Source of the DNA: Alphaproteobacteria bacterium
GTDB lineage: Bacteria; Pseudomonadota; Alphaproteobacteria; RF32; CAG-239
Direction: 5' to 3'
Assembly: GCA_015062435.1 (NCBI GenBank)
Contig: SUUR01000003.1
Location: forward strand, 8,184-72,183
Length of the DNA stretch: 64,000 nucleotides
Shown here: positions 1 to 64,000 of the stretch, piece by piece
Numbering within the stretch: the first letter of the stretch is position 1
How the letters are laid out: each line of letters opens with the position of its first letter
The notes under the pieces: generated by a model
Database searches by the model: none
The model's input: the letters and a program-made list of their open reading frames with translations, nothing else
What the model was told of the DNA's origin: nothing
Made by a program: the position numbers and the translations under genes

Positions 1-56
1 AGATAAGGTAAAAAGTTTTGGGATCTTTGGTAAGTAATTACTAATTTGGCAAGTTT

Positions 57-86
57 AAACAGCCTCTATTTGAGGCTGTTTTTTAT
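57..86. terminator. Hairpin plus T-run overlapping the stop codon of the dsbD-like gene; likely bidirectional terminator
   Basis: Stem CAGCCTC (60-66) pairs with GAGGCTG (72-78); loop TATTT; T6 at 79-84; A-run on the other side. Confidence 0.5.
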
Positions 87-1625
87 TGCTTTTTCAACAA
101 TAGCAGGAGTTAGAATTTGTGGCAAAATTTCATATGTATCAGATTTCCCGTTATAAAACACATATAAAGGAACCGAACTTCGATTATATTTATCCAATGC
201 CATTGAAATATCATCAGAATTATTAGTCCAATCAGCTTCAAATAAATGGATTTTATATTTTTTTGCCAATTGAATAAAATCATCAGTTTCTAGAGATGTT
301 TTTTTGTTAATTACGCAAGTCAAACACCATTTTGCCGTAAAATTAATAAAAACTTTTTCATCTTTATTAACCAGATTTTCTACTGTTTTAGCATCATAAT
401 TTTGCCAAATACCTTTATCATCGGATATCGGATTTTGTAAATTATACAATACCCACAGCAACCAAGCAACCGTCATAAATACCGGAATTGCTAATATTTT
501 TTTGATAACGACCATCCACACACCCGGTTTGGGTAATATCTTTTTTATTTGTTGCGGAAACAATTCTGCCAAAGTAAAGGGGAGGGCATATCCCAAACTC
601 AAAACAAAAAACACCGGATAAAATGTATAAATCGGCGCACTCAAAGCATATCCTATTGCTACCCCCATAAAAGGAGCCGTACAAGGAGTTGCGATTAATA
701 CTGCCAGACAACCGGTAACAAAAGAGGTCAGTATCGGTGATGTTGAGCTAAATTGTTTGGTTATCGGACTGGTGATATTTACCACATCTAATAACATCAG
801 CCCTATAAACATAAACAACAAAGCCATTATTCCAACAAACCATGATGATTGGAACTGAAATCCCCAACCGATAACATTTCCGGCGGAACGTATTCCCCAT
901 AAAAGTGTAGCAATAATCATAAATGAAGTCACCACACCGCTACAATAAGCCAGAGCCTTAGTTGTACGCATGTAATTTTTCGTTACTTGAGCCAAATTAA
1001 TGACTTTTATTACTAATATAGGAAAAATACAAGGCATAATATTGATAACAATTCCACCGATAAACGCCATAAGCAAAATAATCGGCAAATTAATATCATT
1101 ATCAGAAACAAAAACCTTTTGAGCTTTTGCAAATTCTTCATTCCATAAGTTTGTTGATAACTGTTCTTGTTTTGACACCGGAATATTTAAAGTAATTTTT
1201 TTACTCTGCGGGATACAATCCTCATTACAAGCCAACCATTTGATTTTGGCATCAATTAAAATATTTTGAACATCAATTTTATGAGGAATAAGAGCTGTCT
1301 GCAAATAAGCCAAATTTGCAAACCCTCTTTGTATAAATCCTTCATTAACAAACTCTTTGTCATTACTCCAACTTTCACCGGATATTGAGATTCCTTCGGG
1401 AGCAGACCACTCAACAGATGTCGGTAAACCTATTTCTCCCGGATTTTGACTAAAAATATGCCAACCGGGTGCTATTTCAAATTTTACTAACAATCCCATA
1501 TTTTGAGCAATATTAACAGCATCATATTGAGGGATTATCGTAACATTTACAGGTTCAGTGGCAAAAGCAGTTGATATTGTATAAAACAAACAAAAAACAA
1601 CTGCTTTTACCCATAACTTAAACAT
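66..1625 (-). CDS. DsbD/ScsB-family thiol:disulfide reductase (periplasmic N-domain, membrane core, C-terminal thioredoxin)
   Basis: 519 aa with a signal peptide. Polytopic core carries conserved Cys in MPCIFP and ATPCTAPF. C-terminal thioredoxin motif is WCLTC. Confidence 0.75.
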   Translation of the reverse strand: MFKLWVKAVVFCLFYTISTAFATEPVNVTIIPQYDAVNIAQNMGLLVKFEIAPGWHIFSQNPGEIGLPTSVEWSAPEGISISGESWSNDKEFVNEGFIQRGFANLAYLQTALIPHKIDVQNILIDAKIKWLACNEDCIPQSKKITLNIPVSKQEQLSTNLWNEEFAKAQKVFVSDNDINLPIILLMAFIGGIVINIMPCIFPILVIKVINLAQVTKNYMRTTKALAYCSGVVTSFMIIATLLWGIRSAGNVIGWGFQFQSSWFVGIMALLFMFIGLMLLDVVNITSPITKQFSSTSPILTSFVTGCLAVLIATPCTAPFMGVAIGYALSAPIYTFYPVFFVLSLGYALPFTLAELFPQQIKKILPKPGVWMVVIKKILAIPVFMTVAWLLWVLYNLQNPISDDKGIWQNYDAKTVENLVNKDEKVFINFTAKWCLTCVINKKTSLETDDFIQLAKKYKIHLFEADWTNNSDDISMALDKYNRSSVPLYVFYNGKSDTYEILPQILTPAIVEKAIKNSLK

Positions 1626-1628
1626 ATT

Positions 1629-2306
1629 TTATTTACCTCTGGCCATAATCACAAATTTGTAATATGCCGATGATATTAAAACCAATGCTTTAATCAAACA
1701 CCAACACCCCAAAATCAAAGCTACCGGCACAAACCAATTGGGGACAAGACACATTAATACAAAAGCCGTAAGTGTTTCGGCGCCTTGAGCTAATCCTCCC
1801 AAATAAAAAGGAGATTCATTCAGCATTTTTTTATCACTGTTTCCTTTAGAATACGCAATAACAGCAAAGGCTAACATCACGCATGCGGAAGTAGCAAATC
1901 CAAACAACAAAAAGGTTGCTGACAATGCATTTTGTTCAGGATTTGATAGCGCAAATCCCAAGATAACACCGGCATAAAATATATAATCTAAAGATGCATC
2001 TAAAAACACACCGAAATCTGTTTTTCCTTTAATTTTAGCAACAGCACCGTCCAGAGCATCTCCTAAACGATTAAGCAAAATAAACAACAAAGCCCACCCG
2101 AAATAATTATTAGCCAAACAATTAATAGCCATTAACCCCAAAACAAAACCGCAATAACTGATTGTATTGGCAGATATTCCCGCTTTGGCAAACTTGGAAG
2201 CAAGTACATTTATATTATCTTTTACACATTCAATACCTGCACATAAATTTGTTTTACTATATTGTGTACGTAAGCTATTAAATATTGCTTTAATTTTTGT
2301 TTGCAT
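1629..2306 (-). CDS. CDP-alcohol phosphatidyltransferase family protein
   Basis: 225 aa and polytopic. Motif GDALDGAVAK...FLDASLD fits the D-G-x2-A-R...D-x3-D family signature. Confidence 0.65.
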   Translation of the reverse strand: MQTKIKAIFNSLRTQYSKTNLCAGIECVKDNINVLASKFAKAGISANTISYCGFVLGLMAINCLANNYFGWALLFILLNRLGDALDGAVAKIKGKTDFGVFLDASLDYIFYAGVILGFALSNPEQNALSATFLLFGFATSACVMLAFAVIAYSKGNSDKKMLNESPFYLGGLAQGAETLTAFVLMCLVPNWFVPVALILGCWCLIKALVLISSAYYKFVIMARGK

Positions 2307-2393
2307 TATATAATCTCCTAAAAAATTGTTTTGATTAATTATAAAATAATTTTCAAGAAAGTAAAAAACATCTTTTAGGTTATAAAGAACAAT

Positions 2394-3425
2394 ATGCGTA
2401 CTTCCAAAAAAATTTCAATAATTTTCGTTATATCCCTGATAGTAATAATTTCAATATTCAAATCTCCTTATTATGAATACAAAGGTTTTATTTTTAATAC
2501 CTATTACGATATAAGAATCCGGTCTTTTAAAGAAGGTCAAGGCCTTTCTCACAAGATAGAAACTGTTTTAGAAGATATTAATCGCACGATGTCTGTATTT
2601 CGTTCGGATTCTGAGCTTAGTAAATTAAATCAAACTCCGATGTATAAAGAATTTGAACTTTCGACAGATCTTGCGAAAGTTCTTAAAAAATCACAAGAAA
2701 TCAATAAACTGAGTTATGGATATTTTGATCCGAGCATTTCCCCATTGATTGATTTATGGGGATTCGGAAAAAAAACACCATCACCTATATTGCCATCAGA
2801 AGAACAAATATCCGAGGTGTTAAAATACAGTAAATTTTCGGGGCTTATATTTTCTGATGATTTTCAAAGTGTTATAAAAACAGATTCTCGTATGGAATTA
2901 AACCTATCAGCTATCGCCAAAGGTTTTGCCGTAGATAAAATTGCAGAACTTCTGGAAGAAGAGGGATTTAATGATTATATCGTAGAAATAGGCGGAGAGG
3001 TAAGAACTTCCGGTTATAGAAACAGATCGGGAACAGGTTGGTACGTAGGTATTGGAGTACCACATCCGGATAAATTATCAAATGCAATTGTTTTGGAGTT
3101 GAGTAATATGTCTGTGGCTACTTCCGGAGATTATCGAAACTTTATTGAAAAAGAAGGTATCAGATACTCTCATACAATTTCTCCCGTTGAAGGAAAGCCA
3201 GTACAAAATAAACTGGCATCTGTAAGTGTATTTGCTCCAACATGTATGGAAGCCGATGCATACGCCACTGCCATAATGTCTATGGGAGAAGATAAAGGAT
3301 TACAATTTGCCAATGACAATTTGTTGGCTGTAATTTTATTTATTCATACCCAAAAAGACAAATTTAAGACTGTGTTATCTTCTCAAGCAAAAAAAATATT
3401 AGGAGATCAATATGAAACAGATTAG
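2394..3425 (+). CDS. apbE: FAD:protein FMN transferase ApbE
   Basis: 343 aa. ApbE-like blocks: FDPSISPLIDLWGFG, LSAIAKGFAVDK, ATSGDYRNF, MEADAYATA. Lies directly upstream of the rnf genes. Confidence 0.85.
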   Translation: MRTSKKISIIFVISLIVIISIFKSPYYEYKGFIFNTYYDIRIRSFKEGQGLSHKIETVLEDINRTMSVFRSDSELSKLNQTPMYKEFELSTDLAKVLKKSQEINKLSYGYFDPSISPLIDLWGFGKKTPSPILPSEEQISEVLKYSKFSGLIFSDDFQSVIKTDSRMELNLSAIAKGFAVDKIAELLEEEGFNDYIVEIGGEVRTSGYRNRSGTGWYVGIGVPHPDKLSNAIVLELSNMSVATSGDYRNFIEKEGIRYSHTISPVEGKPVQNKLASVSVFAPTCMEADAYATAIMSMGEDKGLQFANDNLLAVILFIHTQKDKFKTVLSSQAKKILGDQYETD

Positions 3426-3831
3426 TCATTATGGAAAAGTTATTAATATAAAAAACAATAAGTTACAAGTTCAAATAACCAGATATTCCGCTTGCCATAA
3501 TTGTGATGCTCGACATGGATGTGGTTTGATGGATTGTCAAAACAAAATTATTGATATTGAAACAGATAAAATTAAAACTTTCAAAATAGGTGATGATGTA
3601 TTAATAAATATGGAACAAAATCAAGCTACCTATGCTATCATTTTAGGATATATATTGCCACTTATAATAATGGTATCTGCTTTAATCATAACATATTCAC
3701 TATCCTCAGACCAATTAAAAAGTGGTATATCTGCTATTATTATCTTGATTCCTTATTATTTATGGTTATTCTTAAACCGCAAACGGTTGGCACATAAATT
3801 TCGCTTTACCGTTTCTAAGATTATGGAATGA
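3412..3831 (+). CDS. RseC/MucC-family (SoxR-reducing system) small membrane protein
   Basis: 139 aa. N-terminal Cys cluster CHNCDARHGCG followed by two TM helices. Overlaps the apbE stop and precedes rnfB. Confidence 0.6.
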   Translation: MKQISHYGKVINIKNNKLQVQITRYSACHNCDARHGCGLMDCQNKIIDIETDKIKTFKIGDDVLINMEQNQATYAIILGYILPLIIMVSALIITYSLSSDQLKSGISAIIILIPYYLWLFLNRKRLAHKFRFTVSKIME

Positions 3832-3837
3832 TAAAAA

Positions 3838-4677
3838 ATGGACGATACAGTACTTTTTAGTGTTATGATTTTAGGCGGAATAGCAATTGTATCCGCCATA
3901 ATTTTATATTGGGTTTCTCGCAAATTTGCAGTTGATGAAGATATTAAAGTTACGGAAATAGAATCTGTTCTGCCTCAGGCTAACTGTGGAGGCTGTTCTT
4001 ATGCCGGCTGTCATGATTTTGCAACGGCTTGTGCCAACGCAGATGAAAGTAAATTTTCCACATTGTTTTGTCCGGTAGGGGGGCAAACAGTGATGGATCA
4101 AGTTGCATCAATCAAAGGTTTTGCCAAAGTTGAAAAACAACCAACTTCAGCGGTATTACGTTGCAACGGTACTTGTCAAAACGCTCCTCAAAAAGTTTTA
4201 TATGATGGTATATGCAGTTGTCGCATTGCAGCCAGAATTTCAAGCGGACAAACAGGTTGCCCCAATGGTTGTTTGCGTCTTGGTGATTGTATAAAAGTAT
4301 GTAAATTCGGAGCATTAAGTCTTGACAATCAAACCGGAATGCCGGTTGTTGATCATGAAAAATGTACATCTTGCGGAGCTTGCGTCAAAATGTGTCCGAG
4401 AGGATTATTTGAAATTCGCACCAAAGGTAATAACGGAGAAATGGTATATGTTGCATGCCGTAACACTCAAAAAGGCGCCCAAGCCCGCAAAAACTGTAAA
4501 GTCGCATGTATTGCTTGTCAAAAATGTGCTAAAATTAATTCTGAAATAACAATTCAAAACAATCTTTCTTATATTCCGGATTCGGTTTCAGCTGAACAAT
4601 TCGGAAAAGAATTAAGCCAAGCATGCCCGACCGGAGCAATAAACTACTACTGCAAAAAAGAGGAAACCAATGTGTAA
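3838..4677 (+). CDS. rnfB: Rnf electron transport complex subunit B
   Basis: 279 aa. N-terminal TM helix, CGGCSYAGC cluster and several CxxCxxCxxxCP ferredoxin motifs. Confidence 0.9.
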   Translation: MDDTVLFSVMILGGIAIVSAIILYWVSRKFAVDEDIKVTEIESVLPQANCGGCSYAGCHDFATACANADESKFSTLFCPVGGQTVMDQVASIKGFAKVEKQPTSAVLRCNGTCQNAPQKVLYDGICSCRIAARISSGQTGCPNGCLRLGDCIKVCKFGALSLDNQTGMPVVDHEKCTSCGACVKMCPRGLFEIRTKGNNGEMVYVACRNTQKGAQARKNCKVACIACQKCAKINSEITIQNNLSYIPDSVSAEQFGKELSQACPTGAINYYCKKEETNV

Positions 4678-5992
4678 GATAAAAACTTTTTCCAAAGGCG
4701 GTATTCACCCGGATAAATACAAAATTACCACAGATTCTCCGATAATATCTGCCGGTTTACCTGAATTTGTAACAATTCCGGTAAAACAACACATCGGTTC
4801 TCCGGCCAAAATTTTAGTTTCGGTAGGAGATAAAGTAAAAGTTGGTACCCATATTGCAGATGCAGATGGTATTGTATCAGCAGATGTTCATTCTTCGGTA
4901 TCCGGAGAAGTTGTTAAGATAGAAGCAGTAGAAGGGGGAATAGGTTATCTTGAAGATATGATAACCATCAAGGTAGAGGGTGACGAGTTTGAAGAAACTA
5001 TAAACCTTAGTAATGATGTTAATCGAGAGATTCCTTATACTGCTGAAGAAATAATCAATAAAATCAGAGAGGCCGGAATAGTCGGAATGGGTGGAGCAGG
5101 GTATCCTACCCCTATAAAAACATCTATTCCGGAAGATAAAAAAGTAGATACGCTTATTGTAAACGGTATTGAGTGTGAGCCTTTTCTCACAGCCGATGAT
5201 CGCCTTATGGTGGAAAAAGCCGAGCAAATTGTCATCGGAGCTAAGATTATCAATAAAGCATTAGGCATTCAAAATGCAATTATTGCCATTGATGAAAACA
5301 AACCCAAAGCAATTGAAATAATTTCAAAAATCACCAAAACCTATGTCGGGGTTAATGTTCAGGTGTGTGCAACCAAATATCCTCAAGGAGGAGAAAAACA
5401 ACTTATTACAGCCATCACCGGCAGAGAAGTTCCTTCAGGAAAGCTTCCGTATGATGCAGGTTGTTTGGTGCAAAACGTCGGAACAGTATTTGCTGTTTAT
5501 GAAGCAATTATGAAGAACAAACCCTTATATGAAAGAGTTGTAACAATCAGTGGAGATACTTGTCTTCACCCTGCTAACTATATGGTTAGAATAGGAACGC
5601 CGGCATCATTTTTAATTGAACAAGCCGGAGGTTTAACACCTGAAACCACTCAAGTTATTTTTGGTGGACCCATGATGGGAATATCTGCTCTAAACCTTAA
5701 TGCTCCCATTACCAAAACGACTTCAGGAATTTTGTTACTATCAGATGCTGTTGCCGGCAAATCACCTGAAACAGATTGTATCAGATGCGGAAAGTGTGTA
5801 GATGCTTGCCCGATAGGATTGCAACCATATCTGATCAGCAATCTCGTTCAAAACAACCAAATTGATGAATTAAAAAATTGTCATGTCTTAGACTGTATAG
5901 AATGTGGGTGTTGTGCATATATCTGTCCTGCTCACATTCCTTTACTTGATTATTGTAAACTTGCTAAAATGGAACTTAGAAAGAAGAACTAA
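4670..5992 (+). CDS. rnfC: Rnf electron transport complex subunit C
   Basis: 440 aa. Contains GMGGAGYPT and two 4Fe-4S motifs (CIRCGKCVDACP, CIECGCCAYICP). Overlaps rnfB by 8 nt. Confidence 0.9.
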   Translation: MCKIKTFSKGGIHPDKYKITTDSPIISAGLPEFVTIPVKQHIGSPAKILVSVGDKVKVGTHIADADGIVSADVHSSVSGEVVKIEAVEGGIGYLEDMITIKVEGDEFEETINLSNDVNREIPYTAEEIINKIREAGIVGMGGAGYPTPIKTSIPEDKKVDTLIVNGIECEPFLTADDRLMVEKAEQIVIGAKIINKALGIQNAIIAIDENKPKAIEIISKITKTYVGVNVQVCATKYPQGGEKQLITAITGREVPSGKLPYDAGCLVQNVGTVFAVYEAIMKNKPLYERVVTISGDTCLHPANYMVRIGTPASFLIEQAGGLTPETTQVIFGGPMMGISALNLNAPITKTTSGILLLSDAVAGKSPETDCIRCGKCVDACPIGLQPYLISNLVQNNQIDELKNCHVLDCIECGCCAYICPAHIPLLDYCKLAKMELRKKN

Positions 5993-5994
5993 CC

Positions 5995-6975
5995 ATGCTT
6001 AAAATTTCAACAGCACCTCACTTTCAAACCAATAAAGACACCAAAGGCATTATGCTTGATGTTGTTATAGCTATGTTACCAGCAGCTTTAGTTGCAGTCT
6101 TATTTTTTGGTTTTCCTGCATTAGTTATTATATTGACGTCAACTATCGGTTGTGTGTTGATAGAATATATGGCCAACCGTTATTTGTTCAAAAGAGAAAA
6201 TAGCATTAAAGATTTATCAGCCATAGTCACAGGTATGCTATTGGCGTTTAACCTTCCGTCTTCCATGCCTGTGTGGATGATATTAATCGGAGCATTTATG
6301 GCCATTGTTGTTGCCAAATTATGTTATGGCGGACTTGGTAAAAACATTTTTAATCCGGCATTGGTAGGTAGAGTATTTTTATTCATATCATTTCCGGTAC
6401 AAATGACAAATTGGCCCAAACCGAACTTTATGCATTTTTGGAATATTGATGCTCAAACTTCTGCCACAACATTGGGGATTATTAAGCATATTGATGCTCA
6501 AACTTCTGCTACCAAACACGTTGTTGAACTACCCGATTATACTCAAATGTTTCTGGGAAATGTTGGTGGCTGTATAGGAGAGGTATCTGTTTTGGCTTTA
6601 TTGTTGGGGTTGGCATATTTATTATATCGAAAAATAATTTCTTGGCATATTCCGGTAATCTATATTGGAACATTTTTTATAATTAGTTTCATATTATGGA
6701 TAACTACCCATAGTATTCAATATGATCCTTTAACCAATCTTTTGTCCGGCGGATTAATGCTTGGAGCTATTTTTATGGCAACGGATTATGCCACCTCACC
6801 AATGACCATAAAAGGTAAAGTTATATTTGCAATCGGTTGCGGATTACTTACGGCAATCATCCGTTTTTACAGTGCTTATCCCGAAGGCGTCTCTTTTGCG
6901 ATTTTGATTATGAATGCCTTAGTACCGCTGATTGACAAATATGTTCAAACCAAATTTTACGGACAACGGAGATAA
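5995..6975 (+). CDS. rnfD: Rnf electron transport complex subunit D
   Basis: 326 aa, polytopic NqrB/RnfD-like. Contains GGCIGEVS and a duplicated IDAQTSAT segment. Confidence 0.9.
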   Translation: MLKISTAPHFQTNKDTKGIMLDVVIAMLPAALVAVLFFGFPALVIILTSTIGCVLIEYMANRYLFKRENSIKDLSAIVTGMLLAFNLPSSMPVWMILIGAFMAIVVAKLCYGGLGKNIFNPALVGRVFLFISFPVQMTNWPKPNFMHFWNIDAQTSATTLGIIKHIDAQTSATKHVVELPDYTQMFLGNVGGCIGEVSVLALLLGLAYLLYRKIISWHIPVIYIGTFFIISFILWITTHSIQYDPLTNLLSGGLMLGAIFMATDYATSPMTIKGKVIFAIGCGLLTAIIRFYSAYPEGVSFAILIMNALVPLIDKYVQTKFYGQRR

Positions 6976-6978
6976 CTC

Positions 6979-7560
6979 ATGACAAATAATCAAAAAAAAT
7001 TTATGAACATGGTTATCACACTAACAATCATCGCTGGAGCATCTGCATTTTTGCTCTCCAGTGTATATCAGTTCACCAAAGAACCTATCGCTAAAGCAAA
7101 AGACAAGCGAGAACTGGAAGCCATATCTCAAGTTGTCGAAGAATTTGATAACAACCCGTTTGCCGAAAAAATGATTATTTATTCAAAAAATCAAAAAGAT
7201 AAATTAGATTTTTATCCGGCTCGCAAAAAAGGAAACATAACATCATTTGCCATCAAAACTTATTCGGATAACGGTTTTGGAGGCAAAATTGAAATGATTG
7301 TCGGTTTTTATATAAGCGGAGCAATCAAAAATTTCAAAATAACTTCACATCAAGAAACTCCCGGATTAGGCTCCAAAGCAGATGATGCCAAATTCAAAGA
7401 ACAATTTGATGGCTTTAACCCCAATAAACAAATATTGAAAGTTCGTCAAGATGGAGGAGAAATAGATGGTATTACTGCTGCAACCATAACTTCAAGAGCC
7501 GTATTAGATGCCATCCAACGAGCCACCGATGCATACAATAATTTTAATGCAGGAAAATAA
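6979..7560 (+). CDS. rnfG: Rnf electron transport complex subunit G (FMN-binding)
   Basis: 193 aa. N-terminal TM helix, ETPGLG, and DGITAATITS as a flavinylation-type motif. Confidence 0.9.
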   Translation: MTNNQKKFMNMVITLTIIAGASAFLLSSVYQFTKEPIAKAKDKRELEAISQVVEEFDNNPFAEKMIIYSKNQKDKLDFYPARKKGNITSFAIKTYSDNGFGGKIEMIVGFYISGAIKNFKITSHQETPGLGSKADDAKFKEQFDGFNPNKQILKVRQDGGEIDGITAATITSRAVLDAIQRATDAYNNFNAGK

Positions 7561-7561
7561 A

Positions 7562-8158
7562 ATGAATAAACAAAGTTATATAAATTTAACCAGAGGAATC
7601 ATAAAAGAAAATCCTACTTTTGTAATGTTATTGGGAATGTGTCCGACATTAGGTGTCACCACATCAGCTTCCAATGGCTTTGGAATGGGGATTGCTACTT
7701 TATTTGTTTTGATATTTTCCAACATAATGATATCTCTTATCAAAAATGTCATACCTCCAATGGTTAGGATTCCTTCATATATTGTGGTCATTGCCTCAAT
7801 CGTTACGGTAATGGAATTGCTGATGGCAGCATATCTGCCCACATTGCATGGAGCTTTAGGAATTTTTATTCCATTGATAGTGGTAAATTGCATCATATTA
7901 GGTAGGGCAGAGGCCTTTGCTTCCAAAAACAATGTTTGGCAATCTATCTTAGATGCTGTCGGTATGGGTGTCGGTTTCACTATCGGATTAACTTCTTTGG
8001 GAGTTGTCAGGGAGGTATTAGGTAATGGTTCTGTATTTGGTTATACATTTTTGACGGAAGATGTTTCTCCGCTATTATTATTCATCATGCCTCCGGGAGC
8101 ATTTTTGGCTCTTGCCGGTTTGATAGTGTTGTTCAACAAACTGCAAGGGAGTAAATAA
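7562..8158 (+). CDS. rnfE: Rnf electron transport complex subunit E
   Basis: NqrD/RnfE-like polytopic protein. I prefer the ATG at 7562 (MNKQSY...), just after the rnfG stop, over the tracked 7508 start that overlaps rnfG by 53 nt. Confidence 0.88.
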   Translation: MNKQSYINLTRGIIKENPTFVMLLGMCPTLGVTTSASNGFGMGIATLFVLIFSNIMISLIKNVIPPMVRIPSYIVVIASIVTVMELLMAAYLPTLHGALGIFIPLIVVNCIILGRAEAFASKNNVWQSILDAVGMGVGFTIGLTSLGVVREVLGNGSVFGYTFLTEDVSPLLLFIMPPGAFLALAGLIVLFNKLQGSK

Positions 8159-8160
8159 AC

Positions 8161-8736
8161 ATGTCTTATCTTATGATTTTTATTACTGCCGTATTTGTAA
8201 ACAACATTGTTTTATCTCAGTTCTTAGGTATATGCCCGTTTTTAGGAGTATCCAAGAAAATATCAACTGCTGCCGGAATGGGGTTTGCGGTGATGTTTGT
8301 AATTACTTTATCAACCATTGTAACATTTTTAATTTATTATACTTTTCTTCAACCTTATAATTTAGGTTTTATGATGACAGTTACTTTTATTTTGGTAATT
8401 GCATCACTGGTTCAAATGGTGGAAATTATCCTAAAAAAAGTTTCTCCGGCTCTCTATCAGGCTTTGGGAATATTTTTACCGCTTATTACTACTAACTGTG
8501 CGGTGTTGGGTATTGCAATTTTGACAATTCAAAAAAATTACAATATTGTTGCCGGCACATGTTATGCTTTAGCCAGTGCCATAGGTTTTACATTAGCTAT
8601 CATAATTTTTGCAGGTATTAGAGAACGCTTGGCTTATACCAAAATTCCTACATCATTACAGGGAACGCCCATAGCTTTAATTACCGCCAGCTTACTTTCT
8701 ATGGCGTTTATGGGTTTTGCCGGTATTGGTGGATAA
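8161..8736 (+). CDS. rnfA: Rnf electron transport complex subunit A
   Basis: 191 aa, NqrE/RnfA-like. Contains NNIVLSQFLGICPFLGVS and LPLITTNCAVLG. Confidence 0.9.
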   Translation: MSYLMIFITAVFVNNIVLSQFLGICPFLGVSKKISTAAGMGFAVMFVITLSTIVTFLIYYTFLQPYNLGFMMTVTFILVIASLVQMVEIILKKVSPALYQALGIFLPLITTNCAVLGIAILTIQKNYNIVAGTCYALASAIGFTLAIIIFAGIRERLAYTKIPTSLQGTPIALITASLLSMAFMGFAGIGG

Positions 8737-8753
8737 TTTATATAAACAACAAT

Positions 8754-8793
8754 AAAAAAGCCTCCGGACAACTAAAGTCTTGAGGCTTTTTTT
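8754..8793. terminator. Rho-independent terminator after rnfA; bidirectional, also faces the convergent gene
   Basis: Stem AAGCCTC (8758-8764) pairs with GAGGCTT (8782-8788). T-run to 8793 and A-run upstream. Confidence 0.7.
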
Positions 8794-8813
8794 GATAGAG
8801 CTATTTAACTAAA

Positions 8814-9170
8814 TTAAATAGATATCTTTTTAAAATTGTACTCATCCATACACATGAATGAATTAGATTTTTCGGCATAGAGATAAACCTCATTGGTCTT
8901 TTCTCCTGCTTCTTTTTCTTTTGCTGCATGCATTTCTTCCAGTTTTTTCAAAACTTGGGCATTGCCGGCAAAAAGCTTAACAGCCACATTATAGGATACA
9001 ACACAAGCGTTCCACCCCAAGATGGTCTTGATAAGATTACCTCTGTGATCATGGTCATATTCAACAACATATTCAAAACCATGCTCAATTGCTTTTTTCA
9101 CAGCAGCATAAAAGTTTGTGTTTCTGTAAATCTCATTCCCCTGAGGGTCAGCAACAATGTAGATTTTCAT
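8814..9170 (-). CDS. Hypothetical protein
   Basis: ORF only. ATG at 9170 (MKIYIVADPQ...) is preferred to the TTG at 9212. No recognisable motif and no clear SD. Confidence 0.4.
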   Translation of the reverse strand: MKIYIVADPQGNEIYRNTNFYAAVKKAIEHGFEYVVEYDHDHRGNLIKTILGWNACVVSYNVAVKLFAGNAQVLKKLEEMHAAKEKEAGEKTNEVYLYAEKSNSFMCMDEYNFKKISI

Positions 9171-9232
9171 ATAATAATTTTTTAAAGGTTTATAAATAAG
9201 TTTACTGTTCAAATATGATTATTACAATAAGC

Positions 9233-9889
9233 CTATTTTGTCAAACTATTTTTTACCTTTTTTATCACTTCATCAAACATCTCAAAGGTAAGAACTCCGG
9301 TATTTATATTGTATCTGGAGGTATGATATGAATCAATCAGCCAAAGATTATGTTTGTCTAATTTGTATTTTTCACCATGTTTAAACTTAAAATCAGCTTT
9401 TCTATATCCTAAGATACTTAATATCGCATTATGAGCCACTCCTCCTAATACCAATATGATTTTCAAATTTGGCATTGCAGATAATTCATCAAGTAAAAAA
9501 ACTCCGCAATTCTTGACTTCTTCTCCAATCACCTTATTTTGCGGTGGTACACAACGCACTGCATTTGTCACTCTTACATTTATGAGTTCAAATCCGTCAT
9601 TTTTTATTTTTCCGTAAGTTCCTTTAGCTAAATCGTTATTTTTCAATATCGGATACAAAACATCACCGGCATAATCGTTTGTAAAAGGTCTTCCGGTTTG
9701 ATTCGCTCCATTCAGTCCCGGAGCCATTCCTACTACCAAAATTTCAGCATTTAGTTCACCAAAAGATGGTACTGCGCCATTATAATAACATGGAAATTTA
9801 TCTTTATTTACCTCCCTGAATTCCAACAGGCGAGGGCATTTATTACAATTTTTATCCGGACATATAAAGCTCATTACAAAACCTTTCAT
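9233..9889 (-). CDS. Uracil-DNA glycosylase superfamily protein (family 4/5-like)
   Basis: 218 aa. GMAPGLNGANQTGRPFTND resembles the G-x-APG...NRTGR-FTGD motif. Has an N-terminal Cys cluster and a C-terminal HTSRYN. The start could instead be the ATG at 9874. Confidence 0.7.
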   Translation of the reverse strand: MKGFVMSFICPDKNCNKCPRLLEFREVNKDKFPCYYNGAVPSFGELNAEILVVGMAPGLNGANQTGRPFTNDYAGDVLYPILKNNDLAKGTYGKIKNDGFELINVRVTNAVRCVPPQNKVIGEEVKNCGVFLLDELSAMPNLKIILVLGGVAHNAILSILGYRKADFKFKHGEKYKLDKHNLWLIDSYHTSRYNINTGVLTFEMFDEVIKKVKNSLTK

Positions 9890-10095
9890 ATAACATAGCC
9901 CTAATATTCTAACTTTCTTGTAAAAAAAACCTTAATAAACAAATAAATAATACCAAATATCTATATTTTTTCATATTAAGCACTTTAAATTTACTCTATC
10001 ACGATTATCTAAGTTTCATAAACTGCTTAATTAGACAGTTTTTAATACGGACGTAAAGTTTATGAAATAACTTATTTTTAAATGGAGTTAAGAAT

Positions 10096-10671
10096 ATGAA
10101 TAAAAGTTTATTACTCGCCGGTGTCGCTTGTTTAATGGCAACTTCAGCTAATGCTGGTATGATGGATTCAATGAAAAAAGCTTATCACGATATGACACCT
10201 TATATCGGTGCAGATTATGCATACAGTAATCTAGATCTCAAAGGACCGGCAAAAGGTTCGGAAGAAAATTTCAATACAGCTAAAATTAATGCCGGTGTTG
10301 ATATTGGTAAATACATGGGTTTAGAAGCATTTTACCAATTTGGCGGTTCTCGTAAAGCTCACCTCAAAGATGGAACAACCAGTAAGTTCAAATTCAATGC
10401 CTATGGTTTAGATTTATATGGTTACATGCCTTTAGGTTGCGCACAAAAATTCAGCCTTGTCGGAACAGCAGGTATTGCAATGTATGATACAGAGCTAAAA
10501 CATAACGATAAAGTATCTAAGAGTCGTGTCGGATACCGTGTAGGCGGTGGTGCTCAATACAAGATGACAGATAGGTTAGCCGCCAGAGTTATTGGAAGAT
10601 ATGGTTACGTAGGAGGTAAAGAGCTTAACCACGTTGCCGAAGTAACCGCAGGTTTAAGATACTCTTTCTAA
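10096..10671 (+). CDS. Outer-membrane beta-barrel protein (OmpA-like/Omp25-like porin family)
   Basis: 191 aa. Signal peptide ...SANA, alternating amphipathic strands and a C-terminal ...GLRYSF. Confidence 0.7.
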   Translation: MNKSLLLAGVACLMATSANAGMMDSMKKAYHDMTPYIGADYAYSNLDLKGPAKGSEENFNTAKINAGVDIGKYMGLEAFYQFGGSRKAHLKDGTTSKFKFNAYGLDLYGYMPLGCAQKFSLVGTAGIAMYDTELKHNDKVSKSRVGYRVGGGAQYKMTDRLAARVIGRYGYVGGKELNHVAEVTAGLRYSF

Positions 10672-10693
10672 AGCTATTTACTAGCTTCTTTCA

Positions 10694-10730
10694 AAAAAGT
10701 CGCCTTTATGTTTCATGAAGGCGGCTTTTA
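10694..10730. terminator. Hairpin shared by convergent genes, stronger on the minus strand
   Basis: AAAGTCGCCTT (10696-10706) pairs with AAGGCGGCTTT (10718-10728), with one G-U pair. The A6 upstream becomes a T-run on the minus strand. Confidence 0.6.
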
Positions 10731-12485
10731 ATGATGACACACAAAAATCATTCCTTCAACCGGTATGTTGTTTTCACAACGAAGAATTGTTTTTTCCTTT
10801 ATAATATTTCTAAATCCGTTTTCATATAATAAATTATCAATATACTCAGGATTGTGCTTATACCTGCCACTTTCTGAAATTTTATATTTTTCGCATTTTT
10901 CAGATGTTTCAACGGAAAATAATAAATTATTGTTTTTAAGTGATTTTACAATAAGAGATAAGTCTCCTATATACCCCAAAACATCAGCACAAACCACCCA
11001 ATCAAAATCATTGTTATTTTGTATAAACTCAATAATATCGGCTTTAATCAATTTATCATAAACTTTTTTGGTTGCTGCCCTATCTATCATTTTTTGACTG
11101 ATATCTACTCCGATAATTTTATTCCTATCATTTTTAAGAGCCTGACCGACAAGCCCCGTACCACACCCCAAATCCAAGATACGACCTTCCAAAGATCCTG
11201 CAATTCTTCCCATAGCCAACGGCACTGAATAACCCAAATTCTGCATAACCAGTTCATAATTATCAGCAAAATGGTCAAACAACTTTTTAGCATAAATTTT
11301 ATTATCTTCAAAATCTTCTCCCTTAAAAGTCGCATACAAATGTTGAGCAAAAATATTTGTTTTATGACTATTAAACCAGTTTTCTGCAATTTTAAAAGCT
11401 TTTTCTTTGTCTGTTTCAGCCAATATCATTAAAGTTTCACTTATATTGATGGATATTTCATCGGCATTTGGAGAATAATTCAATGCATTAAATAATAACC
11501 CCAAAGCTTCATCAAATTCGCCGACATCTCTTAATATCAATGCCAAATTATTACAAACTTCAGCAGATTTATGATTAATAATAACTGCCGCACGATATTC
11601 TTCCAAAGCTTCTGCTTTTCGTCCTTGCCTTTGTAACATTTCTGCATAATTATTATGAACTTCAAAATTTTTGGCATCTGCTTGCAAAAGTTTTTTGTAT
11701 CGCACCTCAGCTTCTTCAAAATTACTTTCTTTACTGTAAATATCCGCTAAACCTCTGATAGCTTCGATATTAAAGGGATTAATTAATTCTGCTTTGGCAA
11801 AATATATTTTTGCATTTTCAAATTGTTTATCAATGCAAGCGAGTTTACCGAGTAAAACTCGAACATTATCATCTGTGGGAGCCAGTTCTTTAGCCTTTAT
11901 GGCACAATTCCAAGATTTATTAAAATCCTTATTCTCAAAATATAAGCAAGCCAAACCATAAAAAACCATACTGCTGTTTGCAAATTCAATAGTAAGTTTT
12001 TTCATATCTTCAATAGCTTTAGCCATATTTTCTTTTTTGAAACTCATCGCCAAATTGACTTTTGCTTCCACAAAATTTTTATCTGACGATATTGCGTACT
12101 GCCAATTTTTTCTTGCTTCAGCAATATCATTTTTCTGCCAATATAACAAGGCTATTTCATTATAGGTTTCTTTGATTTCCGGCCTTAATTCTCTTATTTT
12201 CAAAAAATATTTCATTGCTTCTGCGTGCTGATTATCAGCTTTTAGAGAAAACGCCAGATTATACATAATTGGAATATCATCATGCTTTATCCGCAAAGCA
12301 TTCATAAATAATGCACAAGCTTCTCGATGCAATTCCTTAGCTTGAGCAATTAATCCCAACAAATTGAGAATATCCGGATTATCCGGAACAGCTTCTAATA
12401 TTTGTCGATATATTTTTTCAGCCTGATCCAGTTGTCCTTCTTCATGCAAACAAAGTGCATTTTTTAGCATCAAATCATAAGACAT
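10728..12485 (-). CDS. TPR-repeat protein fused to a class I SAM-dependent methyltransferase
   Basis: 585 aa. The N-terminal ~400 aa are TPR-like repeats. The C-terminal part carries motif I ILDLGCGTGLVG. Confidence 0.75.
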   Translation of the reverse strand: MSYDLMLKNALCLHEEGQLDQAEKIYRQILEAVPDNPDILNLLGLIAQAKELHREACALFMNALRIKHDDIPIMYNLAFSLKADNQHAEAMKYFLKIRELRPEIKETYNEIALLYWQKNDIAEARKNWQYAISSDKNFVEAKVNLAMSFKKENMAKAIEDMKKLTIEFANSSMVFYGLACLYFENKDFNKSWNCAIKAKELAPTDDNVRVLLGKLACIDKQFENAKIYFAKAELINPFNIEAIRGLADIYSKESNFEEAEVRYKKLLQADAKNFEVHNNYAEMLQRQGRKAEALEEYRAAVIINHKSAEVCNNLALILRDVGEFDEALGLLFNALNYSPNADEISINISETLMILAETDKEKAFKIAENWFNSHKTNIFAQHLYATFKGEDFEDNKIYAKKLFDHFADNYELVMQNLGYSVPLAMGRIAGSLEGRILDLGCGTGLVGQALKNDRNKIIGVDISQKMIDRAATKKVYDKLIKADIIEFIQNNNDFDWVVCADVLGYIGDLSLIVKSLKNNNLLFSVETSEKCEKYKISESGRYKHNPEYIDNLLYENGFRNIIKEKTILRCENNIPVEGMIFVCHH

Positions 12486-12690
12486 TTTAACACATAAAAT
12501 TTATTATTTTAGGTATCATACACATAATCACCACAAAAATCCACTATTTTAAATAAAAAAAGCTTGATTTTAAGTAATTATTGATATACATTGCCCTCAC
12601 TTCCGGGAATGAAGGCGGAACAACCGTCTCGTTTGGTAAGATAAACCAAAACTACCGGGACAATAACATTTAATAATAAAGGATTACAAC

Positions 12691-13302
12691 ATGAAAAGTA
12701 TCGTTTCTGCAAAGAAGAAAAAAGAACGCCAATATGGCACTATCTGGGGCGCTGCCAATAGCTCTGTTGCTAAAAGAGAATACGCACCGGGTCAACATGG
12801 TCAACGTCGTAAAAAACCTACTGACTATGGTACACAACTTTCAGCTAAACAAAAATTGAAAACCTACTATGGTAACGTTTCTGAAAAACAATTCCACAAA
12901 TATTATGTTGAAGCAATTCGTCGTTCTGGTGACGCTGCTGAAAACTTGATTGGTATTTTGGAATCTCGTCTTGATAATTTGGTATATAAAGCAAAATTTG
13001 TACCCACAGTTTTTGCTGCTCGTCAATTTGTAAATCACGGTCATGTTACCGTTAACGGCAAAAAAGTTAACATTCCTTCATACATGGTTAAAGTAGGAGA
13101 TGTTATTGAAGTAGCATCAAAAGCAAAACAAATGCCTTTGGTTATTGCAGCTATGGAATCTTCTAATCGTGACTTCCCCGGATATTTGGAAGTTGATAGC
13201 AAGAAATTTAGTGCAAAATATTCTTATGTACCTAAATTTGATGATGTTCCGTACGCTTCTGTTATGGAACCGAACTTGGTTATCGAGTTCTACTCAAGAT
13301 AA
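12691..13302 (+). CDS. rpsD: 30S ribosomal protein S4
   Basis: 203 aa. Contains [15 protein letters not shown] and an S4 domain ([11 protein letters not shown]...[17 protein letters not shown]). Confidence 0.95.
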
Positions 13303-13315
13303 TTTTACAAATTTC

Positions 13316-13360
13316 AAAAAGATCCTCAGAAGTTGTGCAAACTCTGAGGATTTTTGTTTT
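13316..13360 (+). terminator. Rho-independent terminator of rpsD
   Basis: ATCCTCAGA (13322-13330) pairs with TCTGAGGAT (13343-13351), followed by TTTTTGTTTT. Confidence 0.8.
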
Positions 13361-13420
13361 AAAATTTAATATTATTTATATAATAAAAGTAAATTCAATA
13401 AAATATTTTAGGATAAAAAG

Positions 13421-15841
13421 ATGGAAGATGTTTTTTTAAGTGACCCGAGACAAACGTCTGCTAAGGAAATCGTAAAAAAGAAAAAAAACAGCAAAAATCG
13501 TCGTCGTTTCAAACATTACTTATTTGATTTGATTGTCAAATCTCTGATTGTTGCATCTTTATTGGCTATAAATTTTACCCTGTTTGCCGAATCTGGAAGT
13601 TATAATTTATTTCTCCCTACCGGAAAAATATCTCCGGAAGCATATTGGCTTTACACCGCTATATTAAGCACATCACTCTGTTGCATGTTTTTAGTTTCAT
13701 TTTCCGTTACATTGCAAAACATACTTGTATCTGCCATTGCCGGACTTTTTGCTTTATCCATGCTCAACCAATTTGCCTTATTTGATATAAATTCATTTTT
13801 AGCACACTACTTAGGAGGGGATAACAATTTATTAAGCAATATTTTTGAAAACTTTTCGCATTTAATTGTTTGTGGAATAATTTTCATTATTGTTTGGTTT
13901 GTATTCAGTATTTCTCATCGTCAAATACAATTTTACACCTTAGTTCTGCTACTGATGATTCAGGGAGGCCTTTTATCTGATGCCTATTTCAACCCTAACA
14001 TCAAAATTTTTGAACCTAAAGCATATCTTAATGATGAAAGTACTCATCCGGAAAGCAATAATATCATATACATAGCTCTACCCAATGCATCAACTTTCAC
14101 TAATTTAAAAAAACTTGATCCCAAAGGTAGAAATAATGATATAAAACAAGCTGCTGAAAACATCTTAGGCTTTTATCTGCAAAACAATTTCACTTACTAT
14201 CCTAATGCCTATCTTCACAATATAGGATTACCGTTTATCAATTTATCAGAGAGTCTTAATCTCAATCATACAGATTCTATGGATGAAATACTTCTTTCTG
14301 AAATAGTTGTAAACGGATATTGGGATTTTAAGCATCTCAAACAAGAAAACATCTATTTACGCCACAATCGTTTATTTGACAGATTTCACAAACAAGACTA
14401 CAATCTCAGAATATATCAAGGACAAGGAATAGAGTTATGCTCAATTAACAACAATCTGTCAGTAAATCGTTGTCTTCAAAAAGTAGCTTATCCGATTAAC
14501 TTATCCGATACCAAATTAAACTTTGAGCAAAAAGTATCACTACTTGCAACTCAATGGCTTGAAAGCACAGGAATAATATCCGGAATAAATCCTGTATTAG
14601 GTATATTTTCGGCATTTAACAGCGAGGTTACACCGCTTCGGTTCTCCAGCAAAGAACTACATTCATTCAACGCATTTAAAACGCTTGATATTATTGCTGA
14701 AGACATTATAACGGATAAAGGTAACAATTTTTACTTCACGGTTTTAGACCTGCCATCAGAACTCTATCTTTATGATAGTCTTTGCAATCTTAAACCGCTA
14801 TCTCGTTGGGTTAGTTCAACAGATAAAAGCACCAATAAAAATATGCAATATTCTGCCTACGCAGAACAAACAAGTTGTCTTTACGGTAAACTTGAAAGTT
14901 TTATCAGAAAACTTGAACAGAATCAAAAATTGAAAAATACTACCATAATTATAGAAGGAATTAGTCCGGCATTTCCGGCACTACCCGGCATAGAAAAAGA
15001 TCTGTTTAAATCTCTGCAAAGTAACAAACAAGCAGGATTAGCAATATATAACAATTTATATCCTCAAGCGAATATAGATACCAGAGCATGCTTATCATCA
15101 TCAATATTGAGAAACCATTTTAATCAGCAAAATGATTGTATCGAATTTGAGGATTTTTCATTGACTGACCAACTTAAAGATGAGATGTTACAAAAAGCTA
15201 AAGAACAAGCCTTAGATAATCAAACAACTGATAATGCAAAAAAATCTTTCAATACATGGTATCAAACATGGGCTGCATACAATCAGATAGACATTACTCC
15301 GGAGGAACAAGTAATTCCTTTGGAAAAACTTCCACAAAATACAATCGTTGCAGAAAAAGAAATATCAAAAGTTGCCGTTAGCGAAGCTGATGAGCTTCCT
15401 CAAGAAGCAAAGACCAAACCTTTAGATGCAAAGATTGTAAATACATCTTCTGATATAGAAAATGACAATCTACCAAAAACAGATAAAGATTCATCTTCCA
15501 CAGAAACAACAAAAGATATTTCTATAACAACCTCTTCATCAACAGAAAAAGTTGAAAATATCCAAAAAACAGAAGAAGTCGAAAAAACTTTACCAAAATT
15601 AGATTTAGACAAACCTTTGCTTAAACCTGAGCAATTAAAAAAAGAATTTAAATCCAAACAATCAGATATTGAAAAAAAATCTGAAACAGTAGTACAAACC
15701 ACATCATCAAAAGCAATAAACAACATGAAACAAGAAGTGAATGTTGAAGTTAAAGTTATTGAAAACACCAAAGCACAAGATGTTGTTCCACCGGCTTTAC
15801 TTGGTGAAATTCGATATAAAGATGCTACAACCGATAACTAA
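13421..15841 (+). CDS. Large membrane protein: 5 N-terminal TM helices, a large extracytoplasmic domain (LtaS/EptA-like architecture) and a low-complexity K/E/S/T-rich tail
   Basis: 806 aa. TM helices lie within aa ~35-185. The last ~200 aa are low complexity. The sulfatase-fold assignment rests on architecture only. Confidence 0.45.
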   Translation: MEDVFLSDPRQTSAKEIVKKKKNSKNRRRFKHYLFDLIVKSLIVASLLAINFTLFAESGSYNLFLPTGKISPEAYWLYTAILSTSLCCMFLVSFSVTLQNILVSAIAGLFALSMLNQFALFDINSFLAHYLGGDNNLLSNIFENFSHLIVCGIIFIIVWFVFSISHRQIQFYTLVLLLMIQGGLLSDAYFNPNIKIFEPKAYLNDESTHPESNNIIYIALPNASTFTNLKKLDPKGRNNDIKQAAENILGFYLQNNFTYYPNAYLHNIGLPFINLSESLNLNHTDSMDEILLSEIVVNGYWDFKHLKQENIYLRHNRLFDRFHKQDYNLRIYQGQGIELCSINNNLSVNRCLQKVAYPINLSDTKLNFEQKVSLLATQWLESTGIISGINPVLGIFSAFNSEVTPLRFSSKELHSFNAFKTLDIIAEDIITDKGNNFYFTVLDLPSELYLYDSLCNLKPLSRWVSSTDKSTNKNMQYSAYAEQTSCLYGKLESFIRKLEQNQKLKNTTIIIEGISPAFPALPGIEKDLFKSLQSNKQAGLAIYNNLYPQANIDTRACLSSSILRNHFNQQNDCIEFEDFSLTDQLKDEMLQKAKEQALDNQTTDNAKKSFNTWYQTWAAYNQIDITPEEQVIPLEKLPQNTIVAEKEISKVAVSEADELPQEAKTKPLDAKIVNTSSDIENDNLPKTDKDSSSTETTKDISITTSSSTEKVENIQKTEEVEKTLPKLDLDKPLLKPEQLKKEFKSKQSDIEKKSETVVQTTSSKAINNMKQEVNVEVKVIENTKAQDVVPPALLGEIRYKDATTDN

Positions 15842-15852
15842 AAGGCTTAACA

Positions 15853-16881
15853 TTGTTATTTGATAAGATAACCGAAAACAGACATTGGCAATCATTCTGC
15901 ACCAATCGCAGAGCGTTTTACTCGTTAATGATAATAATCGGCGTATTCATTTTCACACTATTAGCTGAAATCATTGCCAATGACAAACCGTTATTTGTAA
16001 AATATCATGGAAATTATTATTTTCCTGTTTTTAAAACTTACTCCGAACAAACTTTTGGAGGAGATTTTCCAACACCTGCCGACTATCATGACCCTTTAAT
16101 TCGTAGAAACATAGAGCAAAACGGCTATATAATTTTTCCCATTATTCCTTTTTCGTTCAATACGGTTGATTATGAACTGAATCAACCAACTCCAGCTCCT
16201 CCGTCTTCTAAACATTGGCTTGGAACAGATGATGAGGGAAGGGATATTTTTGTTCGCATAGTTTATGGTGTCAGATTATCTGTAATATTTGCATTTTTAT
16301 TAACCGGCATAAGTTCCGTATTAGGTATCATTAGTGGAGCCATACAAGGCTATTTCGGAGGAAAAACGGATCTAATATTTCAAAGGATATTAGAAATTTG
16401 GGAATCATTACCTCAATTATTTGTATTAATAATCATAGCCAGTATATTTATTCCCACCTTTTGGAGCTTGCTGATTATAATGTTGGCATTCACTTGGATG
16501 AGTTTAACTGGGGTAGTGAGAGCAGAATTTTTAAGAGCCAGAAACTTTGAATACGTTAAAGCAGCCAAAGCTCTGGGGGTTAGTAACATACGTATAATAT
16601 TTCGCCATATTTTACCTAATGCAATTGTTGCATCAATAACTTTTATCCCTTTCATCTTATCAGAAGCAATAATATCTTTAACGGCATTAGATTTTTTAGG
16701 ATTTGGTCTACCGCATGATTACCCGTCATTAGGAGATTTAGTCAGACAAGGAAAAGACAATCTTCAAGCACCTTGGATTGGAGTTTCCATATTTGTAGTT
16801 TTATCTGGTATGTTAACTATGCTGATATTTATAGGAGAGGGAGTTAGAGATGCTTTTGACAGTAGGAGAAGTATCAAATGA
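15853..16881 (+). CDS. ABC transporter permease, YejE-like (peptide/opine family)
   Basis: 342 aa. Has the long periplasmic loop after TM1 typical of YejE, then WLGTDDEGRDIF. A predicted TTG start lies 11 nt after the preceding stop. Confidence 0.8.
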   Translation: MLFDKITENRHWQSFCTNRRAFYSLMIIIGVFIFTLLAEIIANDKPLFVKYHGNYYFPVFKTYSEQTFGGDFPTPADYHDPLIRRNIEQNGYIIFPIIPFSFNTVDYELNQPTPAPPSSKHWLGTDDEGRDIFVRIVYGVRLSVIFAFLLTGISSVLGIISGAIQGYFGGKTDLIFQRILEIWESLPQLFVLIIIASIFIPTFWSLLIIMLAFTWMSLTGVVRAEFLRARNFEYVKAAKALGVSNIRIIFRHILPNAIVASITFIPFILSEAIISLTALDFLGFGLPHDYPSLGDLVRQGKDNLQAPWIGVSIFVVLSGMLTMLIFIGEGVRDAFDSRRSIK

Positions 16882-18425
16882 GCTTATTATCCATTCATAA
16901 TCTTACCGTCAGTTTCAATAATTCTGATAACAAAGTTGTCAATAATGTCAGTTTAGAGGTAGATAAGCAAGAAATTTTAGGAATAGTAGGAGAATCAGGT
17001 TCAGGAAAAACCATTACAGCGTTATCAATTTTAGGGTTGCAACCGACACCTCAGGCAACAATCCACAGCAATTCATCAATAAAATTCAAAGATATAGAGC
17101 TAATTAACAATCCAAAACTTCAACTTTTCAGAGGTGGTAAAATCGGTTTTATATTTCAAGAACCCATGTCATCACTCAACCCGCTACACACCATAGAGCA
17201 TCAGATATCTGAAACCCTGATACTACATAATAATTTAAGTAAAAAACAGGCTAAAAAAGAAACATTACGCCTATTAAAAGTAACCGGAATAAAAAATGCC
17301 AAACAACGCATGCATTCATATCCGCATGAACTTTCCGGTGGACAAAGACAAAGAGTTATGATTGCAATGGCTATCGCCAATAAGCCGGAACTGATTATTG
17401 CAGATGAACCTACAACAGCATTAGACGTAACCATACAAGAACAAATCATCAAACTTCTGACAAAACTTCGCCAAGAGTATGGAATTGCTATAATATTTAT
17501 CAGTCACGATCTTCATTTAGTACAGAAGATAGCAGACAAAATAGCTGTTATGAAAGATGGAAAAATAGTAGAGCAGGGTACATGCCGGCAGATTTTTGAA
17601 AACCCATCAAATTCTTATACTAAAAAGTTAATATCGTCATATAATTTATTGATAGAACATAATAAAAAGAATGAAACCATTGTTGCGAATCTTAATAATG
17701 TTTGTGTAAGATTTCCAATAAAAAAGAATTTCTTTGGAAAAACAACTCAATACATCAATGCAGTAGATAATATTACACTATCAATAAAAAGAGGACAAAC
17801 TCTTGGTATTGTTGGAGAATCCGGCTCAGGAAAAACCACTTTAGGACAAGCGATATGTCGCTTAATTCCTTTTTCCGGAAATATAACAATTAACGATAAC
17901 CAAATAAAATGGTCAAAATATGTTCAAATAGTTTTTCAAGATCCATACACTTCATTAAACCCCAGAATGACCATTGAACAAATAATTAAAGAGGGAATCA
18001 ATGTTCACTTTCCTCATATGCAAGATGCTGAAAAAAATAGTCTTATCGTTAATGCTTTAAATGAAGTTGGTTTAACAAGTGATTGTTTATTAAGATATCC
18101 TCACGAGTTTTCAGGCGGACAAAGACAGAGAATAGCCATAGCCAGAGCATTGATTGTCAGACCTCAAATTTTAGTATTAGACGAACCGACATCTGCATTA
18201 GACGTTACAATTCAATCACAAATATTAGAATTACTCTCTCTTATTCAACATCAACGCAACCTAAGCTATATATTTATTTCTCATGATATGCGAGTTATCA
18301 AAGCTATTTCTCACGATATCGCAGTAATGAAAGATGGAAAAATAATAGAGCAGGGCACATGTCAACAAATTTTTGAAAATCCGCAACAAGAATATACAAA
18401 ACAATTAATTAGAGCATCTATTTAA
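16878..18425 (+). CDS. ABC transporter ATP-binding protein with two ATPase domains, YejF-like
   Basis: 515 aa. Two Walker A motifs (GESGSGKT twice), two LSGGQRQR signatures and two Walker B motifs. Confidence 0.85.
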   Translation: MSLLSIHNLTVSFNNSDNKVVNNVSLEVDKQEILGIVGESGSGKTITALSILGLQPTPQATIHSNSSIKFKDIELINNPKLQLFRGGKIGFIFQEPMSSLNPLHTIEHQISETLILHNNLSKKQAKKETLRLLKVTGIKNAKQRMHSYPHELSGGQRQRVMIAMAIANKPELIIADEPTTALDVTIQEQIIKLLTKLRQEYGIAIIFISHDLHLVQKIADKIAVMKDGKIVEQGTCRQIFENPSNSYTKKLISSYNLLIEHNKKNETIVANLNNVCVRFPIKKNFFGKTTQYINAVDNITLSIKRGQTLGIVGESGSGKTTLGQAICRLIPFSGNITINDNQIKWSKYVQIVFQDPYTSLNPRMTIEQIIKEGINVHFPHMQDAEKNSLIVNALNEVGLTSDCLLRYPHEFSGGQRQRIAIARALIVRPQILVLDEPTSALDVTIQSQILELLSLIQHQRNLSYIFISHDMRVIKAISHDIAVMKDGKIIEQGTCQQIFENPQQEYTKQLIRASI

Positions 18426-18444
18426 ACAAGAAAGGACAAACAAA

Positions 18445-18789
18445 ATGAGTAAAACAAAAGTATATTTTGGAATTTTAATCGCAGTCATATCCGTTATTGC
18501 AGTCGGTTTTATTATGAATATTGATATAATTACATCTTTTACTCACAAATGCTTAAATTATGCCGGTCAAAACATCTTATCCGTAAGTGCGGCAATTTGT
18601 GCGTTTCTGTTTTTGGGAAATAAAAATTATTGGCTTATAATACTTGCTTGCGCAGCTATTACAGCATTAATCATTCAGTCTGTTATTATTGCCGGAAGTC
18701 TAAATGTGATCAATTTAAGCGCCATGATATTAACTTTTATGGCTATTGTGTTTTTAATGAACTTTGCCAAACTACTAATTAACAAATGA
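18445..18789 (+). CDS. Small integral membrane protein, hypothetical
   Basis: 114 aa with 3-4 predicted TM helices. Preceded by AGGA 9 nt upstream. Confidence 0.45.
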   Translation: MSKTKVYFGILIAVISVIAVGFIMNIDIITSFTHKCLNYAGQNILSVSAAICAFLFLGNKNYWLIILACAAITALIIQSVIIAGSLNVINLSAMILTFMAIVFLMNFAKLLINK

Positions 18790-19020
18790 TAAAGCCGCAG
18801 AATATCTGTCAAAAAAAAGAAAGTAAATAAAACTCAAATAATTATATACGTTTTTTGACTAAAATATACGAACAATAACTTCATATTGGCTAAACTGTTG
18901 ATTTTTGAAAGGGTAGACCTAAATGCAAAAACTCACATATCATTCTCAATTTAGTAAGCTTTTGTCGCATAATATATATTATGGATACTTAAGTGTGGTT
19001 TTTAGAGTGGTGTTATTCTT

Positions 19021-19950
19021 TTATGATAATTCATCACAAAAGATTCTTTTTATAGTTTTAAATAAAAGTTTACCGCAATGTCCAAACTCAGGAACAATTA
19101 CAAGACGAGATTTTCTTAACGCTTTGTGTAATTCATAAGCACCTTTAACCGGACATACAAAATCCAATCTATTGTGCACAATAACTGTCGGAATATCTTT
19201 TATCTTTTTTATATCTTTTAATATATCACAATCACTTTTCATAAAGAAATCATTTACTCGATAATGCATAAAAATCCTAAGCTCAGCCAAAGTTTTTTCA
19301 TCTAACTTTGTACAGTTATTCCATCTGGGATTCAAACTGCAACAAACACGTTCGTACCAACCATAAAAATTTGCAGCATCTAATTGTTTCTTTATATTTC
19401 TGGAATTAATTTCATTTGCAAAATATTTTGGTATATCTCCCTTAGCCTTACATTCTAAATCTTCCACAAAATCAGGATAATGCCATCTACACCCCTCAAA
19501 CTCCCACCAAGCATTATCTTTATCGGCCATGAATATTTGAGAAAGCAACATTTTTTCAATTCTTGCAGGATATTTTTCAGCAAACAGCAACGCTAAGGTT
19601 GATCCCCAAGATGCTCCTCTTAATATTATTTTATCATTTATTTTCAAGTAATTAAGCAGCCTATCAGCATCATCAATTAAATCATTGGTTGTATTATTTT
19701 CAAGTTTACCCAATGGTTGTGAATTATTACACCCTCTTTGATCAAACATTATAATTCTATATTTATTTAAATTTGCAAACATTGCATGACGAGGACGAGC
19801 CCCTCCTCCCGGTCCTCCATGAAAAACCAAAATCGGCATACCTTTAGGGTTTCCATATTCGGAATAAAAAACCTTATGGCCGTTTTTTTCAGGAAGATAA
19901 CCTTGATTAAAAGCTCTGGGTTCAAACCATTTTTTCAAAAAACAAAACAT
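19021..19950 (-). CDS. pip: Prolyl aminopeptidase (proline iminopeptidase, alpha/beta hydrolase)
   Basis: Contains HGGPGGG and the nucleophile elbow GASWGSTL. ATG at 19950 is preferred to the tracked TTG at 19962. Confidence 0.8.
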   Translation of the reverse strand: MFCFLKKWFEPRAFNQGYLPEKNGHKVFYSEYGNPKGMPILVFHGGPGGGARPRHAMFANLNKYRIIMFDQRGCNNSQPLGKLENNTTNDLIDDADRLLNYLKINDKIILRGASWGSTLALLFAEKYPARIEKMLLSQIFMADKDNAWWEFEGCRWHYPDFVEDLECKAKGDIPKYFANEINSRNIKKQLDAANFYGWYERVCCSLNPRWNNCTKLDEKTLAELRIFMHYRVNDFFMKSDCDILKDIKKIKDIPTVIVHNRLDFVCPVKGAYELHKALRKSRLVIVPEFGHCGKLLFKTIKRIFCDELS

Positions 19951-20040
19951 GTTTAACCTCAAATCATTTGCAATTTAACTTACTTTTAAATATATATGTA
20001 TATTATTTTTACGTTTTAATATTAAAAGTAGGGCCAATTC

Positions 20041-20727
20041 ATGTCAATCACATTTGGATATTCTTCAGAGGTTTATTTCATTGAACCGCAAGATATAATA
20101 GAACTTCAGGACACTTCTCTTGAAAAAATATCCGGAATAAAAACAAATCATGACATTGTTATTTTAATCGGCAATACAAATCAGGGTGAGCAAGATTCTT
20201 TAGTTTGTGGTAGAGAAATTATTAAACACGCCATTAACAATGATATTTCTCATGTTCCCGTAAAATTTGCATTTATTTCTCAAATATCACGCTGGAATAT
20301 ATTACCGTATTTATTAAAAAAACTTCGCAATAAATATAAATTTGAAAGCAAGAAAGTTTATCACACCACCCTTAATCATCTACGCAACCTTCATATCGAA
20401 CGTGGGTTTCGCAATGCAGAAAATGCTTATGTAATATCCGAAAGAAGATGGTATATGACACCTGAAGTTCGAGCCAACAGATATAAAGAACTTCAATCAT
20501 CAATTCAAAAAAACGGATTTAACGATAAGTTTCCCATATCAATAATGCTGTGTCGACGTTTTGGTATAAAAGACAGTGTTGATGACGGACATCACCGTAT
20601 AGGGGTATGTGTAGAAAACAATATTGAACGAATAGCCATTCATTTCCGAGCTGCCGGTGCTTTGCCTCGTATCGTCCAAAAAATTGGCAATAAAATCATA
20701 AAAATTTTACCTAAACATCATGTTTAA
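20041..20727 (+). CDS. Hypothetical protein with a C-terminal ParB/Srx-like domain
   Basis: 228 aa. ...SSIQKNGFNDKFPISIM...VDDGHHRIGVCVENNIERIAIHF resembles the DGHHR ParB-like nuclease fold. Confidence 0.4.
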   Translation: MSITFGYSSEVYFIEPQDIIELQDTSLEKISGIKTNHDIVILIGNTNQGEQDSLVCGREIIKHAINNDISHVPVKFAFISQISRWNILPYLLKKLRNKYKFESKKVYHTTLNHLRNLHIERGFRNAENAYVISERRWYMTPEVRANRYKELQSSIQKNGFNDKFPISIMLCRRFGIKDSVDDGHHRIGVCVENNIERIAIHFRAAGALPRIVQKIGNKIIKILPKHHV

Positions 20728-21248
20728 CGAGGTTTACACCCGCAATAATTTTGGTTATATAATCCCAATTCATTAATCAATTGCATTCTAAGCTCTTGAC
20801 GTCCGTTTTTACGCCCTTCTATTTCCATATAACAAACACCTGTTTCTTCAGATGCTTTACTTGCAGCCAGATTAACCTGTGCTAAATTTTTATATCTTGA
20901 AACACCTAATACAGATGCAACAGCATCAAAATTATTTATTTTTGCATATTCCATTACTCTTTTTAATCGCATATAAAAACAAACATCACATCTTTTTCCT
21001 CTTTCGGGTTCATTTTCCAATCCCTTTGTTAATTCACACCAACGTTCATTATCATATTCCAATTCAATAAAAGGAACACCAAATTTTTCACATACTTTCT
21101 TATTTTCATCTGCTCGTTTTTTATATTCCTCAAACGGCCTGATATTTGGGTTATAAAATATCACTTCAAAATTTTGTTTTTCTTCAGCCAATATTTTAAT
21201 AATTGCACATGAACACGGAGCGCAACAAGAAAGCAATAAAATTTTCAT
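20724..21248 (-). CDS. queH: Epoxyqueuosine reductase QueH (DUF208)
   Basis: 174 aa. Starts LLLSCCAPCS and contains CDVCFYMR and a C-terminal QNYCGC. Confidence 0.85.
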   Translation of the reverse strand: MKILLLSCCAPCSCAIIKILAEEKQNFEVIFYNPNIRPFEEYKKRADENKKVCEKFGVPFIELEYDNERWCELTKGLENEPERGKRCDVCFYMRLKRVMEYAKINNFDAVASVLGVSRYKNLAQVNLAASKASEETGVCYMEIEGRKNGRQELRMQLINELGLYNQNYCGCKPR

Positions 21249-21343
21249 TTTCTTAAATCCTTTTTTTTAATTATACATATTCATTAAAAATTAGCAAATA
21301 TAATTTATTATCACATTGTTAATGTATTTTTAGGGAGAATGAT

Positions 21344-22594
21344 ATGTCAATATTACTCAAAAACGTAACATTAAACGATCAGATTACAGATATTTTGATA
21401 CAAGAAAATATTTTCAAAAACATATCTCCCGATCAATCTTCTTATGCAGATACAACAATAGATTGCCGAGATAAAGCTATCTTACCGGCTTTTTACAACA
21501 ACCACTCTCACGTGCCAATGAGCATTTTTAGAGGTATTGGAGATGATAAAGAACTTTTTGATTGGTTAAACAATGACATTTGGCCAAGAGAAGCCAAATT
21601 AACTCCGGAGATGATATATTCTGCCACCAAATTTTCTATACTGGAAATGATAAAAACCGGAACAACATTTTTTTCTGATATGTATTTTTGCATGGATGCG
21701 ATTACTCGTGCAGTAGCAGACATGAAGATCAGAGCCGCATTATCATTCGGAGCATGCGATTTGTTTGACGCAGATAAGCGCAAATCCGAAATTGCCAAAA
21801 TCAATGCATTTATGGAGTTGCCCAACCCTGCTCCTGAGCTGATTAGTAAGACGATAGGTATTCATGCAGTATATTCCGCTTCACCTGAATTAATACGCTA
21901 CAATGTAGAATTGGCTCAAAAAAACAAATTAAAAATTCACATTCACGCCTGTGAAACAGCCAAAGAAGTCGCAGATTGTCGTCAAGAACACGGTTGCAGC
22001 CCTATTGTTTATCTTGATAAACTTGGAGCTTTGTCGGAAAATACCATTTTGGCACATTCTGTATTTTTAGATGATGAAGATATTAAGATTTTGGCAGAAA
22101 AAGGAGTTTGGCTCTGCACAAATCCAACCTCCAATTATAAGCTTTCTTCGGGTGTATTTATGCTACAAAAATTGTTGGATTCCGGATGCAAAATAACCTT
22201 AGGGACAGATGGCGCAGCCTCAAACAACAACTTAAGCATGATAGAGGAAATGAGCATCTGCGCCCTTTCAGCCAAAATTCAAGATAATTCACCGACTGCG
22301 GGAACAGCATCAGATGTATTTAACATAGCAACTCATAACGGAGCTAAAGCTTTTGATATTAATGCCGGAGAAATTGTCGAAGGTAAATTAGCAGATTGTA
22401 TTTTAGTAGATCTCAACAATCACCTTTTGGTACCAAACTACAATCTTATCTCCAATATGGTATATTCAGCAGACAGCTCTTGCATTGATACATTGATATG
22501 CAATGGCAATATTCTCATGCAAAATCATCATGTTGACGGAGAAGAAGAACTTACTGCAAATATGAAAGAACTCAGTAACTTTTTTAAAGATTAA
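21344..22594 (+). CDS. Amidohydrolase, MtaD/chlorohydrolase family (5-methylthioadenosine/SAH deaminase-like)
   Basis: 416 aa. Contains NNHSHVPMSIFRG, HIHACET and GTDGAASNN. Confidence 0.75.
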   Translation: MSILLKNVTLNDQITDILIQENIFKNISPDQSSYADTTIDCRDKAILPAFYNNHSHVPMSIFRGIGDDKELFDWLNNDIWPREAKLTPEMIYSATKFSILEMIKTGTTFFSDMYFCMDAITRAVADMKIRAALSFGACDLFDADKRKSEIAKINAFMELPNPAPELISKTIGIHAVYSASPELIRYNVELAQKNKLKIHIHACETAKEVADCRQEHGCSPIVYLDKLGALSENTILAHSVFLDDEDIKILAEKGVWLCTNPTSNYKLSSGVFMLQKLLDSGCKITLGTDGAASNNNLSMIEEMSICALSAKIQDNSPTAGTASDVFNIATHNGAKAFDINAGEIVEGKLADCILVDLNNHLLVPNYNLISNMVYSADSSCIDTLICNGNILMQNHHVDGEEELTANMKELSNFFKD

Positions 22595-22878
22595 AAAGCC
22601 ATCGGGTCTTTATTTTTTTCATTATTGTCTTTGTGCATTGCCATCGGATCATTAGTATTTACTTTCTGCTTCTCGTTAGGCATGGCTAAAGGATCTTTGT
22701 TATAAGTTGTTGTAAGTTTAGGTCTTTTGTGTTTATAAACACGCCTTTCATCTTCAAGATAACAGTTTCCGTCGACACACTCTATCGATGCTTCATCACC
22801 ATCAACAACCAACCACGCATTAGCGTTATTGATTCCTAAATACATAGATATAAACCAAACAATAACTATCTTAATCAT
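22591..22878 (-). CDS. Small secreted protein with three DP(L/M)A(M/F) repeats
   Basis: 95 aa. Signal peptide ...NNANA, two Cys, and C-terminal KDPLAM / NDPMAM / KDPMAF repeats. Confidence 0.45.
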   Translation of the reverse strand: MIKIVIVWFISMYLGINNANAWLVVDGDEASIECVDGNCYLEDERRVYKHKRPKLTTTYNKDPLAMPNEKQKVNTNDPMAMHKDNNEKNKDPMAF

Positions 22879-22890
22879 AATATTCTTCTT

Positions 22891-23865
22891 TTAAAATTTT
22901 TTATTAAATTCCCATTTCCATGCTGTATATAGTATATTTTCTAAATTCACATATTTTGGAATCCAACCCAATATTTCTTTAGCTTTTTTATTATCAGCAT
23001 ACAAGACATCTGGATCACCGGCTCGTCTTTGCTCATATACAACCGGACATTTTTTTCCGCTCACTTTTTCTGCCATTTTAATTATTTCCAAAACTGAAGT
23101 AGGAATTCCAGTTCCCAGATTGATAAAACCGGAATATTCATTCAATTTTTCCACCGCCAATCGATGAGCAGATGCCAAATCATTAACATGAATATAATCA
23201 CGTAAACAAGTTCCATCAGGAGTATTATAATCAGTACCAAACACTTTTATATTTTCTTTTTCTCCTTTAATTGCCTTAAATACCAGAGGGATTAGATGGC
23301 TCTCAGGATTATGACTTTCACCTATTTGAGCATCTTCATCTGCTCCAGCTGCATTAAAATAACGCAATGCAATATATCTCAGCCCATAAGCATTGTGATA
23401 GTCCTTAAATAAATTTTCAATTGTTAATTTAGTATGTCCGTATGGATTTATCGGTAGTTGAGGATGTTTTTCATCTATTGGTACATATTGAGGTTCACCA
23501 TAAGTAGCGCATGTACTTGAAAAAACTATTTTTTTAACCCCAAATTCCAACATTACATCTAATAAATTTATAGTACCTATAACATTATTATGATAATATT
23601 TTTGAGGATTTACAACACTCTCTCCAACCAATGATAATGCTGCAAAATGTATAACCGCATCAATTTTATGTTTTTGGAAAACTGCTCCTAAAGATTTTTT
23701 ATCCATCAAATCAGCTTTTTCAAACACTGCTTCATCAGCAACAGCCTCCAAATGACCACAACTCAAATTATCAGCCACCACACAATCATATCCATATTTC
23801 AATAAATGCTTGACCGTATGAGAACCGATATATCCGGCTCCCCCGACTATCAAAATCTTATCCAT
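22891..23865 (-). CDS. galE: UDP-glucose 4-epimerase
   Basis: 324 aa. Contains GGAGYIGSH, a catalytic YGHTK and a Rossmann fold. Confidence 0.9.
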   Translation of the reverse strand: MDKILIVGGAGYIGSHTVKHLLKYGYDCVVADNLSCGHLEAVADEAVFEKADLMDKKSLGAVFQKHKIDAVIHFAALSLVGESVVNPQKYYHNNVIGTINLLDVMLEFGVKKIVFSSTCATYGEPQYVPIDEKHPQLPINPYGHTKLTIENLFKDYHNAYGLRYIALRYFNAAGADEDAQIGESHNPESHLIPLVFKAIKGEKENIKVFGTDYNTPDGTCLRDYIHVNDLASAHRLAVEKLNEYSGFINLGTGIPTSVLEIIKMAEKVSGKKCPVVYEQRRAGDPDVLYADNKKAKEILGWIPKYVNLENILYTAWKWEFNKKF

Positions 23866-23874
23866 CTACCCTCC

Positions 23875-24402
23875 TTATTGAACCTCTGCCACATATTCAT
23901 ACCAAGGATTGATCAGAGCCGTAGAAGGCCCCAATATCAGGATATTCAACACATCAGCCGCCAAAGAAAAAGGCAAACATATTACAAATTTACCCAAACT
24001 GTTATCCTTAAAGTTGATGGCGGTATTTGTTGGCACCATTAAATATCCGGCAGATATATCTTCTCCATTGAAGCCAGTTCGTTGTGCCCACTTATCATTT
24101 GTAATCTGGCTACGTAGTAATATTGTTTGCTCCACTCCTGTTTCATCAACAATTTTCACGGTTTTATCTTCAGAACTTCTGCTTACCTTGAGCAAATATT
24201 CACCATCTTCAAATATAATCTGTGATTTTTTTATCGGTTGTTGATTAACGGTAATTTCTGTTCCTCTAACCTGCTCCAAACTCATTCCTTGAGTGTTAAT
24301 CAATCCGCTTAACGGAAGTTTCTGGCTATAACTATGATAATTAGGCATAACACAACCATTCACCATCATACAAACAACAATTAATTTTATAAAAAACTTC
24401 AT
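23875..24402 (-). CDS. Putative lipoprotein, hypothetical
   Basis: 175 aa. Signal peptide with lipobox-like MVNGC. Confidence 0.5.
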   Translation of the reverse strand: MKFFIKLIVVCMMVNGCVMPNYHSYSQKLPLSGLINTQGMSLEQVRGTEITVNQQPIKKSQIIFEDGEYLLKVSRSSEDKTVKIVDETGVEQTILLRSQITNDKWAQRTGFNGEDISAGYLMVPTNTAINFKDNSLGKFVICLPFSLAADVLNILILGPSTALINPWYEYVAEVQ

Positions 24403-24557
24403 ATTACTTACTCGATTTCAAATTTTATAGCTTAAATCATACATTAAAATCTGCAAATTGCGATAATATTTTAAAGGTTGTTCACTCCTAAAAATAAATA
24501 TTTACATTTAAGTTATGTCAATCTAAATTGCTTTTGCCATAAAGAAAGGAACACATA

Positions 24558-25952
24558 ATGCAAGACATGACCAAAGGAAACCCCACCAAACTTATAGTTT
24601 TATTTGCTCTTCCTTTGTTATTGGGAAACATTTTCCAACAATTATACCAATTAGCAGACCTCATTATTGTCGGGCGTTTAATTGGTATAAACGCTTTAGC
24701 AGCAGTAGGAGCGACTATTCCGATTTACTTTTTGTTTTTATTCATAACCTTTGGTTTCACAAACGGATTAACCGTAATCACCGCTCAATGTTTTGGTGCT
24801 AAAGATTATAAAGCCATGCATTCTTCTATTGCTCACTGTATTATAGCTTCTTTAATTTTAGGTGCTGTTATTTCCATTTCTCTACTTACCTTTTTAAGTC
24901 CATTATTAAAAATCATGAACGTTCCTCAAGAAATTATGTCTGACGCACATATTTTTATGTTTATACTTTCTGCCGGCATGATACTCACTATATTTTTCAA
25001 CCTGTTATCCGGTTTTTTACGAGCTGTCGGAGATAGCAAAACCCCTTTATATTTTTTGGTATTTGCTTCAATCATTAATATTTTATTGAATTTATTTTTG
25101 ATTTCTGTCATGAAAATGGGCGTTTCCGGTTCTGCTTTCGGTACCATAATCGCCATAAGTGTTTCTGTTGCAACTTGTTTATTATACATCAAAAAAAGAT
25201 ACCCCATACTGCACCTGAAAAAAAGTGATTGGAAAATACGCTGGAATTTTATGCGCAAACATTTAGATGTCGCTATCCCGATGACGGTTCAATTTGCTAT
25301 TTTAGCTTTAAGCATGTTAATTCTGCAAAGCGTTTGTAATTCTTTCGGAACAGAGATAATTGCCGCATTCAGCTCGGCTATTCGTATCGAACAATTAGCC
25401 ACTCAGCCGCTTTTAGCTTTAGGAATAGCAATGACCACCTACTCTGCTCAAAATTGGGGTGCCGCCAAATTACATCGTATCAGACAAGGTGTACGCAGTT
25501 CCGCATTTATGTCTTTTATTTTCAGCATCAGCCTTGCTGTTTTGGTTCGCTTTATCGGAGAAGATATGATTGCAATTTTTATAGATAAAAACAACCCTAA
25601 AGTTATATCCATCGCTTGTGAATACTTGAATATTAGTACGATGTTTTACTTTTTCTTAGGAATGATTTTTGTATTTCGCAACGCTTTACAAGGTATGGGA
25701 AAAGCCATTATTCCGTTATATGCCAGTATAATGGAACTTGCTGTCAGATCTTTTGCAGCTATTTGGTTGGCAAAACAAATAGGATATGTCGGAATATTTT
25801 ATGCCGGACCGATTGCATGGTTAGGAGCTTGTCTTGTTGTTACTGTCGGCTATTGGTTGACTATCCGTCACTTTAACGATAAAGGACTGCGAAGTTACTT
25901 GTTATCTTCCAAGCAATTACAATCGACAACTCCTCAATTTCCGGCAGAATAA
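24558..25952 (+). CDS. MATE family efflux transporter
   Basis: 464 aa with 12 TM helices. N-terminal block is PLLLGNIFQQLYQLADLIIVGR. Confidence 0.85.
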   Translation: MQDMTKGNPTKLIVLFALPLLLGNIFQQLYQLADLIIVGRLIGINALAAVGATIPIYFLFLFITFGFTNGLTVITAQCFGAKDYKAMHSSIAHCIIASLILGAVISISLLTFLSPLLKIMNVPQEIMSDAHIFMFILSAGMILTIFFNLLSGFLRAVGDSKTPLYFLVFASIINILLNLFLISVMKMGVSGSAFGTIIAISVSVATCLLYIKKRYPILHLKKSDWKIRWNFMRKHLDVAIPMTVQFAILALSMLILQSVCNSFGTEIIAAFSSAIRIEQLATQPLLALGIAMTTYSAQNWGAAKLHRIRQGVRSSAFMSFIFSISLAVLVRFIGEDMIAIFIDKNNPKVISIACEYLNISTMFYFFLGMIFVFRNALQGMGKAIIPLYASIMELAVRSFAAIWLAKQIGYVGIFYAGPIAWLGACLVVTVGYWLTIRHFNDKGLRSYLLSSKQLQSTTPQFPAE

Positions 25953-28211
25953 TTACAAAATTTTAGACAACAAATTACCTTTATGAATATAGTTAACATC
26001 TTCAAAATTATGCACTTTATTCCAAATTTTTGCAACCTTATCAGGAGTATAATCTTTATAAACAAAGCTCACTCTATAATAATCAGCAACAACATTTTTA
26101 GCCTCAGCCGCCACACAATATGCATCTGTGTCAAACAACATTGTCTGACATTTTTTTGATAAAACTTCATATTGATGACCGTTTTTTCTGACTTCAATCC
26201 GCTTTTCATTACGCAAACAATCTTTACACTCATTGTTGCGAATACATACTGCACTGGTAAATAAAGGATTATCTCCGTAAATTTCCCACACAACCGGCAA
26301 TGGAGAATTTTTTGTGGTTTTTTGCAGATTTGATAATAAATCTTCCGCTGGTAAAGTTATTCTGCAAGCACCAAGTTCTTTTGCCATCATCATTGCTTGG
26401 GTATTAAACATATAAATTGGGGCATCAAAGCTCAAATCAATCCCCTTATTCGGCAATACAGATTTCCCCCAATAATTTGCAATTTCCCATTTTTTAAAAC
26501 CGGCATCACATAATTTATTTATTAAATTTTTCCATAAAGTAATATTTCTGCAAACTGTCGGCAAAGCCAAACGTATTTTATTTTTAGGTAATAAATTCAA
26601 CTTAGAAACATCAAAATCATCACTCAACAACACCACTACTTCTGCCACATCAGACAAATCCAATAACTTCAAAGCTTTCGGTTTGTCAGTTCTGATAATC
26701 CACTGAGGATTATTTCTCATAGATTTTATAACTTCCGGCAAATTACCTCGTTTATATTGCGGAATAATTTTCATGTATAAATTTCTGCGCAATTCATTCA
26801 AAACAGATACCGGCACAAATAAATCATCTTTGTTTTCCACATCTAAACTTGATAATACAAAAACGGTATCCCCGCTTTTTTCAAAAGCTTTTCTAACACT
26901 TTCTTCAACTTTTTGCGGTTGGTTTGCTTTTTCAAAAATACCGGAAATTTCAACATTATTATCACCTGAAGATGCTGATATTTTATTTTTTTCAATCCTA
27001 ATCTTCACATCAAGCGGTATCTTTTGTTCATACACAAAAGGCTTGGGTTTGGTGTAATCATACCCTCCTTTAACTTTGGTTGAAGATGCCAAATAGACTT
27101 CCAATCCTTTGTTTAAATCCGGAGATTTGAAAGGCAAATAAACTTCAACCTCTTCTCCTTTTTTAGCCTCAAATACATTTTTTTGATTAACTCTCATCTG
27201 TTGTATAGAAAAACCAAATGGTTTCTCAAGATCAGGAACTTCAATCTGCAAGCCATCATAGCGACCAATTTCATAATTAGTCTTAAAAACAATACTTTTT
27301 TTAGAAAATTTAGATATTTCTCCGATTTTAAGTCCTCTGTGACCGACAAAGTTTCGATCCACGATATTTTTATCTTTCCCATTAAAATGAAACTTACACC
27401 ACGGACGAGAAAAAATCTGCTTAATATTTTCAGCTCTGTTTTCAACAGGTTTTCCATCTAACAAACGGCGATAATAATCAGTTACCGCAGCCACATAAAG
27501 AGCTGTTTTTTTGCGCCCTTCTATTTTCAAAGAAATTCCAGGAATTTTCAATATATCTTCTTGCAGAGCCATATCTTTCATAGAAAAATAATGTTTTTTT
27601 CCTGTATCACCTTCAAATTCAGCTCGACATGGATACAAACACTTTCCTCGATTAGCACTACGCCCGCTTTCAAAAGATGAAAACAAACACAATCCGCTAT
27701 ATGAATAGCACAAAGCTCCATGTACAAATGCTTCAATTTCCAAATTAGGAATATCTGCAATTTCTTTTATTTCACCTAAAGTTAGCTCTCGAGCCACAAC
27801 CACACGAGAAAAACCAAGCTTCTGCAATGTTAAAGCACCTTCTTTATTATGCACTGCCATTTGCGTACTGGCATGCATTTCCAGCTCCGGATAACTTTCT
27901 CTTACAACTCTAGCCACACCCAAATCTTGAATAATCACGGCATCTGCATTACAACGAGAACAAATATCCAAAGTCTGTAAAAGTTGTGTTAATTCATCTT
28001 CTTGCACTACGGTATTAACTGCAACATATACCTTGCGTCCCAAATGATGAGCATATCCCACAAATTCATTTAAGTTCTGCTCATCAAAATTAGTAGCAGT
28101 AGCTCTGGCTGAAAATTGTTGCAATCCCAAATAAACAGCATCTGCTCCATAATAAAGAGCAGCATATCCTGCTTCGATATCACCTGCTGGTGCTAAAAGT
28201 TCTGTTTTCAT
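25953..28211 (-). CDS. Peptidase U32 family protein, long form with a C-terminal extension
   Basis: 752 aa. Starts ELLAPAGD...GADAVYLG and contains the conserved E-x-F-x-H-G-A-x-C-x-S-x-SG-x-C block (EAFVHGALCYSYSGLC). Confidence 0.85.
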   Translation of the reverse strand: MKTELLAPAGDIEAGYAALYYGADAVYLGLQQFSARATATNFDEQNLNEFVGYAHHLGRKVYVAVNTVVQEDELTQLLQTLDICSRCNADAVIIQDLGVARVVRESYPELEMHASTQMAVHNKEGALTLQKLGFSRVVVARELTLGEIKEIADIPNLEIEAFVHGALCYSYSGLCLFSSFESGRSANRGKCLYPCRAEFEGDTGKKHYFSMKDMALQEDILKIPGISLKIEGRKKTALYVAAVTDYYRRLLDGKPVENRAENIKQIFSRPWCKFHFNGKDKNIVDRNFVGHRGLKIGEISKFSKKSIVFKTNYEIGRYDGLQIEVPDLEKPFGFSIQQMRVNQKNVFEAKKGEEVEVYLPFKSPDLNKGLEVYLASSTKVKGGYDYTKPKPFVYEQKIPLDVKIRIEKNKISASSGDNNVEISGIFEKANQPQKVEESVRKAFEKSGDTVFVLSSLDVENKDDLFVPVSVLNELRRNLYMKIIPQYKRGNLPEVIKSMRNNPQWIIRTDKPKALKLLDLSDVAEVVVLLSDDFDVSKLNLLPKNKIRLALPTVCRNITLWKNLINKLCDAGFKKWEIANYWGKSVLPNKGIDLSFDAPIYMFNTQAMMMAKELGACRITLPAEDLLSNLQKTTKNSPLPVVWEIYGDNPLFTSAVCIRNNECKDCLRNEKRIEVRKNGHQYEVLSKKCQTMLFDTDAYCVAAEAKNVVADYYRVSFVYKDYTPDKVAKIWNKVHNFEDVNYIHKGNLLSKIL

Positions 28212-28262
28212 GCATAATTCTCCTATTAAACCTCAAATTATCCGAGTAATTTCAGTTCGTCA

Positions 28263-28298
28263 ACAAAAAAGCGGTTCAGGTTTACCCTCACCGCTTTG
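28263..28298 (-). terminator. Rho-independent terminator of the 178-aa gene
   Basis: AAAGCGGT (28268-28275) pairs with ACCGCTTT (28290-28297). The A-run at 28265-28270 becomes a T-run on the minus strand. Confidence 0.65.
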
Positions 28299-28308
28299 TT
28301 GGATTTTT

Positions 28309-28845
28309 TTACAAATCCATCACGAACCAAATTTCCCAAATGTTAGCCCTAATTGTGCCATCGGAAGTCAAAACTTCAATTTCTCGGCTCTCAACAATTT
28401 TACGCCATCCCACTTTGGATAATTGTTCATTAATGGCTCTAAAAATACTGGCATGATTTATTGCTCTGCAATGCCTCTCACTAATAAGTTTCCAGGACTT
28501 TCCATCTATTTTAGAAAGATTAAAAGCATACTTCTCTGCCGAATCTCTAGAAGAACAATAACCACAGTCATGACGTTGACAATAAATCGCAAATTTTTGC
28601 CCATTACTTTCAACAACAATCCCCATCGGTCTAGCATCGGTTCTTAACCGTTTAGAAATTATACCATCAGCATAAAGCATTGGAAATCTAAATTCCTCTC
28701 CGATTTCATTAACCGCACCGGTTCTTTCATTACCTTGCATACCAAGTTCTTGCTTAAGTATTTCCAATAAAGCCATTTTGTCTTCCCGATTAAATTCCAA
28801 TGATTGCATCAGATTTTTAACCGCATTAATTTTCATTGTTTTCAT
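28309..28845 (-). CDS. Hypothetical protein
   Basis: 178 aa with its own terminator. There is only a weak resemblance to Lcl/DUF1566-type C-terminal domains, so I make no call. Confidence 0.45.
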   Translation of the reverse strand: MKTMKINAVKNLMQSLEFNREDKMALLEILKQELGMQGNERTGAVNEIGEEFRFPMLYADGIISKRLRTDARPMGIVVESNGQKFAIYCQRHDCGYCSSRDSAEKYAFNLSKIDGKSWKLISERHCRAINHASIFRAINEQLSKVGWRKIVESREIEVLTSDGTIRANIWEIWFVMDL

Positions 28846-28930
28846 TATAATAATTTTAGTTATACAATAATTTTTTATTAAAACTTGTCAGTATCCCCCT
28901 ATCCTAACCATTCTCCATCAAGGGAAAAGA

Positions 28931-31453
28931 TTATCTTCTACTTTTTTTCTTTTGCATCACCATCACAGGCAACAAAGATTGCACTTTAGGGGATTGCACC
29001 GGTAATAAACATACACTATCTTTTCCCCATTCTTTTTGCAAATATGCAATTACTTCCGGTTTTGCGCATTCTGGCACATTCCATTTCACATCTTTTTTAA
29101 AATGTTTTGGTCCCCCATAAAGAACCCCTATCCCCCAGCCACCATTAAAAGCCCTAATATTTTCCACACTGGCCGGTAATCTGACTTCTTTTATATCTTC
29201 CGTAATAAGGTTAATATGCAAATCTTTTAATTTATGACAATTACTCAAATCAAGCACTTCTAATTTACCAATATTACCGCTTAAAAACAATTTTTCAATA
29301 CTATTCGGTAATCTCAACTGTTTATATGAACTCATTGAAAATTTAAGTGTTAAATCTTTTAAATTAACCAAATTACTCATATCAAACATATTATATTCAT
29401 TATGATAAAGCTGAATTTCATTTATATCTTGAGCCGGTTTTTCAATAAATATATTTAGATAGTGATTATACTTTAAACGTTCTATTGATGTCGGTATACT
29501 AGAAATTGGAACCAGACTACACACTAATGCTTTTAAATTACTAAAATGTGAAAATAGTCGATAGTCATCATTTAAACAATAAAACTCTTCAACAGTATCC
29601 AAATTTATATAAGACAACCACTTATAAACATCTGTACCTCCAATGTTCAAACTTTTAACCTTATGAGCTCCTTCAATAACATCCGGAAACTTACAATTTA
29701 CTTTTAAATATTCAATCTCGTCAGCAAATCTCACACTATTTGGAATAGAACTAAAAGAAGATAAATCAACATATTTCAAATCTGAAAAATCACAATGTTC
29801 TCCTATAATTCTATTACCTTCAGCTTTTAAATTATCACCCTTAAAATTTATAATTTTTTTAGCTACATTTTCATACATGTTTGATCGATCAATTCTATAA
29901 TTAATCTCCGGACTAAAAACAAAATCATCAGGCAGTTCTGCACCCATAATACAAATTTTATCAAAATTTATATTATTTATATCAACACACACTTTACCAT
30001 AAATATGAAGACTGGATATTTTTAAAGAATCTGCTATATCTAAGTTTATCTTTATCTGATTATCACTATTTAAACATAACATATCCAAAGTTTTGTTACC
30101 TCCAAGTCTGATGGTTTCATCTCCGGTAGGCGTCAAATATAAATTTTTCAGCTTATCAAAATCTGAGAAATCCAAATTTGTACTTTCTTCAAGTTTTTTT
30201 ATAGTTAGACTGCTAACCGAACTAAAGTTTTTAAGCAACGAAATATCTTTATTTTTTATCGTTCCCAAAATTTCAACATTAGCTATTTTTAATTTACTGA
30301 AATCATAGTTCACTAAACTATCTGCCTCAACCACCAATCTAGGAATAACAAATTCCTCATCACCGCTGGCATTATGAATATCCAAATAACCGCCTTTACC
30401 ATCACGATAAATACCCAAAGAATTAAGTACATCATTTTTTATGCTATCATTTGTAACTAAATCAGTAATATTATCGTTCCCCATCAAACGTAACACCACA
30501 TCTCTGGCCGGCAAATTATAATCATATGCTACAATTGAATTACATGTCCCTCTTACTTGTTTTACGACCCCTTCATTATATTCAATGGTTACTACCGGTT
30601 TTAGCTCACCATCTTTGGTTAACTTACGTAAAGAATAAATTCCGCTTTTTCCTTTGCTAAGCAATTTATCATAACTACCGCCACCAACGCAATTATGAGC
30701 GGCACTGCCTTCATAATCTAGTGCTTCCGGTGTCTTGAGTCTGACTAGTATAACTTCGTTTTGCGGATATTCTTTGACAACTTCTAAATCACTTTTGCTC
30801 TCAGCAATAATTTCAGCTCTGGTTTTCTTACGTTTGTTTTGAGCATCAAAGAACTTATTTGCCTGATTAACAATCCCTCTCCAACCGCTTTCTTTATCAA
30901 AAAATTTATTAAAATAACTTTCCGAAATAACTTTCTCCGGATTTTGCACAATATAGGCCGAAACATAATCATAAATATGACGGGCATCTTGATATAAAAA
31001 TGAATCTTCAAATATTTTTGCATCAAAAATCAAATCACCGTTATCATCTTTTTTCATGCCGGAAAATTCATTTTCCATAAGTTCTTTAGTCAAATATTTA
31101 CGCAAAATTTTTAGAGTACATAAAGTTGCTTTCGTTTCATCAGAAAGCATCGCAAATCTTGTGGTTTGTGTCTTTTGTTTCAATCTTTTAAGTAATAATG
31201 TTTTATTTTCTTTAAGTTTCTTTATCTGTTCACTGATTTTACGCCTATCAGTTTCTTGCTTCATTTCTTGGCGCAGGAAATTAATTTTAGCCGTTATAAC
31301 CGCAATTTCTTTTTGTTGTTTTTCTTTATATTCTCTTTGCTTTTTGCCACTTTGCACCATATCTTGCAAATACGCATCAACACTATTAGCGTTGTCGTTT
31401 ACAAATAAATTGCGCAAACAATCCAAATATTCTCTAAAATTAGTTATAATCAA
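28931..31453 (-). CDS. PcfJ-like domain protein fused to an N-terminal coiled coil and ~450 aa of C-terminal leucine-rich repeats
   Basis: 840 aa. EGSAAHNCVGGGSYDKLLSKGKSGIYSLR...VVTIEYNEGVVKQVRGTCN matches the PcfJ-type block. The C-terminal half has repeated LxxLxLxxN/C units. Confidence 0.6.
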   Translation of the reverse strand: MIITNFREYLDCLRNLFVNDNANSVDAYLQDMVQSGKKQREYKEKQQKEIAVITAKINFLRQEMKQETDRRKISEQIKKLKENKTLLLKRLKQKTQTTRFAMLSDETKATLCTLKILRKYLTKELMENEFSGMKKDDNGDLIFDAKIFEDSFLYQDARHIYDYVSAYIVQNPEKVISESYFNKFFDKESGWRGIVNQANKFFDAQNKRKKTRAEIIAESKSDLEVVKEYPQNEVILVRLKTPEALDYEGSAAHNCVGGGSYDKLLSKGKSGIYSLRKLTKDGELKPVVTIEYNEGVVKQVRGTCNSIVAYDYNLPARDVVLRLMGNDNITDLVTNDSIKNDVLNSLGIYRDGKGGYLDIHNASGDEEFVIPRLVVEADSLVNYDFSKLKIANVEILGTIKNKDISLLKNFSSVSSLTIKKLEESTNLDFSDFDKLKNLYLTPTGDETIRLGGNKTLDMLCLNSDNQIKINLDIADSLKISSLHIYGKVCVDINNINFDKICIMGAELPDDFVFSPEINYRIDRSNMYENVAKKIINFKGDNLKAEGNRIIGEHCDFSDLKYVDLSSFSSIPNSVRFADEIEYLKVNCKFPDVIEGAHKVKSLNIGGTDVYKWLSYINLDTVEEFYCLNDDYRLFSHFSNLKALVCSLVPISSIPTSIERLKYNHYLNIFIEKPAQDINEIQLYHNEYNMFDMSNLVNLKDLTLKFSMSSYKQLRLPNSIEKLFLSGNIGKLEVLDLSNCHKLKDLHINLITEDIKEVRLPASVENIRAFNGGWGIGVLYGGPKHFKKDVKWNVPECAKPEVIAYLQKEWGKDSVCLLPVQSPKVQSLLPVMVMQKKKSRR

Positions 31454-31537
31454 GGTGGCAAGTCCTTTTTATACAAAACTTGCCACAATGTATCATATTC
31501 TCAATTAATATTCAAGCTATTTTTGACAAAATTTTCA

Positions 31538-32959
31538 CTAAAGGTAAAAATCTCTTTTCCCGTTTTCAATCTCAGTCAAATGCTTAGCTACAAATTCCCG
31601 AACTTTTTCTTTAGGAATGTTCCCCAGTTCAGATTGAATTAAAATTTGCCCCAACTCTTTTGTCTGTTCAGAAGCATAATCAACCAGATACTCTTTTAAA
31701 GTCATTAAAGCATTCGGATGGCAACAATTTTGAATTTGCTTAGACTTACAAAGCTCCATAAATCTATCACCGGTACGTCCTTCCCGATAACAAGCCGTAC
31801 AAAAACTGGGTACATACCCCATCTTCATCAGCCAATATATAATTTCATCAAGAGTTCTGTTATCACTCACATCAAATTGAGCCGAATTCTCATCTTCCGG
31901 CTCCGGATGAGCATATCCTCCCACACTGGTCTTTGATGCACCGCTAATCTGAGAAACTCCTAAGTGTAAAGCACGCTCCCTAACCTTAGGACTTTCTCTG
32001 GTTGATATTATCATTCCGGTATAAGGCACAGCAATTCTTATACACGCAATAATCTTGGCAAATGTATCGTCATCTATACCATTATCAAAAGAATTAGGGT
32101 CTATTCCTTCTGCTTTTTTTATTCTCGGCACACTGATTGTGTGAGGACCAACGCCGAAAACAGCTTCCAAGTGTTCGGCATGCATCAGTTGTCCCACAAA
32201 TTCATAACGATAAGATTCAAGCCCGTAAAGCACACCCAAACCCACATCATCAATACCACCTTCCATAGCTCTATCCATAGCCTCTGTATGCCATGCGTAA
32301 TTATGCTTAGGACCTGTTGGGTGTAACTTTTCATAAGATTCTTTATTATAAGTTTCCTGAAATAAAATATATGTACCTATACCGGCATCTTTTAATTTTT
32401 TATAATTTTCAACGGTAGTTGCTGCAATATTTACATTAACTCGGCGAATTGCTCCGTTTTTATGTTGAATTGAATAAATTGTTTTTATTGAATCCAATAT
32501 ATATTCAATCGGATTATTAATCGGATCTTCACCTGCCTCCAAAGCCAACCGCTTATGACCCATATCTTGCAATGCAATAACTTCTTGTCTGATTTCATCT
32601 TGGCTCATTTTTTTGCGAGCTATCTTTTTATTTTTGGCATGATACGGACAATACACACAACCGTTCACACAATAATTAGAAAGATAAAGTGGCGCAAACA
32701 ATACTATTCGGTTTCCGTAAAAATCTTTCTTAATTTGTTCAGCCAAAGCAAAAATCCGCTGATTTCGTTCTTTATCTTGGCAATCGAGCAATAACAAAGC
32801 CTCTCTATGCGACAAACCTTTTCGTTGTTCGGCTTTTTCCAATATTTCATCAATTAATTGTAAATTATTTTTATTATCATCAGCGTATGCTAAACTATCT
32901 AAAATTTCCTGATGACAAATAAATTCTTCAGCTTTTGCTGATTTTGGATTATAAACCAT
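31538..32959 (-). CDS. hydG: [FeFe]-hydrogenase H-cluster radical SAM maturase HydG
   Basis: Radical SAM motif CVNGCVYC plus the HydG-type C-terminal Cys motif (CTACYREGRTGDRF...CC). ATG at 32959 follows TAAGGAGGA; the tracked TTG at 33004 is rejected. Confidence 0.85.
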   Translation of the reverse strand: MVYNPKSAKAEEFICHQEILDSLAYADDNKNNLQLIDEILEKAEQRKGLSHREALLLLDCQDKERNQRIFALAEQIKKDFYGNRIVLFAPLYLSNYCVNGCVYCPYHAKNKKIARKKMSQDEIRQEVIALQDMGHKRLALEAGEDPINNPIEYILDSIKTIYSIQHKNGAIRRVNVNIAATTVENYKKLKDAGIGTYILFQETYNKESYEKLHPTGPKHNYAWHTEAMDRAMEGGIDDVGLGVLYGLESYRYEFVGQLMHAEHLEAVFGVGPHTISVPRIKKAEGIDPNSFDNGIDDDTFAKIIACIRIAVPYTGMIISTRESPKVRERALHLGVSQISGASKTSVGGYAHPEPEDENSAQFDVSDNRTLDEIIYWLMKMGYVPSFCTACYREGRTGDRFMELCKSKQIQNCCHPNALMTLKEYLVDYASEQTKELGQILIQSELGNIPKEKVREFVAKHLTEIENGKRDFYL

Positions 32960-33011
32960 AAAGTCCTCCTTATGGGGCAGATTTCTCTTTCCCGTCAGTT
33001 TCAAACAAAAA

Positions 33012-33260
33012 TTAAATACAAGACGAATATGCCGTCTTTACGGTTACATTTGGCAAATTACCGATTTTACCGCTCATTGCACTGATTACATCATGCGGAG
33101 CATCTATTGCCACACTAATGATATTAACCTTTTTTGCTTTATAAGGTATTCCCATTCGACCGATAATATAATCTCCGAATTGATGCAATATTGCATTAAT
33201 TTCTTCGGCAGAATCTCTATTCTCTGCAATAATCGCCACAACTGCAACTTTATTTTCCAT
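33012..33260 (-). CDS. TM1266-family iron-only hydrogenase system regulator
   Basis: 82 aa from the ATG at 33260 (SD GGAG). VAVVAIIAENRDSAEEINAILHQFGDYIIGRMGIPYK...VISAMSGKIGNLPNVTVKT matches the family pattern. Confidence 0.8.
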   Translation of the reverse strand: MENKVAVVAIIAENRDSAEEINAILHQFGDYIIGRMGIPYKAKKVNIISVAIDAPHDVISAMSGKIGNLPNVTVKTAYSSCI

Positions 33261-33323
33261 ATTTATTCTCCAACAGATTAAATACGCATTTAATCTAATG
33301 TCTTTTGCTCCAAAAAACAAGTA

Positions 33324-33752
33324 TTAACTTCTTTGTGCATAATATTTTGCCCGTCCTTCATTTGCCAACAAATCAGCCATTCTGTTTCCCATCGGATGAA
33401 TTTGAAAAACATGTTGATGAGCTTTTATTTTTTCTAAAGAAACACCCTGTTTTCTGATTTTATAAGCCCAATATTCACAATATTTATGGTTCAAAAATTG
33501 CTCTTTGGTTCGAGGCTTATCTTTTATAACATTATTAACATATAGCATTGCTACTTGTGAATCTGTATAAATAATCCCCTTACCCTCACTCAAAATACTT
33601 GCCAAATAAATCGCAAAAAGCTCGCCTTCATTATTTGTGCGAGCTTTAATCCAGTTAGAAAAAGTTCTTCTTTTTTGCCCATCTATAATTGTTATTCCTA
33701 TGCCGGCAATTTTAGTTTTTTCATCAAAACTTGAATCACAATACACTTTCAT
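33324..33752 (-). CDS. RNase H type-1-like protein
   Basis: 142 aa from the ATG at 33752 (SD AGGAGG). Candidate DEDD residues: CDSSFD, NNEGELFAI, YTDSQ, NRMADLLAN. Confidence 0.65.
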   Translation of the reverse strand: MKVYCDSSFDEKTKIAGIGITIIDGQKRRTFSNWIKARTNNEGELFAIYLASILSEGKGIIYTDSQVAMLYVNNVIKDKPRTKEQFLNHKYCEYWAYKIRKQGVSLEKIKAHQHVFQIHPMGNRMADLLANEGRAKYYAQRS

Positions 33753-33858
33753 CTGCGTGCCTCCTATCCTTGTGGGATAAAAACAAAGTACAAAGACTGG
33801 TCCGCTCACAGTTCAAATTTATATCAATGAATTAATTTACTTTTATTAAAATTCAATA

Positions 33859-34959
33859 TCAACAATCGTTTAGGGGGAGCTTCACTTCAAAAGCGCAATA
33901 CTCACCATATTTAGAGCGTAATCTTATTTTTCCTCGCAAAACATTTACTATCCGAAGTACTATTCCTAATCCTAAACCGATACCGTTATCATCTCTTTTC
34001 ACTTGATAAAAATCATTAAAAACTTTATTTTGCTCGCATTTGTCAATTCCTTGTCCATCATCAATAATCCATATTTTTATATAATTATTTTTCTTTAATG
34101 TACTGATAAGCACTTTATTTTTTGCAAACTTAAATGCATTATTAACCAAATTCCTGACAACCCGTTCTACCAAAACCTCATCATTACAAATACTTAAAAC
34201 CCTATTTCTACACTCAACCTTAATATTTTCAAAACAATGATATTCCACACAAATTCTGCAAATTAATTGTTGCAAACAAAATTCACCAATTTCCGGTTTT
34301 ATTCCTCCACTATCTAATTTGGAAATATCCAAAAAGTTATTTAATAATTCTCGCAATCTAGATACAGATACTTGTATTTTTTTTGCCACTTTTTTTTGAC
34401 TGATAGTCAAATCATCATCAGCCAATGCGTCTGCAAATAATTGAATAGCTTGCAACGGTTGACGCAAATCATGAGTAGCTTGAGCCAAAAAATAATCTCT
34501 ATCTGCAACAGCTTTTACCGCTTGTTCATGTGCTATCTCTAACTTTTTTTCTCTTTCAATCAAATCTGATATATCTTGAAATGTTCCGACAATTCGCGGT
34601 TTTCCTTTCACAAACAACCTATCAGCTCTAAAGTGACAATCCACTACCCTGTTATCTTTAGCTAACAACCGCACTCTTCCTTCAACCGGTTCAAAGCCAA
34701 TTAAAAGTTGTCTTAATTTTTCCTTATACAAAGGTAAATCCGTTGGAAACAACATCTCTTTAATTAAATTTCGATGATTTATATTTTTTTGTAATTGTAC
34801 CCCGAAAATCCTATACATTTCCTTAGACCAGTAAAATTTCTTTTGTTCTAAATCCAATTCCCAATAGCCGATTTTAGCCGTTCGTTCAGCAAAATCCAAA
34901 CGACGTTGCATCTGAGAAATTTTACTTAATAAATTTTGAATATATTTATCTTTTTCCAT
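33859..34959 (-). CDS. PAS-domain sensor histidine kinase (cytoplasmic)
   Basis: 366 aa. PAS-like N-terminus, H-box ATHDLRQPL, N-box NLVNNAFKF and G-box DDGQGI...GIGLGL. No response regulator gene is adjacent. Confidence 0.8.
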   Translation of the reverse strand: MEKDKYIQNLLSKISQMQRRLDFAERTAKIGYWELDLEQKKFYWSKEMYRIFGVQLQKNINHRNLIKEMLFPTDLPLYKEKLRQLLIGFEPVEGRVRLLAKDNRVVDCHFRADRLFVKGKPRIVGTFQDISDLIEREKKLEIAHEQAVKAVADRDYFLAQATHDLRQPLQAIQLFADALADDDLTISQKKVAKKIQVSVSRLRELLNNFLDISKLDSGGIKPEIGEFCLQQLICRICVEYHCFENIKVECRNRVLSICNDEVLVERVVRNLVNNAFKFAKNKVLISTLKKNNYIKIWIIDDGQGIDKCEQNKVFNDFYQVKRDDNGIGLGLGIVLRIVNVLRGKIRLRSKYGEYCAFEVKLPLNDC

Positions 34960-34968
34960 TTACAAAAC

Positions 34969-35919
34969 TTATATTAAAGGAACATTAAACAATTCCTCTC
35001 CTATTTCATTGGGCAATTTAAATACCCAACCATCATAAAAGAGTTTGTTTGCCTTAATATAAGCATTAACAGTTTGTTTTGGTAGAGGGGTGGTTTTTAA
35101 ATCTATAATCATAAAATATTCATTACCATCGGTATAAATATCATAACTTACAATCAACCCGCCATACATTGAAAAAGTTATTTGCCTGTGTTCAGGATAG
35201 TTATTATTATCAAAATTATTTATTTTCAACACATTTTCCGCAACAATATAACTTGCTGTATCCAATATCGGCACCAAAGGCACCGGAAAATCTTTTTCAT
35301 CAGTAAACAAGGCTTTTGAATTGGTTCTGGATATTGTAATATTATTACTAGTGATTGATTTTACGATATCTTTAGGAAATTCCAAAACGGGTTGCATAAT
35401 CCAAGAATAAAATTCTCTAGGCAACAAGAATACTCCATCAACCATCCATATTTCATTTTTATGAGCAGGTCTTATATACCAAAATTCTTTTGAATCTGTA
35501 CGTTTTCCGACAATAACATCATCTAATTTTTTACCTTTTGCATAAGTTTTCACTCTGACTCCGTTTGTTCCCAAATCAAGTTCTTCAGCCAATTGTTTGG
35601 AATAATCTCTTTGCGCATAATAAGTTGCATTATTCAAATTCAATAAAATATTATTGAGCAAAATAACATTAATGTGATATCCGTCAGCTTCTTTTACATG
35701 CCAATATTTATCATCATGTTCCAAAGTAACAGTACCAGCATCTGATATAACTTCTATCTTGTCAAAATTTTCACCATTATTAAAACTATTGGCAAATACC
35801 AACTTTCCGTAAGATTGTGTCGGAAAACGCCAATTTGTAAAAATCAAAGCAATTATCAACAACAAAAATCCGATAATTACACATAATTTTGCAGCTTTTA
35901 TAATCTTATCAGCCTTCAT
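34969..35919 (-). CDS. DUF4340-like protein, accessory to a GldG-type ABC system
   Basis: 316 aa. N-terminal TM anchor. Lies downstream of and overlaps the gldG-like gene. Confidence 0.5.
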   Translation of the reverse strand: MKADKIIKAAKLCVIIGFLLLIIALIFTNWRFPTQSYGKLVFANSFNNGENFDKIEVISDAGTVTLEHDDKYWHVKEADGYHINVILLNNILLNLNNATYYAQRDYSKQLAEELDLGTNGVRVKTYAKGKKLDDVIVGKRTDSKEFWYIRPAHKNEIWMVDGVFLLPREFYSWIMQPVLEFPKDIVKSITSNNITISRTNSKALFTDEKDFPVPLVPILDTASYIVAENVLKINNFDNNNYPEHRQITFSMYGGLIVSYDIYTDGNEYFMIIDLKTTPLPKQTVNAYIKANKLFYDGWVFKLPNEIGEELFNVPLI

Positions 35920-37744
35920 AAGCCATCATCTCCGCTTGCTTATATTTACGTTTATTATGCCTGTTCATTACAATCATCATTACTATTAAAAAGCCTATCG
36001 GAAGCATAAAATTAATCAACACCCATACTCCCCAAAATATTTTATACAATAATTTGATATTATACTTATTTTTTTCTTGTTTTTTTTGTAATTCATATTG
36101 TTTTCTTTGCAAATCTTCAATATCCCTAACCACTTTAACGGATGGAATATTTCCTTGCTCTTTAACCATCTGATTTATTTCTGTTTGTTTGGCTTTTACT
36201 TCTGCCAAATCATTATTAATCTTTAGGGATTTATTCTGATAGATTCTCTCTGCCAAATTATACAAAGCAGCATCTAAAGTCCAAACATTGATTTTATCCT
36301 GTTTAACCGGAGGCAACATCACATCTTTATTGCTCAAATACCTTAATGCACGTTCTACAAACATTAAGTTTCCGCTATACGGAATAAAGTTATACACTTC
36401 CTGATATTTTTCATCATTTGCATTCCAAAGTTTGGAATTAAGCATATCACTGTCAGAAACAACAATCAATTTACTGGGATTAATAGATATACTTCTAAAT
36501 GCATATTTTCCACTGATATAATCTTTAGTCATTAAATACGGTTTTTGATAAGCGGAAACGAATATACCTTCAGCTAAAACCGCAACCGGCAATCTCATAT
36601 CTGTTTCTTTTATATTTTTAGAAACCATGTTTAACGAAGTTCCTAATACATCTTCGATAAATGCAATTCCACTGCTATTTGAAGTCATTAACAAATTATA
36701 CTGATTGATCTTTTCTTTGGGCTCCAACTCTATAAAACCGGCAGTATTTAGCAAAACATTATTAATACCGTCTACAACCTGATGATTATTTTGAGAATAC
36801 ACATTAATCCAAAACGGATATTTTTCTTTATTTTTATTTTTTGAATTAATATATCGATTATACATCATATCGGCAGCAACAAAATTTCTGTCTATTGTGA
36901 TACCTGCTTTTTTTAATATTTTTTCCAAACCGTTTGGAGCAATCATCAGATTATCATTCATCAAAGCAATTTCTGATATCGGATCAACAAATACCAACAA
37001 ATTTCCGCCTCTAATTAAATACTGATCTATTGCATAATTTGTTAAATTTGTAATACTTTTAGGGTTAACAATCATCAAAACATCTATATCATCAGAAATA
37101 ATTGCAATATCATTATTAACAAATTTAAATTCAAAGTCATCTTTTAGAGCTTCTATAACCGGCCAATCAGGTTGAGTACTAAATATATCATCAGGTGCTT
37201 TTACACTAACTTCCGAAGACATGACACCGACTATGGGCTTTTGTTTTTGGTCTAACCTTTTCAATAACTTTGTTATATCATATTCCAAATAATCTTCACG
37301 AAGCGGATTCAAAAAAGGTATCGTTCCGAAATTTCCGTCTTCATTAGTAGCAACCAAACCAAACCAAACTTCAGTTTCTTTTCCGGCAATACCAAACTTA
37401 TCAGCTTCCGCAGCTTTATCTGACAGAGGAGCAACTTCAATTATTTTAATACTTAATTTATTACCTGATTCTAACTGATATTTCTCCAACAACCTGACAA
37501 CATCAACAGCATAATTTTTCAGTATATTATAATTTTTCCAATCTTGACTAACAAAAAGGCGTAAATATACATTTTTTTTATTATTTTTTAACCAATTTTT
37601 TGTTTCTTCACTGATACTGAATTTTTTATTATTACTCATATCAGCCATTAATGGTCTTGTTAACAGCGTAATAGCAACATTCACAGAAACAAAAGCCACA
37701 AACAGGCAAAGACAAAACAATCGGAACTGAGATTTTTTCAACAT
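35909..37744 (-). CDS. GldG-like ABC-transporter auxiliary component
   Basis: 611 aa. N- and C-terminal TM anchors with a large periplasmic domain. Position follows the ABC-2 permease. Confidence 0.6.
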   Translation of the reverse strand: MLKKSQFRLFCLCLFVAFVSVNVAITLLTRPLMADMSNNKKFSISEETKNWLKNNKKNVYLRLFVSQDWKNYNILKNYAVDVVRLLEKYQLESGNKLSIKIIEVAPLSDKAAEADKFGIAGKETEVWFGLVATNEDGNFGTIPFLNPLREDYLEYDITKLLKRLDQKQKPIVGVMSSEVSVKAPDDIFSTQPDWPVIEALKDDFEFKFVNNDIAIISDDIDVLMIVNPKSITNLTNYAIDQYLIRGGNLLVFVDPISEIALMNDNLMIAPNGLEKILKKAGITIDRNFVAADMMYNRYINSKNKNKEKYPFWINVYSQNNHQVVDGINNVLLNTAGFIELEPKEKINQYNLLMTSNSSGIAFIEDVLGTSLNMVSKNIKETDMRLPVAVLAEGIFVSAYQKPYLMTKDYISGKYAFRSISINPSKLIVVSDSDMLNSKLWNANDEKYQEVYNFIPYSGNLMFVERALRYLSNKDVMLPPVKQDKINVWTLDAALYNLAERIYQNKSLKINNDLAEVKAKQTEINQMVKEQGNIPSVKVVRDIEDLQRKQYELQKKQEKNKYNIKLLYKIFWGVWVLINFMLPIGFLIVMMIVMNRHNKRKYKQAEMMAYEG

Positions 37745-37745
37745 T

Positions 37746-38474
37746 TTATTTTCTCCGCCAACCTATCGCAACAATATTAACCCAAAGAGCCGATATTATT
37801 ATGGTTAAAAAATAACAAATTGCCCCCACTGATATCCTTCCGGCAATTAAATTTAGAAAATTAAGTCTGAAACTTAAACTTTCACCGATTAGAATTAGTA
37901 TTTCTGCACTATATTTAACCGGTATCCAATCAGCAATATTAATAAACATCACAACCAAACAACTTGCTAAAGCAACCACATAAGCACTCACCGGCATATC
38001 TATATAAGCAGAAACCATCATGCTGATTGCACATAAACTACCACAGGCCAACCATAAGAAAATATAATTTAACAACACTGTACTATTGTTTACCCCACAA
38101 AACAAAGCATATAACAACCATGTTCCGAAAGTTGACAATATCATCAAACCGCACAATCCCCATATAGCTAAAAATTTAGCTAAAATTAATGATGTATATC
38201 CAACCGGTAAACTCATTGTTAACTCCAATGTTCCTTGTCTTCTTTCATCACTCCAAATTTTAATTGTGAGAGCCGGAATAATAAATGCAAACAAGATTAT
38301 TTGAGTCTTAAAAAAAGATAATAATTCCGGCTCGGCCAATTTACCGAAATCCGGATACGCAAACACCCCACATGTTAAGAACAGAGAATATACAATAAAT
38401 ATGAACCACACCATTCTGCTCAAAAAATAAGACCTGAATTCTTTAACAAAAACCGGATAAATATTTTCCAACAT
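37746..38474 (-). CDS. ABC-2 type transporter permease (GldF-like)
   Basis: 242 aa with 6 TM helices. Sits between the ATPase and the GldG-like gene. Confidence 0.65.
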   Translation of the reverse strand: MLENIYPVFVKEFRSYFLSRMVWFIFIVYSLFLTCGVFAYPDFGKLAEPELLSFFKTQIILFAFIIPALTIKIWSDERRQGTLELTMSLPVGYTSLILAKFLAIWGLCGLMILSTFGTWLLYALFCGVNNSTVLLNYIFLWLACGSLCAISMMVSAYIDMPVSAYVVALASCLVVMFINIADWIPVKYSAEILILIGESLSFRLNFLNLIAGRISVGAICYFLTIIISALWVNIVAIGWRRK

Positions 38475-38480
38475 ATTTCC

Positions 38481-39212
38481 TCACTTATCAAAAGTCATGG
38501 AACGAAAAGCTGTTTCAATATCATTGGCAGGAGTAAGACTCTTTAAGCCGTCGGGAGTTGTATCACAAAGCAACTTTCCGTGATTTAACAATAAAACTCT
38601 ATCAGCAAAAGCCTCTACTTCTTCCATAATATGAGTAGAAATCAATACTGTATGCAACCTTCCGTAATTATGTAAAAAATCTCTGATTAAAAATTTCTGA
38701 TTCGGATCAAGTCCCTCTGTCGGTTCATCAAGTATCAATATTTGCGGTCTGTGGATCAGCGCACCGGCCAAAGCCACTCTACGCTTAAAACCTTTAGATA
38801 ATTTATCACATTGCTTATTAACAACATTCTCCAACCTCAATTCTTTAATTAAAGAAACGAAATTATCCACAAAATTTTCATAACTTAAATGATGCAATTT
38901 TGCCATAAATTCCACATAACTCGCAACAGTCATTTCCGAATATAAAGCACCATTTTCCGGCACATAGGCAAATGATTTTAAAGCTTCGGTTCTATTTTCT
39001 GTAACAGATAAATTATTTATTAATACTTCACCATCATCAGGGGCATAATACCCGCTAAGCATTCTTAACAATGTTGTTTTTCCGGCTCCGTTAGGTCCCA
39101 ATAAAGCCGTAACCCCTTTTTCCAAACAAAAATTAATTCCCGACACGGCTTTAACATCGCCAAAAGCTTTTGATAATTTTTTTACAATCAGCATAATTCC
39201 TCTCATATGCAT
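38481..39212 (-). CDS. ABC transporter ATP-binding protein (GldA-like)
   Basis: Walker A GPNGAGKTT, signature LSKGFKRR and Walker B ILILDEP. The start may be the internal ATG at 39194. Confidence 0.85.
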   Translation of the reverse strand: MHMRGIMLIVKKLSKAFGDVKAVSGINFCLEKGVTALLGPNGAGKTTLLRMLSGYYAPDDGEVLINNLSVTENRTEALKSFAYVPENGALYSEMTVASYVEFMAKLHHLSYENFVDNFVSLIKELRLENVVNKQCDKLSKGFKRRVALAGALIHRPQILILDEPTEGLDPNQKFLIRDFLHNYGRLHTVLISTHIMEEVEAFADRVLLLNHGKLLCDTTPDGLKSLTPANDIETAFRSMTFDK

Positions 39213-39341
39213 TTAAACTTATCAACATCTTAACAAATATTTTTTAATATTTTAACAATTATTTTCATTTTTCAAAATCTTTGGTGACAAAATATTTATT
39301 TTACGTTATTGATATAATAGTTTTAATAAGGAATATAGCTT

Positions 39342-39836
39342 ATGTTAACAAAAGATACCTTCAGCAGAGAAGAAACTCGCCACCTTAAAATTGGTTTTGG
39401 TGTAGCAATGGGAATACTGCTTATTATTACATTCTGGATATTAGCAGATAACCGAATTAATCACCAAGAAGCCGGCACCTATTACCCGCTCCATGCACGC
39501 TTTAATCGTACAGACGGCTTATTGGTTGGAGATATTGTACGCTTAGCCGGCATGAATATCGGTAAAGTTGTAGATGCAAAATTAGATTCTGAATACAAAG
39601 CATTGCTCACTCTTGAGATAAAAGATGACATCAAACTTCCTGATGATAGTAGTGCATCTATTGTAAGTTCCGGAATAATGGGCGCCAAATATATTGAAAT
39701 TGAACCCGGCGGATCAGAAGATATGCTCATTCCCGGAGATGAATTTACATATACTCAAGATGCTATGGTTATCGAAGAACTTGTTGATAGAATTATCAGC
39801 ATAGGCAAAGCAAATCGCAACAAATCAAAAAAATAA
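39342..39836 (+). CDS. mlaD: MlaD/MCE-domain protein (copy 1)
   Basis: 164 aa. N-terminal TM helix and an MCE domain (GLLVGDIVRLAGMNIGKV...SSGIMGAKYIEIEPG). Confidence 0.75.
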   Translation: MLTKDTFSREETRHLKIGFGVAMGILLIITFWILADNRINHQEAGTYYPLHARFNRTDGLLVGDIVRLAGMNIGKVVDAKLDSEYKALLTLEIKDDIKLPDDSSASIVSSGIMGAKYIEIEPGGSEDMLIPGDEFTYTQDAMVIEELVDRIISIGKANRNKSKK

Positions 39837-39851
39837 TTAAGGAGATATCTT

Positions 39852-40307
39852 ATGAATAAAAGACCGGTAGAAACCATTATGGGAATAGTTGTTTTAGTTG
39901 TTGCAGCCTTTTTTGCATATTTTGCATACAATGTATCTGACTTACAAGTTGTTAAAGGATATAATGTGAGCGCTCGTTTTCTTAAAGTTGGAGGCCTCAC
40001 CACCGGATCAGATGTACGTCTTAATGGTATAAAAATAGGCACGGTAATTGCTCAATCTCTTGATAATCAAGATTATACCGCTGATGTCAAAATGAGTTTA
40101 TCTTCAGATATCAAACTTCCGATTGATAGTGAAGCCGCTATTGTTGGTGATGGATTGGTCGGAGATAAATTTATTAAAATAATCCCCGGACACAGCAAAG
40201 AGTTCCTAAAAGACGGAGATACAATGCAAAACACCAAAGATTTCAAAACTCTGGAAGATATGGTGGGAGAAATCATTTTTATGGTGACTGATAATGCATC
40301 TAACTAA
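39852..40307 (+). CDS. mlaD: MlaD/MCE-domain protein (copy 2)
   Basis: 151 aa. N-terminal TM helix and an MCE domain (GLTTGSDVRLNGIKIGTV...GDGLVGDKFIKIIPG). Confidence 0.75.
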   Translation: MNKRPVETIMGIVVLVVAAFFAYFAYNVSDLQVVKGYNVSARFLKVGGLTTGSDVRLNGIKIGTVIAQSLDNQDYTADVKMSLSSDIKLPIDSEAAIVGDGLVGDKFIKIIPGHSKEFLKDGDTMQNTKDFKTLEDMVGEIIFMVTDNASN

Positions 40308-41013
40308 AGCTTATTTATTATCAATCGGAACATCTGCACTGTTATTATCTTCTGTTGCACATGCCTCTAATTATTCCGACACCAATCTTGCCCGTATGCA
40401 AGCAATGGATAAAATCACCGGACGTGTCAGTGAAATAGATATCCCTGTCAACGGAGAAATGAAATTTGGCAGTTTTTCCATCGTAATCAGACGTTGCATA
40501 GCCAGTTCACCTGAAGAAACCCCTGAAAACATTGCATTTGTAGACGTTGCTGATAACTATAACAGTGACACCCCTGTCAATATTTTTAAAGGCTGGATGT
40601 ATTCATCTTCCCCTGCTCTAAATGCCGTAGAACACCCGATTTATGACGTCTGGCTCCTTAAATGCCTCAATGGTAATCCCAATCCGCAAAATTTATTATC
40701 GGCAGAAGAATTGTCTCAAAGAGATAATCTTGTTTCCACACAAAATATTACTGAAAATACAGCAGAGATTCCCTCCCCGATAAACGAACAAGAAGTTCCT
40801 ATTGGCAACAAAGATATTATTTCTCAACAAACTGATAATAGTCCCCAAACAACCACACCGGAAGTTATCTCCGTTGTTGTTTCGGCTGATGAAAAAGAAA
40901 AAGACAGTCCTAAACAACTTTTTCAAATAGAAGAACAACAACAAACTATCGGAGAAGATGTTATTGTATCAGATCAAAATGTTGAAGAAAACGGATTCGA
41001 AGAAGAAGAATAA
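40294..41013 (+). CDS. DUF2155-like periplasmic protein with an acidic low-complexity C-terminal extension
   Basis: 239 aa. Signal peptide ...VAHA. RMQAMDKITGRVSEIDIPVNGEMKFGSFSIVIRRC matches the DUF2155 pattern. Tail ends EENGFEEEE. Confidence 0.6.
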   Translation: MHLTKAYLLSIGTSALLLSSVAHASNYSDTNLARMQAMDKITGRVSEIDIPVNGEMKFGSFSIVIRRCIASSPEETPENIAFVDVADNYNSDTPVNIFKGWMYSSSPALNAVEHPIYDVWLLKCLNGNPNPQNLLSAEELSQRDNLVSTQNITENTAEIPSPINEQEVPIGNKDIISQQTDNSPQTTTPEVISVVVSADEKEKDSPKQLFQIEEQQQTIGEDVIVSDQNVEENGFEEEE

Positions 41014-41015
41014 TT

Positions 41016-42449
41016 TCACTTCCAAAAATTTTTTGTAAATACAACCAATACCGTCATAACTTCTAAACGTCCGATAATCATTGTTATCGCTAATATATAT
41101 TTAACCGTATCAGAAAGAGAAGCATAATTTCCGGTTGGACCGATAATATTACCGATTCCCGGTCCGCTATTAGTCATACATGCAATTACTGCACTGAAAG
41201 ATGTCAAAAAATCATATCCGCAAATTGAAACAATTATAGTAATAAAAGCAACTGTAAAAGTGTACACAGCCAAAAATATCAAAATTGAATAAGCAACATC
41301 CCAAGAGATATTACTCTGTCCAACTCGCAAAGGCACCATTCGATTTGGCTCCAAAATAGATATAAATGTTTTCTTTATTTGTGCCCAAACCACTTGCCAC
41401 CTGAATATCTTAATTGATCCGGAAGTCGAACCGGTACAACCTCCTGTCAGAGCAAAAACAATAAATACTGTTCCGGCAAAAACTCCCCATTTTAAATAAT
41501 CCGCTGTAACAAATCCTGTTGTTGTAACAATTGATATAATATTAAAAGACGCCATTCTTAAAGCTGTAAAGAAGTCATAAAAATCATTACTCCACAACCA
41601 AATTGTCATTAGCGCAATATAACATCCTAAAACCTTAATAAAAGCTCCAACTTGTGCTGATCTCAAAGAGTGTATATTTCTGGTAGCCAATAAGCTATGA
41701 TAAAAAGTTAAAGGAATTGCCCCCAAAAACATAAATAATATAATAACCCATTCAATTGTCGAACTGTTAAATGCTCCGATAGATGCATTTTTAGTTGAAA
41801 ATCCACCGGTTGCAATTGTAGACAAAGATTGACAGACAGCATCAAACCACCCCATTCCGGCCATTTTAAGAGAGAATAAACAGGAAAACATCAAAAGCAA
41901 ATAAACCAAAATTATTCTTTTGGCAATATAACTGATTTTAGGCATAAATTTTTCATTAACATCAGAGTTTTCTCGCTGAAATATTTGCATTCCGCCAATC
42001 CCCAAAAAAGGTAGCAAAGCTATCGCAAAAATAACTATTCCGATTCCCCCTAACCCATGTAAAATTGCTCGCCACAACAATAGTGATTTTGGTAAGATTT
42101 CTACATTTTTATAAATTGTTGCACCTGTTGTGCTGATACCTGACGCAGCTTCAAAAACAGCATCAGATAGAGGTGTTCCGTACAATACAAAAGGAACTGC
42201 CGCTAAAATTGCAACAGAAAACCAGCTGCAACAAGTCAATAAATAACCTTGTTGCAGAGATATATTATTTATCTTATTATTATTCGCCAAAAATAAAGAA
42301 ACACCGATAAACAAAGCGACTATTGATGCGGTGACAAAATAAGACCAATTTACCCCGGTATAATATATATCAACACCGGCCGGTATCAGCATAGCCAACC
42401 CCAACACGCTGATAAAATAACCGCTGATCATTAATACCGGTTGCCACAT
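41016..42449 (-). CDS. trkH: Trk-type potassium uptake protein TrkH
   Basis: 477 aa and polytopic. Repeated selectivity-filter-like motifs: STTGAT, ATGGFS, TTTGF, NSGPGIG. Confidence 0.85.
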   Translation of the reverse strand: MWQPVLMISGYFISVLGLAMLIPAGVDIYYTGVNWSYFVTASIVALFIGVSLFLANNNKINNISLQQGYLLTCCSWFSVAILAAVPFVLYGTPLSDAVFEAASGISTTGATIYKNVEILPKSLLLWRAILHGLGGIGIVIFAIALLPFLGIGGMQIFQRENSDVNEKFMPKISYIAKRIILVYLLLMFSCLFSLKMAGMGWFDAVCQSLSTIATGGFSTKNASIGAFNSSTIEWVIILFMFLGAIPLTFYHSLLATRNIHSLRSAQVGAFIKVLGCYIALMTIWLWSNDFYDFFTALRMASFNIISIVTTTGFVTADYLKWGVFAGTVFIVFALTGGCTGSTSGSIKIFRWQVVWAQIKKTFISILEPNRMVPLRVGQSNISWDVAYSILIFLAVYTFTVAFITIIVSICGYDFLTSFSAVIACMTNSGPGIGNIIGPTGNYASLSDTVKYILAITMIIGRLEVMTVLVVFTKNFWK

Positions 42450-42459
42450 ATCTCAACTC

Positions 42460-43239
42460 CTAATCAAGAGCCACGTTTTTAGAATATCCCAATTCCACCA
42501 ATTCTCGATTAATATTCTTATCTCCGATTACACAAATTGCCGTAGCAACAGATGCTTTGGTATACGCTTTAATAAAGCAATCAACTTTTTTTCCGTTAAC
42601 ATTATCATAAAGATATTGGGTAGCCTGTTTTCCTTTGGTAGAATAAGGTTTCACATAAATACCATACAAAAACAACTCCACACCGGAAACAACCATTTCA
42701 TTCGCATTTATAACAACCGCTGTACCTGATATTTTTTTTGGTTCCTCCAAATAAACCAAACCAAGATTGTTTTTTTGAGAAGGCATGTTTTTTACAGAAA
42801 TTTTAGAGTTGTTATTATCAATAGATCTCTGAGCAGGTACTTCGGTATCGGTTTTGATTGTTTTTACAATCGGAGCTGCTTTTGCCTTTTCAAAAACTTT
42901 TCTACCGCTTGATTTATTTAACACATTAACAGTTTCTTCGGATTTTTTATTATTATCAAACGCATCTAGCTTTGGCATTTCTGCAACAATATTTTTGGCT
43001 TTACCGGAAACTTGTTCTGTCGAGTTTTTAAGAAGTTTCCAATACCACAAATGCACTTCTGTCGGTTTCACACCTGCGAAAGTAGGTGCCAAAAACATTA
43101 TTAACAAAATCAACAATGTCCACCAAGGTTTGCGTAAAGGAAATGTTACAAACAAAAACACTCTATGAAAAAACTTAGCCCACCCTTTTGCCGGACCAAT
43201 ATAATCATCTTGATCATCTCTATGTTTTCGTCTTACCAT
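42460..43239 (-). CDS. Membrane-anchored protein with a C-terminal SNase (thermonuclease)-like fold; catalytic residues not evident
   Basis: 259 aa with one TM helix. The C-terminal ~90 aa align loosely to the SNase pattern, but the DGDT / DAPE-type motifs are absent. The start shares 1 nt with the metG stop (TAATG). Confidence 0.35.
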   Translation of the reverse strand: MVRRKHRDDQDDYIGPAKGWAKFFHRVFLFVTFPLRKPWWTLLILLIMFLAPTFAGVKPTEVHLWYWKLLKNSTEQVSGKAKNIVAEMPKLDAFDNNKKSEETVNVLNKSSGRKVFEKAKAAPIVKTIKTDTEVPAQRSIDNNNSKISVKNMPSQKNNLGLVYLEEPKKISGTAVVINANEMVVSGVELFLYGIYVKPYSTKGKQATQYLYDNVNGKKVDCFIKAYTKASVATAICVIGDKNINRELVELGYSKNVALD

Positions 43240-44936
43240 TATTCCTTACTCCCAAATTTTTGCTTTAACTCTTCTATTCTTTCCGGAGATATCCGTTCAA
43301 ATAGTACGTCACCCACTTCAAACGGAGTTCCTTCTCTAATAGCTCTAATTTCTTTGCTAACATCAAAATCTTGCAAACAAGGCATATCATCAGATTTTAG
43401 ACCCAAACGTTCTAACATGGAAACTGATACTGTTGGCATAATTGGAGCACTTAAAATTGCAAAAATTCTAATCAAATTAATACAATTACGCAAAATAGCT
43501 GCAGCTCTGGCTTCATCAGTTTTAATCACTGTCCAAGGCTCCGTCACCGAAATATAATTATTTCCTTCCACCCAAATTGCCCGAAGTTCGTTCATTGCTT
43601 TGCGAAATTCCATTTCATTCATATATTTCAGATAGTCATTTACTCTTGTTTGTAATGTGGCAATTAATTCTTTTTCAACTTGAGTATCTTCTCCTCCTTC
43701 TGGAACAAAGTTTCCGATTTTAGAAGATGTCATTTTGAGTACACGAGAAACAAAATTACCCAACACTCCGTTCAGATCTTTATTAACAACACCGGCAAAT
43801 AGATCAAAACTGAATGACGAATCAGATCCTTCTGGAGCATTACTCATCAGCCAATAACGCCAATAATCTGCCGGAAATTCTTTAACAGCATCTTCGGCAA
43901 ATACTCCTCTTTTTTCAGATTTTGAAAACTTACCGCCTTCATAAGTAAGATAACTCATACCTTTAAGATAATCAACTTGTGTCCAGTTTTCTCCTGTTCC
44001 GAGCAATGTTGCCGGAAAAGTAATAGAATGATAAGGTACATTATCTTTGCCCATAAACTCCACATGACGAACATTATCGGCATCAAGCCACCAATCTTTC
44101 CAATTTCTTGTTTCCGGCTTTTCGTCTGCCCACTGTTTGGTAATTCCGATATACCCGATAGGAGCATCAAACCACACATAAAATACTTTATCTTCATACC
44201 CTGGTTTATTAACCGGAAATCCCCATTTAAGATCACGGGTAATACATCGAGCTTGCAGTCCTTCTTTAAGCCATTTTTGTGCAATTGTATAAGCTACATC
44301 TGGCCAGAATGGTTCTTTAGTTTTCACCCATTCCGCCAATTTATTTTCCAATTTTGGTAAATTCAAAAACAAGTGTTTAGTTTCTCTGACTTCCAAATTA
44401 GTTGATCCAGAAACAGAACTTTTCGGATTAACCAATTCAGTTGGTTCCAAAACTTTGGTACAATTTTCACATTGATCTCCTCGAGCTTTATCATACCCGC
44501 AATGTGGACATGTACCTGTTATATATCGGTCTGCCAAAAACATATTATCATCTATCGAAAACACTTGCTTGATAGCTCTTTCTTCAATAAACCCGTTTTT
44601 ATCCAATTGTTCAAAGATATGATATGTAATTTCCTTATTTTGCTCACTTGATGTACGTCCGAAATAATCAAAAGATAAATTAAAATCTTTATAAGTTTGA
44701 GCATGACGTTCATGATACATATCACAATATTCTTGAACTCCCATACCTTCTTTCAAAGCACCGACTTCCGATGTTGTTCCATGCTCATCTGTACCTGCAA
44801 TATATAGTACTTCATTACCCATCATTCGCATATAACGAGCATAAATATCAGATGGTAACAAACAACCGACCATATGTCCCAAATGAGGAACACCGTTTAT
44901 ATAAGGCAATGCAGAAGTAACAAGCACTTTAGACAT
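43239..44936 (-). CDS. metG: Methionine--tRNA ligase
   Basis: 565 aa. HIGH-type motif PHLGHM, zinc knuckle CPHCG...CENC and the KFSKS motif. Confidence 0.95.
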   Translation of the reverse strand: MSKVLVTSALPYINGVPHLGHMVGCLLPSDIYARYMRMMGNEVLYIAGTDEHGTTSEVGALKEGMGVQEYCDMYHERHAQTYKDFNLSFDYFGRTSSEQNKEITYHIFEQLDKNGFIEERAIKQVFSIDDNMFLADRYITGTCPHCGYDKARGDQCENCTKVLEPTELVNPKSSVSGSTNLEVRETKHLFLNLPKLENKLAEWVKTKEPFWPDVAYTIAQKWLKEGLQARCITRDLKWGFPVNKPGYEDKVFYVWFDAPIGYIGITKQWADEKPETRNWKDWWLDADNVRHVEFMGKDNVPYHSITFPATLLGTGENWTQVDYLKGMSYLTYEGGKFSKSEKRGVFAEDAVKEFPADYWRYWLMSNAPEGSDSSFSFDLFAGVVNKDLNGVLGNFVSRVLKMTSSKIGNFVPEGGEDTQVEKELIATLQTRVNDYLKYMNEMEFRKAMNELRAIWVEGNNYISVTEPWTVIKTDEARAAAILRNCINLIRIFAILSAPIMPTVSVSMLERLGLKSDDMPCLQDFDVSKEIRAIREGTPFEVGDVLFERISPERIEELKQKFGSKE

Positions 44937-45088
44937 CTTTAATTTTCTCCGTTTTTTATTATTAATTCTGCCGAATTTTACAACATTTTACAAATATCTC
45001 AAGAAAAAATTTAAGAAAATACGTCTTAATCAAATTTTGATATAAAAAAATATCAAAACATTTTCAAAAAAACAAAAACCGAGCACTT

Positions 45089-47191
45089 TCAGCTCGTTTT
45101 TTTGTTTGATCTATATTTTCTTATCAATCTCATCATATTGGCAAAATCCTTTGTATTTTTAATATCCTCAACACTTTTATCAAGCTTAATCCGCCAATTC
45201 GGATATTCAAAAACTGTTCCCGGTGCATTATCTAACACCACTTGCCGATAAATATCACAAAGTCTTACCAAGAACAATGCACTTTGAGTTTTGGCTCCAT
45301 ATTCATTCACTAACAAATGTAAATTATCTTTCACATTATCAATATTCATATTTTGAGACTTAAATGCCTTAAGCATATTATCGCAATCCACCCTTCTTCC
45401 TTGCAAATTGGTCAAATACTGTTCCTCGTTAACATACAAACCGCAATTCTTAAATACCTCAATATCATTATTTTCCCAAAATCCATAAGCTGTTGCCTGA
45501 TCATGAGTAGATGGCTGTGCCAGTGACAAATATTGATATTTTTCCGGAGCAATAAACTCACCGTTTTTTTCTTTTTGCCTAAAAAACACTTTATATGAAA
45601 GCAACCCATGCTCTGCCATATACTCTCTAAATCCTTCAGGAACAGTTCCCAAGTCTTCACCTATAAGCAAACATTTTGCTCGATTACTTTCCAAAGACAA
45701 AATTGCTGTCAATGCTTTAATATCATAGTAAATATACGCTCCCTGCACAACCGGATTATCATCTTCAAAGAATCCCCAAAAAAGTCTTCTTAATCCCATT
45801 GCATGATCAATCCGCAAAGCACCTGAATACTTCATATTTTCACGTACTAATCGAATAAACGGTGCATAATGCTGTTTTTTCAGCTCAATTGGGTGATATG
45901 GTGTAAACCCCCAACTTTGTCCTTTAGGACGCATCGGATCTGCCGGAGCACCAATTCCTGCATCTAAGACATATGCTTTAGGATTTTCCCAAACCTCAAC
46001 TCCATTAGATGCTGCTCCTATTGGCATATCAGAATAAATACCAACTTTCATACCTAAAGATTTTGCCAATTTTTGAATATTTTTAATTTGCAAATCCGCC
46101 AACCAATGGCAATAAGCATAAAAGTCAATCCTTTCTGCATATTGTTGCTTTAAAATTTGAGTTTTTTCAGATAATATATCACTATATCCATCATTCCAAT
46201 AGCGCCAAAAATGACTATTTTTATGAGTTTCTGCCAAAACTTCAAACAAACACAAATTATCTAATAATTCACCTTTTTCTTTTTTATAATTTTCAAACAA
46301 TAATTTTCTATTTTTATCAGCATTATTCATAAAATAAGCAAACATTTTTTCTAAAATAGAAAGCTTAAAACATAATACCTCTTTATATAATACTAACTCA
46401 GATGTATTTAATTTATTTATATAATTTTTATTTTTTTCAAAATACAATTGAGCCTCAACAGAACATTTAAAATCTATCTCACTTTGCAGATGTATATAAG
46501 CATAATTAACAAACAACCTACTTAAAGTACGATATGGCGAAACATCACATTGATCAATTTTAAGTTTGTCATATAATTCTTTATCATCAATAATATAAGG
46601 AGACATCACCCCTAACGGGTTAATCCCAACGACATCTCCTCCATGCTGTGCTGTTAATTTTACAATTTCTGCCAAATCTGCAAAATCCCCTATACCTATA
46701 CTGTTTTTTGAATGCAGAGCATATAGCATTACAGACACACCAAACAATCTCTCATGTTTTTTTATAAATTCAGACTGAAAACAAAGAACAGGGGCATATA
46801 TTAATAGAGATTTTTTATTTTCAATTCCATTACTAACCACAACATCATAATAACCAAATTTAATATTAGTTAATTTTATATCTTCACCGGCAATAATCTC
46901 TTTATTAAAAACAACTTCTCTATTTTCAGATCTAATAACAACATTATATATTCCATCACCTAAGATAGTAAAAACAATTTCTTCATTATCATAAAAAGAC
47001 ATCACATCTGGTAATATTGGAACTTGTTCCAAATTGGAAATATCCTTATCATAATTAATAAAATCCTGAAATCCCATAGCTTTCAAAAAGAAACTTCGTA
47101 TTTTATCAGTTGTTACATGTTTTTTATCTGTTTTATCAATATAAGAAGAAGATATCCCTACCAATTCTGCTAATTTTTTAATTTTTTCCAT
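45089..47191 (-). CDS. malQ: 4-alpha-glucanotransferase (amylomaltase, GH77) with an N-terminal extension
   Basis: 700 aa. Contains RIDHAMGLRRLFW and IGEDLGTVPEGF. Confidence 0.85.
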   Translation of the reverse strand: MEKIKKLAELVGISSSYIDKTDKKHVTTDKIRSFFLKAMGFQDFINYDKDISNLEQVPILPDVMSFYDNEEIVFTILGDGIYNVVIRSENREVVFNKEIIAGEDIKLTNIKFGYYDVVVSNGIENKKSLLIYAPVLCFQSEFIKKHERLFGVSVMLYALHSKNSIGIGDFADLAEIVKLTAQHGGDVVGINPLGVMSPYIIDDKELYDKLKIDQCDVSPYRTLSRLFVNYAYIHLQSEIDFKCSVEAQLYFEKNKNYINKLNTSELVLYKEVLCFKLSILEKMFAYFMNNADKNRKLLFENYKKEKGELLDNLCLFEVLAETHKNSHFWRYWNDGYSDILSEKTQILKQQYAERIDFYAYCHWLADLQIKNIQKLAKSLGMKVGIYSDMPIGAASNGVEVWENPKAYVLDAGIGAPADPMRPKGQSWGFTPYHPIELKKQHYAPFIRLVRENMKYSGALRIDHAMGLRRLFWGFFEDDNPVVQGAYIYYDIKALTAILSLESNRAKCLLIGEDLGTVPEGFREYMAEHGLLSYKVFFRQKEKNGEFIAPEKYQYLSLAQPSTHDQATAYGFWENNDIEVFKNCGLYVNEEQYLTNLQGRRVDCDNMLKAFKSQNMNIDNVKDNLHLLVNEYGAKTQSALFLVRLCDIYRQVVLDNAPGTVFEYPNWRIKLDKSVEDIKNTKDFANMMRLIRKYRSNKKTS

Positions 47192-47291
47192 ATTTTTCTC
47201 AAAAATTTACGTACACACACAGAGATTTTATTTACTTTAAACACATTTTATCATATTATTCAAACTACAATATTACAACACAAAAGAGATA

Positions 47292-48809
47292 ATGATGAAC
47301 AATATACCAGATAACTTATCTAACTATTTACTACACCAACGTTGGTGTAATTTTAAATCCGAAATCCAAAACAACCAAATTAAAAATATTAGTTTAAATC
47401 AAACAACTTATGACAACGACAATAAATTACTAATCATCGGAAATGTTGAATTCATCAATCAAGAAAATAAATATTTTTTGATGCCTTTGAGCAAAAATAA
47501 CAATCCCCTGCCTTCTCAAACTATAAAAATTAACAATCAACACTATTCAGATGCCACACAATGCGCCGATTTTTGGAGTAGCTTAATCAATCATTTACAA
47601 CAAAATCAAAATACAATTACATTTCCTAATGGCTGGCAACTTAAATACCATATAAATCATGATAACACAAAAATTAATGACAATCTGCACTCAATATCGA
47701 AACCTTTAAATATAGAGCAAAGCAATACAACTATTGTCGTCGGAAACAAAGAAATAGCATTTAAACTAGAAAGAATCCTTTCCTTTAGTTCTCAAAATAA
47801 CCCTGAAATTGAAATGAATGAAAAATTAATGAGAGAAAATTGTAGCGTAATGCCTAAAACTTATGGATATCTCACTATTAGCAATTCCTCCGGACAACAT
47901 TCATCTTCAGGTATTATTCAAGAATTTATAATTAACAAAGGAGATATGTGGAATCACTCTTTAGAGTACTTAAAAAACAAATTAAATACAGAATACCCAT
48001 ACAAAAATACTCTTACTTCTGGCAATTGTCCTGAATTTATTAACTTATTTTCTATACTTAGCCAAAAAACTGCAGAAATGAGCAAGTGCTTATCCAAACC
48101 AGATAATAATCATCAATTTACTCCTAAAATTGTAGATGATAACTTCATACATTATTACCAAAAACAACTTTCAGTACTGCTATATCAATCACATAACTAT
48201 ATTAAACAAAATATACAAAACTTACCTAACTCCACCCAAAAAATAGCAAATAAACTATTAAAAAGCTGGAATACATCAACCAACAATTTTATCCTTTCAC
48301 AAATAAATAAAATTAAAAATTCAGACAATAAGGGATACATTTGCAGAGTACATGGAGATTTTCACCTCGGACAAATTATGATAACACATGACGAAGATCT
48401 ACGTATTATTGATTTCGCCGGAGAACCGGGCCTTCCAATAGAACAACGTAAAGAAAAACATATTTATATGCGTGATTACGCTGGAATGTATCGCTCCATA
48501 AAAGGTTATCTTGAAGCTGTTGCTATTGAAGAATTTACATCTCAAGCTACAACAAAAGAAGAACAAAAACATCGTAAACAATATGCTGAAAAAGCTCTAA
48601 AACCATTAATAAATGAAGCAAGTCATCTATTTTTAGGGAAACATTCTTTAGACAACCCTTGGCTAAAATTAGAAATTTTACGCAAAAACTTATATGAAAT
48701 TAATTATGAGGTATGTAATCGCCCCAAAATGGCTCATATCCCCATTAACGGATTAAATTTATTACTAAACAATCATCAACCGCAAATTTCTAAAAAATTA
48801 AGTCGCTAA
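47292..48809 (+). CDS. Maltokinase-like (Mak/Pep2-type) aminoglycoside-phosphotransferase-fold kinase
   Basis: 505 aa. RVHGDFHLGQIMI and IIDFAGEP resemble the maltokinase catalytic loop. Divergent from malQ. Confidence 0.6.
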   Translation: MMNNIPDNLSNYLLHQRWCNFKSEIQNNQIKNISLNQTTYDNDNKLLIIGNVEFINQENKYFLMPLSKNNNPLPSQTIKINNQHYSDATQCADFWSSLINHLQQNQNTITFPNGWQLKYHINHDNTKINDNLHSISKPLNIEQSNTTIVVGNKEIAFKLERILSFSSQNNPEIEMNEKLMRENCSVMPKTYGYLTISNSSGQHSSSGIIQEFIINKGDMWNHSLEYLKNKLNTEYPYKNTLTSGNCPEFINLFSILSQKTAEMSKCLSKPDNNHQFTPKIVDDNFIHYYQKQLSVLLYQSHNYIKQNIQNLPNSTQKIANKLLKSWNTSTNNFILSQINKIKNSDNKGYICRVHGDFHLGQIMITHDEDLRIIDFAGEPGLPIEQRKEKHIYMRDYAGMYRSIKGYLEAVAIEEFTSQATTKEEQKHRKQYAEKALKPLINEASHLFLGKHSLDNPWLKLEILRKNLYEINYEVCNRPKMAHIPINGLNLLLNNHQPQISKKLSR

Positions 48810-49657
48810 TTTTTCATTAAAAAATCCGGAAGCTTTTTAAGTTTAGAAGCACCTGCGGCATGTTTATGTCCGCCCCCGCCTAAAGATGATGCTATTTTAG
48901 AAACATCAACTTCATCTTTTGAGCTATAAAAAGACAAATTCCAAGTGTTTTTCTTATTCATATAGAAATTACACATAAAATCATAACTTTCCAAATTTGG
49001 AACAGAATCAAAAAATTCGGAATATCCTTGTGCCATATTGGCACAAATACACTTATATCCCATATATTCGCTTTCAAAAGCCATATTATGAGAAAGTCTG
49101 ATGTTTCTTATTTTTATCCAAGATAAAATTGCTTCACCTTTTGCCACCATTTCATTAATATTAATTGTGCCATCTAGCAGATTATCCCAAGTTTTATCTT
49201 CCGGCCGATTTACTCCTAATGACTGAAAAGCATATTCAAACGGACGAACACGCTTATCTCTCAAATCAAACAGATCATTTAACCCTAAAAGTACCAACCC
49301 TTCAGGTTCATTTTCATTAGGATGAAAATATTCCCATGTTAATCTCATTGCAGCAATTCCCACACGACGTAATCCTTTTATTTCTTTACTACCGTTGGCC
49401 ACCATCTGATTATATGCTTCAATAACAGAAACATGATGATCAATCCAAATCAGTTCTTTATCTTTGTTTAATTCGTTCATAAAATCCAAAGGAAGAGCTA
49501 TATCACAAATAATTATTTTTTCATGTTTTCTGATTTCATCAAAAGGAATCTCCATATCATGGTTTAGTCCCATTAGTTCAATTTCCGGAAACATTCTTTT
49601 CACAATAGCTGCAGATCCTTTTCCATCATGATCTGCAATATGATATATACAAAGCAT
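48806..49657 (-). CDS. DHH-family phosphoesterase
   Basis: 283 aa. Contains HIADHDG (DxD), WIDHH (DHH) and the DHHA1-type GGGGHKHAAG. Confidence 0.7.
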   Translation of the reverse strand: MLCIYHIADHDGKGSAAIVKRMFPEIELMGLNHDMEIPFDEIRKHEKIIICDIALPLDFMNELNKDKELIWIDHHVSVIEAYNQMVANGSKEIKGLRRVGIAAMRLTWEYFHPNENEPEGLVLLGLNDLFDLRDKRVRPFEYAFQSLGVNRPEDKTWDNLLDGTININEMVAKGEAILSWIKIRNIRLSHNMAFESEYMGYKCICANMAQGYSEFFDSVPNLESYDFMCNFYMNKKNTWNLSFYSSKDEVDVSKIASSLGGGGHKHAAGASKLKKLPDFLMKN

Positions 49658-49668
49658 ATTTCTTCCTC

Positions 49669-50460
49669 CTACAACTCAATTTTCATATTATCAAAAGCCG
49701 GAAACACATTTTCTGGCGTAAGTTTATTAATTTCATCAAAATCACATTCACTTGCCATATGATTCAATATAACTTTTTGAGGGGCAATAATTTTAATATA
49801 ATTCAATACCTCTTCCAAACTAGCATGATATGCCTGTCCAAACGGTGTGGTTAACGGCATAATCAAAAGCTTAACCTTTTTAGATGTCAATATCTTCAAA
49901 GTAGAAGCGGGTATTTTCTTAAAATCAGCAATTTGTACTACTTCTCCGTCATTAAACATAAAACCGTTTGAAGGAGTATTATGTCCGCATAATTTTAGCG
50001 GTACTATCTTAATACCTTTAATTTTAAATTCTTCAGCTTCTTTAATTTTATGAGCTACTAAACTGGGAGTTGAAATTACATCTTTAACTTTTTTAGGAGA
50101 AGTTATCAGATAACCAAATTGTTTTTTTATAATTTTCAACACCTTACTTGTTGCATAAAAATCTAAATTACACGCATTTATCCTATTAATTTCTCGCAAA
50201 TAATCAATCCCATGCAAATGATCAGCATGAGCATGAGTATAAAGCACGGCATCAAGACACTTTATCTGATTATCAATCAGCTGCATTCTCAAGTCTGGTG
50301 AAGTATCAACCAATATTTTCACACCGTCAAAATCATAATAAACCCCAGCTCTTCGACGCCTGTTGTATGGATTATTCGGATTACATACTCCCCATCCGCT
50401 ACTTAAAGACGGAACACCCGGAGCAGCCCCTGCTCCCAATATAATCACATTTGTCATCAA
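49669..50460 (-). CDS. MBL-fold metallo-hydrolase (PhnP-like)
   Basis: 263 aa. Motif is YTHAHADHLHG. Confidence 0.75.
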   Translation of the reverse strand: MMTNVIILGAGAAPGVPSLSSGWGVCNPNNPYNRRRRAGVYYDFDGVKILVDTSPDLRMQLIDNQIKCLDAVLYTHAHADHLHGIDYLREINRINACNLDFYATSKVLKIIKKQFGYLITSPKKVKDVISTPSLVAHKIKEAEEFKIKGIKIVPLKLCGHNTPSNGFMFNDGEVVQIADFKKIPASTLKILTSKKVKLLIMPLTTPFGQAYHASLEEVLNYIKIIAPQKVILNHMASECDFDEINKLTPENVFPAFDNMKIEL

Positions 50461-51251
50461 AATTCTCTCCGTCCTTTGTCACTTGCCTTTCTAAACAAAT
50501 TACAAAAATTATCAGAAGTAATTTGAGCTATTTCCTCAAAAGATACATCTTTTATTTGTGCCAATTTTTCTGCTGTGTACCTGACAAAAGCAGGTTCATT
50601 TCGCCTCCCTCTCTTAGGTATCGGAGCCAAAAAAGGAGAATCCGTTTCAATCAACAATTTATCTAATGGTATATTTGCAAAAATATCTCTCAACTCACCA
50701 CATTTATTAAAAGTAATCATTCCGGAAGCTGATAAATAAAAACCGATAGAAAGCGCAAACTTTGCTAATTTTTCAGAAGAGCTGAAACAATGAATAACAC
50801 CGGTAAATGTTTTTTGCTTATAAGCACTTTCCAATTCTCTTATCATGTCGTCATCAGATTCTCTATTATGAATAATCAGAGGCAATCCGGTTTCTTGAGC
50901 TGCTATAATATGTTCTCTAAGCAACTTTATTTGCAGCTCTTTCGGAGCATAATCATAGTAATAATCCAATCCGGTTTCACCGATACCTATTACTTTTTTA
51001 TGGTGTGTTTTAGCAATAATTTCTTCTGCTTTAAGTTCCGGATATTCATTTGCATTATGAGGATGAACACCCACTGCCGAATATACAAACGGATACTTTT
51101 CCGCCAATAATAACTGATTATCAAATTCTTTCAAATTATTTCCGGCATCTAAAATTATATTCACCCCACATTCTTTTGCACGTTCAATAATTTCAGAAGT
51201 ATCATTTTCAAAATCATCAAAATCCAAATGGCAATGACTATCAACTAACAT
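50457..51251 (-). CDS. tatD: TatD-family metal-dependent hydrolase
   Basis: 264 aa. Starts LVDSHCHLD and contains GETGLDYYY, IHNRES and ETDSPFL. Confidence 0.9.
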   Translation of the reverse strand: MLVDSHCHLDFDDFENDTSEIIERAKECGVNIILDAGNNLKEFDNQLLLAEKYPFVYSAVGVHPHNANEYPELKAEEIIAKTHHKKVIGIGETGLDYYYDYAPKELQIKLLREHIIAAQETGLPLIIHNRESDDDMIRELESAYKQKTFTGVIHCFSSSEKLAKFALSIGFYLSASGMITFNKCGELRDIFANIPLDKLLIETDSPFLAPIPKRGRRNEPAFVRYTAEKLAQIKDVSFEEIAQITSDNFCNLFRKASDKGRREF

Positions 51252-51261
51252 TTAACCTCTC

Positions 51262-52317
51262 TTAAACTTGCTTGCAAATATTTACCAAAACATTCATTAA
51301 AGCTTGTTTTTTATCTAAATTTAAGCTGTCTGTTTCATTAAACACCTTAACTGCAGAACTCCAACAATCGGCAATTTCTTTAACCTTATCAGTATTTCGT
51401 ACATATTCGCACAAAAATTTCAATATCAATTCTTTTACTAATTCATAACTTTGTTCACTGACAATAGCCATATTACAAAAATCCAATACATCTGCAATCT
51501 TAAATTTAGCTCCGCTTGAAACCAAAGAACAAATAGCATCATAAATTTCTGCCGCATCATTATCAGCATACAATAAAGCCTTACCGATACTTCCTGATGC
51601 AATATTAGCCACCCTTTTAACGTCTTTTTCATTTAACTCAGGTCGATATCTCCTGAGCAAACTTGCAATTTCTTCATTTTTAAGAGGCTTAAGTTCTAAT
51701 TTTGCACATCTGGATTTTATTGTAGGTAACAATCTGCTTGGATTGTGACTTAATAATATCATCAACACTTTTGCCGGCGGTTCTTCCAATATTTTCAACA
51801 CTGCATTGGCAGCAGCGGAATTCATATCATCAACGCTATCAATAATCACCACACGCCAACCATCTGACGATGATTTTTTTGCCAAAAAATCATTAATGGT
51901 ACGAACATCATCAACCCTGATATATGCGGATTTTTTCAATTCCTTAAGTTCAATGGGTGATAATTGTTCACCATCTTTAATAGCTTTAAGTATTTTTTTT
52001 CTATCTGTATCGGTATAATCTCGTTGTAAAATTTTAAAATCAGGATGAGCATTTCCGGCAATAAGCTTATAAACTTGAGTGTTTGCTGTAACATCAATAT
52101 TAACATATTCGTCTTTTTTTGCATAATCTGCATTCAATATAAATCTGGCCAACTTAAAAGCAAAAGTTGCTTTTCCGACTCCTTTTATCCCTGATATCAA
52201 CCAAGAATTATGCAAACTGCCATTTTGCCAACATCTTAAAAAAAATTGCTCAGCTTCTTGATGTCCTAACAAATAAGTGTTAAATTGAGGTTCAAAAGAG
52301 GTATCAGTTGTTGTCAT
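51262..52317 (-). CDS. holB: DNA polymerase III subunit delta prime
   Basis: 351 aa. Contains GHQEAEQ...HNSWLISGIKGVGKAT, the SRLLPTIKSRC sensor motif and LKILEEPP. Confidence 0.85.
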   Translation of the reverse strand: MTTTDTSFEPQFNTYLLGHQEAEQFFLRCWQNGSLHNSWLISGIKGVGKATFAFKLARFILNADYAKKDEYVNIDVTANTQVYKLIAGNAHPDFKILQRDYTDTDRKKILKAIKDGEQLSPIELKELKKSAYIRVDDVRTINDFLAKKSSSDGWRVVIIDSVDDMNSAAANAVLKILEEPPAKVLMILLSHNPSRLLPTIKSRCAKLELKPLKNEEIASLLRRYRPELNEKDVKRVANIASGSIGKALLYADNDAAEIYDAICSLVSSGAKFKIADVLDFCNMAIVSEQSYELVKELILKFLCEYVRNTDKVKEIADCWSSAVKVFNETDSLNLDKKQALMNVLVNICKQV

Positions 52318-52320
52318 TTA

Positions 52321-52965
52321 TCAGCATCCAAACCTTTCAGTAATTACGTGTACTATTTCCTGATGCAATTCCTCTATTGTTTTATCCGCATTTAAAACGA
52401 CACACCTTTGAGGATCATTTTTAGCAATTTTCAAAAAACCATCTCTCAAACGTTTATGAAACTCAATATCAATGTTTTCAAATCTCAATTCTTTACTTTT
52501 TTCGTTTAATGCTCGTGCAAAAGAACGTTTCAATCCTTTTTCCGGCTCAATATCCAAAATAAATGTTAAATCAGGCTTAAAGTCACCCACCGCAAGCTTA
52601 TATAAGGATTGTAAATTCTCATATGACACTCTGGCATTATGCCCATAGTACTGATAAGCAAAAGTAGAATCTGCAAATCTGTCACTTAAAACCCATTTAT
52701 TAGCATTTAACGCCGGCCAAATTTTGCTTACTAAATGATGATGTCTGTCTGCAAAAAATAACAAGGCCTCTGTTATTGCATCCATTTTATCTTGACTACC
52801 GGTAATCAAAAGCTTCCTTAACTCTGTTCCAAGTTCTGTTCCTCCCGGTTCTTTTGTAGTTATCACATCGCAATCTTTTACTTTAAGAAAATCGTCCAAC
52901 AACTTGATTTGAGTGGATTTTCCCGTGCCTTCACCACCTTCAAATGTAATAAATTTTCCCACCAT
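52321..52965 (-). CDS. tmk: dTMP (thymidylate) kinase
   Basis: 214 aa. P-loop is FITFEGGEGTGKST; also has the DRF motif. Confidence 0.9.
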   Translation of the reverse strand: MVGKFITFEGGEGTGKSTQIKLLDDFLKVKDCDVITTKEPGGTELGTELRKLLITGSQDKMDAITEALLFFADRHHHLVSKIWPALNANKWVLSDRFADSTFAYQYYGHNARVSYENLQSLYKLAVGDFKPDLTFILDIEPEKGLKRSFARALNEKSKELRFENIDIEFHKRLRDGFLKIAKNDPQRCVVLNADKTIEELHQEIVHVITERFGC

Positions 52966-54125
52966 CAGTTAGCTCCGGAAATCAAATAGTTTAAGTTTTT
53001 GCGTATTTTGCCCAACAAACCGACTTTTTTAACATTACTTGCTGCAATCAACGGAAATTCCATATCATCTTGCCCCTCAATTTTCACCTTAATAACACCG
53101 AGCTTATCTCCGGCTTTGACAGGAGCTTTTACAGGTTTATCATATATTGCAACGGTTTTAACATTTTTGTACTTATTTTTTTTCAAAGTTTTGACGACAT
53201 CTTCGGCGACAACCATATCTACTTTTTCATTAACTCCATACCATACAGGCATATCTGCAATTTTTTGTCCTTTTTTTAGAATTGTATAATTATCAAATTC
53301 TCTAAACCCCCAACTCATAATCTTATTAGCTTCATCTGAGCGTTCCTTATTAGAATTTAATCCGGTCATCACTCCGATAAGACGTCTGTCTCCTTTTTTA
53401 GCAGAAGCAGTCAAACAAAAACCGGCTTCTTCAGTATGTCCGGTCTTTAAACCGTCGGCATAAGGCATACTGTACAACAATGGATTTCTGTTTCCTTGTC
53501 TTATATTATGATATACAAATTCTTTTTGAGAAAACAAATGATAATACTGAGGAAAATCGGCAATCAAATGTCTGGCTAATTTCGCCAAATCTTCCACAGA
53601 CATTCTATGATCGGGATGAGGCAAACCGGTCGCATTTTCAAAATGAGAATTATTCATTCCCAATTCCAAAGCTTTTTCATTCATTTCCTGAGCAAAACTT
53701 TCTTCATTGCCGGACAAATTCTCAGCCACTACAATACAAGCATCATTACCTGACTGAATAATTATCCCTTTCAATAAATCCTCAACCCTGACTTTATCTC
53801 CGATTGATAGAAACATTGTTGATCCGCCACTGGCAGCACCACCTTTTCTCCATGCGTTTTCACTTACAGTAAAAGTATCATCTAAGGATAAGCTCCCATC
53901 TTTCAATTTAGAAAAAACGATATAAACGGTCATTAATTTACTCATAGATGCCGGTGGTATCATTTTATCCGCATCTTTTTCAAACAAATATTGTCCTGTA
54001 TCATAATCCATTAATATCAAATTTTTTGCTTTTGTTTCTACGGCACCAACTTCAGATGATATCAACATCAAAGAACAAATAGCGGTACATAATTGTAAAT
54101 TCCATGTATTTTTCATCTCAATCAA
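52965..54125 (-). CDS. D-alanyl-D-alanine carboxypeptidase (S11, PBP5/6-like)
   Basis: 386 aa. Contains SMSK (SxxK), SGND (SxN) and KTGHT (KTG), with a signal peptide. Confidence 0.9.
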   Translation of the reverse strand: MIEMKNTWNLQLCTAICSLMLISSEVGAVETKAKNLILMDYDTGQYLFEKDADKMIPPASMSKLMTVYIVFSKLKDGSLSLDDTFTVSENAWRKGGAASGGSTMFLSIGDKVRVEDLLKGIIIQSGNDACIVVAENLSGNEESFAQEMNEKALELGMNNSHFENATGLPHPDHRMSVEDLAKLARHLIADFPQYYHLFSQKEFVYHNIRQGNRNPLLYSMPYADGLKTGHTEEAGFCLTASAKKGDRRLIGVMTGLNSNKERSDEANKIMSWGFREFDNYTILKKGQKIADMPVWYGVNEKVDMVVAEDVVKTLKKNKYKNVKTVAIYDKPVKAPVKAGDKLGVIKVKIEGQDDMEFPLIAASNVKKVGLLGKIRKNLNYLISGAN

Positions 54126-54130
54126 GCTCC

Positions 54131-55009
54131 TTAATCTTGTACAACTTTAGCGTTGTACACACCAAAATGTTTTACCTTAGCCAAAGTAACCTCAGCTTCT
54201 TTTTTATGGCTGAACGGTCCGACTCTCACCCGATAGAACTTCTGTCCGCTGACCGTTACATAATAAATATTGGTTTCACCGAATTGATCCAATTGTTTAC
54301 TTAGATTTTGAGCTGCACTTTCTTTAGAATAAGCACCTGCCTGAACAAACCAACTTCCTTTAGGATAAGCTCTGATAGCTTTCGGATTTGCATGCTCGGC
54401 ACCAATTAACTGTAAAGGCTTAACCGGTTGAGTTGGCACTTGTTTTTTTACATTATTTCCATTTGTAGCACTTATGGCAGCGGTTTTATCTCCTAATAAA
54501 GCAGCTTTTAATTGCTTACTTTCTTCTGCCATAATCTCAACTCTGACTTTTGCTGTTCCCTGAGTTTGGAATCCCAACAATTGAGCTCCTCTTTTGGAAA
54601 TATCAATTATTCGATTTTTTGCATAAGGACCTCGATCATTAACCCTCAACACCAAAGAACGACCATTTTCCAAATTAGTAACTTTTACGATACTTGGTAA
54701 CGGCAATGTTCTGTGAGCTGCTGTCAAAGCATGCATATCATAACTTTCACCATTAGCCGTTTTTTTAGCATGAAAATCCTCACCATACCAAGAAGCAACT
54801 CCAACTTCTGAATAATTATAATCTTCTTTAGGATAATACCAATTTCCCATAATTTTATACGGAGCACCTACTTTATAGGTCCCACCCTGTCCTTTTATGG
54901 CTTCAACTTGAGAATAACTTCCCCCAATTCTCCCATATGTACAAGCATTAAGGCTCAGCAACCCGAACATTATTAACGTTATAGTCAAGATTCGTTTAGT
55001 CATATTCAT
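54131..55009 (-). CDS. rlpA: Septal ring lytic transglycosylase RlpA with a C-terminal SPOR domain
   Basis: 292 aa. Lipobox LNAC, DPBB block GVASWYGEDFHAKKTANGE...VNDRGPY, and a SPOR-like C-terminus. Confidence 0.85.
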   Translation of the reverse strand: MNMTKRILTITLIMFGLLSLNACTYGRIGGSYSQVEAIKGQGGTYKVGAPYKIMGNWYYPKEDYNYSEVGVASWYGEDFHAKKTANGESYDMHALTAAHRTLPLPSIVKVTNLENGRSLVLRVNDRGPYAKNRIIDISKRGAQLLGFQTQGTAKVRVEIMAEESKQLKAALLGDKTAAISATNGNNVKKQVPTQPVKPLQLIGAEHANPKAIRAYPKGSWFVQAGAYSKESAAQNLSKQLDQFGETNIYYVTVSGQKFYRVRVGPFSHKKEAEVTLAKVKHFGVYNAKVVQD

Positions 55010-55076
55010 TACATTCTCACATCAACAAATTAGTTTATTCATAAACTACATTTTTTTTAGCAGTTCGTAAAGTGGA

Positions 55077-56363
55077 TTAATTCGACTTGTGTAATTTTCT
55101 TTCAGGAACAGGTATCGCAAAACCGATATCTTGATTATAGTTCTTAATTTTTTGCAATAACATATAATCAGGATAACCGTCTTGTGGCATATTTGCTTCT
55201 TTCTGCACTTTTCTGACAGCTTCTCTTGTTTTTGTCCCTAACTGTCCGTCCTCATCAAGTTTAAACCACCCTAACTTATTTATAAATGTCTGAAACTGCA
55301 ATATATCTTCTGTTTTGAGTCTGGTTGCCGGATTCTTTTTAATTTCTTCCCATTTTTTAGCAGTTTTAATATAATCCGCCAAAATTCCTATTGCCAAAGC
55401 ATAATTTTCAGAACGATTCCATTGCATTATTTTATAAAAATTTTCAAAAACCAAATAAGCTTTACCTTTTTTACCTTCCGGAACTATTATCGCTCCTTTA
55501 ACATCAGGATTTACGGTAATTTTTTTATTACTCACCGTTCTTACCCCTAGTTTATGCCATTCAGCAACGGTTTTACTCTTATTTCGTCCGCTTAGAGAAA
55601 AATCAAAATTCCACGGCAAACTTACTTCCATTCCCCATGTAACATTTTTATTCCAACCGATACTACCCAAATAATTGGCAGCAGAAGCTACTGCATCATC
55701 AAAAGAACGCCAAATATCGATTTTATCATCTTGATCAAAATCTACGGCATAAGCATTAAATGTAGATGGCATAAATTGAAAATGTCCCATTGCACCTGCC
55801 CAAGATCCCTGCATTTTTTCCGGTGCGATTTGCCATTTATCAATTATTTTTAAAGCTTCATACAATTCATTTTTAAAAAAATCGGAACGCCGCTTATCAT
55901 AACTTAGCATAGTTAAAGAAGCTATTGTATTAAACCCGCCGAAATTACTTCCGAAATTAGTTTCCACTCCCCAAAAAGCAATCAAATATTGTGGTGGTAC
56001 TCCATATTTTTTAGAAACTTTATTTAATAAAGGCCTTAACTGTTTATAATATTTCTGTGCTTTCTCCACACGTTTTTTAGTAACTGTTCTATTTATATAA
56101 TCAGAAGAAGTCAGAGCAAACTCTACTTGTTTCCTATCTATTTTCACCACTTCCGGATTTGATTGATAATAACTATATTGATAAACTTTATCCAATGTTT
56201 GTTTTGAAATACCTTTTTTCAGCATTTCTTTTTTTAATTCTTCCAACCAACACAAATATTCTTCAGGCACATCATCAACAACATTTGCAACGGCACACCC
56301 CGTTACACACATTAACGCTAATGCAGAAACAGCCAAAACTTTTTTGATTCCAAACATGACCAA
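55077..56363 (-). CDS. Lytic murein transglycosylase (MltB/SLT_2-like) with a C-terminal peptidoglycan-binding domain
   Basis: 428 aa. Contains FWGVETNFG, GAMGHFQFMPSTF and PG_binding_1-like GQLGTKTREAVRKVQ. Confidence 0.85.
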   Translation of the reverse strand: MVMFGIKKVLAVSALALMCVTGCAVANVVDDVPEEYLCWLEELKKEMLKKGISKQTLDKVYQYSYYQSNPEVVKIDRKQVEFALTSSDYINRTVTKKRVEKAQKYYKQLRPLLNKVSKKYGVPPQYLIAFWGVETNFGSNFGGFNTIASLTMLSYDKRRSDFFKNELYEALKIIDKWQIAPEKMQGSWAGAMGHFQFMPSTFNAYAVDFDQDDKIDIWRSFDDAVASAANYLGSIGWNKNVTWGMEVSLPWNFDFSLSGRNKSKTVAEWHKLGVRTVSNKKITVNPDVKGAIIVPEGKKGKAYLVFENFYKIMQWNRSENYALAIGILADYIKTAKKWEEIKKNPATRLKTEDILQFQTFINKLGWFKLDEDGQLGTKTREAVRKVQKEANMPQDGYPDYMLLQKIKNYNQDIGFAIPVPERKLHKSN

Positions 56364-56427
56364 ACACTCTAAACAAAAACTTATTTAGAGAATGATAACA
56401 TTGTTGTTTTAAAAAATCGTTTAATAT

Positions 56428-57492
56428 TTATTCTACAATAGTAGGCCACGGATAATCTTGCGGATTAAATTCATCAAACATTAAATCTGCAATATATTTT
56501 GCTATCAACTTTTCATTAAACAATTGATAATATTTTTTCCAACCTTTTTCTGCTACCGCCATACGTTCCTGATTATTTTTACGATAATAATCTATTTGTT
56601 TATACAAATCATCTTCATCATTAAAGAACGCCATTTCATCTTTAGTAAACAAATCATTAAATCCGCTATGAATATCAACAATAGCCAAAGATCCGTTCCC
56701 CATTAAATGAGCCATTCTGTCAGATGAATATAAATAATCATGATTACTTCTGTTCAAACACAATCCCATAGCCGCATTGGCAAACACTCTTTGATATTCC
56801 CCTCCGGTTAAATTTTCTCCCATAGCTCTTGAAAATAAAACTTTATTCATATCAATATTTGCGGTAATTCTTTTAAGTATTTCGCTTGTTTTCATTATTG
56901 TTCCGCAAAATTCACGTTCACTTTTAGGGCTTGAAGGAAATACCAAATCCCATTCAGGATTCTCAATTTCAAAAGCTTTTCCGGTTTCAACTGATGCATC
57001 TACGGGGTTTGGCATAAATCCAACCTTATGTCTTTTGGTATCAAACTGACGCAACAATTCTTTGTCCGCTGTTGTAATAATTGTATAATCCACCAAATCA
57101 ATTTTAGACTTAATATGTTCAATATTACTGGGAACAATCTGAGGGTTAATACAATCCACATTCCACTGTAAAACTTTAGTATTAGGCAATGCATTTCTAA
57201 TTCTACGCAATGTATCAGGCGTAATTGTATCAGCATGCCCCAAAATTATTCCATCAGGTTGTGTATCAACACAATATTCAAAAAACAATTCATTAAAAGG
57301 CTTTTTACCTAATTGTTTCAACTTACCGAAAACCGAAAAAGCCTTATTGATATCTCTATCCGAAAAATCCAAAACATTATGTCCGTTTCTAATCAAACCA
57401 TGAGATATTTTATACGGAGCAATATTAATATAGCACCCTATTCTTTTAATCAGATTAAAATTCGTACAATGAATGATTCTTTTTGGTGTCAT
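56428..57492 (-). CDS. Glycosyltransferase-like protein (CgeB-type family)
   Basis: 354 aa from the ATG at 57492. The tracked TTG at 57588 lies inside the upstream terminator hairpin. The C-terminal block resembles Glyco_trans_1_2/CgeB proteins. Confidence 0.45.
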   Translation of the reverse strand: MTPKRIIHCTNFNLIKRIGCYINIAPYKISHGLIRNGHNVLDFSDRDINKAFSVFGKLKQLGKKPFNELFFEYCVDTQPDGIILGHADTITPDTLRRIRNALPNTKVLQWNVDCINPQIVPSNIEHIKSKIDLVDYTIITTADKELLRQFDTKRHKVGFMPNPVDASVETGKAFEIENPEWDLVFPSSPKSEREFCGTIMKTSEILKRITANIDMNKVLFSRAMGENLTGGEYQRVFANAAMGLCLNRSNHDYLYSSDRMAHLMGNGSLAIVDIHSGFNDLFTKDEMAFFNDEDDLYKQIDYYRKNNQERMAVAEKGWKKYYQLFNEKLIAKYIADLMFDEFNPQDYPWPTIVE

Positions 57493-57561
57493 ATCACAAA
57501 CCTCATTTATTATCAAAATATTTTTTGAGATTCTATAAACAAAACCCACAAAAGTAAAGGA

Positions 57562-57598
57562 TAAAAAAACAACCACCTGACAAAACAAAGTGGTTGTT
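57562..57598 (-). terminator. Rho-independent terminator of the 57617-58144 gene
   Basis: AACAACCAC (57568-57576) pairs with GTGGTTGTT (57590-57598). The A7 at 57563-57569 becomes a T-run on the minus strand. Confidence 0.75.
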
Positions 57599-57616
57599 AC
57601 AGTAACAATAACAAAA

Positions 57617-58144
57617 TCAACTACGAGCTTTTGCTTTTATCATTGCAATAGTTTTCTGAACCCAATTCCTTTTTGGTTTACCCATATTATCTTTTGCCGC
57701 ACTTTTTAACATTCTGTTTTTCTTTATCTTCGGAAGTATTTCCTCAATTTTTTTTGCATCATTTTTCGCAACAATAGCTCGCTCCATTACAGAACCAAAT
57801 CTGTCATCTCGTTCTTTCTTTTCTTTTTCAAAAGCCAAATACTCATCAACCGAAAAAGTTATTTGCTTACCATTTTCATCAAAATAAGGTTCGTTATCAC
57901 TACGATATGACATGCTGCCATCACTCATCATTTTAAATGTAAACATATTAAAACCCTGTAATTTTCTATTTTCATCAAAAACAGGTTCCCCATAAAAAAC
58001 TTGCGCTCCACCTTTTCTTAAAAGTTGAACTTCAGAAGTACATTTTTTCTCTCCTGTTTCAAAACTTTTAACAAATTTTTCTTTTTTTATTCGTTCAATG
58101 GTTTCTTTTGCATTTTGAACATCTCTATCACTATACTTTCCCAT
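57617..58144 (-). CDS. Hypothetical protein, K/E-rich
   Basis: 175 aa from the ATG at 58144, preceded by GGAGG. No recognisable motif. Confidence 0.5.
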   Translation of the reverse strand: MGKYSDRDVQNAKETIERIKKEKFVKSFETGEKKCTSEVQLLRKGGAQVFYGEPVFDENRKLQGFNMFTFKMMSDGSMSYRSDNEPYFDENGKQITFSVDEYLAFEKEKKERDDRFGSVMERAIVAKNDAKKIEEILPKIKKNRMLKSAAKDNMGKPKRNWVQKTIAMIKAKARS

Positions 58145-58308
58145 TTTTGCCTCCACAAAAACTCCTAACTCTATATATTCTACCATAATATATATTTTTT
58201 TCAATATCAAATCACATAATCTGACACAACAAATTCCGTCCACCGGCTTCAATAATTATTTTACGCTTTTCAGAACTTATGTTATCATAATTGTTGGGTA
58301 ATAAAAAT

Positions 58309-58703
58309 GTGCCGCTCATGCATTTGTATGTACAAGTCATGTCCCATGTTTATCCGCTTGTCCGTATAAACTAATAGCGGCACCTTTAATGACCACGTCC
58401 GACACCTCTAACTATCATTGTCCGACTTGTTCGGACAACTTGAGGAAATTTAAGCGAGATACTCCCCTCACACCGGAGTATGACAGGAAAGTAGAGCCGA
58501 AGCATGACCATTAAGGGAAGGAGCCTTATTTCTACCCTCTTAAAGGAGGAGGATTGTACCCTATATGGGAGAGGATTCTACCCTTATTTTCCTCCCCATT
58601 GATGGGGGAGGATTAAGGTGGGGGTGAGGAATACCGCCAATTGTCATGTTGAGCGAAGTCGAAACATCTCATGAGATTCTTCGACAAGCTCAGAATGACA
58701 ATT
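58309..58703. repeat. Cluster of short GC-rich palindromes and degenerate tandem units in a non-coding region
   Basis: Palindromes and inverted repeats: GTGCCGCT (58309-16) with AGCGGCAC (58376-83); TTGTCCGA/TCGGACAA (58418-38); TACTCC/GGAGTA (58460-80); CCTCCCCA/TGGGGGAGG (58591-611); a 65-nt near-perfect palindrome (58639-58703). The GGAGGATT-nTACCCT units are repeated about three times across 58515-58630. Confidence 0.7.
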
Positions 58704-59026
58704 TAGAAATTTTGAAAACTATCGCTTGCGTGTTAGAATTTTATGTGCTTAATTTATTAAATAACAGGTCGAACTGATGATTAATATTTTTTATAATTTT
58801 TTGCCTTTGCCCCACATTTTGACGATGAACCAGAGCTTATCGAGATGAATGCGGATGTTATTTTTCTTGTTGTGATATCATAAATGACAACCCCACTTGT
58901 GAAACATGTCCCAATGAGCTCAAACTCGACATCTGTCCCAATAATCCTTACTGTTCATGTGTAGGCGAACTGGAATAAACTAAATCTATATTCAAGCTCA
59001 AACCTTCCTCCATATCAACAAGAAAA

Positions 59027-59058
59027 GACCTTAGGTTTTATCCTAAGGCCTTTTTTTT
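59027..59058. terminator. Hairpin terminator, the presumed native terminator of tRNA-Val, now separated from it by the IS insertion
   Basis: CCTTAGG (59029-35) pairs with CCTAAGG (59042-48). T8 lies on the plus side and TCTTTTCTT on the minus side. Confidence 0.65.
59051..59058. repeat. Target-site duplication, left copy (TTTTTTTT)
   Basis: Exactly 8 T immediately outside the left IR, identical to 62164-62171. Confidence 0.7.
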
Positions 59059-59073
59059 GGGACTTATATACAA
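59059..59073. repeat. Terminal inverted repeat distal to the transposase: GGGACTTATATACAA
   Basis: Exact reverse complement of 62149-62163. Confidence 0.85.
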
Positions 59074-59097
59074 AACTACCCAAAAGGGAGGTTCTAA

Positions 59098-59325
59098 ATG
59101 ATACGCTTCCTTGAAAATATACTATTTAAGATTGCCGCCTATGTTTTATTTCGGCAGATTATCGCGTTTAATAAAAAATGGACAGGAAAGACCGATAATA
59201 TGCACGGCAAATATGCCTGTGATATTAACGGACAACCCTATGTTATGAGCTATACGCTAGAAAAAGGCGAAAAAATCACCTTTGAAGATTTAGAGCGTAT
59301 AACGATGACAAGAATGAGTTCTTAA
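59098..59325 (+). CDS. Hypothetical small protein with a hydrophobic N-terminal helix
   Basis: 75 aa with a strong SD (AAGGGAGG, 7 nt upstream). Starts 25 nt inside the IS end. Its 3' end overlaps the convergent KTSC-like gene by 36 nt. Confidence 0.5.
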   Translation: MIRFLENILFKIAAYVLFRQIIAFNKKWTGKTDNMHGKYACDINGQPYVMSYTLEKGEKITFEDLERITMTRMSS

Positions 59326-59508
59326 TATGTTTATTATTCTTTCGTGTGACGGGTCTTTTTGTAGCTTAAGGAATGTTTCTTCGCTTACATCAAAGACCAA
59401 TAGATAGCCTCCACCGTTTCTGAACCATACGATAAGTTCATTTCCAGGTTGGTATTCAGTATCAGCATATATAGGACTGTCAACCTCTACTGTATTATCT
59501 ATTATCAT
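59290..59508 (-). CDS. KTSC-domain-like small protein
   Basis: 72 aa. ...YQPGNELIVWFRNGGGYLLVFDVSEETFLKLQKDPS fits the KTSC pattern (x-L-x-V-x-F-x-NG-x-Y-x-Y-x-V). ATGA overlap with the methyltransferase stop. Confidence 0.5.
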   Translation of the reverse strand: MIIDNTVEVDSPIYADTEYQPGNELIVWFRNGGGYLLVFDVSEETFLKLQKDPSHERIINILRTHSCHRYTL

Positions 59509-61001
59509 TCCTTATGTACTCCGCCATTAACGACAAGATGAATTACTTCTATTGACGCTATGCCGTCGCGGTCAACGCCGCGGACGGCTATGTCATATTT
59601 TCCTGTTTTTAGAATGATTTTCTGTATTCCGTCATTATTACGCAAAACCTCGGCGGCAAAACCTTTTTTTGCGTCATAATCCCAGTCCCATTGCCAAAGC
59701 TCTATATCGTCGCCTGTAGCCTTAAAGATAACTTCCTTATCCCCTTTGTCGCCAACTTCTTTCCAATCAAACGACAATGAAATACGCGGCGGCATACCGA
59801 TTGGAATAATTTCATCAACGCGAACAAGAGTTATTTCAAAATCTTCTTCTCTTTTTAGTCGCGCGACTTCTTCAACAGCTCCGCGTCCGAAAGAAAAAGC
59901 GATAATATAACCGCGTTTGCATTGTTTGTTAAAGCGTGACATAGCCGATTTAAAATTATCAATTACATTTCGACCGATATTATCGCTTCGCTTTACCTGA
60001 ATCGGGAAAGACGCTCGTCCTTCATGCAATAAACCGTCAATACCGCCGTCACCGACTTGTTTTGTATGGGATTCGCCGCCATACTGTTCAACAATAAAGC
60101 GTTCAAACTGAAAAGGCGGGGCGTTTCTGATTGTTTCATAATCATATTTCGGCGTTTCAACACTAAAAGTTGGACGAAACAAGTCATTTTCTAACCTCGC
60201 CCGCGTAACAGCGATAGCGTGGACAGACTGATCAATGCCGATAAAATGGCGTTTAAGATTGTGCGCCGCTACAAGAGTCGTTCCGCCGCCACAAAATGCG
60301 TCCAAAACAATGTCACCTTCGTTTGAACAGGCTTTTATTATCCGCTCTAATAAAGCAAGCGGCTTTTGTGTCGGATAGCCAATACGTTCAGGACTATTTG
60401 CGTTTAAAACATTTATCTCCCACCAATCTTCTGGTATTTTTCCAAGAGGATTTGGTTTGTATACTTTATTCGTTCCTTTATGTCGTCCCCACATTGCATC
60501 GTCTTTTCGACCGACACCTTCTGCTCTATAAGCTATTCTAACAGCGTCAGCATTAAAAGTATGTTCGTTACTTTTTCTGTAAAAGAAAATTGTATCATGT
60601 CTTCTACCAAAAGCAGAACGTGGGGCGCTTCCTCCTCTATAACACCAAGCTATCTCATTGACAAATAAAGGTTTACCCCCCCCCCGCACAGGTTGTAATT
60701 TGTCAAGAATATGCACGCGTATGTATGCGTTAGCGTGCCAGTCGCAATGTACAAAAAGAGAGCCTGTCGGTTTTAAGACGCGCCAGATTTCATCTATCCT
60801 TTCTTTCAACCAACCTATGTAATGTTCCATACCGCCAGCCCAACGGTCTGTAAAACTTCTGACTTCGCCACTATCTCCCCAAATTACTTCATAATTACGG
60901 TTACTAAAAAAGGGTGGGTCGATATAACATAAATCAACGCTTTCACTAGGAATTGATTTTAATACTTGTAGATTATCCCCTAATATCAATCTGTTTTGCA
61001 T
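59505..61001 (-). CDS. Beta-class N6-adenine/N4-cytosine DNA methyltransferase fused to an Mrr-like (PD-(D/E)xK) restriction-endonuclease-fold domain and a C-terminal PKD-like domain
   Basis: 498 aa. Methyltransferase motifs: IV DPPF (aa 28-31), TQKP (aa 211-214), I FCGGGTT (aa 236-242). Nuclease fold: FERFIVE...GDGGIDG...IQVK (aa ~299-337). PKD-like: KEVIFKATGDDIELWQWDWDYD...YDIAVRGVDRDG (aa ~421-480). Confidence 0.8.
   Translation of the reverse strand: MQNRLILGDNLQVLKSIPSESVDLCYIDPPFFSNRNYEVIWGDSGEVRSFTDRWAGGMEHYIGWLKERIDEIWRVLKPTGSLFVHCDWHANAYIRVHILDKLQPVRGGGKPLFVNEIAWCYRGGSAPRSAFGRRHDTIFFYRKSNEHTFNADAVRIAYRAEGVGRKDDAMWGRHKGTNKVYKPNPLGKIPEDWWEINVLNANSPERIGYPTQKPLALLERIIKACSNEGDIVLDAFCGGGTTLVAAHNLKRHFIGIDQSVHAIAVTRARLENDLFRPTFSVETPKYDYETIRNAPPFQFERFIVEQYGGESHTKQVGDGGIDGLLHEGRASFPIQVKRSDNIGRNVIDNFKSAMSRFNKQCKRGYIIAFSFGRGAVEEVARLKREEDFEITLVRVDEIIPIGMPPRISLSFDWKEVGDKGDKEVIFKATGDDIELWQWDWDYDAKKGFAAEVLRNNDGIQKIILKTGKYDIAVRGVDRDGIASIEVIHLVVNGGVHKE
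60676..60685 (-). repeat. Homopolymeric G10 tract (C10 on the plus strand) inside the methyltransferase coding sequence
   Basis: Read directly. It encodes R-G-G-G (aa 106-109), is currently in frame, and is the only run of this kind I saw in the window. Confidence 0.9.
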
Positions 61002-61150
61002 TCTTCATTACCTTTGTTGTTTTCAATAGCGGGTTTAGAAACGGAAGCGGGCTTGTCGTTATCCGCTTTTGGCTTTGGCTGAATAAGAGCCATAGCCACT
61101 TCTTCCATACTTGCGTTTATTGGTTCAATAAGTTTTGCCTGTCTTGCCAT
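60986..61150 (-). CDS. Small hypothetical protein (54 aa) between the transposase and the methyltransferase
   Basis: MARQAKLIEPINASMEEVAMAL..., with SD AAGGA 9 nt upstream. Overlaps the tnp 3' end by 26 nt and the methyltransferase start by 16 nt. Confidence 0.4.
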   Translation of the reverse strand: MARQAKLIEPINASMEEVAMALIQPKPKADNDKPASVSKPAIENNKGNEECKTD

Positions 61151-62048
61151 GTGTGAGTTCCTTATATGATAAATGCTTGTTATAACCGCCCGTAACGGCT
61201 GAACGGACACGTTCCAGAGGGGAAAGGGTACGCATATTATGACGACTTGCAAATTCGTTTACATAACGCTGTAAATGCTTTTCGCTCCACTTATGATAAA
61301 TGCCATAATAACCACGTTTCAAAATAGCCCAGAAACTTTCTATGCCGTTTGTATATACTTTTTCACGAACATATTCACCTACGCCGTGATTAACCTTTTG
61401 ATGATTAAATTCTTTCAGTCCTTTATATCCGCCGAACTGATCTGTATAAACGTTCGCGCCAATCTTTACGTTTGCGCGGATTGTCGCAGTTAAAATACGA
61501 CTATTTGTATTTTCGACAGCGAAAGCCTTGACAGCTCCGTCACGTTCTTTTAAGCCGACAACGGGAGCTTTACCGACAGCGCCACGTCCAGAACGCAATT
61601 TTTTATCGCTATGTTTGTTCTTTTCGCTTCCGCCTATATACGTTTCATCAACTTCGACAGTTCCCGATAATTTGTCAGTATATTGCAACCATGATTCGCG
61701 AATACGGTGGGCTAAAAACCATGCTGTTTTTTGCGTACAATTCAGGTATTCAGCTAACTGAATTGAAGAAACGCCTTTTTTAGAATTAACAAGAATATAA
61801 ATAGCAAGAAGCCATTTTTGCAAAGGAAGTTTACTATCTTCAAGCATAGTTCCTACACGAACAGAAAAATGTTTACGGCATTTCTTGCAACGATAAGGCA
61901 TAGGCTTGCCGCATTTTGAAACATGAATGCTACCGCAATACGGGCAAACAACGCCGTTTTTCCAACGCAAATTTTCAAAAAACTTTGCCGCATCTTCTTC
62001 TGTCGGGTATTTTTGAAAAAAATCTATCAGACTAAACTTATCAGACAT
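61125..62048 (-). CDS. IS1595-family transposase (Zn-ribbon plus ISXO2-like DDE domain)
   Basis: 307 aa from the ATG at 62048 (SD AAGGAAAGG). Zn ribbon CPYCG...CKKCRKHF, then VEVDETYIGG, YTDQFGGY and TNGIESFWAILKRG. Confidence 0.9.
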   Translation of the reverse strand: MSDKFSLIDFFQKYPTEEDAAKFFENLRWKNGVVCPYCGSIHVSKCGKPMPYRCKKCRKHFSVRVGTMLEDSKLPLQKWLLAIYILVNSKKGVSSIQLAEYLNCTQKTAWFLAHRIRESWLQYTDKLSGTVEVDETYIGGSEKNKHSDKKLRSGRGAVGKAPVVGLKERDGAVKAFAVENTNSRILTATIRANVKIGANVYTDQFGGYKGLKEFNHQKVNHGVGEYVREKVYTNGIESFWAILKRGYYGIYHKWSEKHLQRYVNEFASRHNMRTLSPLERVRSAVTGGYNKHLSYKELTHGKTGKTY

Positions 62049-62148
62049 TGGCCTTTCCTTTCTTGCTTTTAGCAATATAGGCCGAATCTTATGGCTAGTC
62101 AAGTATTTTTATTATTTTCAATAATTGCTTGCGCTGTTCTGGCTAGCG

Positions 62149-62163
62149 TTGTATATAAGTCCC
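62149..62163. repeat. Terminal inverted repeat proximal to the transposase: TTGTATATAAGTCCC
   Basis: Exact reverse complement of 59059-59073. Confidence 0.85.
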
Positions 62164-62171
62164 TTTTTTTT
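62164..62171. repeat. Target-site duplication, right copy (TTTTTTTT)
   Basis: Exactly 8 T immediately outside the right IR, 3 nt from the tRNA-Val 3' end. Confidence 0.7.
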
Positions 62172-62174
62172 AAT

Positions 62175-62250
62175 TGGTGGGCGCTGAGAGGTTCGAACTC
62201 CCGACCCTCTCGGTGTAAACGAGATGCTCTTCCAGCTGAGCTAAGCGCCC
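62175..62250 (-). tRNA. tRNA-Val (anticodon TAC) with encoded CCA
   Basis: 76-nt cloverleaf folded by hand. Acceptor GGGCGCT/AGCGCCC, D stem GCTC/GAGC, anticodon stem TCTCG/CGAGA with loop TTTACAC, and T arm GGGAG-TTCGAAC-CTCTC. Confidence 0.92.
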
Positions 62251-62426
62251 TTTCTTGCTTACGAAAAAGTTTATACACTCAATAAAATAATTAATCAAGC
62301 AAAAAATTCAAAAAAAAATTACTTTTTTTTATTTGTTATCATAAATCATATAGTTAACAAAATAATTAGGGAGTATGTTTTCACACACTCCCTACTATCA
62401 AATCACCAGTTTTCAATAACTGTCAA

Positions 62427-62699
62427 CTAGTTTACAGAATCCTGCAAAGCTTTACCAGCTTTGAATTTAGCTTGCTTACGTGCTGGAATTTTGATAGCAG
62501 CACCGGTACGAGGATTACGACCTGTTGTAGCAGCACGTTTAGCAACTGCAAAAGTACCAAAACCAACCAAACGAACTTCATCACCTTTTTTCAAAGCTTT
62601 AGTGATAGACAATACCAAAGCGTCTAAAGCTTTAGCAGAATCAGATTTGGTCAAACCAGTTTCGCTAGCAATGCTAGAAATCAATTCATTTTTATTCAC
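62427..62699 (-). CDS. hupB: DNA-binding protein HU
   Basis: 90 aa. Contains MNKNELI...GFGTF...RNPRTG...KF. Confidence 0.95.
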   Translation of the reverse strand: MNKNELISSIASETGLTKSDSAKALDALVLSITKALKKGDEVRLVGFGTFAVAKRAATTGRNPRTGAAIKIPARKQAKFKAGKALQDSVN

Positions 62700-62952
62700 G
62701 ATGAGGACTCCCTCTAATTATAAGTTATAAACCATATAAGCAAAGCAATATCTTGCTTACAAGAGGATTTGAACATTAAAAAAATAATGTGTCAAACAAA
62801 AACAATAAAGATTTCAACATCTTTTGCATTTTTTTGCTAAAAAACTCCTATTTTCTGAGCTTTTCCTGATTTTAAGCTATAAAAATTGATAATATCTGCC
62901 ATATTTTCATTACACTTCCTATATATTTCCCGATTCTTCACTCTCAGTCATC

Positions 62953-62988
62953 ACAAAAAAACGACTCTTATTTATACAAGAGTCGTTT
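62953..62988 (-). terminator. Rho-independent terminator of lon
   Basis: AACGACTCTT (62960-69) pairs with AAGAGTCGTT (62978-87). The A7 at 62954-60 becomes a T-run on the minus strand. Confidence 0.75.
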
Positions 62989-63010
62989 TTATAATTTAAT
63001 TATTTACATT

Positions 63011-64000
63011 TTATTTTTTAGCTTTTAGCGGAGAAACTTTTCCTTTCAAAGCAATCTTCAACACTTCCATTGCATCTGCTACCGGAATAATTTTCAGACC
63101 TGTTTTCACATTATCAGGAATTTCTGCTAAATCTTTTTCATTATCTTTCGGGATAATTACGGTTTTAATTCCGCCCCTCAACGCTGAAAGTAATTTTTCT
63201 TTCAACCCTCCGATTGGCAACACCCTACCCTGCAAAGTAATTTCTCCGGTCATTGCTACATCTTTACGCACAGGAATCTTCGTAAATACCGATACCAAAG
63301 TGGTATACATTGCAATACCGGCAGAGGGTCCGTCTTTAGGGGTTGCCCCTTCAGGAACATGAACATGAATATCCGTTTTTTCAAAAACTTCAGGTTCAAT
63401 TCCCAAATCTTTAGAATGAGCTCTCACCACCGAATATGCTGTTTCAATAGATTCTTTCATTACTTCACCAAGCTTACCGGTTTGTTTAACTACACCTTTA
63501 CCTGGCATATCAACAGCTTCAATAAACAGAATATCTCCACCCACCTCAGTCCAAGCCAATCCGGTAGTAACACCGACATGATCAACTTCTTCAGCTTCAC
63601 CAAATCGATATTTAATAACACCAAGATACTTATCGATATTTTTTTCATCTATAACAATTTTTTTCTTTTTCTTTGCCAAAAGTATTTCTTTCACAGCTTT
63701 TCTGGCCAAAGTAGCCAATTCACGTTCCAAATTACGCACACCGGCTTCTCTGGTATAATATCGAATAATTGAACGTACGGCTTCATCTGTAATTTCCAAT
63801 TCACTTGGTGTCATTGCATTTTCAACAAATATTTTTGGAATTAGATGTTTTTTGGCAATTTCTATTTTTTCATCTTCGGTATAACCGGAAAGACGAATAA
63901 TTTCCATTCTATCCAACAAAGGTCTGGGCATATCTAAAGAATTTGCCGTTGTTACAAACATCACATCAGACAAGTCATAATCAACTTCCAAATAGTGATC
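63011..64000 (-). CDS. lon: ATP-dependent Lon protease, C-terminal part (gene continues beyond the window end)
   Basis: AAA+ lid plus the proteolytic domain, with catalytic DGPSAGIAM and ...GGLKEK. The reading frame is open to position 64000. Confidence 0.92.
   Translation of the reverse strand, partial: DHYLEVDYDLSDVMFVTTANSLDMPRPLLDRMEIIRLSGYTEDEKIEIAKKHLIPKIFVENAMTPSELEITDEAVRSIIRYYTREAGVRNLERELATLARKAVKEILLAKKKKKIVIDEKNIDKYLGVIKYRFGEAEEVDHVGVTTGLAWTEVGGDILFIEAVDMPGKGVVKQTGKLGEVMKESIETAYSVVRAHSKDLGIEPEVFEKTDIHVHVPEGATPKDGPSAGIAMYTTLVSVFTKIPVRKDVAMTGEITLQGRVLPIGGLKEKLLSALRGGIKTVIIPKDNEKDLAEIPDNVKTGLKIIPVADAMEVLKIALKGKVSPLKAKK

Follow-up and report, generated by a model that had tools for sequence, protein, structure and literature searches.

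Transporter insertion sequences (tISs), insertion sequences that carry passenger genes, are known from the IS1595 and IS66 families only (bioRxiv 10.1101/2021.05.26.445724; PMC3129680), and members of the IS1595 family have 8-bp duplications at their flanks (PMC8101967). Restriction-modification (R-M) genes have also been found in transposon-like units, namely those that Furuta, Abe and Kobayashi described in 2010 in Xanthomonas oryzae and Neisseria gonorrhoeae, which have inverted repeats and an 8-bp target duplication, and one of which has a COG3677 transposase-like gene (PMC2853133).

Here we analysed a 64,000-nucleotide stretch of DNA (the window) from an uncultivated alphaproteobacterium and propose that its positions 59059-62163 constitute one intact tIS of the IS1595 family, 3,105 bp in length, a reading to which we assign a probability of about 0.88. 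Within this family, Siguier, Gagnevin and Chandler are said to have delineated, in 2009, an ISNwi1 and 'ISNwi1+' subgroup, with ISNwi1+ sizes of 1.75-4.75 kb, and an N-terminal zinc-ribbon is, to our knowledge, absent only in the IS1016 group. The features of the element and its flanks are as follows.

59029-59048, + strand: hairpin CCTTAGG-loop-CCTAAGG in the flank outside the element (sequence).
59051-59058, no strand: target-site duplication TTTTTTTT beside the distal end (sequence; related elements regularly have 8-bp duplications).
59059-59085, + strand: distal terminal inverted repeat, the transposase being at the other end; outer 15 nt exact against that end.
59098-59325, + strand: convergent ORF of 75 aa, reading inward, its N-terminus hydrophobic; orphan family.
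59290-59508, - strand: 72-aa protein with a predicted KTSC fold; final gene of the operon on the transposase strand.
59505-61001, - strand: main passenger, a 498-aa methylase-nuclease fusion (Pfam, PADLOC and structure matches).
60676-60685, - strand: G10 homopolymer in the methylase gene, in frame (R-G-G-G); candidate phase-variation tract.
60986-61150, - strand: 54-aa ORF, with overlaps of 26 nt at the transposase stop and 16 nt at the methylase start.
61125-62048, - strand: IS1595-family DDE transposase, 307 aa, ATG at 62048 (Pfam, NCBIfam).
62074-62102, - strand: putative sigma-70-like promoter TTGACT-17-TATATT, inside the element, upstream of the transposase gene (consensus match only, 10/12).
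62137-62163, - strand: transposase-proximal terminal inverted repeat; the relatives' flanking homology stops precisely at its GGG tip.
62164-62171, no strand: target-site duplication TTTTTTTT beside the transposase end (sequence).
62175-62250, - strand: tRNA-Val(TAC) in the flank outside the element, its encoded CCA end separated from the tip of the element by 11 nt.

The 15-nt tip GGGACTTATATACAA at 59059-59073 has its exact reverse complement at 62149-62163, as read directly from the sequence. Continued inward, the repeat matches at 20 of 23 positions, and at 23 of 27 nt over a longer stretch, and a repeat search returned the resulting arms (59059-85 and 62137-63, 27 nt, 85% complementary) as the longest inverted repeat of the region. 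The inner portions of the two terminal repeats are unequal. When up to two mismatches were allowed, the tip 15-mer was found at only two places in the 64-kb window, the two ends of the element, against a chance expectation of 0.15. Between these ends lie the transposase, the 54-aa ORF, the 498-aa methylase-nuclease, the 72-aa KTSC-fold gene and the convergent 75-aa ORF; by their ORF coordinates, the four genes on the transposase strand overlap by 26, 16 and 4 nt, and the 75-aa ORF shares 36 nt with the 72-aa gene. The composition of the element is foreign to the host contig: its GC content is 40.3%, compared to 33.6 +/- 1.8% in other 3.1-kb windows (z 3.8, none of 560 windows as high), the elevation spans the entire unit, and its tetranucleotide deviation (0.031 versus 0.014 +/- 0.002) makes it the strongest outlier in the window.

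The transposase matched the Pfam domains DDE_Tnp_IS1595 (PF12762, E 2.8e-40) and Zn_ribbon_IS1595 (PF12760, E 8.5e-12), and scored 189.7 bits against the NCBIfam model NF033547 (cut-off 75). The D-D-E triad and the zinc-ribbon residues are intact: in 28 relatives there is no variation at C35, C38, C54, C57, D134, D203, E237, E265 or R269, and conservation of K244 reaches at least 90%. Its start was placed at ATG 62048, as in the gene calls of public contigs; a longer, TTG-initiated ORF begins inside the -35 hexamer of the putative promoter, whose TTGACT/TTGAAT block is conserved among relatives. On sequence evidence, the element presents the DDE domain, zinc-ribbon, terminal inverted repeats and 8-bp duplication of IS1595 members, and the methylase-nuclease, KTSC-fold and 75-aa genes lie inside the inverted repeats, as in a tIS. 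The subgroup may be ISNwi1: the ends GGGACTTAT, with their GG..TAT start, agree with ends of the ISNwi1 type (ggnnatTAT), and K244, seven residues past E237, together with E265-x3-R269, agrees with the DDEK and E-x3-R signature of that subgroup.

The 54-aa ORF overlapping the transposase has a conserved N-terminal motif, K-L-I-E-P-I-N-A-S-M-E-E-V-A-x-A-L, followed by a variable tail rich in K, P and E; over its first 28 codons, the window and its closest sister (L067) differ by four synonymous changes and one replacement. Because the motif was found in all close relatives and in the cargo-free 1.3-kb copies L034 and L041, and is fused to a methylase in L026, this ORF is a backbone gene of the insertion sequence and not cargo. 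We found no mention of a conserved small second ORF in the tIS literature searched.

Related elements were found in dozens of unrelated contigs, where GGGAnyTATATAC tips delimit units of 1.3 to 5.3 kb and homology to the flanks breaks off precisely at the shared termini. Perfect 8-bp duplications flank 23 elements, that is, 22 relatives and the window's own (19 of the 25 elements of one survey, window included, together with L059, L062, L073 and L078); the duplications are A/T-rich (on average 7.0 of 8 positions), those of the relatives are not homopolymers, and in relatives measuring 2.1 to 5.3 kb they enclose the entire cargo-bearing unit. One transposase of 301 aa (P0009) recurs unchanged at several sites and is accompanied by three different cargos; the first 1,107 bp and the last ~46 bp of these elements share 98.5% DNA identity, and the DNA in the middle is unrelated. 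These last ~46 bp at the distal end, CCAAAGGGAGG included, are conserved among relatives with differing cargo. L067 is 87% identical to the window element at the nucleotide level, has a matching gene order, and its contig spans exactly tip to tip. Given the duplications around cargo-bearing relatives, the P0009 elements at different sites and the tip-to-tip contig of L067, these sequence comparisons demonstrate for the clade, as distinct from the window copy, that the whole unit moves as one, cargo included.

The same observations bear on a different scenario, in which an insertion sequence of ~1.2 kb landed beside methylase and KTSC genes already resident in the host, the far repeat being a chance match or the solo end of an older copy. 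The exact unit was seen in one copy only, the inner stretches of both repeats differ, and the duplicated flank is a T-run of low complexity, all of which such a scenario would accommodate; it is opposed, however, by the matching gene order of L067 between matching tips at both of which its contig stops, by the perfect 8-bp duplications that flank cargo-bearing relatives of 2.1 to 5.3 kb, by the conservation of the distal ~46 bp despite cargo differences, and by a GC content raised across the entire unit. Already disfavoured, this scenario strikes us as extremely improbable.

As for the insertion site of the tIS, the hairpin at 59029-48 and the T-run form a terminator-like site, readable from either strand, which was the target context before insertion; the insertion parted this hairpin from tRNA-Val. 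Since the eight T of the window are a homopolymer beside a terminator, and as such weak evidence by themselves, the argument for a duplication rests on the relatives. Public contig searches returned the exact element in one copy at one site only. No empty site was found in the JGI metagenome contigs and the distal junction is common to 12 contigs from other samples, so the acquisition need not be recent.

The first-pass annotation had proposed an IS1595-family transposon with defined ends, and both the Pfam matches of the transposase and the shared tips of the relatives, where flank homology stops, agree with it; its exact 15-nt repeats, their 20/23 extension, the T8 flanks, the overlaps of 26, 16 and 4 nt and the fifth, convergent ORF were all borne out by the sequence and the ORF coordinates, and its 8-bp target-site duplication gained support from the perfect, non-homopolymeric duplications of related elements. 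It had further called the GC-rich unit a recent acquisition, of which the foreign composition held in the GC and tetranucleotide profile and the recency gained no support, given the 12 contigs that share the distal junction. The search for an empty site that it had suggested returned nothing from the JGI metagenome contigs, and a look for further copies with such ends, also its suggestion, led to related units in dozens of contigs, the exact element being seen in one copy only.

The main passenger, a 498-aa protein, matched Pfam N6_N4_Mtase (residues 22-263) and Mrr_cat (292-399, E 2.1e-9), and was classified by PADLOC as a Type II MTase. It consists, in order, of a beta-class N6-adenine methylase (DPPF, FCGGGT), a PD-(D/E)xK Mrr-type nuclease domain and, at the C-terminus, an all-beta domain (beta-sandwich), and its variable recognition region is internal to the methylase and hypervariable across 30 homologues. 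The closest solved structures to the methylase are M.RsrI, M.MboIIA, M.BceJIV and CcrM, which have the beta-class N6-adenine methylase fold; no solved structure that was matched extends past the methylase domain, and the nuclease and C-terminal domains were predicted with a pLDDT of about 80-94. In the 30 homologues, which are 52-78% identical overall, both the methylase motifs DPPF (D28-F31) and F236-x-G238-G239-G240-T241 and the nuclease motif D...D...QxK (D318, D322, Q335, K337) are invariant. Many homologues miss the Pfam Mrr_cat threshold. Judging from these motifs, the fusion would have both methylase and nuclease activity, and most likely acts as a one-polypeptide R-M enzyme.

The methylase gene contains the G10 tract, the only G/C run of at least 7 nt in the 64-kb window. 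At the matching site there is a G8 tract in L059 and a G12 tract in L067, where the ORF is split precisely there, so that three diverged elements have tracts of 8, 10 and 12 nt at a single codon position; more distant homologues lack the tract, and one allele carries R106G at the tract edge, which makes the G run longer. Host contigs from other samples that span the tract all have G10 (4/4). Homopolymer lengths are prone to error in assemblies. The tract may switch the methylase-nuclease on and off, or its differences in length might stem from assembly error.

Assembly error at the tract is also part of a more general alternative, according to which the element is a fixed, immobile fossil, intact in sequence and silent. 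The identical distal junction in 12 contigs of other samples, with no empty site found in JGI metagenome contigs, would fit such a fossil, as would G10 in all four host contigs and the known unreliability of assembled homopolymers. Against this, the transposase has kept the full set of conserved catalytic and zinc-binding residues, both ends are perfect over their outer 15 nt, near-identical relatives demonstrably occupy several sites, and the varying tract falls at one codon position in three elements, with no other such run in the 64 kb. We consider a fossil rather unlikely, and the window copy may be active at present.

The cargo of the relatives, judged by its domains, is mostly R-M. A methylase-Mrr_cat fusion was found in four other IS1595 units (L047, L059, L062 and L067) and methylase-HNH fusions in L045 and L048, while a methylase is accompanied by an MvaI/BcnI nuclease in L026 and by a CfrBI nuclease in L029; an EcoRI-type methylase with GmrSD/HNH is carried by L009 and L092, and a Type IIG-like enzyme by L044. 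Methylase-only cargo was found in L020 (EcoRI-type) and L027 (a C5 methylase whose partner has no assignment).

Could the passenger of an otherwise mobile tIS be an orphan methylase, its Mrr-like and beta domains serving DNA binding or regulation only, with an epigenetic role or a role in shielding element and host DNA from other restriction systems? Its best sequence and structure matches are stand-alone methylases (RsrI, MboIIA, BceJIV, CcrM), CcrM likewise has a C-terminal DNA-binding extension, and many homologues fall below the Mrr_cat threshold; moreover, poly-G switches are typical of regulatory methylases (phasevarions), and the ORF list and Pfam revealed no separate nuclease gene within the element. 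A purely structural domain is nevertheless hard to square with four nuclease residues invariant in 30 homologues of only 52-78% overall identity, and in sister elements methylases of this family are fused to HNH nucleases or accompanied by nucleases of the MvaI/BcnI or CfrBI type, which indicates that a nuclease partnership is the rule in the cargo slot. We regard an orphan methylase as rather unlikely.

At the distal end, the 72-aa protein matched Pfam KTSC (PF13619) at 16.3 bits (E 0.008), under the gathering cut-off of 25, and its AlphaFold2 model (pLDDT 91.9) had KTSC proteins as its best Foldseek matches, namely 7x8c (TM 0.73-0.77, rmsd 2.2-2.3) and 4rgi (TM 0.71), so that its predicted structure has the KTSC fold. 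The convergent 75-aa ORF, with a ribosome-binding site (GGGAGG, 59086-59091) directly after the distal repeat, had no match in Pfam, NCBIfam or PADLOC and only 7 among 1.84 billion representatives, two of these being short and within large repeat proteins. Homologues of the 72-aa protein adjoin differing cargo in L010, L067 and L092, and homologues of the 75-aa ORF occupy the equivalent distal position in these three elements; the two genes form a recurring module of the distal end, of which we found no mention in the tIS literature searched. The first-pass annotation had described a four-gene passenger operon with an R-M-like module and a KTSC-like gene. Passengers are indeed present, and the R-M-like module agrees with the N6_N4_Mtase and Mrr_cat domains of the 498-aa protein and with the tip-to-tip sister of matching gene order, but the transposase does not count among them, and the 54-aa ORF is a backbone gene; the KTSC assignment, weak by Pfam, was upheld by the predicted structure.

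We propose that the zinc-ribbon/DDE transposase would be made from the promoter just within one end, bind the imperfect 27-bp terminal inverted repeats and insert the entire unit into A/T-rich DNA cut with a stagger of 8 bp. The target would here have been the T8 tract of the terminator hairpin that follows tRNA-Val at a distance of 11 nt, and a copy of this tract now stands on either side of the element. The backbone comprises the two ends, the transposase and the small overlapping 54-aa gene; an exchangeable cargo region, holding here the single-chain methylase-Mrr nuclease, lies between it and the far end, followed by the two-gene end module of the KTSC-fold protein and the convergent 75-aa protein. 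The methylase-nuclease would protect the host and make it costly to lose the element, and the G10 tract may toggle it on and off.

More broadly, and tentatively, at somewhat short of an even chance, a widespread clade of IS1595 tISs could be dedicated R-M shuttles with a fixed backbone, a cargo slot and an optional distal module (a KTSC-fold protein plus a small hydrophobic one), carrying here a phase-variable beta-methylase/Mrr enzyme. Their backbone may consist of the ends, the transposase and a conserved gene for a ~25-residue peptide kept even in cargo-free copies, and modules may be swapped at the cargo slot between otherwise near-identical elements. If true, this would make the element a transposon-borne, phase-variable R-M system, with a previously uncharacterised single-chain beta-methylase/Mrr enzyme. 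For annotation, a mobile element of an uncultivated alphaproteobacterium is delimited and resolved into its parts, and the 54-aa ORF is assigned to the insertion sequence. The relatives form a large, cleanly bounded set of IS1595 tISs, mostly with R-M cargo, and give direct evidence for one route of R-M gene spread and specificity swapping; they also draw attention to three components, namely the peptide of the backbone, the KTSC/75-aa pair, and the G-tract-bearing fusion of methylase and Mrr nuclease. Current understanding is not overturned.

With ISNwi1/ISNwi1+ tISs the element shares a zinc-ribbon and DDE_Tnp_IS1595 transposase, the 8-bp duplication, passengers inside the inverted repeats, and a size within the range reported for ISNwi1+. 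Among annotated plasmid records it has no close named relative, the best matches being less than 60% identical and generically named. With Type IIC/IIG enzymes (Eco57I, MmeI, BcgI-like) the passenger shares a single chain of methylase and PD-(D/E)xK nuclease and a hypervariable recognition region; the known order there is nuclease, gamma-class methylase and recognition domain, whereas the fusion has an N-terminal beta-class (RsrI/CcrM-like) methylase, an Mrr-type nuclease and a beta-sandwich. With phasevarion methyltransferases it shares a G tract in the methylase ORF that differs in length among close alleles, one of which is frameshifted at the tract; unlike these, the window gene is transposon-borne and nuclease-fused, and all four host contigs have G10, with no variation seen within one population. 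Finally, the transposon-like R-M units (PMC2853133) likewise have R-M genes within imperfect terminal inverted repeats and an 8-bp duplication, but are isolated cases in which the mobilising enzyme was left open, whereas here an intact transposase is present and the arrangement recurs clade-wide with R-M cargo of many kinds. The element belongs to a known class and is unexceptional within it, transporter insertion sequences and transposon-like R-M units both having already been described.

The 3,105-bp element at 59059-62163 is, by its sequence, an intact IS1595-family transporter insertion sequence (tIS) with a restriction-modification (R-M)-type passenger. The first-pass annotation had described exact inverted-repeat ends, and we recovered them: the 15-nt tip GGGACTTATATACAA at 59059-59073 reappears at 62149-62163 as a perfect reverse complement, inward extension of the repeat gives 20 matches over 23 positions, and a repeat finder returned 27-nt arms (59059-85 and 62137-63, 85% complementary) as the region's longest inverted repeat. 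No third site for the 15-mer was found in the 64-kb window with up to two mismatches allowed (chance expectation 0.15). Directly beyond both tips come runs of eight T (59051-58 and 62164-71), as had also been noted.

Whether these T-runs are an 8-bp target-site duplication or merely a long native T-run was judged from relatives of the element, found on comparison contigs (L-numbers below). The nearest relatives of the transposase, this exact element aside, are about 71% identical, and their tip, which is GGGACTTATATACAA or departs from it at one or two bases, lies about 115 nt 5' of the transposase, with flanks that diverge precisely from its first G and a partner tip 2.4-3.7 kb downstream. 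Among 25 elements taken from metagenomes and from named MAGs, the window itself counted, 19 had identical 8-bp flanks (for example CTAAATAA, TAAATTTT, ATTCAAAT, TTATATTT, AAATGAAA and GTATACTT), and four more perfect duplications from other searches brought the set to 23 cases, window included, in which a mean of 7.0 of the 8 positions are A or T. Since relatives show perfect 8-bp duplications of other sequence, a native T-run is disfavoured, and the earlier call of an IS1595-family transposon with an 8-bp duplication and an R-M-type passenger holds.

Element sizes range from 1.3 kb (cargo-free, with several such copies within one Spirochaetia MAG) to 5.3 kb. Units of 589 bp (L073:982-1570, with the perfect 8-bp duplication GGTGTTTT) and 183 bp (L072:256-438) bear the same tips around no transposase and are possible non-autonomous derivatives. 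Terminal repeats of the same type also occur on six viral contigs (L093-L098, IMG/VR), three of which encode a related transposase, and two relatives (L010/L011 and L092) lie amid phage genes (portal protein, Bro-N/ANT, cI-like repressor); transfer of such elements between hosts may involve phages.

Features of the element and its flanks (ORF coordinates for the 54-, 72- and 75-aa ORFs)
59029-48, left flank: hairpin abutting the T-run
59098-59325, plus strand: 75-aa ORF, convergent
59290-59508, minus strand: 72-aa ORF
59505-61001, minus strand: 498-aa protein, N6_N4_Mtase (22-263), Mrr_cat (292-399) and an all-beta tail of ~100 residues
60986-61150, minus strand: 54-aa ORF
61125-62048, minus strand: 307-aa transposase, Zn_ribbon_IS1595 and DDE_Tnp_IS1595 (NCBIfam transpos_IS1595)
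62175-62250, minus strand, right flank: tRNA-Val(TAC), its CCA end 11 nt from the element tip

Deleting the element and one T8 in silico gave a site of the form hairpin-T8-AAT-tRNA, with the reconstructed empty junction CCTAAGGCC-T8-AATTGGTGGGCG, which resembles a terminator that can be read on either strand. The insertion therefore parts tRNA-Val from its probable terminator hairpin, and would place the transposase operon directly downstream of the tRNA gene and co-oriented with it. Any read-through from tRNA-Val would now run into the element in the direction of that operon. Terminators were also considered as a general insertion target and rejected: just 4 of the 23 reconstructed sites have a terminator-like hairpin at the duplication, which leaves a preference for A/T-rich DNA as what the data support. 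To the left of the element, 58250-59050 is an 800-bp stretch of raised GC (about 0.40) with no ORF, in which short palindromes cluster, especially at 58500-58710 (including a 65-nt hairpin at 58639-58703), and which ends at the terminator-like hairpin; a search of this stretch against Rfam for an RNA gene gave no credible match.

The transposase looks intact, because the four zinc-ribbon cysteines, D134, D203, E237, E265 and R269 are invariant in an alignment with 28 relatives, in which K244 is at least 90% conserved. The element may belong to the ISNwi1 subgroup, with whose entry in the ISfinder table its ends and its DDE-K / E-x3-R signature are consistent. Public gene calls start the transposase at the ATG at 62048; a longer, TTG-initiated ORF begins within the -35 hexamer of a promoter-like TTGACT-17-TATATT (62102-62074).

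The element had been described as carrying a four-gene passenger operon. The overlaps between the genes (26, 16 and 4 nt) agree with the ORF coordinates and are real, but the 54-aa ORF belongs to the IS backbone rather than to the cargo. All close relatives share its ~25-residue N-terminus (K-L-I-E-P-I-N-A-S-M-E-E-V-A-x-A-L), and the motif is recognisable 3' of the transposase even in 1.3-kb cargo-free copies (L034 and L041 among them); in L026 it forms the methylase's own N-terminus. After the motif comes a variable tail with many K, P and E residues. Compared with the closest sister element, L067, the first 28 codons hold four synonymous changes and one replacement, which supports translation of this frame. 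Searches of Pfam, NCBIfam and PADLOC gave no family for the motif. In L064 a homologous methylase is preceded by a 52-aa ORF, which lacks the motif and was not counted as a further backbone peptide.

At the distal end, the 72-aa and 75-aa genes form a recurring module: L067, L010 and L092 have homologues of both, likewise convergent and overlapping, beside their own far ends, although the main cargo there differs. The 72-aa protein matched Pfam KTSC below threshold, and the best structural matches of its model (pLDDT 91.9) are KTSC proteins, namely 7x8c (TM 0.73-0.77) and 4rgi. The 75-aa protein is an orphan with seven matches in 1.84 billion representatives, two of them short and within large repeat proteins.

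The main passenger is the 498-aa fusion, which we read as a predicted single-chain R-M enzyme because of its domain content and conservation. Its methylase domain is of the beta class, with motif IV (DPPF) ahead of motif I (FCGGGT), and is nearest to M.RsrI, M.MboIIA, M.BceJIV and CcrM. Full-length homologues of about 500 aa number in the thousands (50-78% identical), and across 30 of these no change occurs at the Mrr-type catalytic residues D318, D322, Q335 and K337. Between the methylase motifs lies a segment that is hypervariable in the same homologues, which is what a recognition region would show; L067 differs from the window in exactly that segment. In a fold search with the full methylase model, the methylase domain dominated the matches and left the C-terminal domains uninformed.

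The methylase gene also contains an in-frame G10 tract at 60676-60685, the sole G/C run of at least 7 in the window, which would fit a phase-variation (contingency) switch. In L059, a homologue of 78% identity carries G8 at that very codon position (gene position 310-317), and more distant homologues have no G tract. L067 has G12 (1475-1486), and its frame is broken precisely there, the first 102 residues and those after them being encoded in different frames. Such length differences might instead be homopolymer assembly errors; G10 recurs in all four host contigs from other samples, and another host allele carries one substitution, R106G, at the edge of the tract, by which the run is lengthened. 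The tract is a candidate switch.

The same methylase-Mrr fusion occurs in four other inverted-repeat-bounded IS1595 units. The tips of L059, L062 and L067 are of the same type as the window's, and those of L047 differ more; the duplication is perfect in both L059 and L062, L059 carries HicAB besides the fusion, and the L062 methylase is in the opposite orientation. Across the clade, most of the cargo is of the restriction-modification kind.

Cargo of the IS1595 elements compared
Methylase-Mrr_cat fusion: window, L047, L059, L062, L067
Methylase-HNH fusion: L045, L048
Methylase and MvaI/BcnI nuclease: L026
Methylase and CfrBI nuclease: L029
EcoRI-type methylase and GmrSD/HNH: L009, L092
EcoRI-type methylase alone: L020
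C5 methylase and unassigned partner: L027
Type IIG-like enzyme: L044
Other or unknown cargo: remaining elements

Within the clade, elements are mobile and cargo is exchanged between otherwise near-identical copies. An identical 301-aa transposase of a relative, P0009, was found in a number of genomic settings that are unrelated to one another, accompanied by three different cargos. The DNA of these elements agrees at 98.5% through the first 1,107 bp and again in the last ~46 bp, with unrelated sequence between. In L080 and L081, a transposase from the window's 90% cluster (truncated to 242 aa in L080) is followed by a P63C-domain gene in place of the methylase. This gene lies between the transposase and the small ORF (L080:1885-1905, 2771-2791; L081 alike) and is bracketed by the 17-nt direct repeat AAGGAACTCACACATGG, which equals the small ORF's ribosome-binding site and start region and may mark the site of cargo exchange. 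The sister L067 (87% DNA identity, same gene order) is a 3,232-bp contig whose two ends coincide with the two tips; because assemblers yield such contigs for elements with multiple flanks in one sample, this suggests several copies or insertion polymorphism.

The element had further been taken for a recent horizontal acquisition. A foreign origin is supported by its GC content (40.3% vs 33.6 +/- 1.8% in the rest of the window, z 3.8) and its position as the strongest tetranucleotide outlier. Recency was not supported: the distal junction with the host flank is the same in 12 contigs from other samples, and a tolerant pattern for the empty site, CCTAAGGCC-T6..12-AATTGGTGGGCGCTGAGAGG, had 0 matches in JGI metagenome contigs. 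Look-ups of the exact transposase and 72-aa proteins for further copies matched the same locus only, the transposase occurring there in the MAG 'Alphaproteobacteria bacterium' and in metagenome contigs. An HU-neighbour locus was tried as a proxy for the empty site; it lacks tRNA-Val and so is uninformative. In the comparison with window 62426-63576, the HU protein itself is identical in amino acids in a different organism (L001, L003 and L005, 82-89% nucleotide identity), where neither tRNA-Val nor the element lies downstream.

ISs with passenger genes are termed transporter ISs and have so far been reported for the IS1595 and IS66 families. Among annotated plasmid records, the best matches are below 60% identity and named only generically as 'IS1595 family transposase', and a literature search for the methylase-Mrr architecture or a tIS with R-M cargo returned nothing specific. 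The parts of the element that merit follow-up are the backbone peptide, the KTSC/75-aa end module and the possibly phase-variable methylase-nuclease fusion. IS1595 members combine a zinc-finger and DDE transposase with 8-bp duplications (PMC8101967), and a 2010 paper described R-M genes enclosed by imperfect inverted repeats and flanked by an 8-bp duplication, one such unit holding a COG3677 transposase-like gene (PMC2853133). With both transporter ISs and inverted-repeat R-M units already described, the present element therefore belongs to a known kind.

Follow-up and report, generated by a model that had tools for sequence, protein, structure and literature searches.

Within a 64,000-nucleotide stretch of an alphaproteobacterial contig (the window), one gene encodes a beta-class DNA methyltransferase (MTase), an Mrr-type nuclease domain and a PKD-like domain in a single polypeptide. 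On balance, we consider this gene probably to be a self-contained, single-polypeptide restriction–modification (R-M) enzyme of a Type IIC/IIS-like kind, carried as cargo on an IS1595-family transposon, and the protein resembles a helicase-less relative of the Type III Mod proteins. The initial annotation, made from the sequence alone, had left three options for this fusion: a modification-plus-cleavage enzyme, a modification-dependent nuclease hybrid, or an MTase that uses a dead nuclease fold for DNA recognition. The first of these is favoured by the conserved E/D/Q/K residues, by the exchange of nuclease modules among relatives and by the loss of the catalytic triad in relatives linked to a helicase, and it is from these patterns that we infer cleavage itself.

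Three domains in one polypeptide

The gene is an uninterrupted open reading frame (ORF) on the minus strand that encodes 498 aa, with its stop codon at 59505–59507. Its layout, with the evidence for each part, is as follows.

59505–61001, minus strand: fusion-protein gene (ORF list and translation; Pfam N6_N4_Mtase and Mrr_cat; full-length homologues)
60147–61001, minus strand: beta-class amino-methyltransferase, aa 1–285 (Pfam; PDB sequence and fold matches; invariant motifs)
60417–60647, minus strand: variable insert of the MTase, aa 119–195, putative target-recognition domain (identity; length range; low pLDDT)
59790–60146, minus strand: Mrr_cat-type PD-(D/E)xK nuclease domain, aa 286–404, with E300, D318, D322, Q335 and K337 (Pfam; hhalign; conservation; model topology)
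59508–59789, minus strand: PKD-like beta-sandwich, aa 405–498, with the WDW/WDF signature at W438 and D439 (AF2; Foldseek; HMMER)

The three-domain fusion proposed in the initial annotation was borne out for all of its parts by Pfam, AlphaFold, Foldseek and HMMER, and the strings quoted there were found in the translation (DPPF at aa 28–31, FCGGGTT at 236–242, GDGGIDG at 317–323, IQVK at 334–337 and GYIIAFSF at 364–371). The N-terminal part is indeed a complete beta-class amino-MTase. The Pfam family N6_N4_Mtase (PF01555) matched aa 22–263 (E 6e-48; 164 bits, with the cut-off at 26.7), and the circularly permuted motif order is evident from DPPF (motif IV) lying N-terminal to FCGGGTT (motif I). 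In the PDB, the MTase core matched M.RsrI, M.BceJIV, M.MboIIA and CcrM by sequence and fold, and Mod chains were also among its matches; D28, P29, P30, F31, F236 and G238–240 were invariant in 47 homologues. The NCBIfam match of the fusion protein to CcrM was sub-threshold, and methyltransferases were the only matches returned by Foldseek for the full-length model. The DPPF motif and the best matches, which are adenine MTases, suggest m6A as the product.

Between motif IV and motif I sits the variable insert (aa 119–195), which ranged from 68 to 147 aa in length across homologues and had a mean pairwise identity of 0.35, compared with 0.66–0.74 for the flanking MTase core and 0.56 for the Mrr domain. 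The pLDDT of the AlphaFold model was low at aa 160–175, inside this insert. The variable part of the fusion protein is a putative target-recognition insert of the MTase, and the combination of a hypervariable insert with a conserved MTase core and Mrr domain matches the pattern of specificity-diversifying R-M enzymes.

The Mrr_cat-type domain claimed for the protein was recovered by Pfam (PF04471) at aa 292–399, with an E-value of 2e-9 and 38 bits against a cut-off of 21, over profile positions 2–112 of 115. Alignment with E. coli K-12 Mrr by hhalign gave a probability of 92% (E 6e-7) and placed FE..GDGGIDG..vQxKR of the two proteins in register, such that the window protein has both the D...(Q/E)xK motif and the helix-1 Glu where they align to EcoKMrr. 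Among the 47 homologues, D318, G320, D322, G323, P333, Q335 and K337 were invariant and E300 was at least 90% conserved. Of 148 divergent representatives at 50% identity, 115 had the motif D.G.DG...(Q/E).K, the misses being mostly fragments, and the secondary structure of the model (alpha-beta-beta-beta-alpha-beta) fits the fold. When the alignment of the Mrr domain was used as a profile against the PDB, no solved relative emerged, and therefore the structural kinship of this domain rests on Pfam and on the hhalign comparison with EcoKMrr; in the Foldseek run of the C-terminal model, PKD matches dominated and the Mrr domain gave no separate match. Judged from these alignments, the Mrr-type active site is under selection in the fusion proteins and the nuclease domain looks intact, which would favour an active nuclease. 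The acidic and lysine residues could alternatively be conserved for binding metal or DNA, with no cleavage involved.

The assignment of a PKD-like fold to the last ~80 aa holds on the grounds of fold and HMMER matches, despite the lack of any Pfam match to the PKD families PF00801 and PF18911 at E <= 1 in the window protein. In AlphaFold models, aa 407–497 form an all-beta domain with pLDDT >90, and the best PDB matches to the C-terminal model in Foldseek were PKD domains (6aem, 4l9d, AAVR 7wqp and ColH 4jgu), with E-values of 6e-4 to 1e-2 and target-relative TM-scores of 0.56–0.67. In HMMER, aa 429–486 also matched 10 repeats within a protein of 1411 aa, annotated by Pfam as 14x PKD. W438 and D439, invariant in the 47 homologues, form part of a WDFGDG-like signature on this PKD beta-sandwich.

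A widespread family with alternative nuclease modules

The initial annotation described the architecture as unusual. In the sense of rare, this was wrong: the exact three-domain architecture was found throughout the best 120 matches, which share 49–78% identity with the window protein over the full length. More than 100 full-length 90%-identity clusters with this architecture were present in metagenomes, across many phyla, and MTase–Mrr fusions are commoner still. The family occurs chiefly in uncultured bacteria of gut, termite-gut and environmental origin. The annotation had also allowed that the architecture might prove to be both common and already characterized; the first part turned out to be true and the second did not, as no characterized member was found in the searchable literature, the PDB, or the GenBank phage and PLSDB plasmid collections. 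A tblastn search of these phage and plasmid collections with aa 290–498 gave zero matches, and PHROGs contained nothing for this region or for the small ORFs. The literature found contained no description of an Mrr_cat and N6_N4_Mtase architecture, of Mrr-like beta-class fusions or of IS1595 passenger methyltransferases.

In related MTases, the C-terminal module is swapped for an HNH domain (loci L078, L071 and L058) or for a T5orf172/GIY-like domain (L057). Non-homologous nuclease modules at one C-terminal position are expected if cleavage is the selected function. In six further loci, a gene for an MTase–(Mrr-like) protein is followed by genes for a ResIII helicase and a TnsA-like nuclease. 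Loss of the D/Q/K triad was seen in each of the six helicase-linked proteins, compared with its retention in 37 of 44 fusions without a helicase (Fisher p = 1e-4); for this comparison, the residues of the six proteins were mapped through weak alignments (E 5e-7 to 6e-3). Read in this manner, the helicase-linked loci provide a natural control that would favour an active nuclease in the solitary fusions.

As the initial annotation had stated, the fusion gene has no separate restriction or specificity gene next to it; its surroundings consist of an IS1595 transposase gene and three small ORFs. Across 34 loci, no neighbour gene was widely conserved. Fusion genes were found on mobile DNA of several kinds, namely IS1595 transposons, a phage and islands with toxin–antitoxin genes.

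The fusion gene is cargo of an IS1595-family transposon

The fusion gene lies within an element that has a transposase with a zinc ribbon, inverted repeats, a target-site duplication and a demonstrable insertion, as expected for an IS1595-family transposon. Both this cargo status and the minus-strand orientation of the gene had been missed in the initial annotation. The features of the element and its insertion site are listed below.

59059–62163, no strand: IS1595-family transposon, 3,105 bp, carrying the fusion gene (terminal inverted repeats; target-site duplication; transposase; GC content; empty sites)
59059–59085, no strand: left terminal inverted repeat, GGGACTTATATACAA... (arms of 27 nt with 85% complementarity to 62137–62163)
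62137–62163, no strand: right terminal inverted repeat (pairs with 59059–59085)
59051–59058 (left) and 62164–62171 (right), no strand: 8-bp target-site duplication, TTTTTTTT (direct sequence reading)
61125–62102, minus strand: IS1595-family DDE transposase (Pfam)
60986–61150, minus strand: 54-aa ORF overlapping the transposase end and the MTase start (sequence)
59290–59508, minus strand: 72-aa ORF with an ATG that overlaps the stop codon of the MTase, ATGA (ORF list)
62175–62250, minus strand: tRNA-Val(TAC) (ARAGORN; Rfam)
59023–59054, no strand: bidirectional terminator hairpin (terminator scan)

Pfam assigned the transposase to DDE_Tnp_IS1595 (E 3e-40), with an N-terminal Zn_ribbon_IS1595 (E 9e-12). 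The listed ORF begins with a TTG at 62102, and homologues align from about aa 17–19; the ATG at 62048 is the likely start. The transposase is 62–64% identical to those adjoining the closest MTase homologues, and ends similar to those of the window element flank related elements in L001, L071 and L095. A small ORF like the 54-aa ORF follows the transposase in L095, and the 72-aa ORF has 49% identity to a 65-aa ORF within the related transposon of L001, its match to KTSC being weak. The target-site duplication is a low-complexity T8 run, which taken alone is weak evidence. The GC content of the element is 40–42%, against a background of 30–36%. An Rfam scan of 57500–62600 gave tRNA-Val and, beyond it, sub-threshold noise only.

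Alignment with the empty site placed the insertion point between the 3′ end of tRNA-Val and the terminator hairpin, which are now apart; in two congeneric genomes (G002 and G003), the site is empty and the hairpin is contiguous with tRNA-Val. The Mrr and PKD module was absent from 24 congeneric genomes, including the two with the empty site, and from 40 relatives, and the transposon is present as a single copy in its own genome. The insertion is recent. Among metagenome contigs over the region (low coverage, contigs only), none joined both flanks without the element.

MTase–nuclease fusions were found as cargo of IS1595-family transposons with terminal repeats in the window and in L001, L095, L071 (with HNH) and L057 (with the GIY-like module), and further transposase-adjacent cases occur in L013, L041, L056 and L078. 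The DDE_Tnp_IS1595 transposase with its zinc ribbon, the short inverted repeats and the 8-bp duplication of the window element are those of IS1595-family elements in general, which reportedly generate 8-bp duplications and include subgroups with passenger genes. No literature description was found of an MTase–nuclease fusion as a typical IS1595 passenger.

A probable self-contained R-M enzyme and its alternatives

According to the self-contained R-M reading, the N-terminal beta-class MTase would recognize a short DNA sequence by means of its central, variable insert and would use SAM to methylate that sequence, probably at N6 of adenine. Cleavage would fall to the C-terminal Mrr-type PD-QxK domain, a non-specific module held on a linker of ~15 residues, which would cut near unmethylated sites after two or more enzyme molecules meet. 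The PKD-fold tail would most likely provide protein–protein or spacing contacts for assembly of the enzyme, which may serve on the transposon as a defence or addiction module.

The closest studied analogue, as likened by description, is BtgZI (Type IIC/IIS; GCGATG 10/14), an active Type IIC enzyme that is also a single polypeptide with an N-terminal amino-MTase and a C-terminal PD-(D/E)xK domain in which Q replaces E, namely a PD-QxK domain (PMC4081073). The two differ in that the MTase of BtgZI is of the alpha class, whereas that of the window protein is of the beta class (DPPF before FxGxG), and in that no PKD tail has been described for BtgZI. Cleavage is likewise carried out by Mrr-type PD-QxK domains in MspJI (PMC12707154) and in Type ISP enzymes (PMC3874165). 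Like Type IIC/IIG enzymes, the window protein joins endonuclease and MTase in one polypeptide, but it lacks their typical arrangement: its MTase is of the beta class and N-terminal, and its nuclease is C-terminal. In the usual single-chain R-M enzyme, the nuclease is N-terminal and the MTase belongs to the gamma class, and the MTase-first order has been described among Type IIC/IIG enzymes for BtgZI only (PMC4081073).

The Type III Mod proteins (EcoP15I and Mbo45V) share with the window protein a beta-class MTase with a central variable recognition insert, and six distant relatives with an MTase–(Mrr-like)(–PKD-like) layout lie in Type III-like operons, where genes for a ResIII helicase and a nuclease come next. 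However, no helicase of the kind found in Type III Res (an SF2 helicase with a nuclease) is present within or beside the transposon or next to close relatives, and the nuclease motif is intact on the Mod-like protein of the window itself, in contrast to the helicase-linked relatives.

Several observations count against the self-contained R-M reading. The one phage homologue lies between the terminase and portal genes, where solitary methyltransferases usually have an anti-restriction role. PADLOC matched the fusion protein to generic MTase profiles only, with MTase_III on the MTase core. The domain order is unlike that of the usual single-chain R-M enzyme. Finally, for the survival of a cell on arrival of the fusion gene, the sole account on offer is the general idea that MTase monomers act before nuclease dimers form (PMC12707154).

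We also weighed an orphan MTase, in which the Mrr-like and PKD domains would be non-cutting and serve as a DNA clamp or as dimerization or processivity modules, and whose role would be epigenetic marking or the shielding of a mobile element from host restriction. This explanation is unlikely but deserves serious consideration. Non-catalytic C-terminal DNA-binding domains are used by beta-class MTases, and CcrM, with a beta-class adenine MTase core and an extra C-terminal domain needed on DNA, has a layout like that of the window protein, its SAND-like domain binding the non-target strand (PMC6787082). A catalytically decayed Mrr-like fold is tolerated and retained in the six helicase-linked relatives, one homologue occupies a phage morphogenesis region, and NA-iREase1, a Pfam family of inactive Mrr-like domains, weakly matched some relatives. 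The window protein itself, however, had no match to NA-iREase1. Moreover, the E/D/Q/K set is (nearly) invariant in the solitary proteins and its loss coincides exactly with the presence of a separate nuclease gene, and the replacement of Mrr by HNH and GIY-like modules in sister proteins is hard to explain by DNA binding alone. A shared fold between CcrM's C-terminal domain and the window protein was considered and rejected, because the CcrM domain is SAND/PWWP-like and non-catalytic and is not a PD-(D/E)xK domain (PMC6787082); CcrM, unlike the window protein, also has no PKD domain.

It is improbable that an active nuclease acts mainly in mobile-element biology and not in classical defence, either by post-segregational killing that stabilizes the transposon or by cutting unmethylated, element-free DNA for retention or spread. 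The recurrence of MTase–nuclease fusions as IS1595-family cargo, the apparent operon in which the fusion gene and the transposase have overlapping reading frames, and the HicAB toxin–antitoxin pair that is also carried on the L001 element are consistent with such a role. Most family members, however, lie away from transposases (only ~9 of roughly 85 loci adjoin one), and addiction and defence are not mutually exclusive in R-M systems.

We regard as very improbable a Type IV-like hybrid in which Mrr would cut foreign-methylated DNA with the MTase as its sensor or reader: Mrr_cat is best known from the modification-dependent EcoKMrr and MspJI (PMC12707154; PMC2938202), which have the catalytic domain family and the FE..GDGGIDG..QxK signature in common with the window protein, but these enzymes have no MTase and cut modified DNA through an N-terminal winged-helix or SRA reader that supplies specificity to a non-specific catalytic domain (PMC12707154), whereas Pfam found no such domain here and the N-terminal partner is a complete MTase, whose intact and invariant catalytic and SAM-binding motifs indicate that it writes marks and does not merely read them, and cleavage of its own methylation product would be suicidal.

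Implications

More broadly, and tentatively, we propose that beta-class Mod-like MTases with an interchangeable C-terminal module (Mrr-type PD-QxK, HNH or GIY-like) may form a large, unrecognized class of helicase-less, one-protein R-M systems in bacterial and archaeal phyla, which IS1595-family transposons would have recruited repeatedly as compact self-defence or addiction cargo, and in which the PKD tail would serve a DNA enzyme as a novel element for assembly or spacing. If these proteins both cut and methylate, they would constitute a very compact (roughly 400–500 aa) and abundant R-M class, one that current defence-system catalogues would miss, since PADLOC registers a generic methyltransferase only. 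A three-part layout in which the recognition insert is hypervariable, the MTase core constant and the nuclease swappable would give many natural specificities, and this modularity would make the class an appealing place to look for new Type IIS-like reagents. The known uses of the PKD fold would be widened by a cytoplasmic PKD domain attached to a DNA enzyme. Repeated carriage by IS1595 elements ties a simple insertion sequence to epigenetic and defence functions, and would explain how a single transposition event can carry methylation patterns from one genome to another.

Domain architecture of the fusion protein

The fusion protein is encoded by a single unbroken open reading frame (ORF):

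59505-61001, minus strand, fusion gene, 498 codons

The initial annotation had read this protein as a DNA methyltransferase (MTase) joined to an Mrr-like nuclease fold and a PKD-like domain, and all three domains were recovered, the first two by Pfam (N6_N4_Mtase and Mrr_cat) and the PKD fold by structure models, Foldseek and HMMER. N6_N4_Mtase matched aa 22-263 (E 6e-48). The order of the motifs, with DPPF (aa 28-31) ahead of FCGGGTT (aa 236-242), makes the MTase one of the beta-class. Among solved structures, it is closest to the adenine methyltransferases M.RsrI, M.BceJIV, M.MboIIA and CcrM. The AlphaFold2 model of the whole protein reached a pLDDT of 84.9 and a pTM of 0.79.

Pfam Mrr_cat matched aa 292-399 (E 2e-9; 38 bits versus a gathering score of 21), and a profile of the domain aligned with E. 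coli K-12 Mrr (92% probability, E 6e-7), with FE...GDGGIDG...vQxKR in register. In the model, a helix bearing E300 is followed by a strand from D322, the Q335-x-K337 strand, a helix and a strand, a predicted order that is that of the PD-(D/E)xK core. The Pfam match, the alignment with Mrr and this order agree with the Mrr-like fold proposed initially. D318, G320, D322, G323, P333, Q335 and K337 were invariant in all 47 full-length homologues, and E300 was at least 90% conserved among them. In a search with the C-terminal half, D.G.DG...(Q/E).K was present in 115 of 148 divergent representatives at 50% identity; those lacking it were mostly fragments, and a few had Q replaced by S or L. PD-QxK is the active site of EcoKMrr, the MspJI family and Type ISP enzymes (PMC12707154; PMC3874165), and from its sequence the Mrr-like domain of the fusion protein looks catalytically intact.

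Pfam PKD models found no match anywhere in the fusion protein. The PKD-like assignment nevertheless proved correct: aa 407-497 formed an all-beta domain in the AlphaFold2 models of both the whole protein and aa 290-498 alone (pLDDT 91.3 for the latter), and when the C-terminal model was compared with the PDB by Foldseek, PKD domains ranked first (Vibrio Epp, PrtV PKD1, AAVR PKD and ColH/ColG PKD). When aa 290-498 were searched exhaustively with HMMER, residues 429-486 matched ten times within one 1411-aa protein, which Pfam describes as 14 PKD repeats, and W438-D439, equivalent to the PKD WDF signature, was invariant in homologues. The conserved residues of the tail are mainly fold-determining ones, and it is likely an assembly or spacing element.

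A widespread architecture

A word-indexed search with the fusion protein returned about 8,000 relatives, of which the best 120 were almost all 480-590 aa long, with query coverage of 98-100% and identities of 49-78%. The domain calls of the initial annotation stand, but its description of the architecture as unusual does not. Sources include termite-gut Treponema, Prevotellaceae, Endomicrobium, Planctomycetes, Thiotrichales and others and, with one genome taken per species, Bacteroidota, Cyanobacteria, Actinomycetota, Chloroflexota, Acidobacteriota, Patescibacteria and archaea. Many relatives are MTase plus Mrr proteins without the PKD tail. With aa 290-498, tblastn gave no match in the GenBank phage and PLSDB plasmid collections; a profile search with the Mrr domain found no relative among solved structures; PADLOC returned only generic MTase profiles; and a literature search found no description of the MTase-Mrr-PKD architecture. 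The possibility raised initially, that it forms a common and already characterised class, held for its abundance but not for its characterisation, as no characterised member was found. As far as we can tell, the architecture is common, yet uncharacterised.

A hypervariable insert and exchangeable nuclease modules

In an alignment of homologues, the MTase core had mean pairwise identities of 0.74 and 0.66 in its two halves, the Mrr domain one of 0.56 and the PKD tail one of 0.43, but the central MTase insert (aa 119-195), which ranged from 68 to 147 aa, had just 0.35. Judged by sequence, such a hypervariable insert on a constant catalytic chassis has the look of specificity-diversifying restriction-modification (R-M) enzymes. 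Since the insert, and not the C-terminal domains, is hypervariable, the latter are not expected to be sequence-specific readers.

MTases of the same clade (core identity 37-47%) carry non-homologous nuclease modules in the same C-terminal position: HNH at loci L078, L071 and L058, T5orf172/GIY-like at L057, and Mrr_cat at L013 and L056. The exchange of Mrr for unrelated nuclease folds points to selection for cleavage rather than for DNA binding by a dead fold. HNH-ended beta-class relatives were also seen at L041, L044 and L070.

Loss of the catalytic triad in helicase-linked relatives

The MTase-(Mrr-like) layout is shared by six distant relatives (loci L018, L021, L028, L031, L043 and L069), and several of them also have a PKD-like tail. 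Downstream of each lie a ResIII helicase gene and, after it, a gene for a small TnsA-like endonuclease, an order that is a Type III-like operon. The hosts are Chitinophagaceae, Dehalococcoidia, Saccharibacteria, Desantisbacteria, a sponge symbiont and a Hydrothermarchaeota archaeon. All six proteins have lost the residues corresponding to D322, Q335 and K337, although their alignments are weak and single-residue assignments uncertain; the D...QxK string was clearly absent from their tails. By contrast, 37 of 44 helicase-less fusions had D/Q/K and 3 more had D/S/K (Fisher's exact test for triad loss versus helicase linkage, 6 versus 44 proteins, p = 1e-4). The Mrr-like domain of the helicase-linked relatives is thus predicted to be catalytically decayed. 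Proteins with an intact triad appear solitary, because no widely shared neighbour gene was found across 34 loci compared.

The fusion gene is cargo of an IS1595-family transposon

The fusion gene is carried by a 3,105-bp IS1595-family transposon (GC 40-42%, versus 30-36% in the background), with 27-nt inverted-repeat arms at 59059-59085 and 62137-62163, starting GGGACTTATATACAA, and TTTTTTTT on both flanks (59051-59058 and 62164-62171). Besides the fusion gene it carries, on the same strand and in overlapping frames, a transposase of the IS1595 family (Pfam, E 3e-40) and two small ORFs of 54 and 72 aa, and a promoter-like site (10/12 matches) lies just within its right end.

60986-61150, minus strand, 54-aa ORF (MARQAKLIEPINAS...), overlapping the transposase gene end and the methyltransferase gene start
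59290-59508, minus strand, 72-aa ORF, its start codon overlapping the methyltransferase stop codon

The 54-aa ORF may be a conserved transposon gene, since a small ORF resembling it (MARKPKLIEPIW...) comes after the transposase at L095 as well. The 72-aa ORF gave only a weak KTSC-domain match; a 65-aa ORF near the opposite end of a related IS1595 transposon (L001:5435-5626, minus strand) shares 49% identity with it.

The element is single-copy in its own 1.45-Mb genome, and the Mrr+PKD module was not encoded in any of 40 related genomes, including 24 of the same genus. In two congeneric genomes, tRNA-Val is contiguous with the terminator hairpin that in the window lies left of the element, which indicates insertion between the two. 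Further left, a non-coding element some 100-140 nt long (58641-58834) had a summed contig depth of 40-53, versus 5-12 around it. Congeneric genomes match it at 89-94% on several other contigs, and Rfam gave only sub-threshold AaHKsRNA41 matches. It resembles a repeat or small RNA, conserved and present in multiple copies. The window's own genome contains five more beta-class N6/N4 methyltransferase-like genes, many for its size:

C27:42088-42834
C45:5622-6356
C24:9352-10086
C37:34849-35580
C9:3643-3810

The closest homologue (78% identity; L001) is carried by a related element of 4.3 kb, which has perfect 24-nt ends and also contains HicAB, and a 62%-identical homologue (L095) lies inside perfect 27-nt repeats beside a transposase 64% identical to that of the window. 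The HNH version at L071 and the GIY-like version at L057 are carried by elements whose ends, of 27 and 30 nt, are perfect; several HNH or T5orf172/GIY-like MTases were seen directly downstream of an IS1595 transposase within perfect 27-30-nt inverted repeats. One homologue occupies an AlpA/SocA island, and a 591-aa member (L097:6001-7776) lies between large terminase and portal genes on a phage-like contig, where a second N6_N4 MTase was noted just upstream and a PDDEXK_2/Rpn-like gene downstream.

The window's genome originates from faecal or gut metagenomes, and an allele of the transposon, differing by 1-1.5%, was present in an independent 2025 faecal sample. One contig of that metagenome run (window 59052-59230) extends 65 nt beyond the left end in a sequence unlike the window's flank, which may be another insertion site or a diverged flank.

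Discussion

The best-supported reading of these sequence comparisons is that the fusion protein would be a one-protein R-M enzyme. The Mod-like beta-class methyltransferase would locate and methylate its site via the variable insert, and the tethered, non-specific Mrr-type nuclease would cut near unmodified sites, probably only once at least two molecules assemble, with the PKD tail contributing assembly or spacing. By analogy, the protein would belong with single-chain R-M enzymes. BtgZI, in which the methyltransferase is N-terminal and the PD-QxK domain C-terminal, cuts at 10/14 (PMC4081073) and is, by domain layout, the closest studied analogue, although its MTase is alpha-class whereas that of the fusion protein is beta-class. 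The action of MTase monomers before nuclease dimers form has been proposed generally for safe establishment of Type IIC genes (PMC12707154).

A role of the enzyme chiefly in stabilising the transposon would be compatible with the R-M reading. The main rival, in which the C-terminal domains clamp DNA without cutting it, has a parallel in CcrM's C-terminal domain (PMC6787082); the conservation pattern of the Mrr catalytic residues, the nuclease-module swaps among same-clade MTases and the natural control provided by triad loss in helicase-linked relatives lead us to rate it lower. Modification-dependent cutting is unlikely, since the protein has no reader domain and its methyltransferase is intact. 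As a candidate one-protein R-M enzyme, the fusion protein represents an MTase-Mrr-PKD architecture that appears unstudied and, in this genome, is mobile on an IS1595 transposon.

Follow-up and report, generated by a model that had tools for sequence, protein, structure and literature searches.

Does a run of ten guanines inside a gene of an uncultured gut alphaproteobacterium act as a genetic switch? The run lies at positions 60676-60685 of the window (the whole 64-kb stretch of DNA analyzed here): the plus strand reads CCCCCCCCCC, and the coding (minus) strand carries a G10 inside the open reading frame (ORF) 59505-61001(-), where it forms the codons CGG GGG GGG GGT for R106, G107, G108, and G109. 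The gene and its parts are as follows.

59505..61001, minus strand: gene for a 498-aa methyltransferase (NCBI MBE6452126.1, annotated "hypothetical protein")
60909-60920, minus strand: motif IV, DPPF (aa 28-31)
60213..60938, minus strand: methyltransferase domain, aa 22-263 (Pfam, alignment)
60676..60685, minus strand: G10 homopolymer (C10 on the plus strand), candidate slippage switch (homopolymer census)
60387..60632, minus strand: hypervariable segment, approximately aa 124-205, presumed target-recognition domain (TRD; variable block in alignment A1)
60276-60296, minus strand: motif I, FCGGGTT (aa 236-242)
59805..60128, minus strand: Mrr_cat (PD-(D/E)xK-like) domain, aa 292-399 (Pfam, alignment, AF2)
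59508..59789, minus strand: C-terminal all-beta domain, aa 405-498 (AF2 secondary structure, pLDDT about 85-93)

Such a run is unlikely to have arisen by chance. It is the sole G or C run of at least 7 nt in a homopolymer census of the 64 kb, the runner-up being one G6 at position 4078, and a first-order Markov model predicts 0.002 (G) and 0.011 (C) runs of at least 10 nt over the same length. In 42 host ORFs, 11.8% of Gly codons are GGG and 4% of Arg codons are CGG; with this codon usage, the probability of CGG GGG GGG given R-G-G is 5.5e-4. In silico, G7, G10, and G13 preserve the 498-aa frame, G11 creates an immediate stop (109 aa), and G9 leads to a stop at about codon 116-117 (a 116-aa product); the G9 or G11 product is without the TRD, motifs X and I-III, and the Mrr_cat domain. 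The preliminary description of this locus had given the same coordinates and codons, placed the run between DPPF and FCGGGTT, found nothing comparable in 64 kb, taken G10 as the ON state with the 498-aa frame open, and predicted truncation near aa 110 upon a change of one G, and all of these statements stand, the positions of both motifs included.

AF2 secondary structure places the tract in a predicted surface loop that joins helix 88-97 to strand 112-122, where model confidence is low (pLDDT 62). In alignment A1, it falls within a 5-aa insertion that most homologues and the family consensus lack, a position in a tolerant loop. Mononucleotide tracts within ORFs have been called phase-variable at lengths of at least 9 nt (PMC5909438), a threshold that G10 exceeds, and rates of 1.8-13.5e-3 are cited in the same source for 9-nt mononucleotide tracts of C. 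jejuni. Two other roles were rejected by reasoning: a G-quadruplex, which a single G10 run cannot form, and programmed ribosomal or transcriptional slippage, for which there is no supporting signal and which is unneeded because the G10 state is already in frame.

As for what would be switched, sequence and fold comparisons identify the protein as a predicted beta-class N6-adenine DNA methyltransferase, fused to a nuclease-like domain of the Mrr type and, at its C terminus, a beta domain. It matches the Pfam families N6_N4_Mtase (6e-48) and Mrr_cat (2e-9); the PF01555 score is 164 bits (cut-off, 26.7). PDB profile matches include M.RsrI (4e-34), M.BceJIV, M.MboIIA, and CcrM, and a Foldseek search with the full-length protein, of which the methyltransferase domain alone matched, recovered the fold of M.RsrI at 4e-20. 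Motif IV lies ahead of motif I, which, together with the family HMM and fold matches, is the arrangement of the beta class, and the D of DPPF favors N6-adenine as the modified base. The hypervariable segment begins directly 3′ of the G10 tract. In the Mrr_cat domain, the homologue alignment shows no variation at D322 and Q335-V-K337 and almost none at E300. By these sequence matches, predicted nuclease-like and methyltransferase domains reside in one chain, which would suit a single-polypeptide (Type IIC/IIG-like) restriction-modification enzyme if the Mrr_cat domain is an active nuclease. A PDB sequence search with the C-terminal 222 aa returned nothing meaningful. PADLOC assigns MTase_II as the best model (5e-66, versus 8e-42 for MTase_III), and none of the ORFs in 57.6-62.2 kb is res-like: the pairing that would make the protein a Type III mod is absent. 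The protein belongs to a methyltransferase/Mrr-like fusion family without a characterised member.

The gene is the cargo of a 3.1-kb IS1595-family element (59059-62163), a setting absent from the preliminary description. The element comprises the following features.

59051..59058, no strand: target-site duplication TTTTTTTT, 8 bp (T8), left copy
59059..59085, no strand: left terminal inverted repeat (GGGACTTATATACAA...), 27 nt (inverted-repeat comparison)
59290..59508, minus strand: 72-aa ORF with weak KTSC similarity, its ATG overlapping the methyltransferase stop (ATGA)
60986..61150, minus strand: 54-aa ORF overlapping the transposase end and the methyltransferase start (gene calls)
61125..62048, minus strand: IS1595-family transposase (NCBI MBE6452127.1), 307 aa from ATG or 325 aa from a TTG at 62102
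62137..62163, no strand: right terminal inverted repeat, 27 nt
62164..62171, no strand: target-site duplication TTTTTTTT, 8 bp (T8), right copy

The transposase matches DDE_Tnp_IS1595 (3e-40) and Zn_ribbon_IS1595 (9e-12) in Pfam and transpos_IS1595 (7e-56) in NCBIfam, and its zinc ribbon is N-terminal, as the family requires; the inverted repeats and the 8-bp target-site duplication are likewise those of the IS1595 family. The left duplication coincides with the T-tail of a terminator-like hairpin at 59029-59048, and the right one lies 3 bp from the 3′ end of a tRNA-Val gene (62175-62250), which is the only Rfam hit over the window. In a related contig, L001, the sequence starts and stops exactly at the inverted repeats. 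Sister elements elsewhere have homologous ends and 8-bp duplications of their own (ATAAAAAA in L003 and AAATTTTT in L171); judged from these, IS1595-family elements with this cargo appear to have inserted in at least three genomic contexts. Both small ORFs are also called as genes at the same positions in L001, L002, and L166 to L168; the 54-aa ORF has no family match. For the 72-aa ORF, the preliminary description had proposed a KTSC-like gene translationally coupled to the methyltransferase: the ATGA overlap with the methyltransferase stop is confirmed, but the KTSC label depends on a sub-threshold Pfam match (E 0.008, 16.3 bits vs a cut-off of 25). In a promoter and terminator scan, counts were not above those of shuffles; the only site worth noting is TTGACT-17-TATATT at 62102-62074.

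The preliminary description had suggested comparing tract lengths among related genomes and had named interrupted tracts in orthologues as evidence against switching. That test does not refute a switch: in every close relative recovered, the loop that follows HCDWHA..ILDK contains a G run without interruptions. The states found between lineages are G7 OFF, G8 ON, G10 ON, G12 OFF, and G12 ON. Three assemblies with 78% aa identity to the window (L003, L004, and L005) carry G8 in frame. L001 carries G12 out of frame: its N-terminal frame ends 7 codons past the tract, the C-terminal 411 aa are intact in another frame, and G11 or G14 would restore the gene. Two further assemblies, L169 and L170, have G7 out of frame, restorable by G8 or G5, with the downstream frame open up to the contig end. 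L002, from a strain near-identical to that of the window, has G12 in frame and differs from the window at three places in 14.5 kb (substitutions at 60686, 60690, and 60693), all within 8 bp of the tract. In addition, a protein with 7 member sequences (P0122) ends in ...ASQGGGIYKSYYMGL, an ending that, from a by-eye back-translation of the protein, suggests that a G run in this loop has shifted the frame; P0122 is likely a third OFF lineage, and a search seeded with it recovered no close relatives.

Between the window and L003, 27/121 four-fold degenerate sites (22%) are identical, i.e., synonymous sites are saturated, and yet both genes share GGG GGG at the tract, with GGG accounting for just 2/43 and 7/45 of their Gly codons elsewhere. 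Because pure G is kept despite this saturation, the run looks to have been maintained or regenerated. More distant homologues have no G run at the loop (e.g., GGT GGC or GGT ATG GGC). Metagenome and genome scans for closer relatives returned only homologues of at most 65% identity, which show no G run of at least 7 at the loop (one, in L123, has a G6), and no full-length relatives were found in a viral-contig scan or by plasmid tblastn. The L001 element, with 87% nucleotide identity to that of the window on both flanks (below the more than 90% used to define mod groups in PMC5909438), has no nucleotide similarity to it over about 60383-60631; conserved 5′ and 3′ regions around a swapped central TRD are the allele structure seen in mod genes.

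We therefore favor, with modest confidence, the reading that the G10 is a hypermutable simple-sequence repeat that probably serves as a slippage ON/OFF switch of the IS1595-borne methyltransferase. A point against it is that the 64-kb window has no other G/C tract. Three other explanations have to be weighed against this reading. The first, which we consider unlikely, is that the tract encodes a stable poly-glycine loop, an old slippage relic without a switching role in a host that is possibly mismatch-repair-proficient, and that the out-of-frame relatives are sequencing or assembly errors. Constancy of the tract speaks for this explanation: G10 occurs in all window-strain assemblies, and no length variants appear within a lineage, whether in the window strain (five or six assemblies) or in the G8 lineage (at least three assemblies; of six contigs, three are shown), all being consensus assemblies. 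Moreover, 18 exact look-ups of length variants predicted for the lineages of the window, L003, and L001 (N-terminal products and C-terminal ORFs of the OFF state, and in-frame changes of +/-3 nt) were all negative against about 15 billion proteins, a search of limited sensitivity in that gene callers may skip a short fragment, as happened in L001. Because k-mer coverage of L170 is just 1.66, a homopolymer read error is possible there, and the substitution "noise" beside the tract in L002 could be a sequencing artefact. Against a stable loop, a pure G run has been kept across saturated lineages, contrary to the Gly codon preference of the gene; G7 is shared by two assemblies, L169 and L170; and the L001 frameshift sits exactly at the tract, with both halves otherwise intact. 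As to the phase-variable switch put forward in the preliminary description, then, the tract, its effect on the frame, and the differing lengths between lineages hold up, but length variants within a lineage were not found.

The second explanation accepts that slippage is real but takes the tract to be a mutational hot spot without adaptive value, such that OFF alleles mark one-way decay of a dispensable passenger. The methyltransferase gene is indeed IS cargo, each OFF allele is the sole representative of its lineage, and finished genomes contain many truncated or split members of the family (e.g., Beggiatoa P0164 and Chromatium P0216); because such copies are common even without G runs, the OFF copies could be decaying IS cargo. 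However, these copies keep both halves open and conserved, without secondary lesions, the transposase and the IS ends are intact, and decay would not leave the run uninterrupted over saturating divergence; we consider this explanation quite improbable. The third, that assembly or polishing produced a G10 absent from the real genome (also raised in the preliminary description), is effectively refuted: homopolymers are error-prone and L002 differs from the window only beside the tract, but G10 with identical flanks is present in three JGI metagenome assemblies 100% identical to the window (L166, L167, and L168, possibly non-independent because they may share a source community) and in the NCBI MAG protein MBE6452126.1, and so is not a one-off artefact, and independent assemblies from ENA and Logan show homologous G runs in other lineages.

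Under the slippage-switch reading, slipped-strand mispairing during replication would add or remove one G. With G10 (or with G7 or G13), the full 498-aa methyltransferase with its Mrr-type nuclease-like domain would be made; with G9 or G11, an early stop would remove the target-recognition region, the AdoMet-binding motifs, and the nuclease-like domain, and would probably also uncouple the overlapping 72-aa downstream ORF. Switching would then occur at an appreciable rate in this organism, be reversible, and be selected. Most likely, the tract would turn a mobile modification module, possibly one for restriction-modification, ON and OFF. Control of a host regulon by methylation, the phasevarion-type reading of the preliminary description, is unsupported and less likely: the gene is IS1595 cargo and has a conserved Mrr-type nuclease-like domain, both of which favor a mobile module, of a restriction-modification or selfish kind, over a host regulator. 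An extended version of this idea, in which the IS1595 family would toggle its own adenine methyltransferase by poly-G, the Mrr-type nuclease would be active, and a "mobile phasevarion" would spread phase-variable restriction-modification between gut bacteria, perhaps with methylation-controlled transposition or maintenance, seems to us distinctly doubtful.

Several characterized systems resemble parts of this arrangement. In typical Type IIG enzymes, a gamma-class methyltransferase is preceded by the nuclease at the N terminus, whereas the window architecture is a beta-class methyltransferase with a C-terminal predicted nuclease. A parallel in switching, Cj0031 of C. jejuni NCTC11168, is a phase-variable Type IIG restriction-modification enzyme of 1243 aa, ON at G9 and OFF at G10, for which switching and phage restriction are experimentally proven (PMC4889913). 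The window protein shares with it an in-ORF poly-G, methyltransferase and nuclease(-like) modules in a single polypeptide, one-G switching (predicted here), and a target-recognition domain that varies among strains; it differs in having 498 aa, in its beta class, in the position of Mrr_cat C-terminal to the methyltransferase, and in being IS-borne. The Type III mod proteins of phasevarions (ModA, ModH, ModJ, ModL, ModU, and others; PMC5909438) are N6-adenine methyltransferases of the same Pfam family with in-ORF simple-sequence repeats, including G[n], and conserved ends around a variable central target-recognition domain, and the Mod structures 4zcf, 6k0w, and 7dsu are matched by the window protein in the PDB profile search. 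Unlike them, the window element is without a res partner, has Type II as its best PADLOC class, and carries an IS-borne Mrr_cat fusion. The solved beta-class N6-adenine enzymes M.RsrI, M.BceJIV, M.MboIIA, and CcrM share the catalytic-domain fold and motifs but have no counterpart of the Mrr_cat and beta-domain extension. Mrr of E. coli has in common with the C-terminal half of the window protein an Mrr_cat domain with the conserved D...QxK signature, but it is a stand-alone Type IV methyl-directed endonuclease that cuts methylated DNA, whereas the domain in the window is fused behind a methyltransferase. On the side of the element, Siguier and colleagues reportedly described, in 2009, IS1595-family passenger-gene groups of the ISNwi1+ and ISPna2+ type. 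These share with the window element DDE_Tnp_IS1595 with a zinc ribbon, short terminal inverted repeats, an 8-bp duplication, and internal genes not involved in transposition, but the window cargo is a methyltransferase-nuclease-like fusion with a simple-sequence repeat; methyltransferase cargo was not found in the literature on IS1595 passenger genes.

Most of the phase-variable methyltransferases on record, of Type I, III, and IIG systems, come from host-adapted pathogens in culture. The present case would extend the device in three directions: to a gut alphaproteobacterium that is uncultured, to a family of methyltransferase/Mrr-like fusions, and to insertion-sequence cargo. If the tract does not switch, the gene is merely that of a methyltransferase with an unusual Gly-rich loop. 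If it does, stochastic methylome or defence heterogeneity would be acquirable by a single transposition event, and a 3-kb element with one tract and one enzyme would provide a simple model of it.

The tract is a run of ten G on the coding strand: positions 60676-60685 of the window read CCCCCCCCCC on the + strand, and the only long ORF spanning them (59505-61001, 498 aa) lies on the - strand. The run forms codons CGG GGG GGG GGT (R106-G109), in frame within the methyltransferase gene, as the preliminary description held and as is read directly from the window sequence. A census of all homopolymers in the 64 kb (34% G+C) showed every other run of G or C to be shorter than 7, the longest of them being a single G6, and a first-order Markov model predicts ~0.002 (G) and 0.011 (C) runs of at least 10, in keeping with the earlier claim that the tract is unlikely to have arisen by chance. 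Because GGG and CGG are scarce in the host (11.8% of Gly and 4% of Arg codons, respectively, in 42 ORFs), the probability of CGG GGG GGG given the peptide is ~5.5e-4.

The protein combines the Pfam domains N6_N4_Mtase (aa 22-263; E, 6e-48) and Mrr_cat (aa 292-399; E, 2e-9). The order of its motifs, IV (DPPF, aa 28-31) before I (FCGGGTT, aa 236-242), places the methyltransferase in the beta class, and both motifs are at the positions first described. A profile of 25 homologues matched M.RsrI, M.BceJIV, M.MboIIA, and CcrM in the PDB, and the AlphaFold model (pLDDT 78.6, pTM 0.70) recovered the same N6-adenine methyltransferases as fold matches; the best PADLOC model is a Type II methyltransferase, and no res-like gene was found adjoining the gene. 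A block hypervariable within the family (~aa 124-205) is presumably the target-recognition domain. Within Mrr_cat, D322 and Q335-V-K337 are invariant and E300 is nearly so (25 homologues, several phyla); a working PD-(D/E)xK-type nuclease is plausible. Residues 405-498 (window 59508-59789) are confidently predicted by AlphaFold to form an all-beta domain, with no match in Pfam or to PDB sequences; its WQWDWDYD ... IAVRGVDxDG pattern recalls PKD/Ig-like domains, which would be an uncommon feature in a DNA methyltransferase of the cytoplasm.

The gene occupies a G+C-richer island (0.39-0.42 versus ~0.33) directly downstream of an IS1595-family transposase, in a mobile context that the preliminary description overlooked.

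Features of the IS1595-family element (window coordinates)
59059-62163: complete element of the IS1595 family (3105 bp), bounded by terminal inverted repeats and flanked by an 8-bp target-site duplication (TSD)
59059-59085 and 62137-62163: terminal inverted repeats, 27 nt, first 15 nt perfect
59051-59058 and 62164-62171: TSD TTTTTTTT, 8 bp, flanking both element ends
Between the repeats: four genes (transposase, 54-aa ORF, methyltransferase, 72-aa ORF)

The duplication has the length expected for the IS1595 family. The insertion point lies 3 bp past the 3′ end of tRNA-Val, in the T-tail of a hairpin that resembles a terminator. Related elements with homologous ends lie in unrelated genomic contexts, each with its own 8-bp TSD: one of 4320 bp in L003 to L005 (ATAAAAAA) and one of 3190 bp in L171 (AAATTTTT). 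A further contig, L001 (3232 bp, 87% identical), begins and stops exactly at the inverted repeats, as is typical of a repeat-bounded contig. Shared inverted repeats, TSDs, and sister elements in unrelated contexts thus mark the methyltransferase as cargo of a mobile IS1595-family element. The L003 element carries an added HicA/HicB toxin-antitoxin pair between transposase and methyltransferase (5301-5906; likewise in L004 and L005), so this IS cargo is modular and includes an addiction module. The ~800 bp next to the window element (58253-59058) contain no ORF of >43 aa, have no match in Rfam, and may be what is left of a different element or else encode an RNA that has escaped annotation. Two kinds of repeat occur there: direct, G-rich copies at 58529-58555 and 58588-58614 (...GGAGGAGGATT), and an inverted pair of 16 nt at 58639-58654 and 58688-58703.

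Following the residues HCDWHA..ILDK, most homologues have a loop of the form F-G-x-x-N-F, where the window protein has a 5-aa insertion (QPVRGGGKP) that is unstructured in the AlphaFold model (pLDDT 62). A pure G run occupies precisely this position in the DNA of all closest relatives.

G runs at the loop in related loci
L003, L004, L005 (three assemblies; 78% aa identity to the window): G8, in frame
L001 (87% nt identity): G12, out of frame
L169, L170 (N-terminus, 91% aa identity): G7, out of frame
L002 (99.98% nt identity): G12, in frame

In L001, the N-terminal frame stops 7 codons past the tract, the other 411 aa are intact in another frame, and G11 or G14 would restore the frame; in L169 and L170, G8 or G5 would do so, and the downstream frame is open up to the contig end. 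The homologue P0122 (7 member sequences) terminates ...ASQGGGIYKSYYMGL, which we read, by back-translation only, as a sign that here, too, a G run within this loop has shifted the frame. More distant homologues have GGT, GGC, or GGA there, and a G run at the loop was found in none of ~160 further loci. In several truncated family members from other organisms (P0172, P0143, P0212, and P0182), homology ends at this loop (FGxKNF), and P0172 appears to be frameshifted within a poly-A run. Homopolymers or frameshifts may thus recur at the loop across the family, or the pattern may reflect selection bias of a search favoring short proteins.

The window and L002, a near-identical JGI contig, differ at only 3 positions in 14,496 bp (60686, 60690, and 60693; L002 9425, 9421, and 9418). 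All three fall in the 8-bp stretch that adjoins the tract on its 5′ side, and at each of them the coding strand of L002 has G. The result is R106G plus two synonymous changes, with the pure run extended to 12 and the frame kept. Whether these are sequencing artefacts beside a homopolymer or clustered real mutations, variation between the two is confined to the edge of the tract.

We consider it rather probable that slipped-strand mispairing at the tract switches this IS-borne adenine methyltransferase ON and OFF; the enzyme may combine restriction and modification in a single chain. G10 would be the ON state; G11 would create an immediate TAA stop (109 aa) and G9 a stop at codon 117, both OFF, so that the truncation near aa 110 proposed for a one-G change holds in silico. 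The overlapping 72-aa ORF would probably lose translational coupling when the methyltransferase is OFF; its similarity to KTSC is sub-threshold. Tract length varies between lineages (G7, G8, G10, and G12), and the consensus sequences of any one lineage all share one length. Predicted OFF products and in-frame ±3-nt variants from three lineages gave 0/18 exact matches in a collection of ~15 billion proteins, a look-up of limited sensitivity because the gene caller left the short N-terminal fragment of L001 uncalled.

That the tract instead encodes a Gly loop that is stable, and that the OFF alleles are sequencing errors, seems unlikely. The k-mer coverage of L170 is 1.66. Four-fold degenerate sites are only 22% identical between the window and L003 and hence saturated, GGG GGG is retained in both tracts, and GGG accounts for just 2/43 and 7/45 of the Gly codons elsewhere in the respective genes; a neutral Gly loop would have lost its purity long since, and the runs of the closest relatives (G7, G8, and G12) are all uninterrupted. 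Somewhat less likely still is a non-adaptive hot spot driving cargo decay: family members are often split or truncated even without a G run, so the OFF copies may represent IS cargo in decay. An artefact is highly improbable, as G10 with the same flanks recurs in three JGI assemblies (L166 to L168; 100% identical over 3 to 7.5 kb, from samples that may share one source community) and the protein is also recorded as NCBI MBE6452126.1 (“Alphaproteobacteria bacterium” MAG, 78-kb contig); these records confirm the G10 tract and show that it did not arise by accident in assembly.

Immediately 3′ of the tract, a segment is replaced between the window (60383-60631) and L001 (1534-1770), elements that are otherwise 87% identical. 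This mod-like pattern of conserved ends and a replaced central region suggests that target-recognition domains are exchanged between IS copies, which would confer different methylation specificities.

In its proposed working, the window gene would resemble Cj0031 of C. jejuni, a fused restriction-modification enzyme with a poly-G tract (G9 ON, G10 OFF) in its gene (PMC4889913), and those Type III mod genes that contain G[n] tracts (PMC5909438). It belongs to neither family: it is without a res partner, encodes a beta-class protein with a C-terminal nuclease-like domain, and is carried on an insertion sequence. It is this IS-borne, Mrr-fused architecture that merits follow-up.
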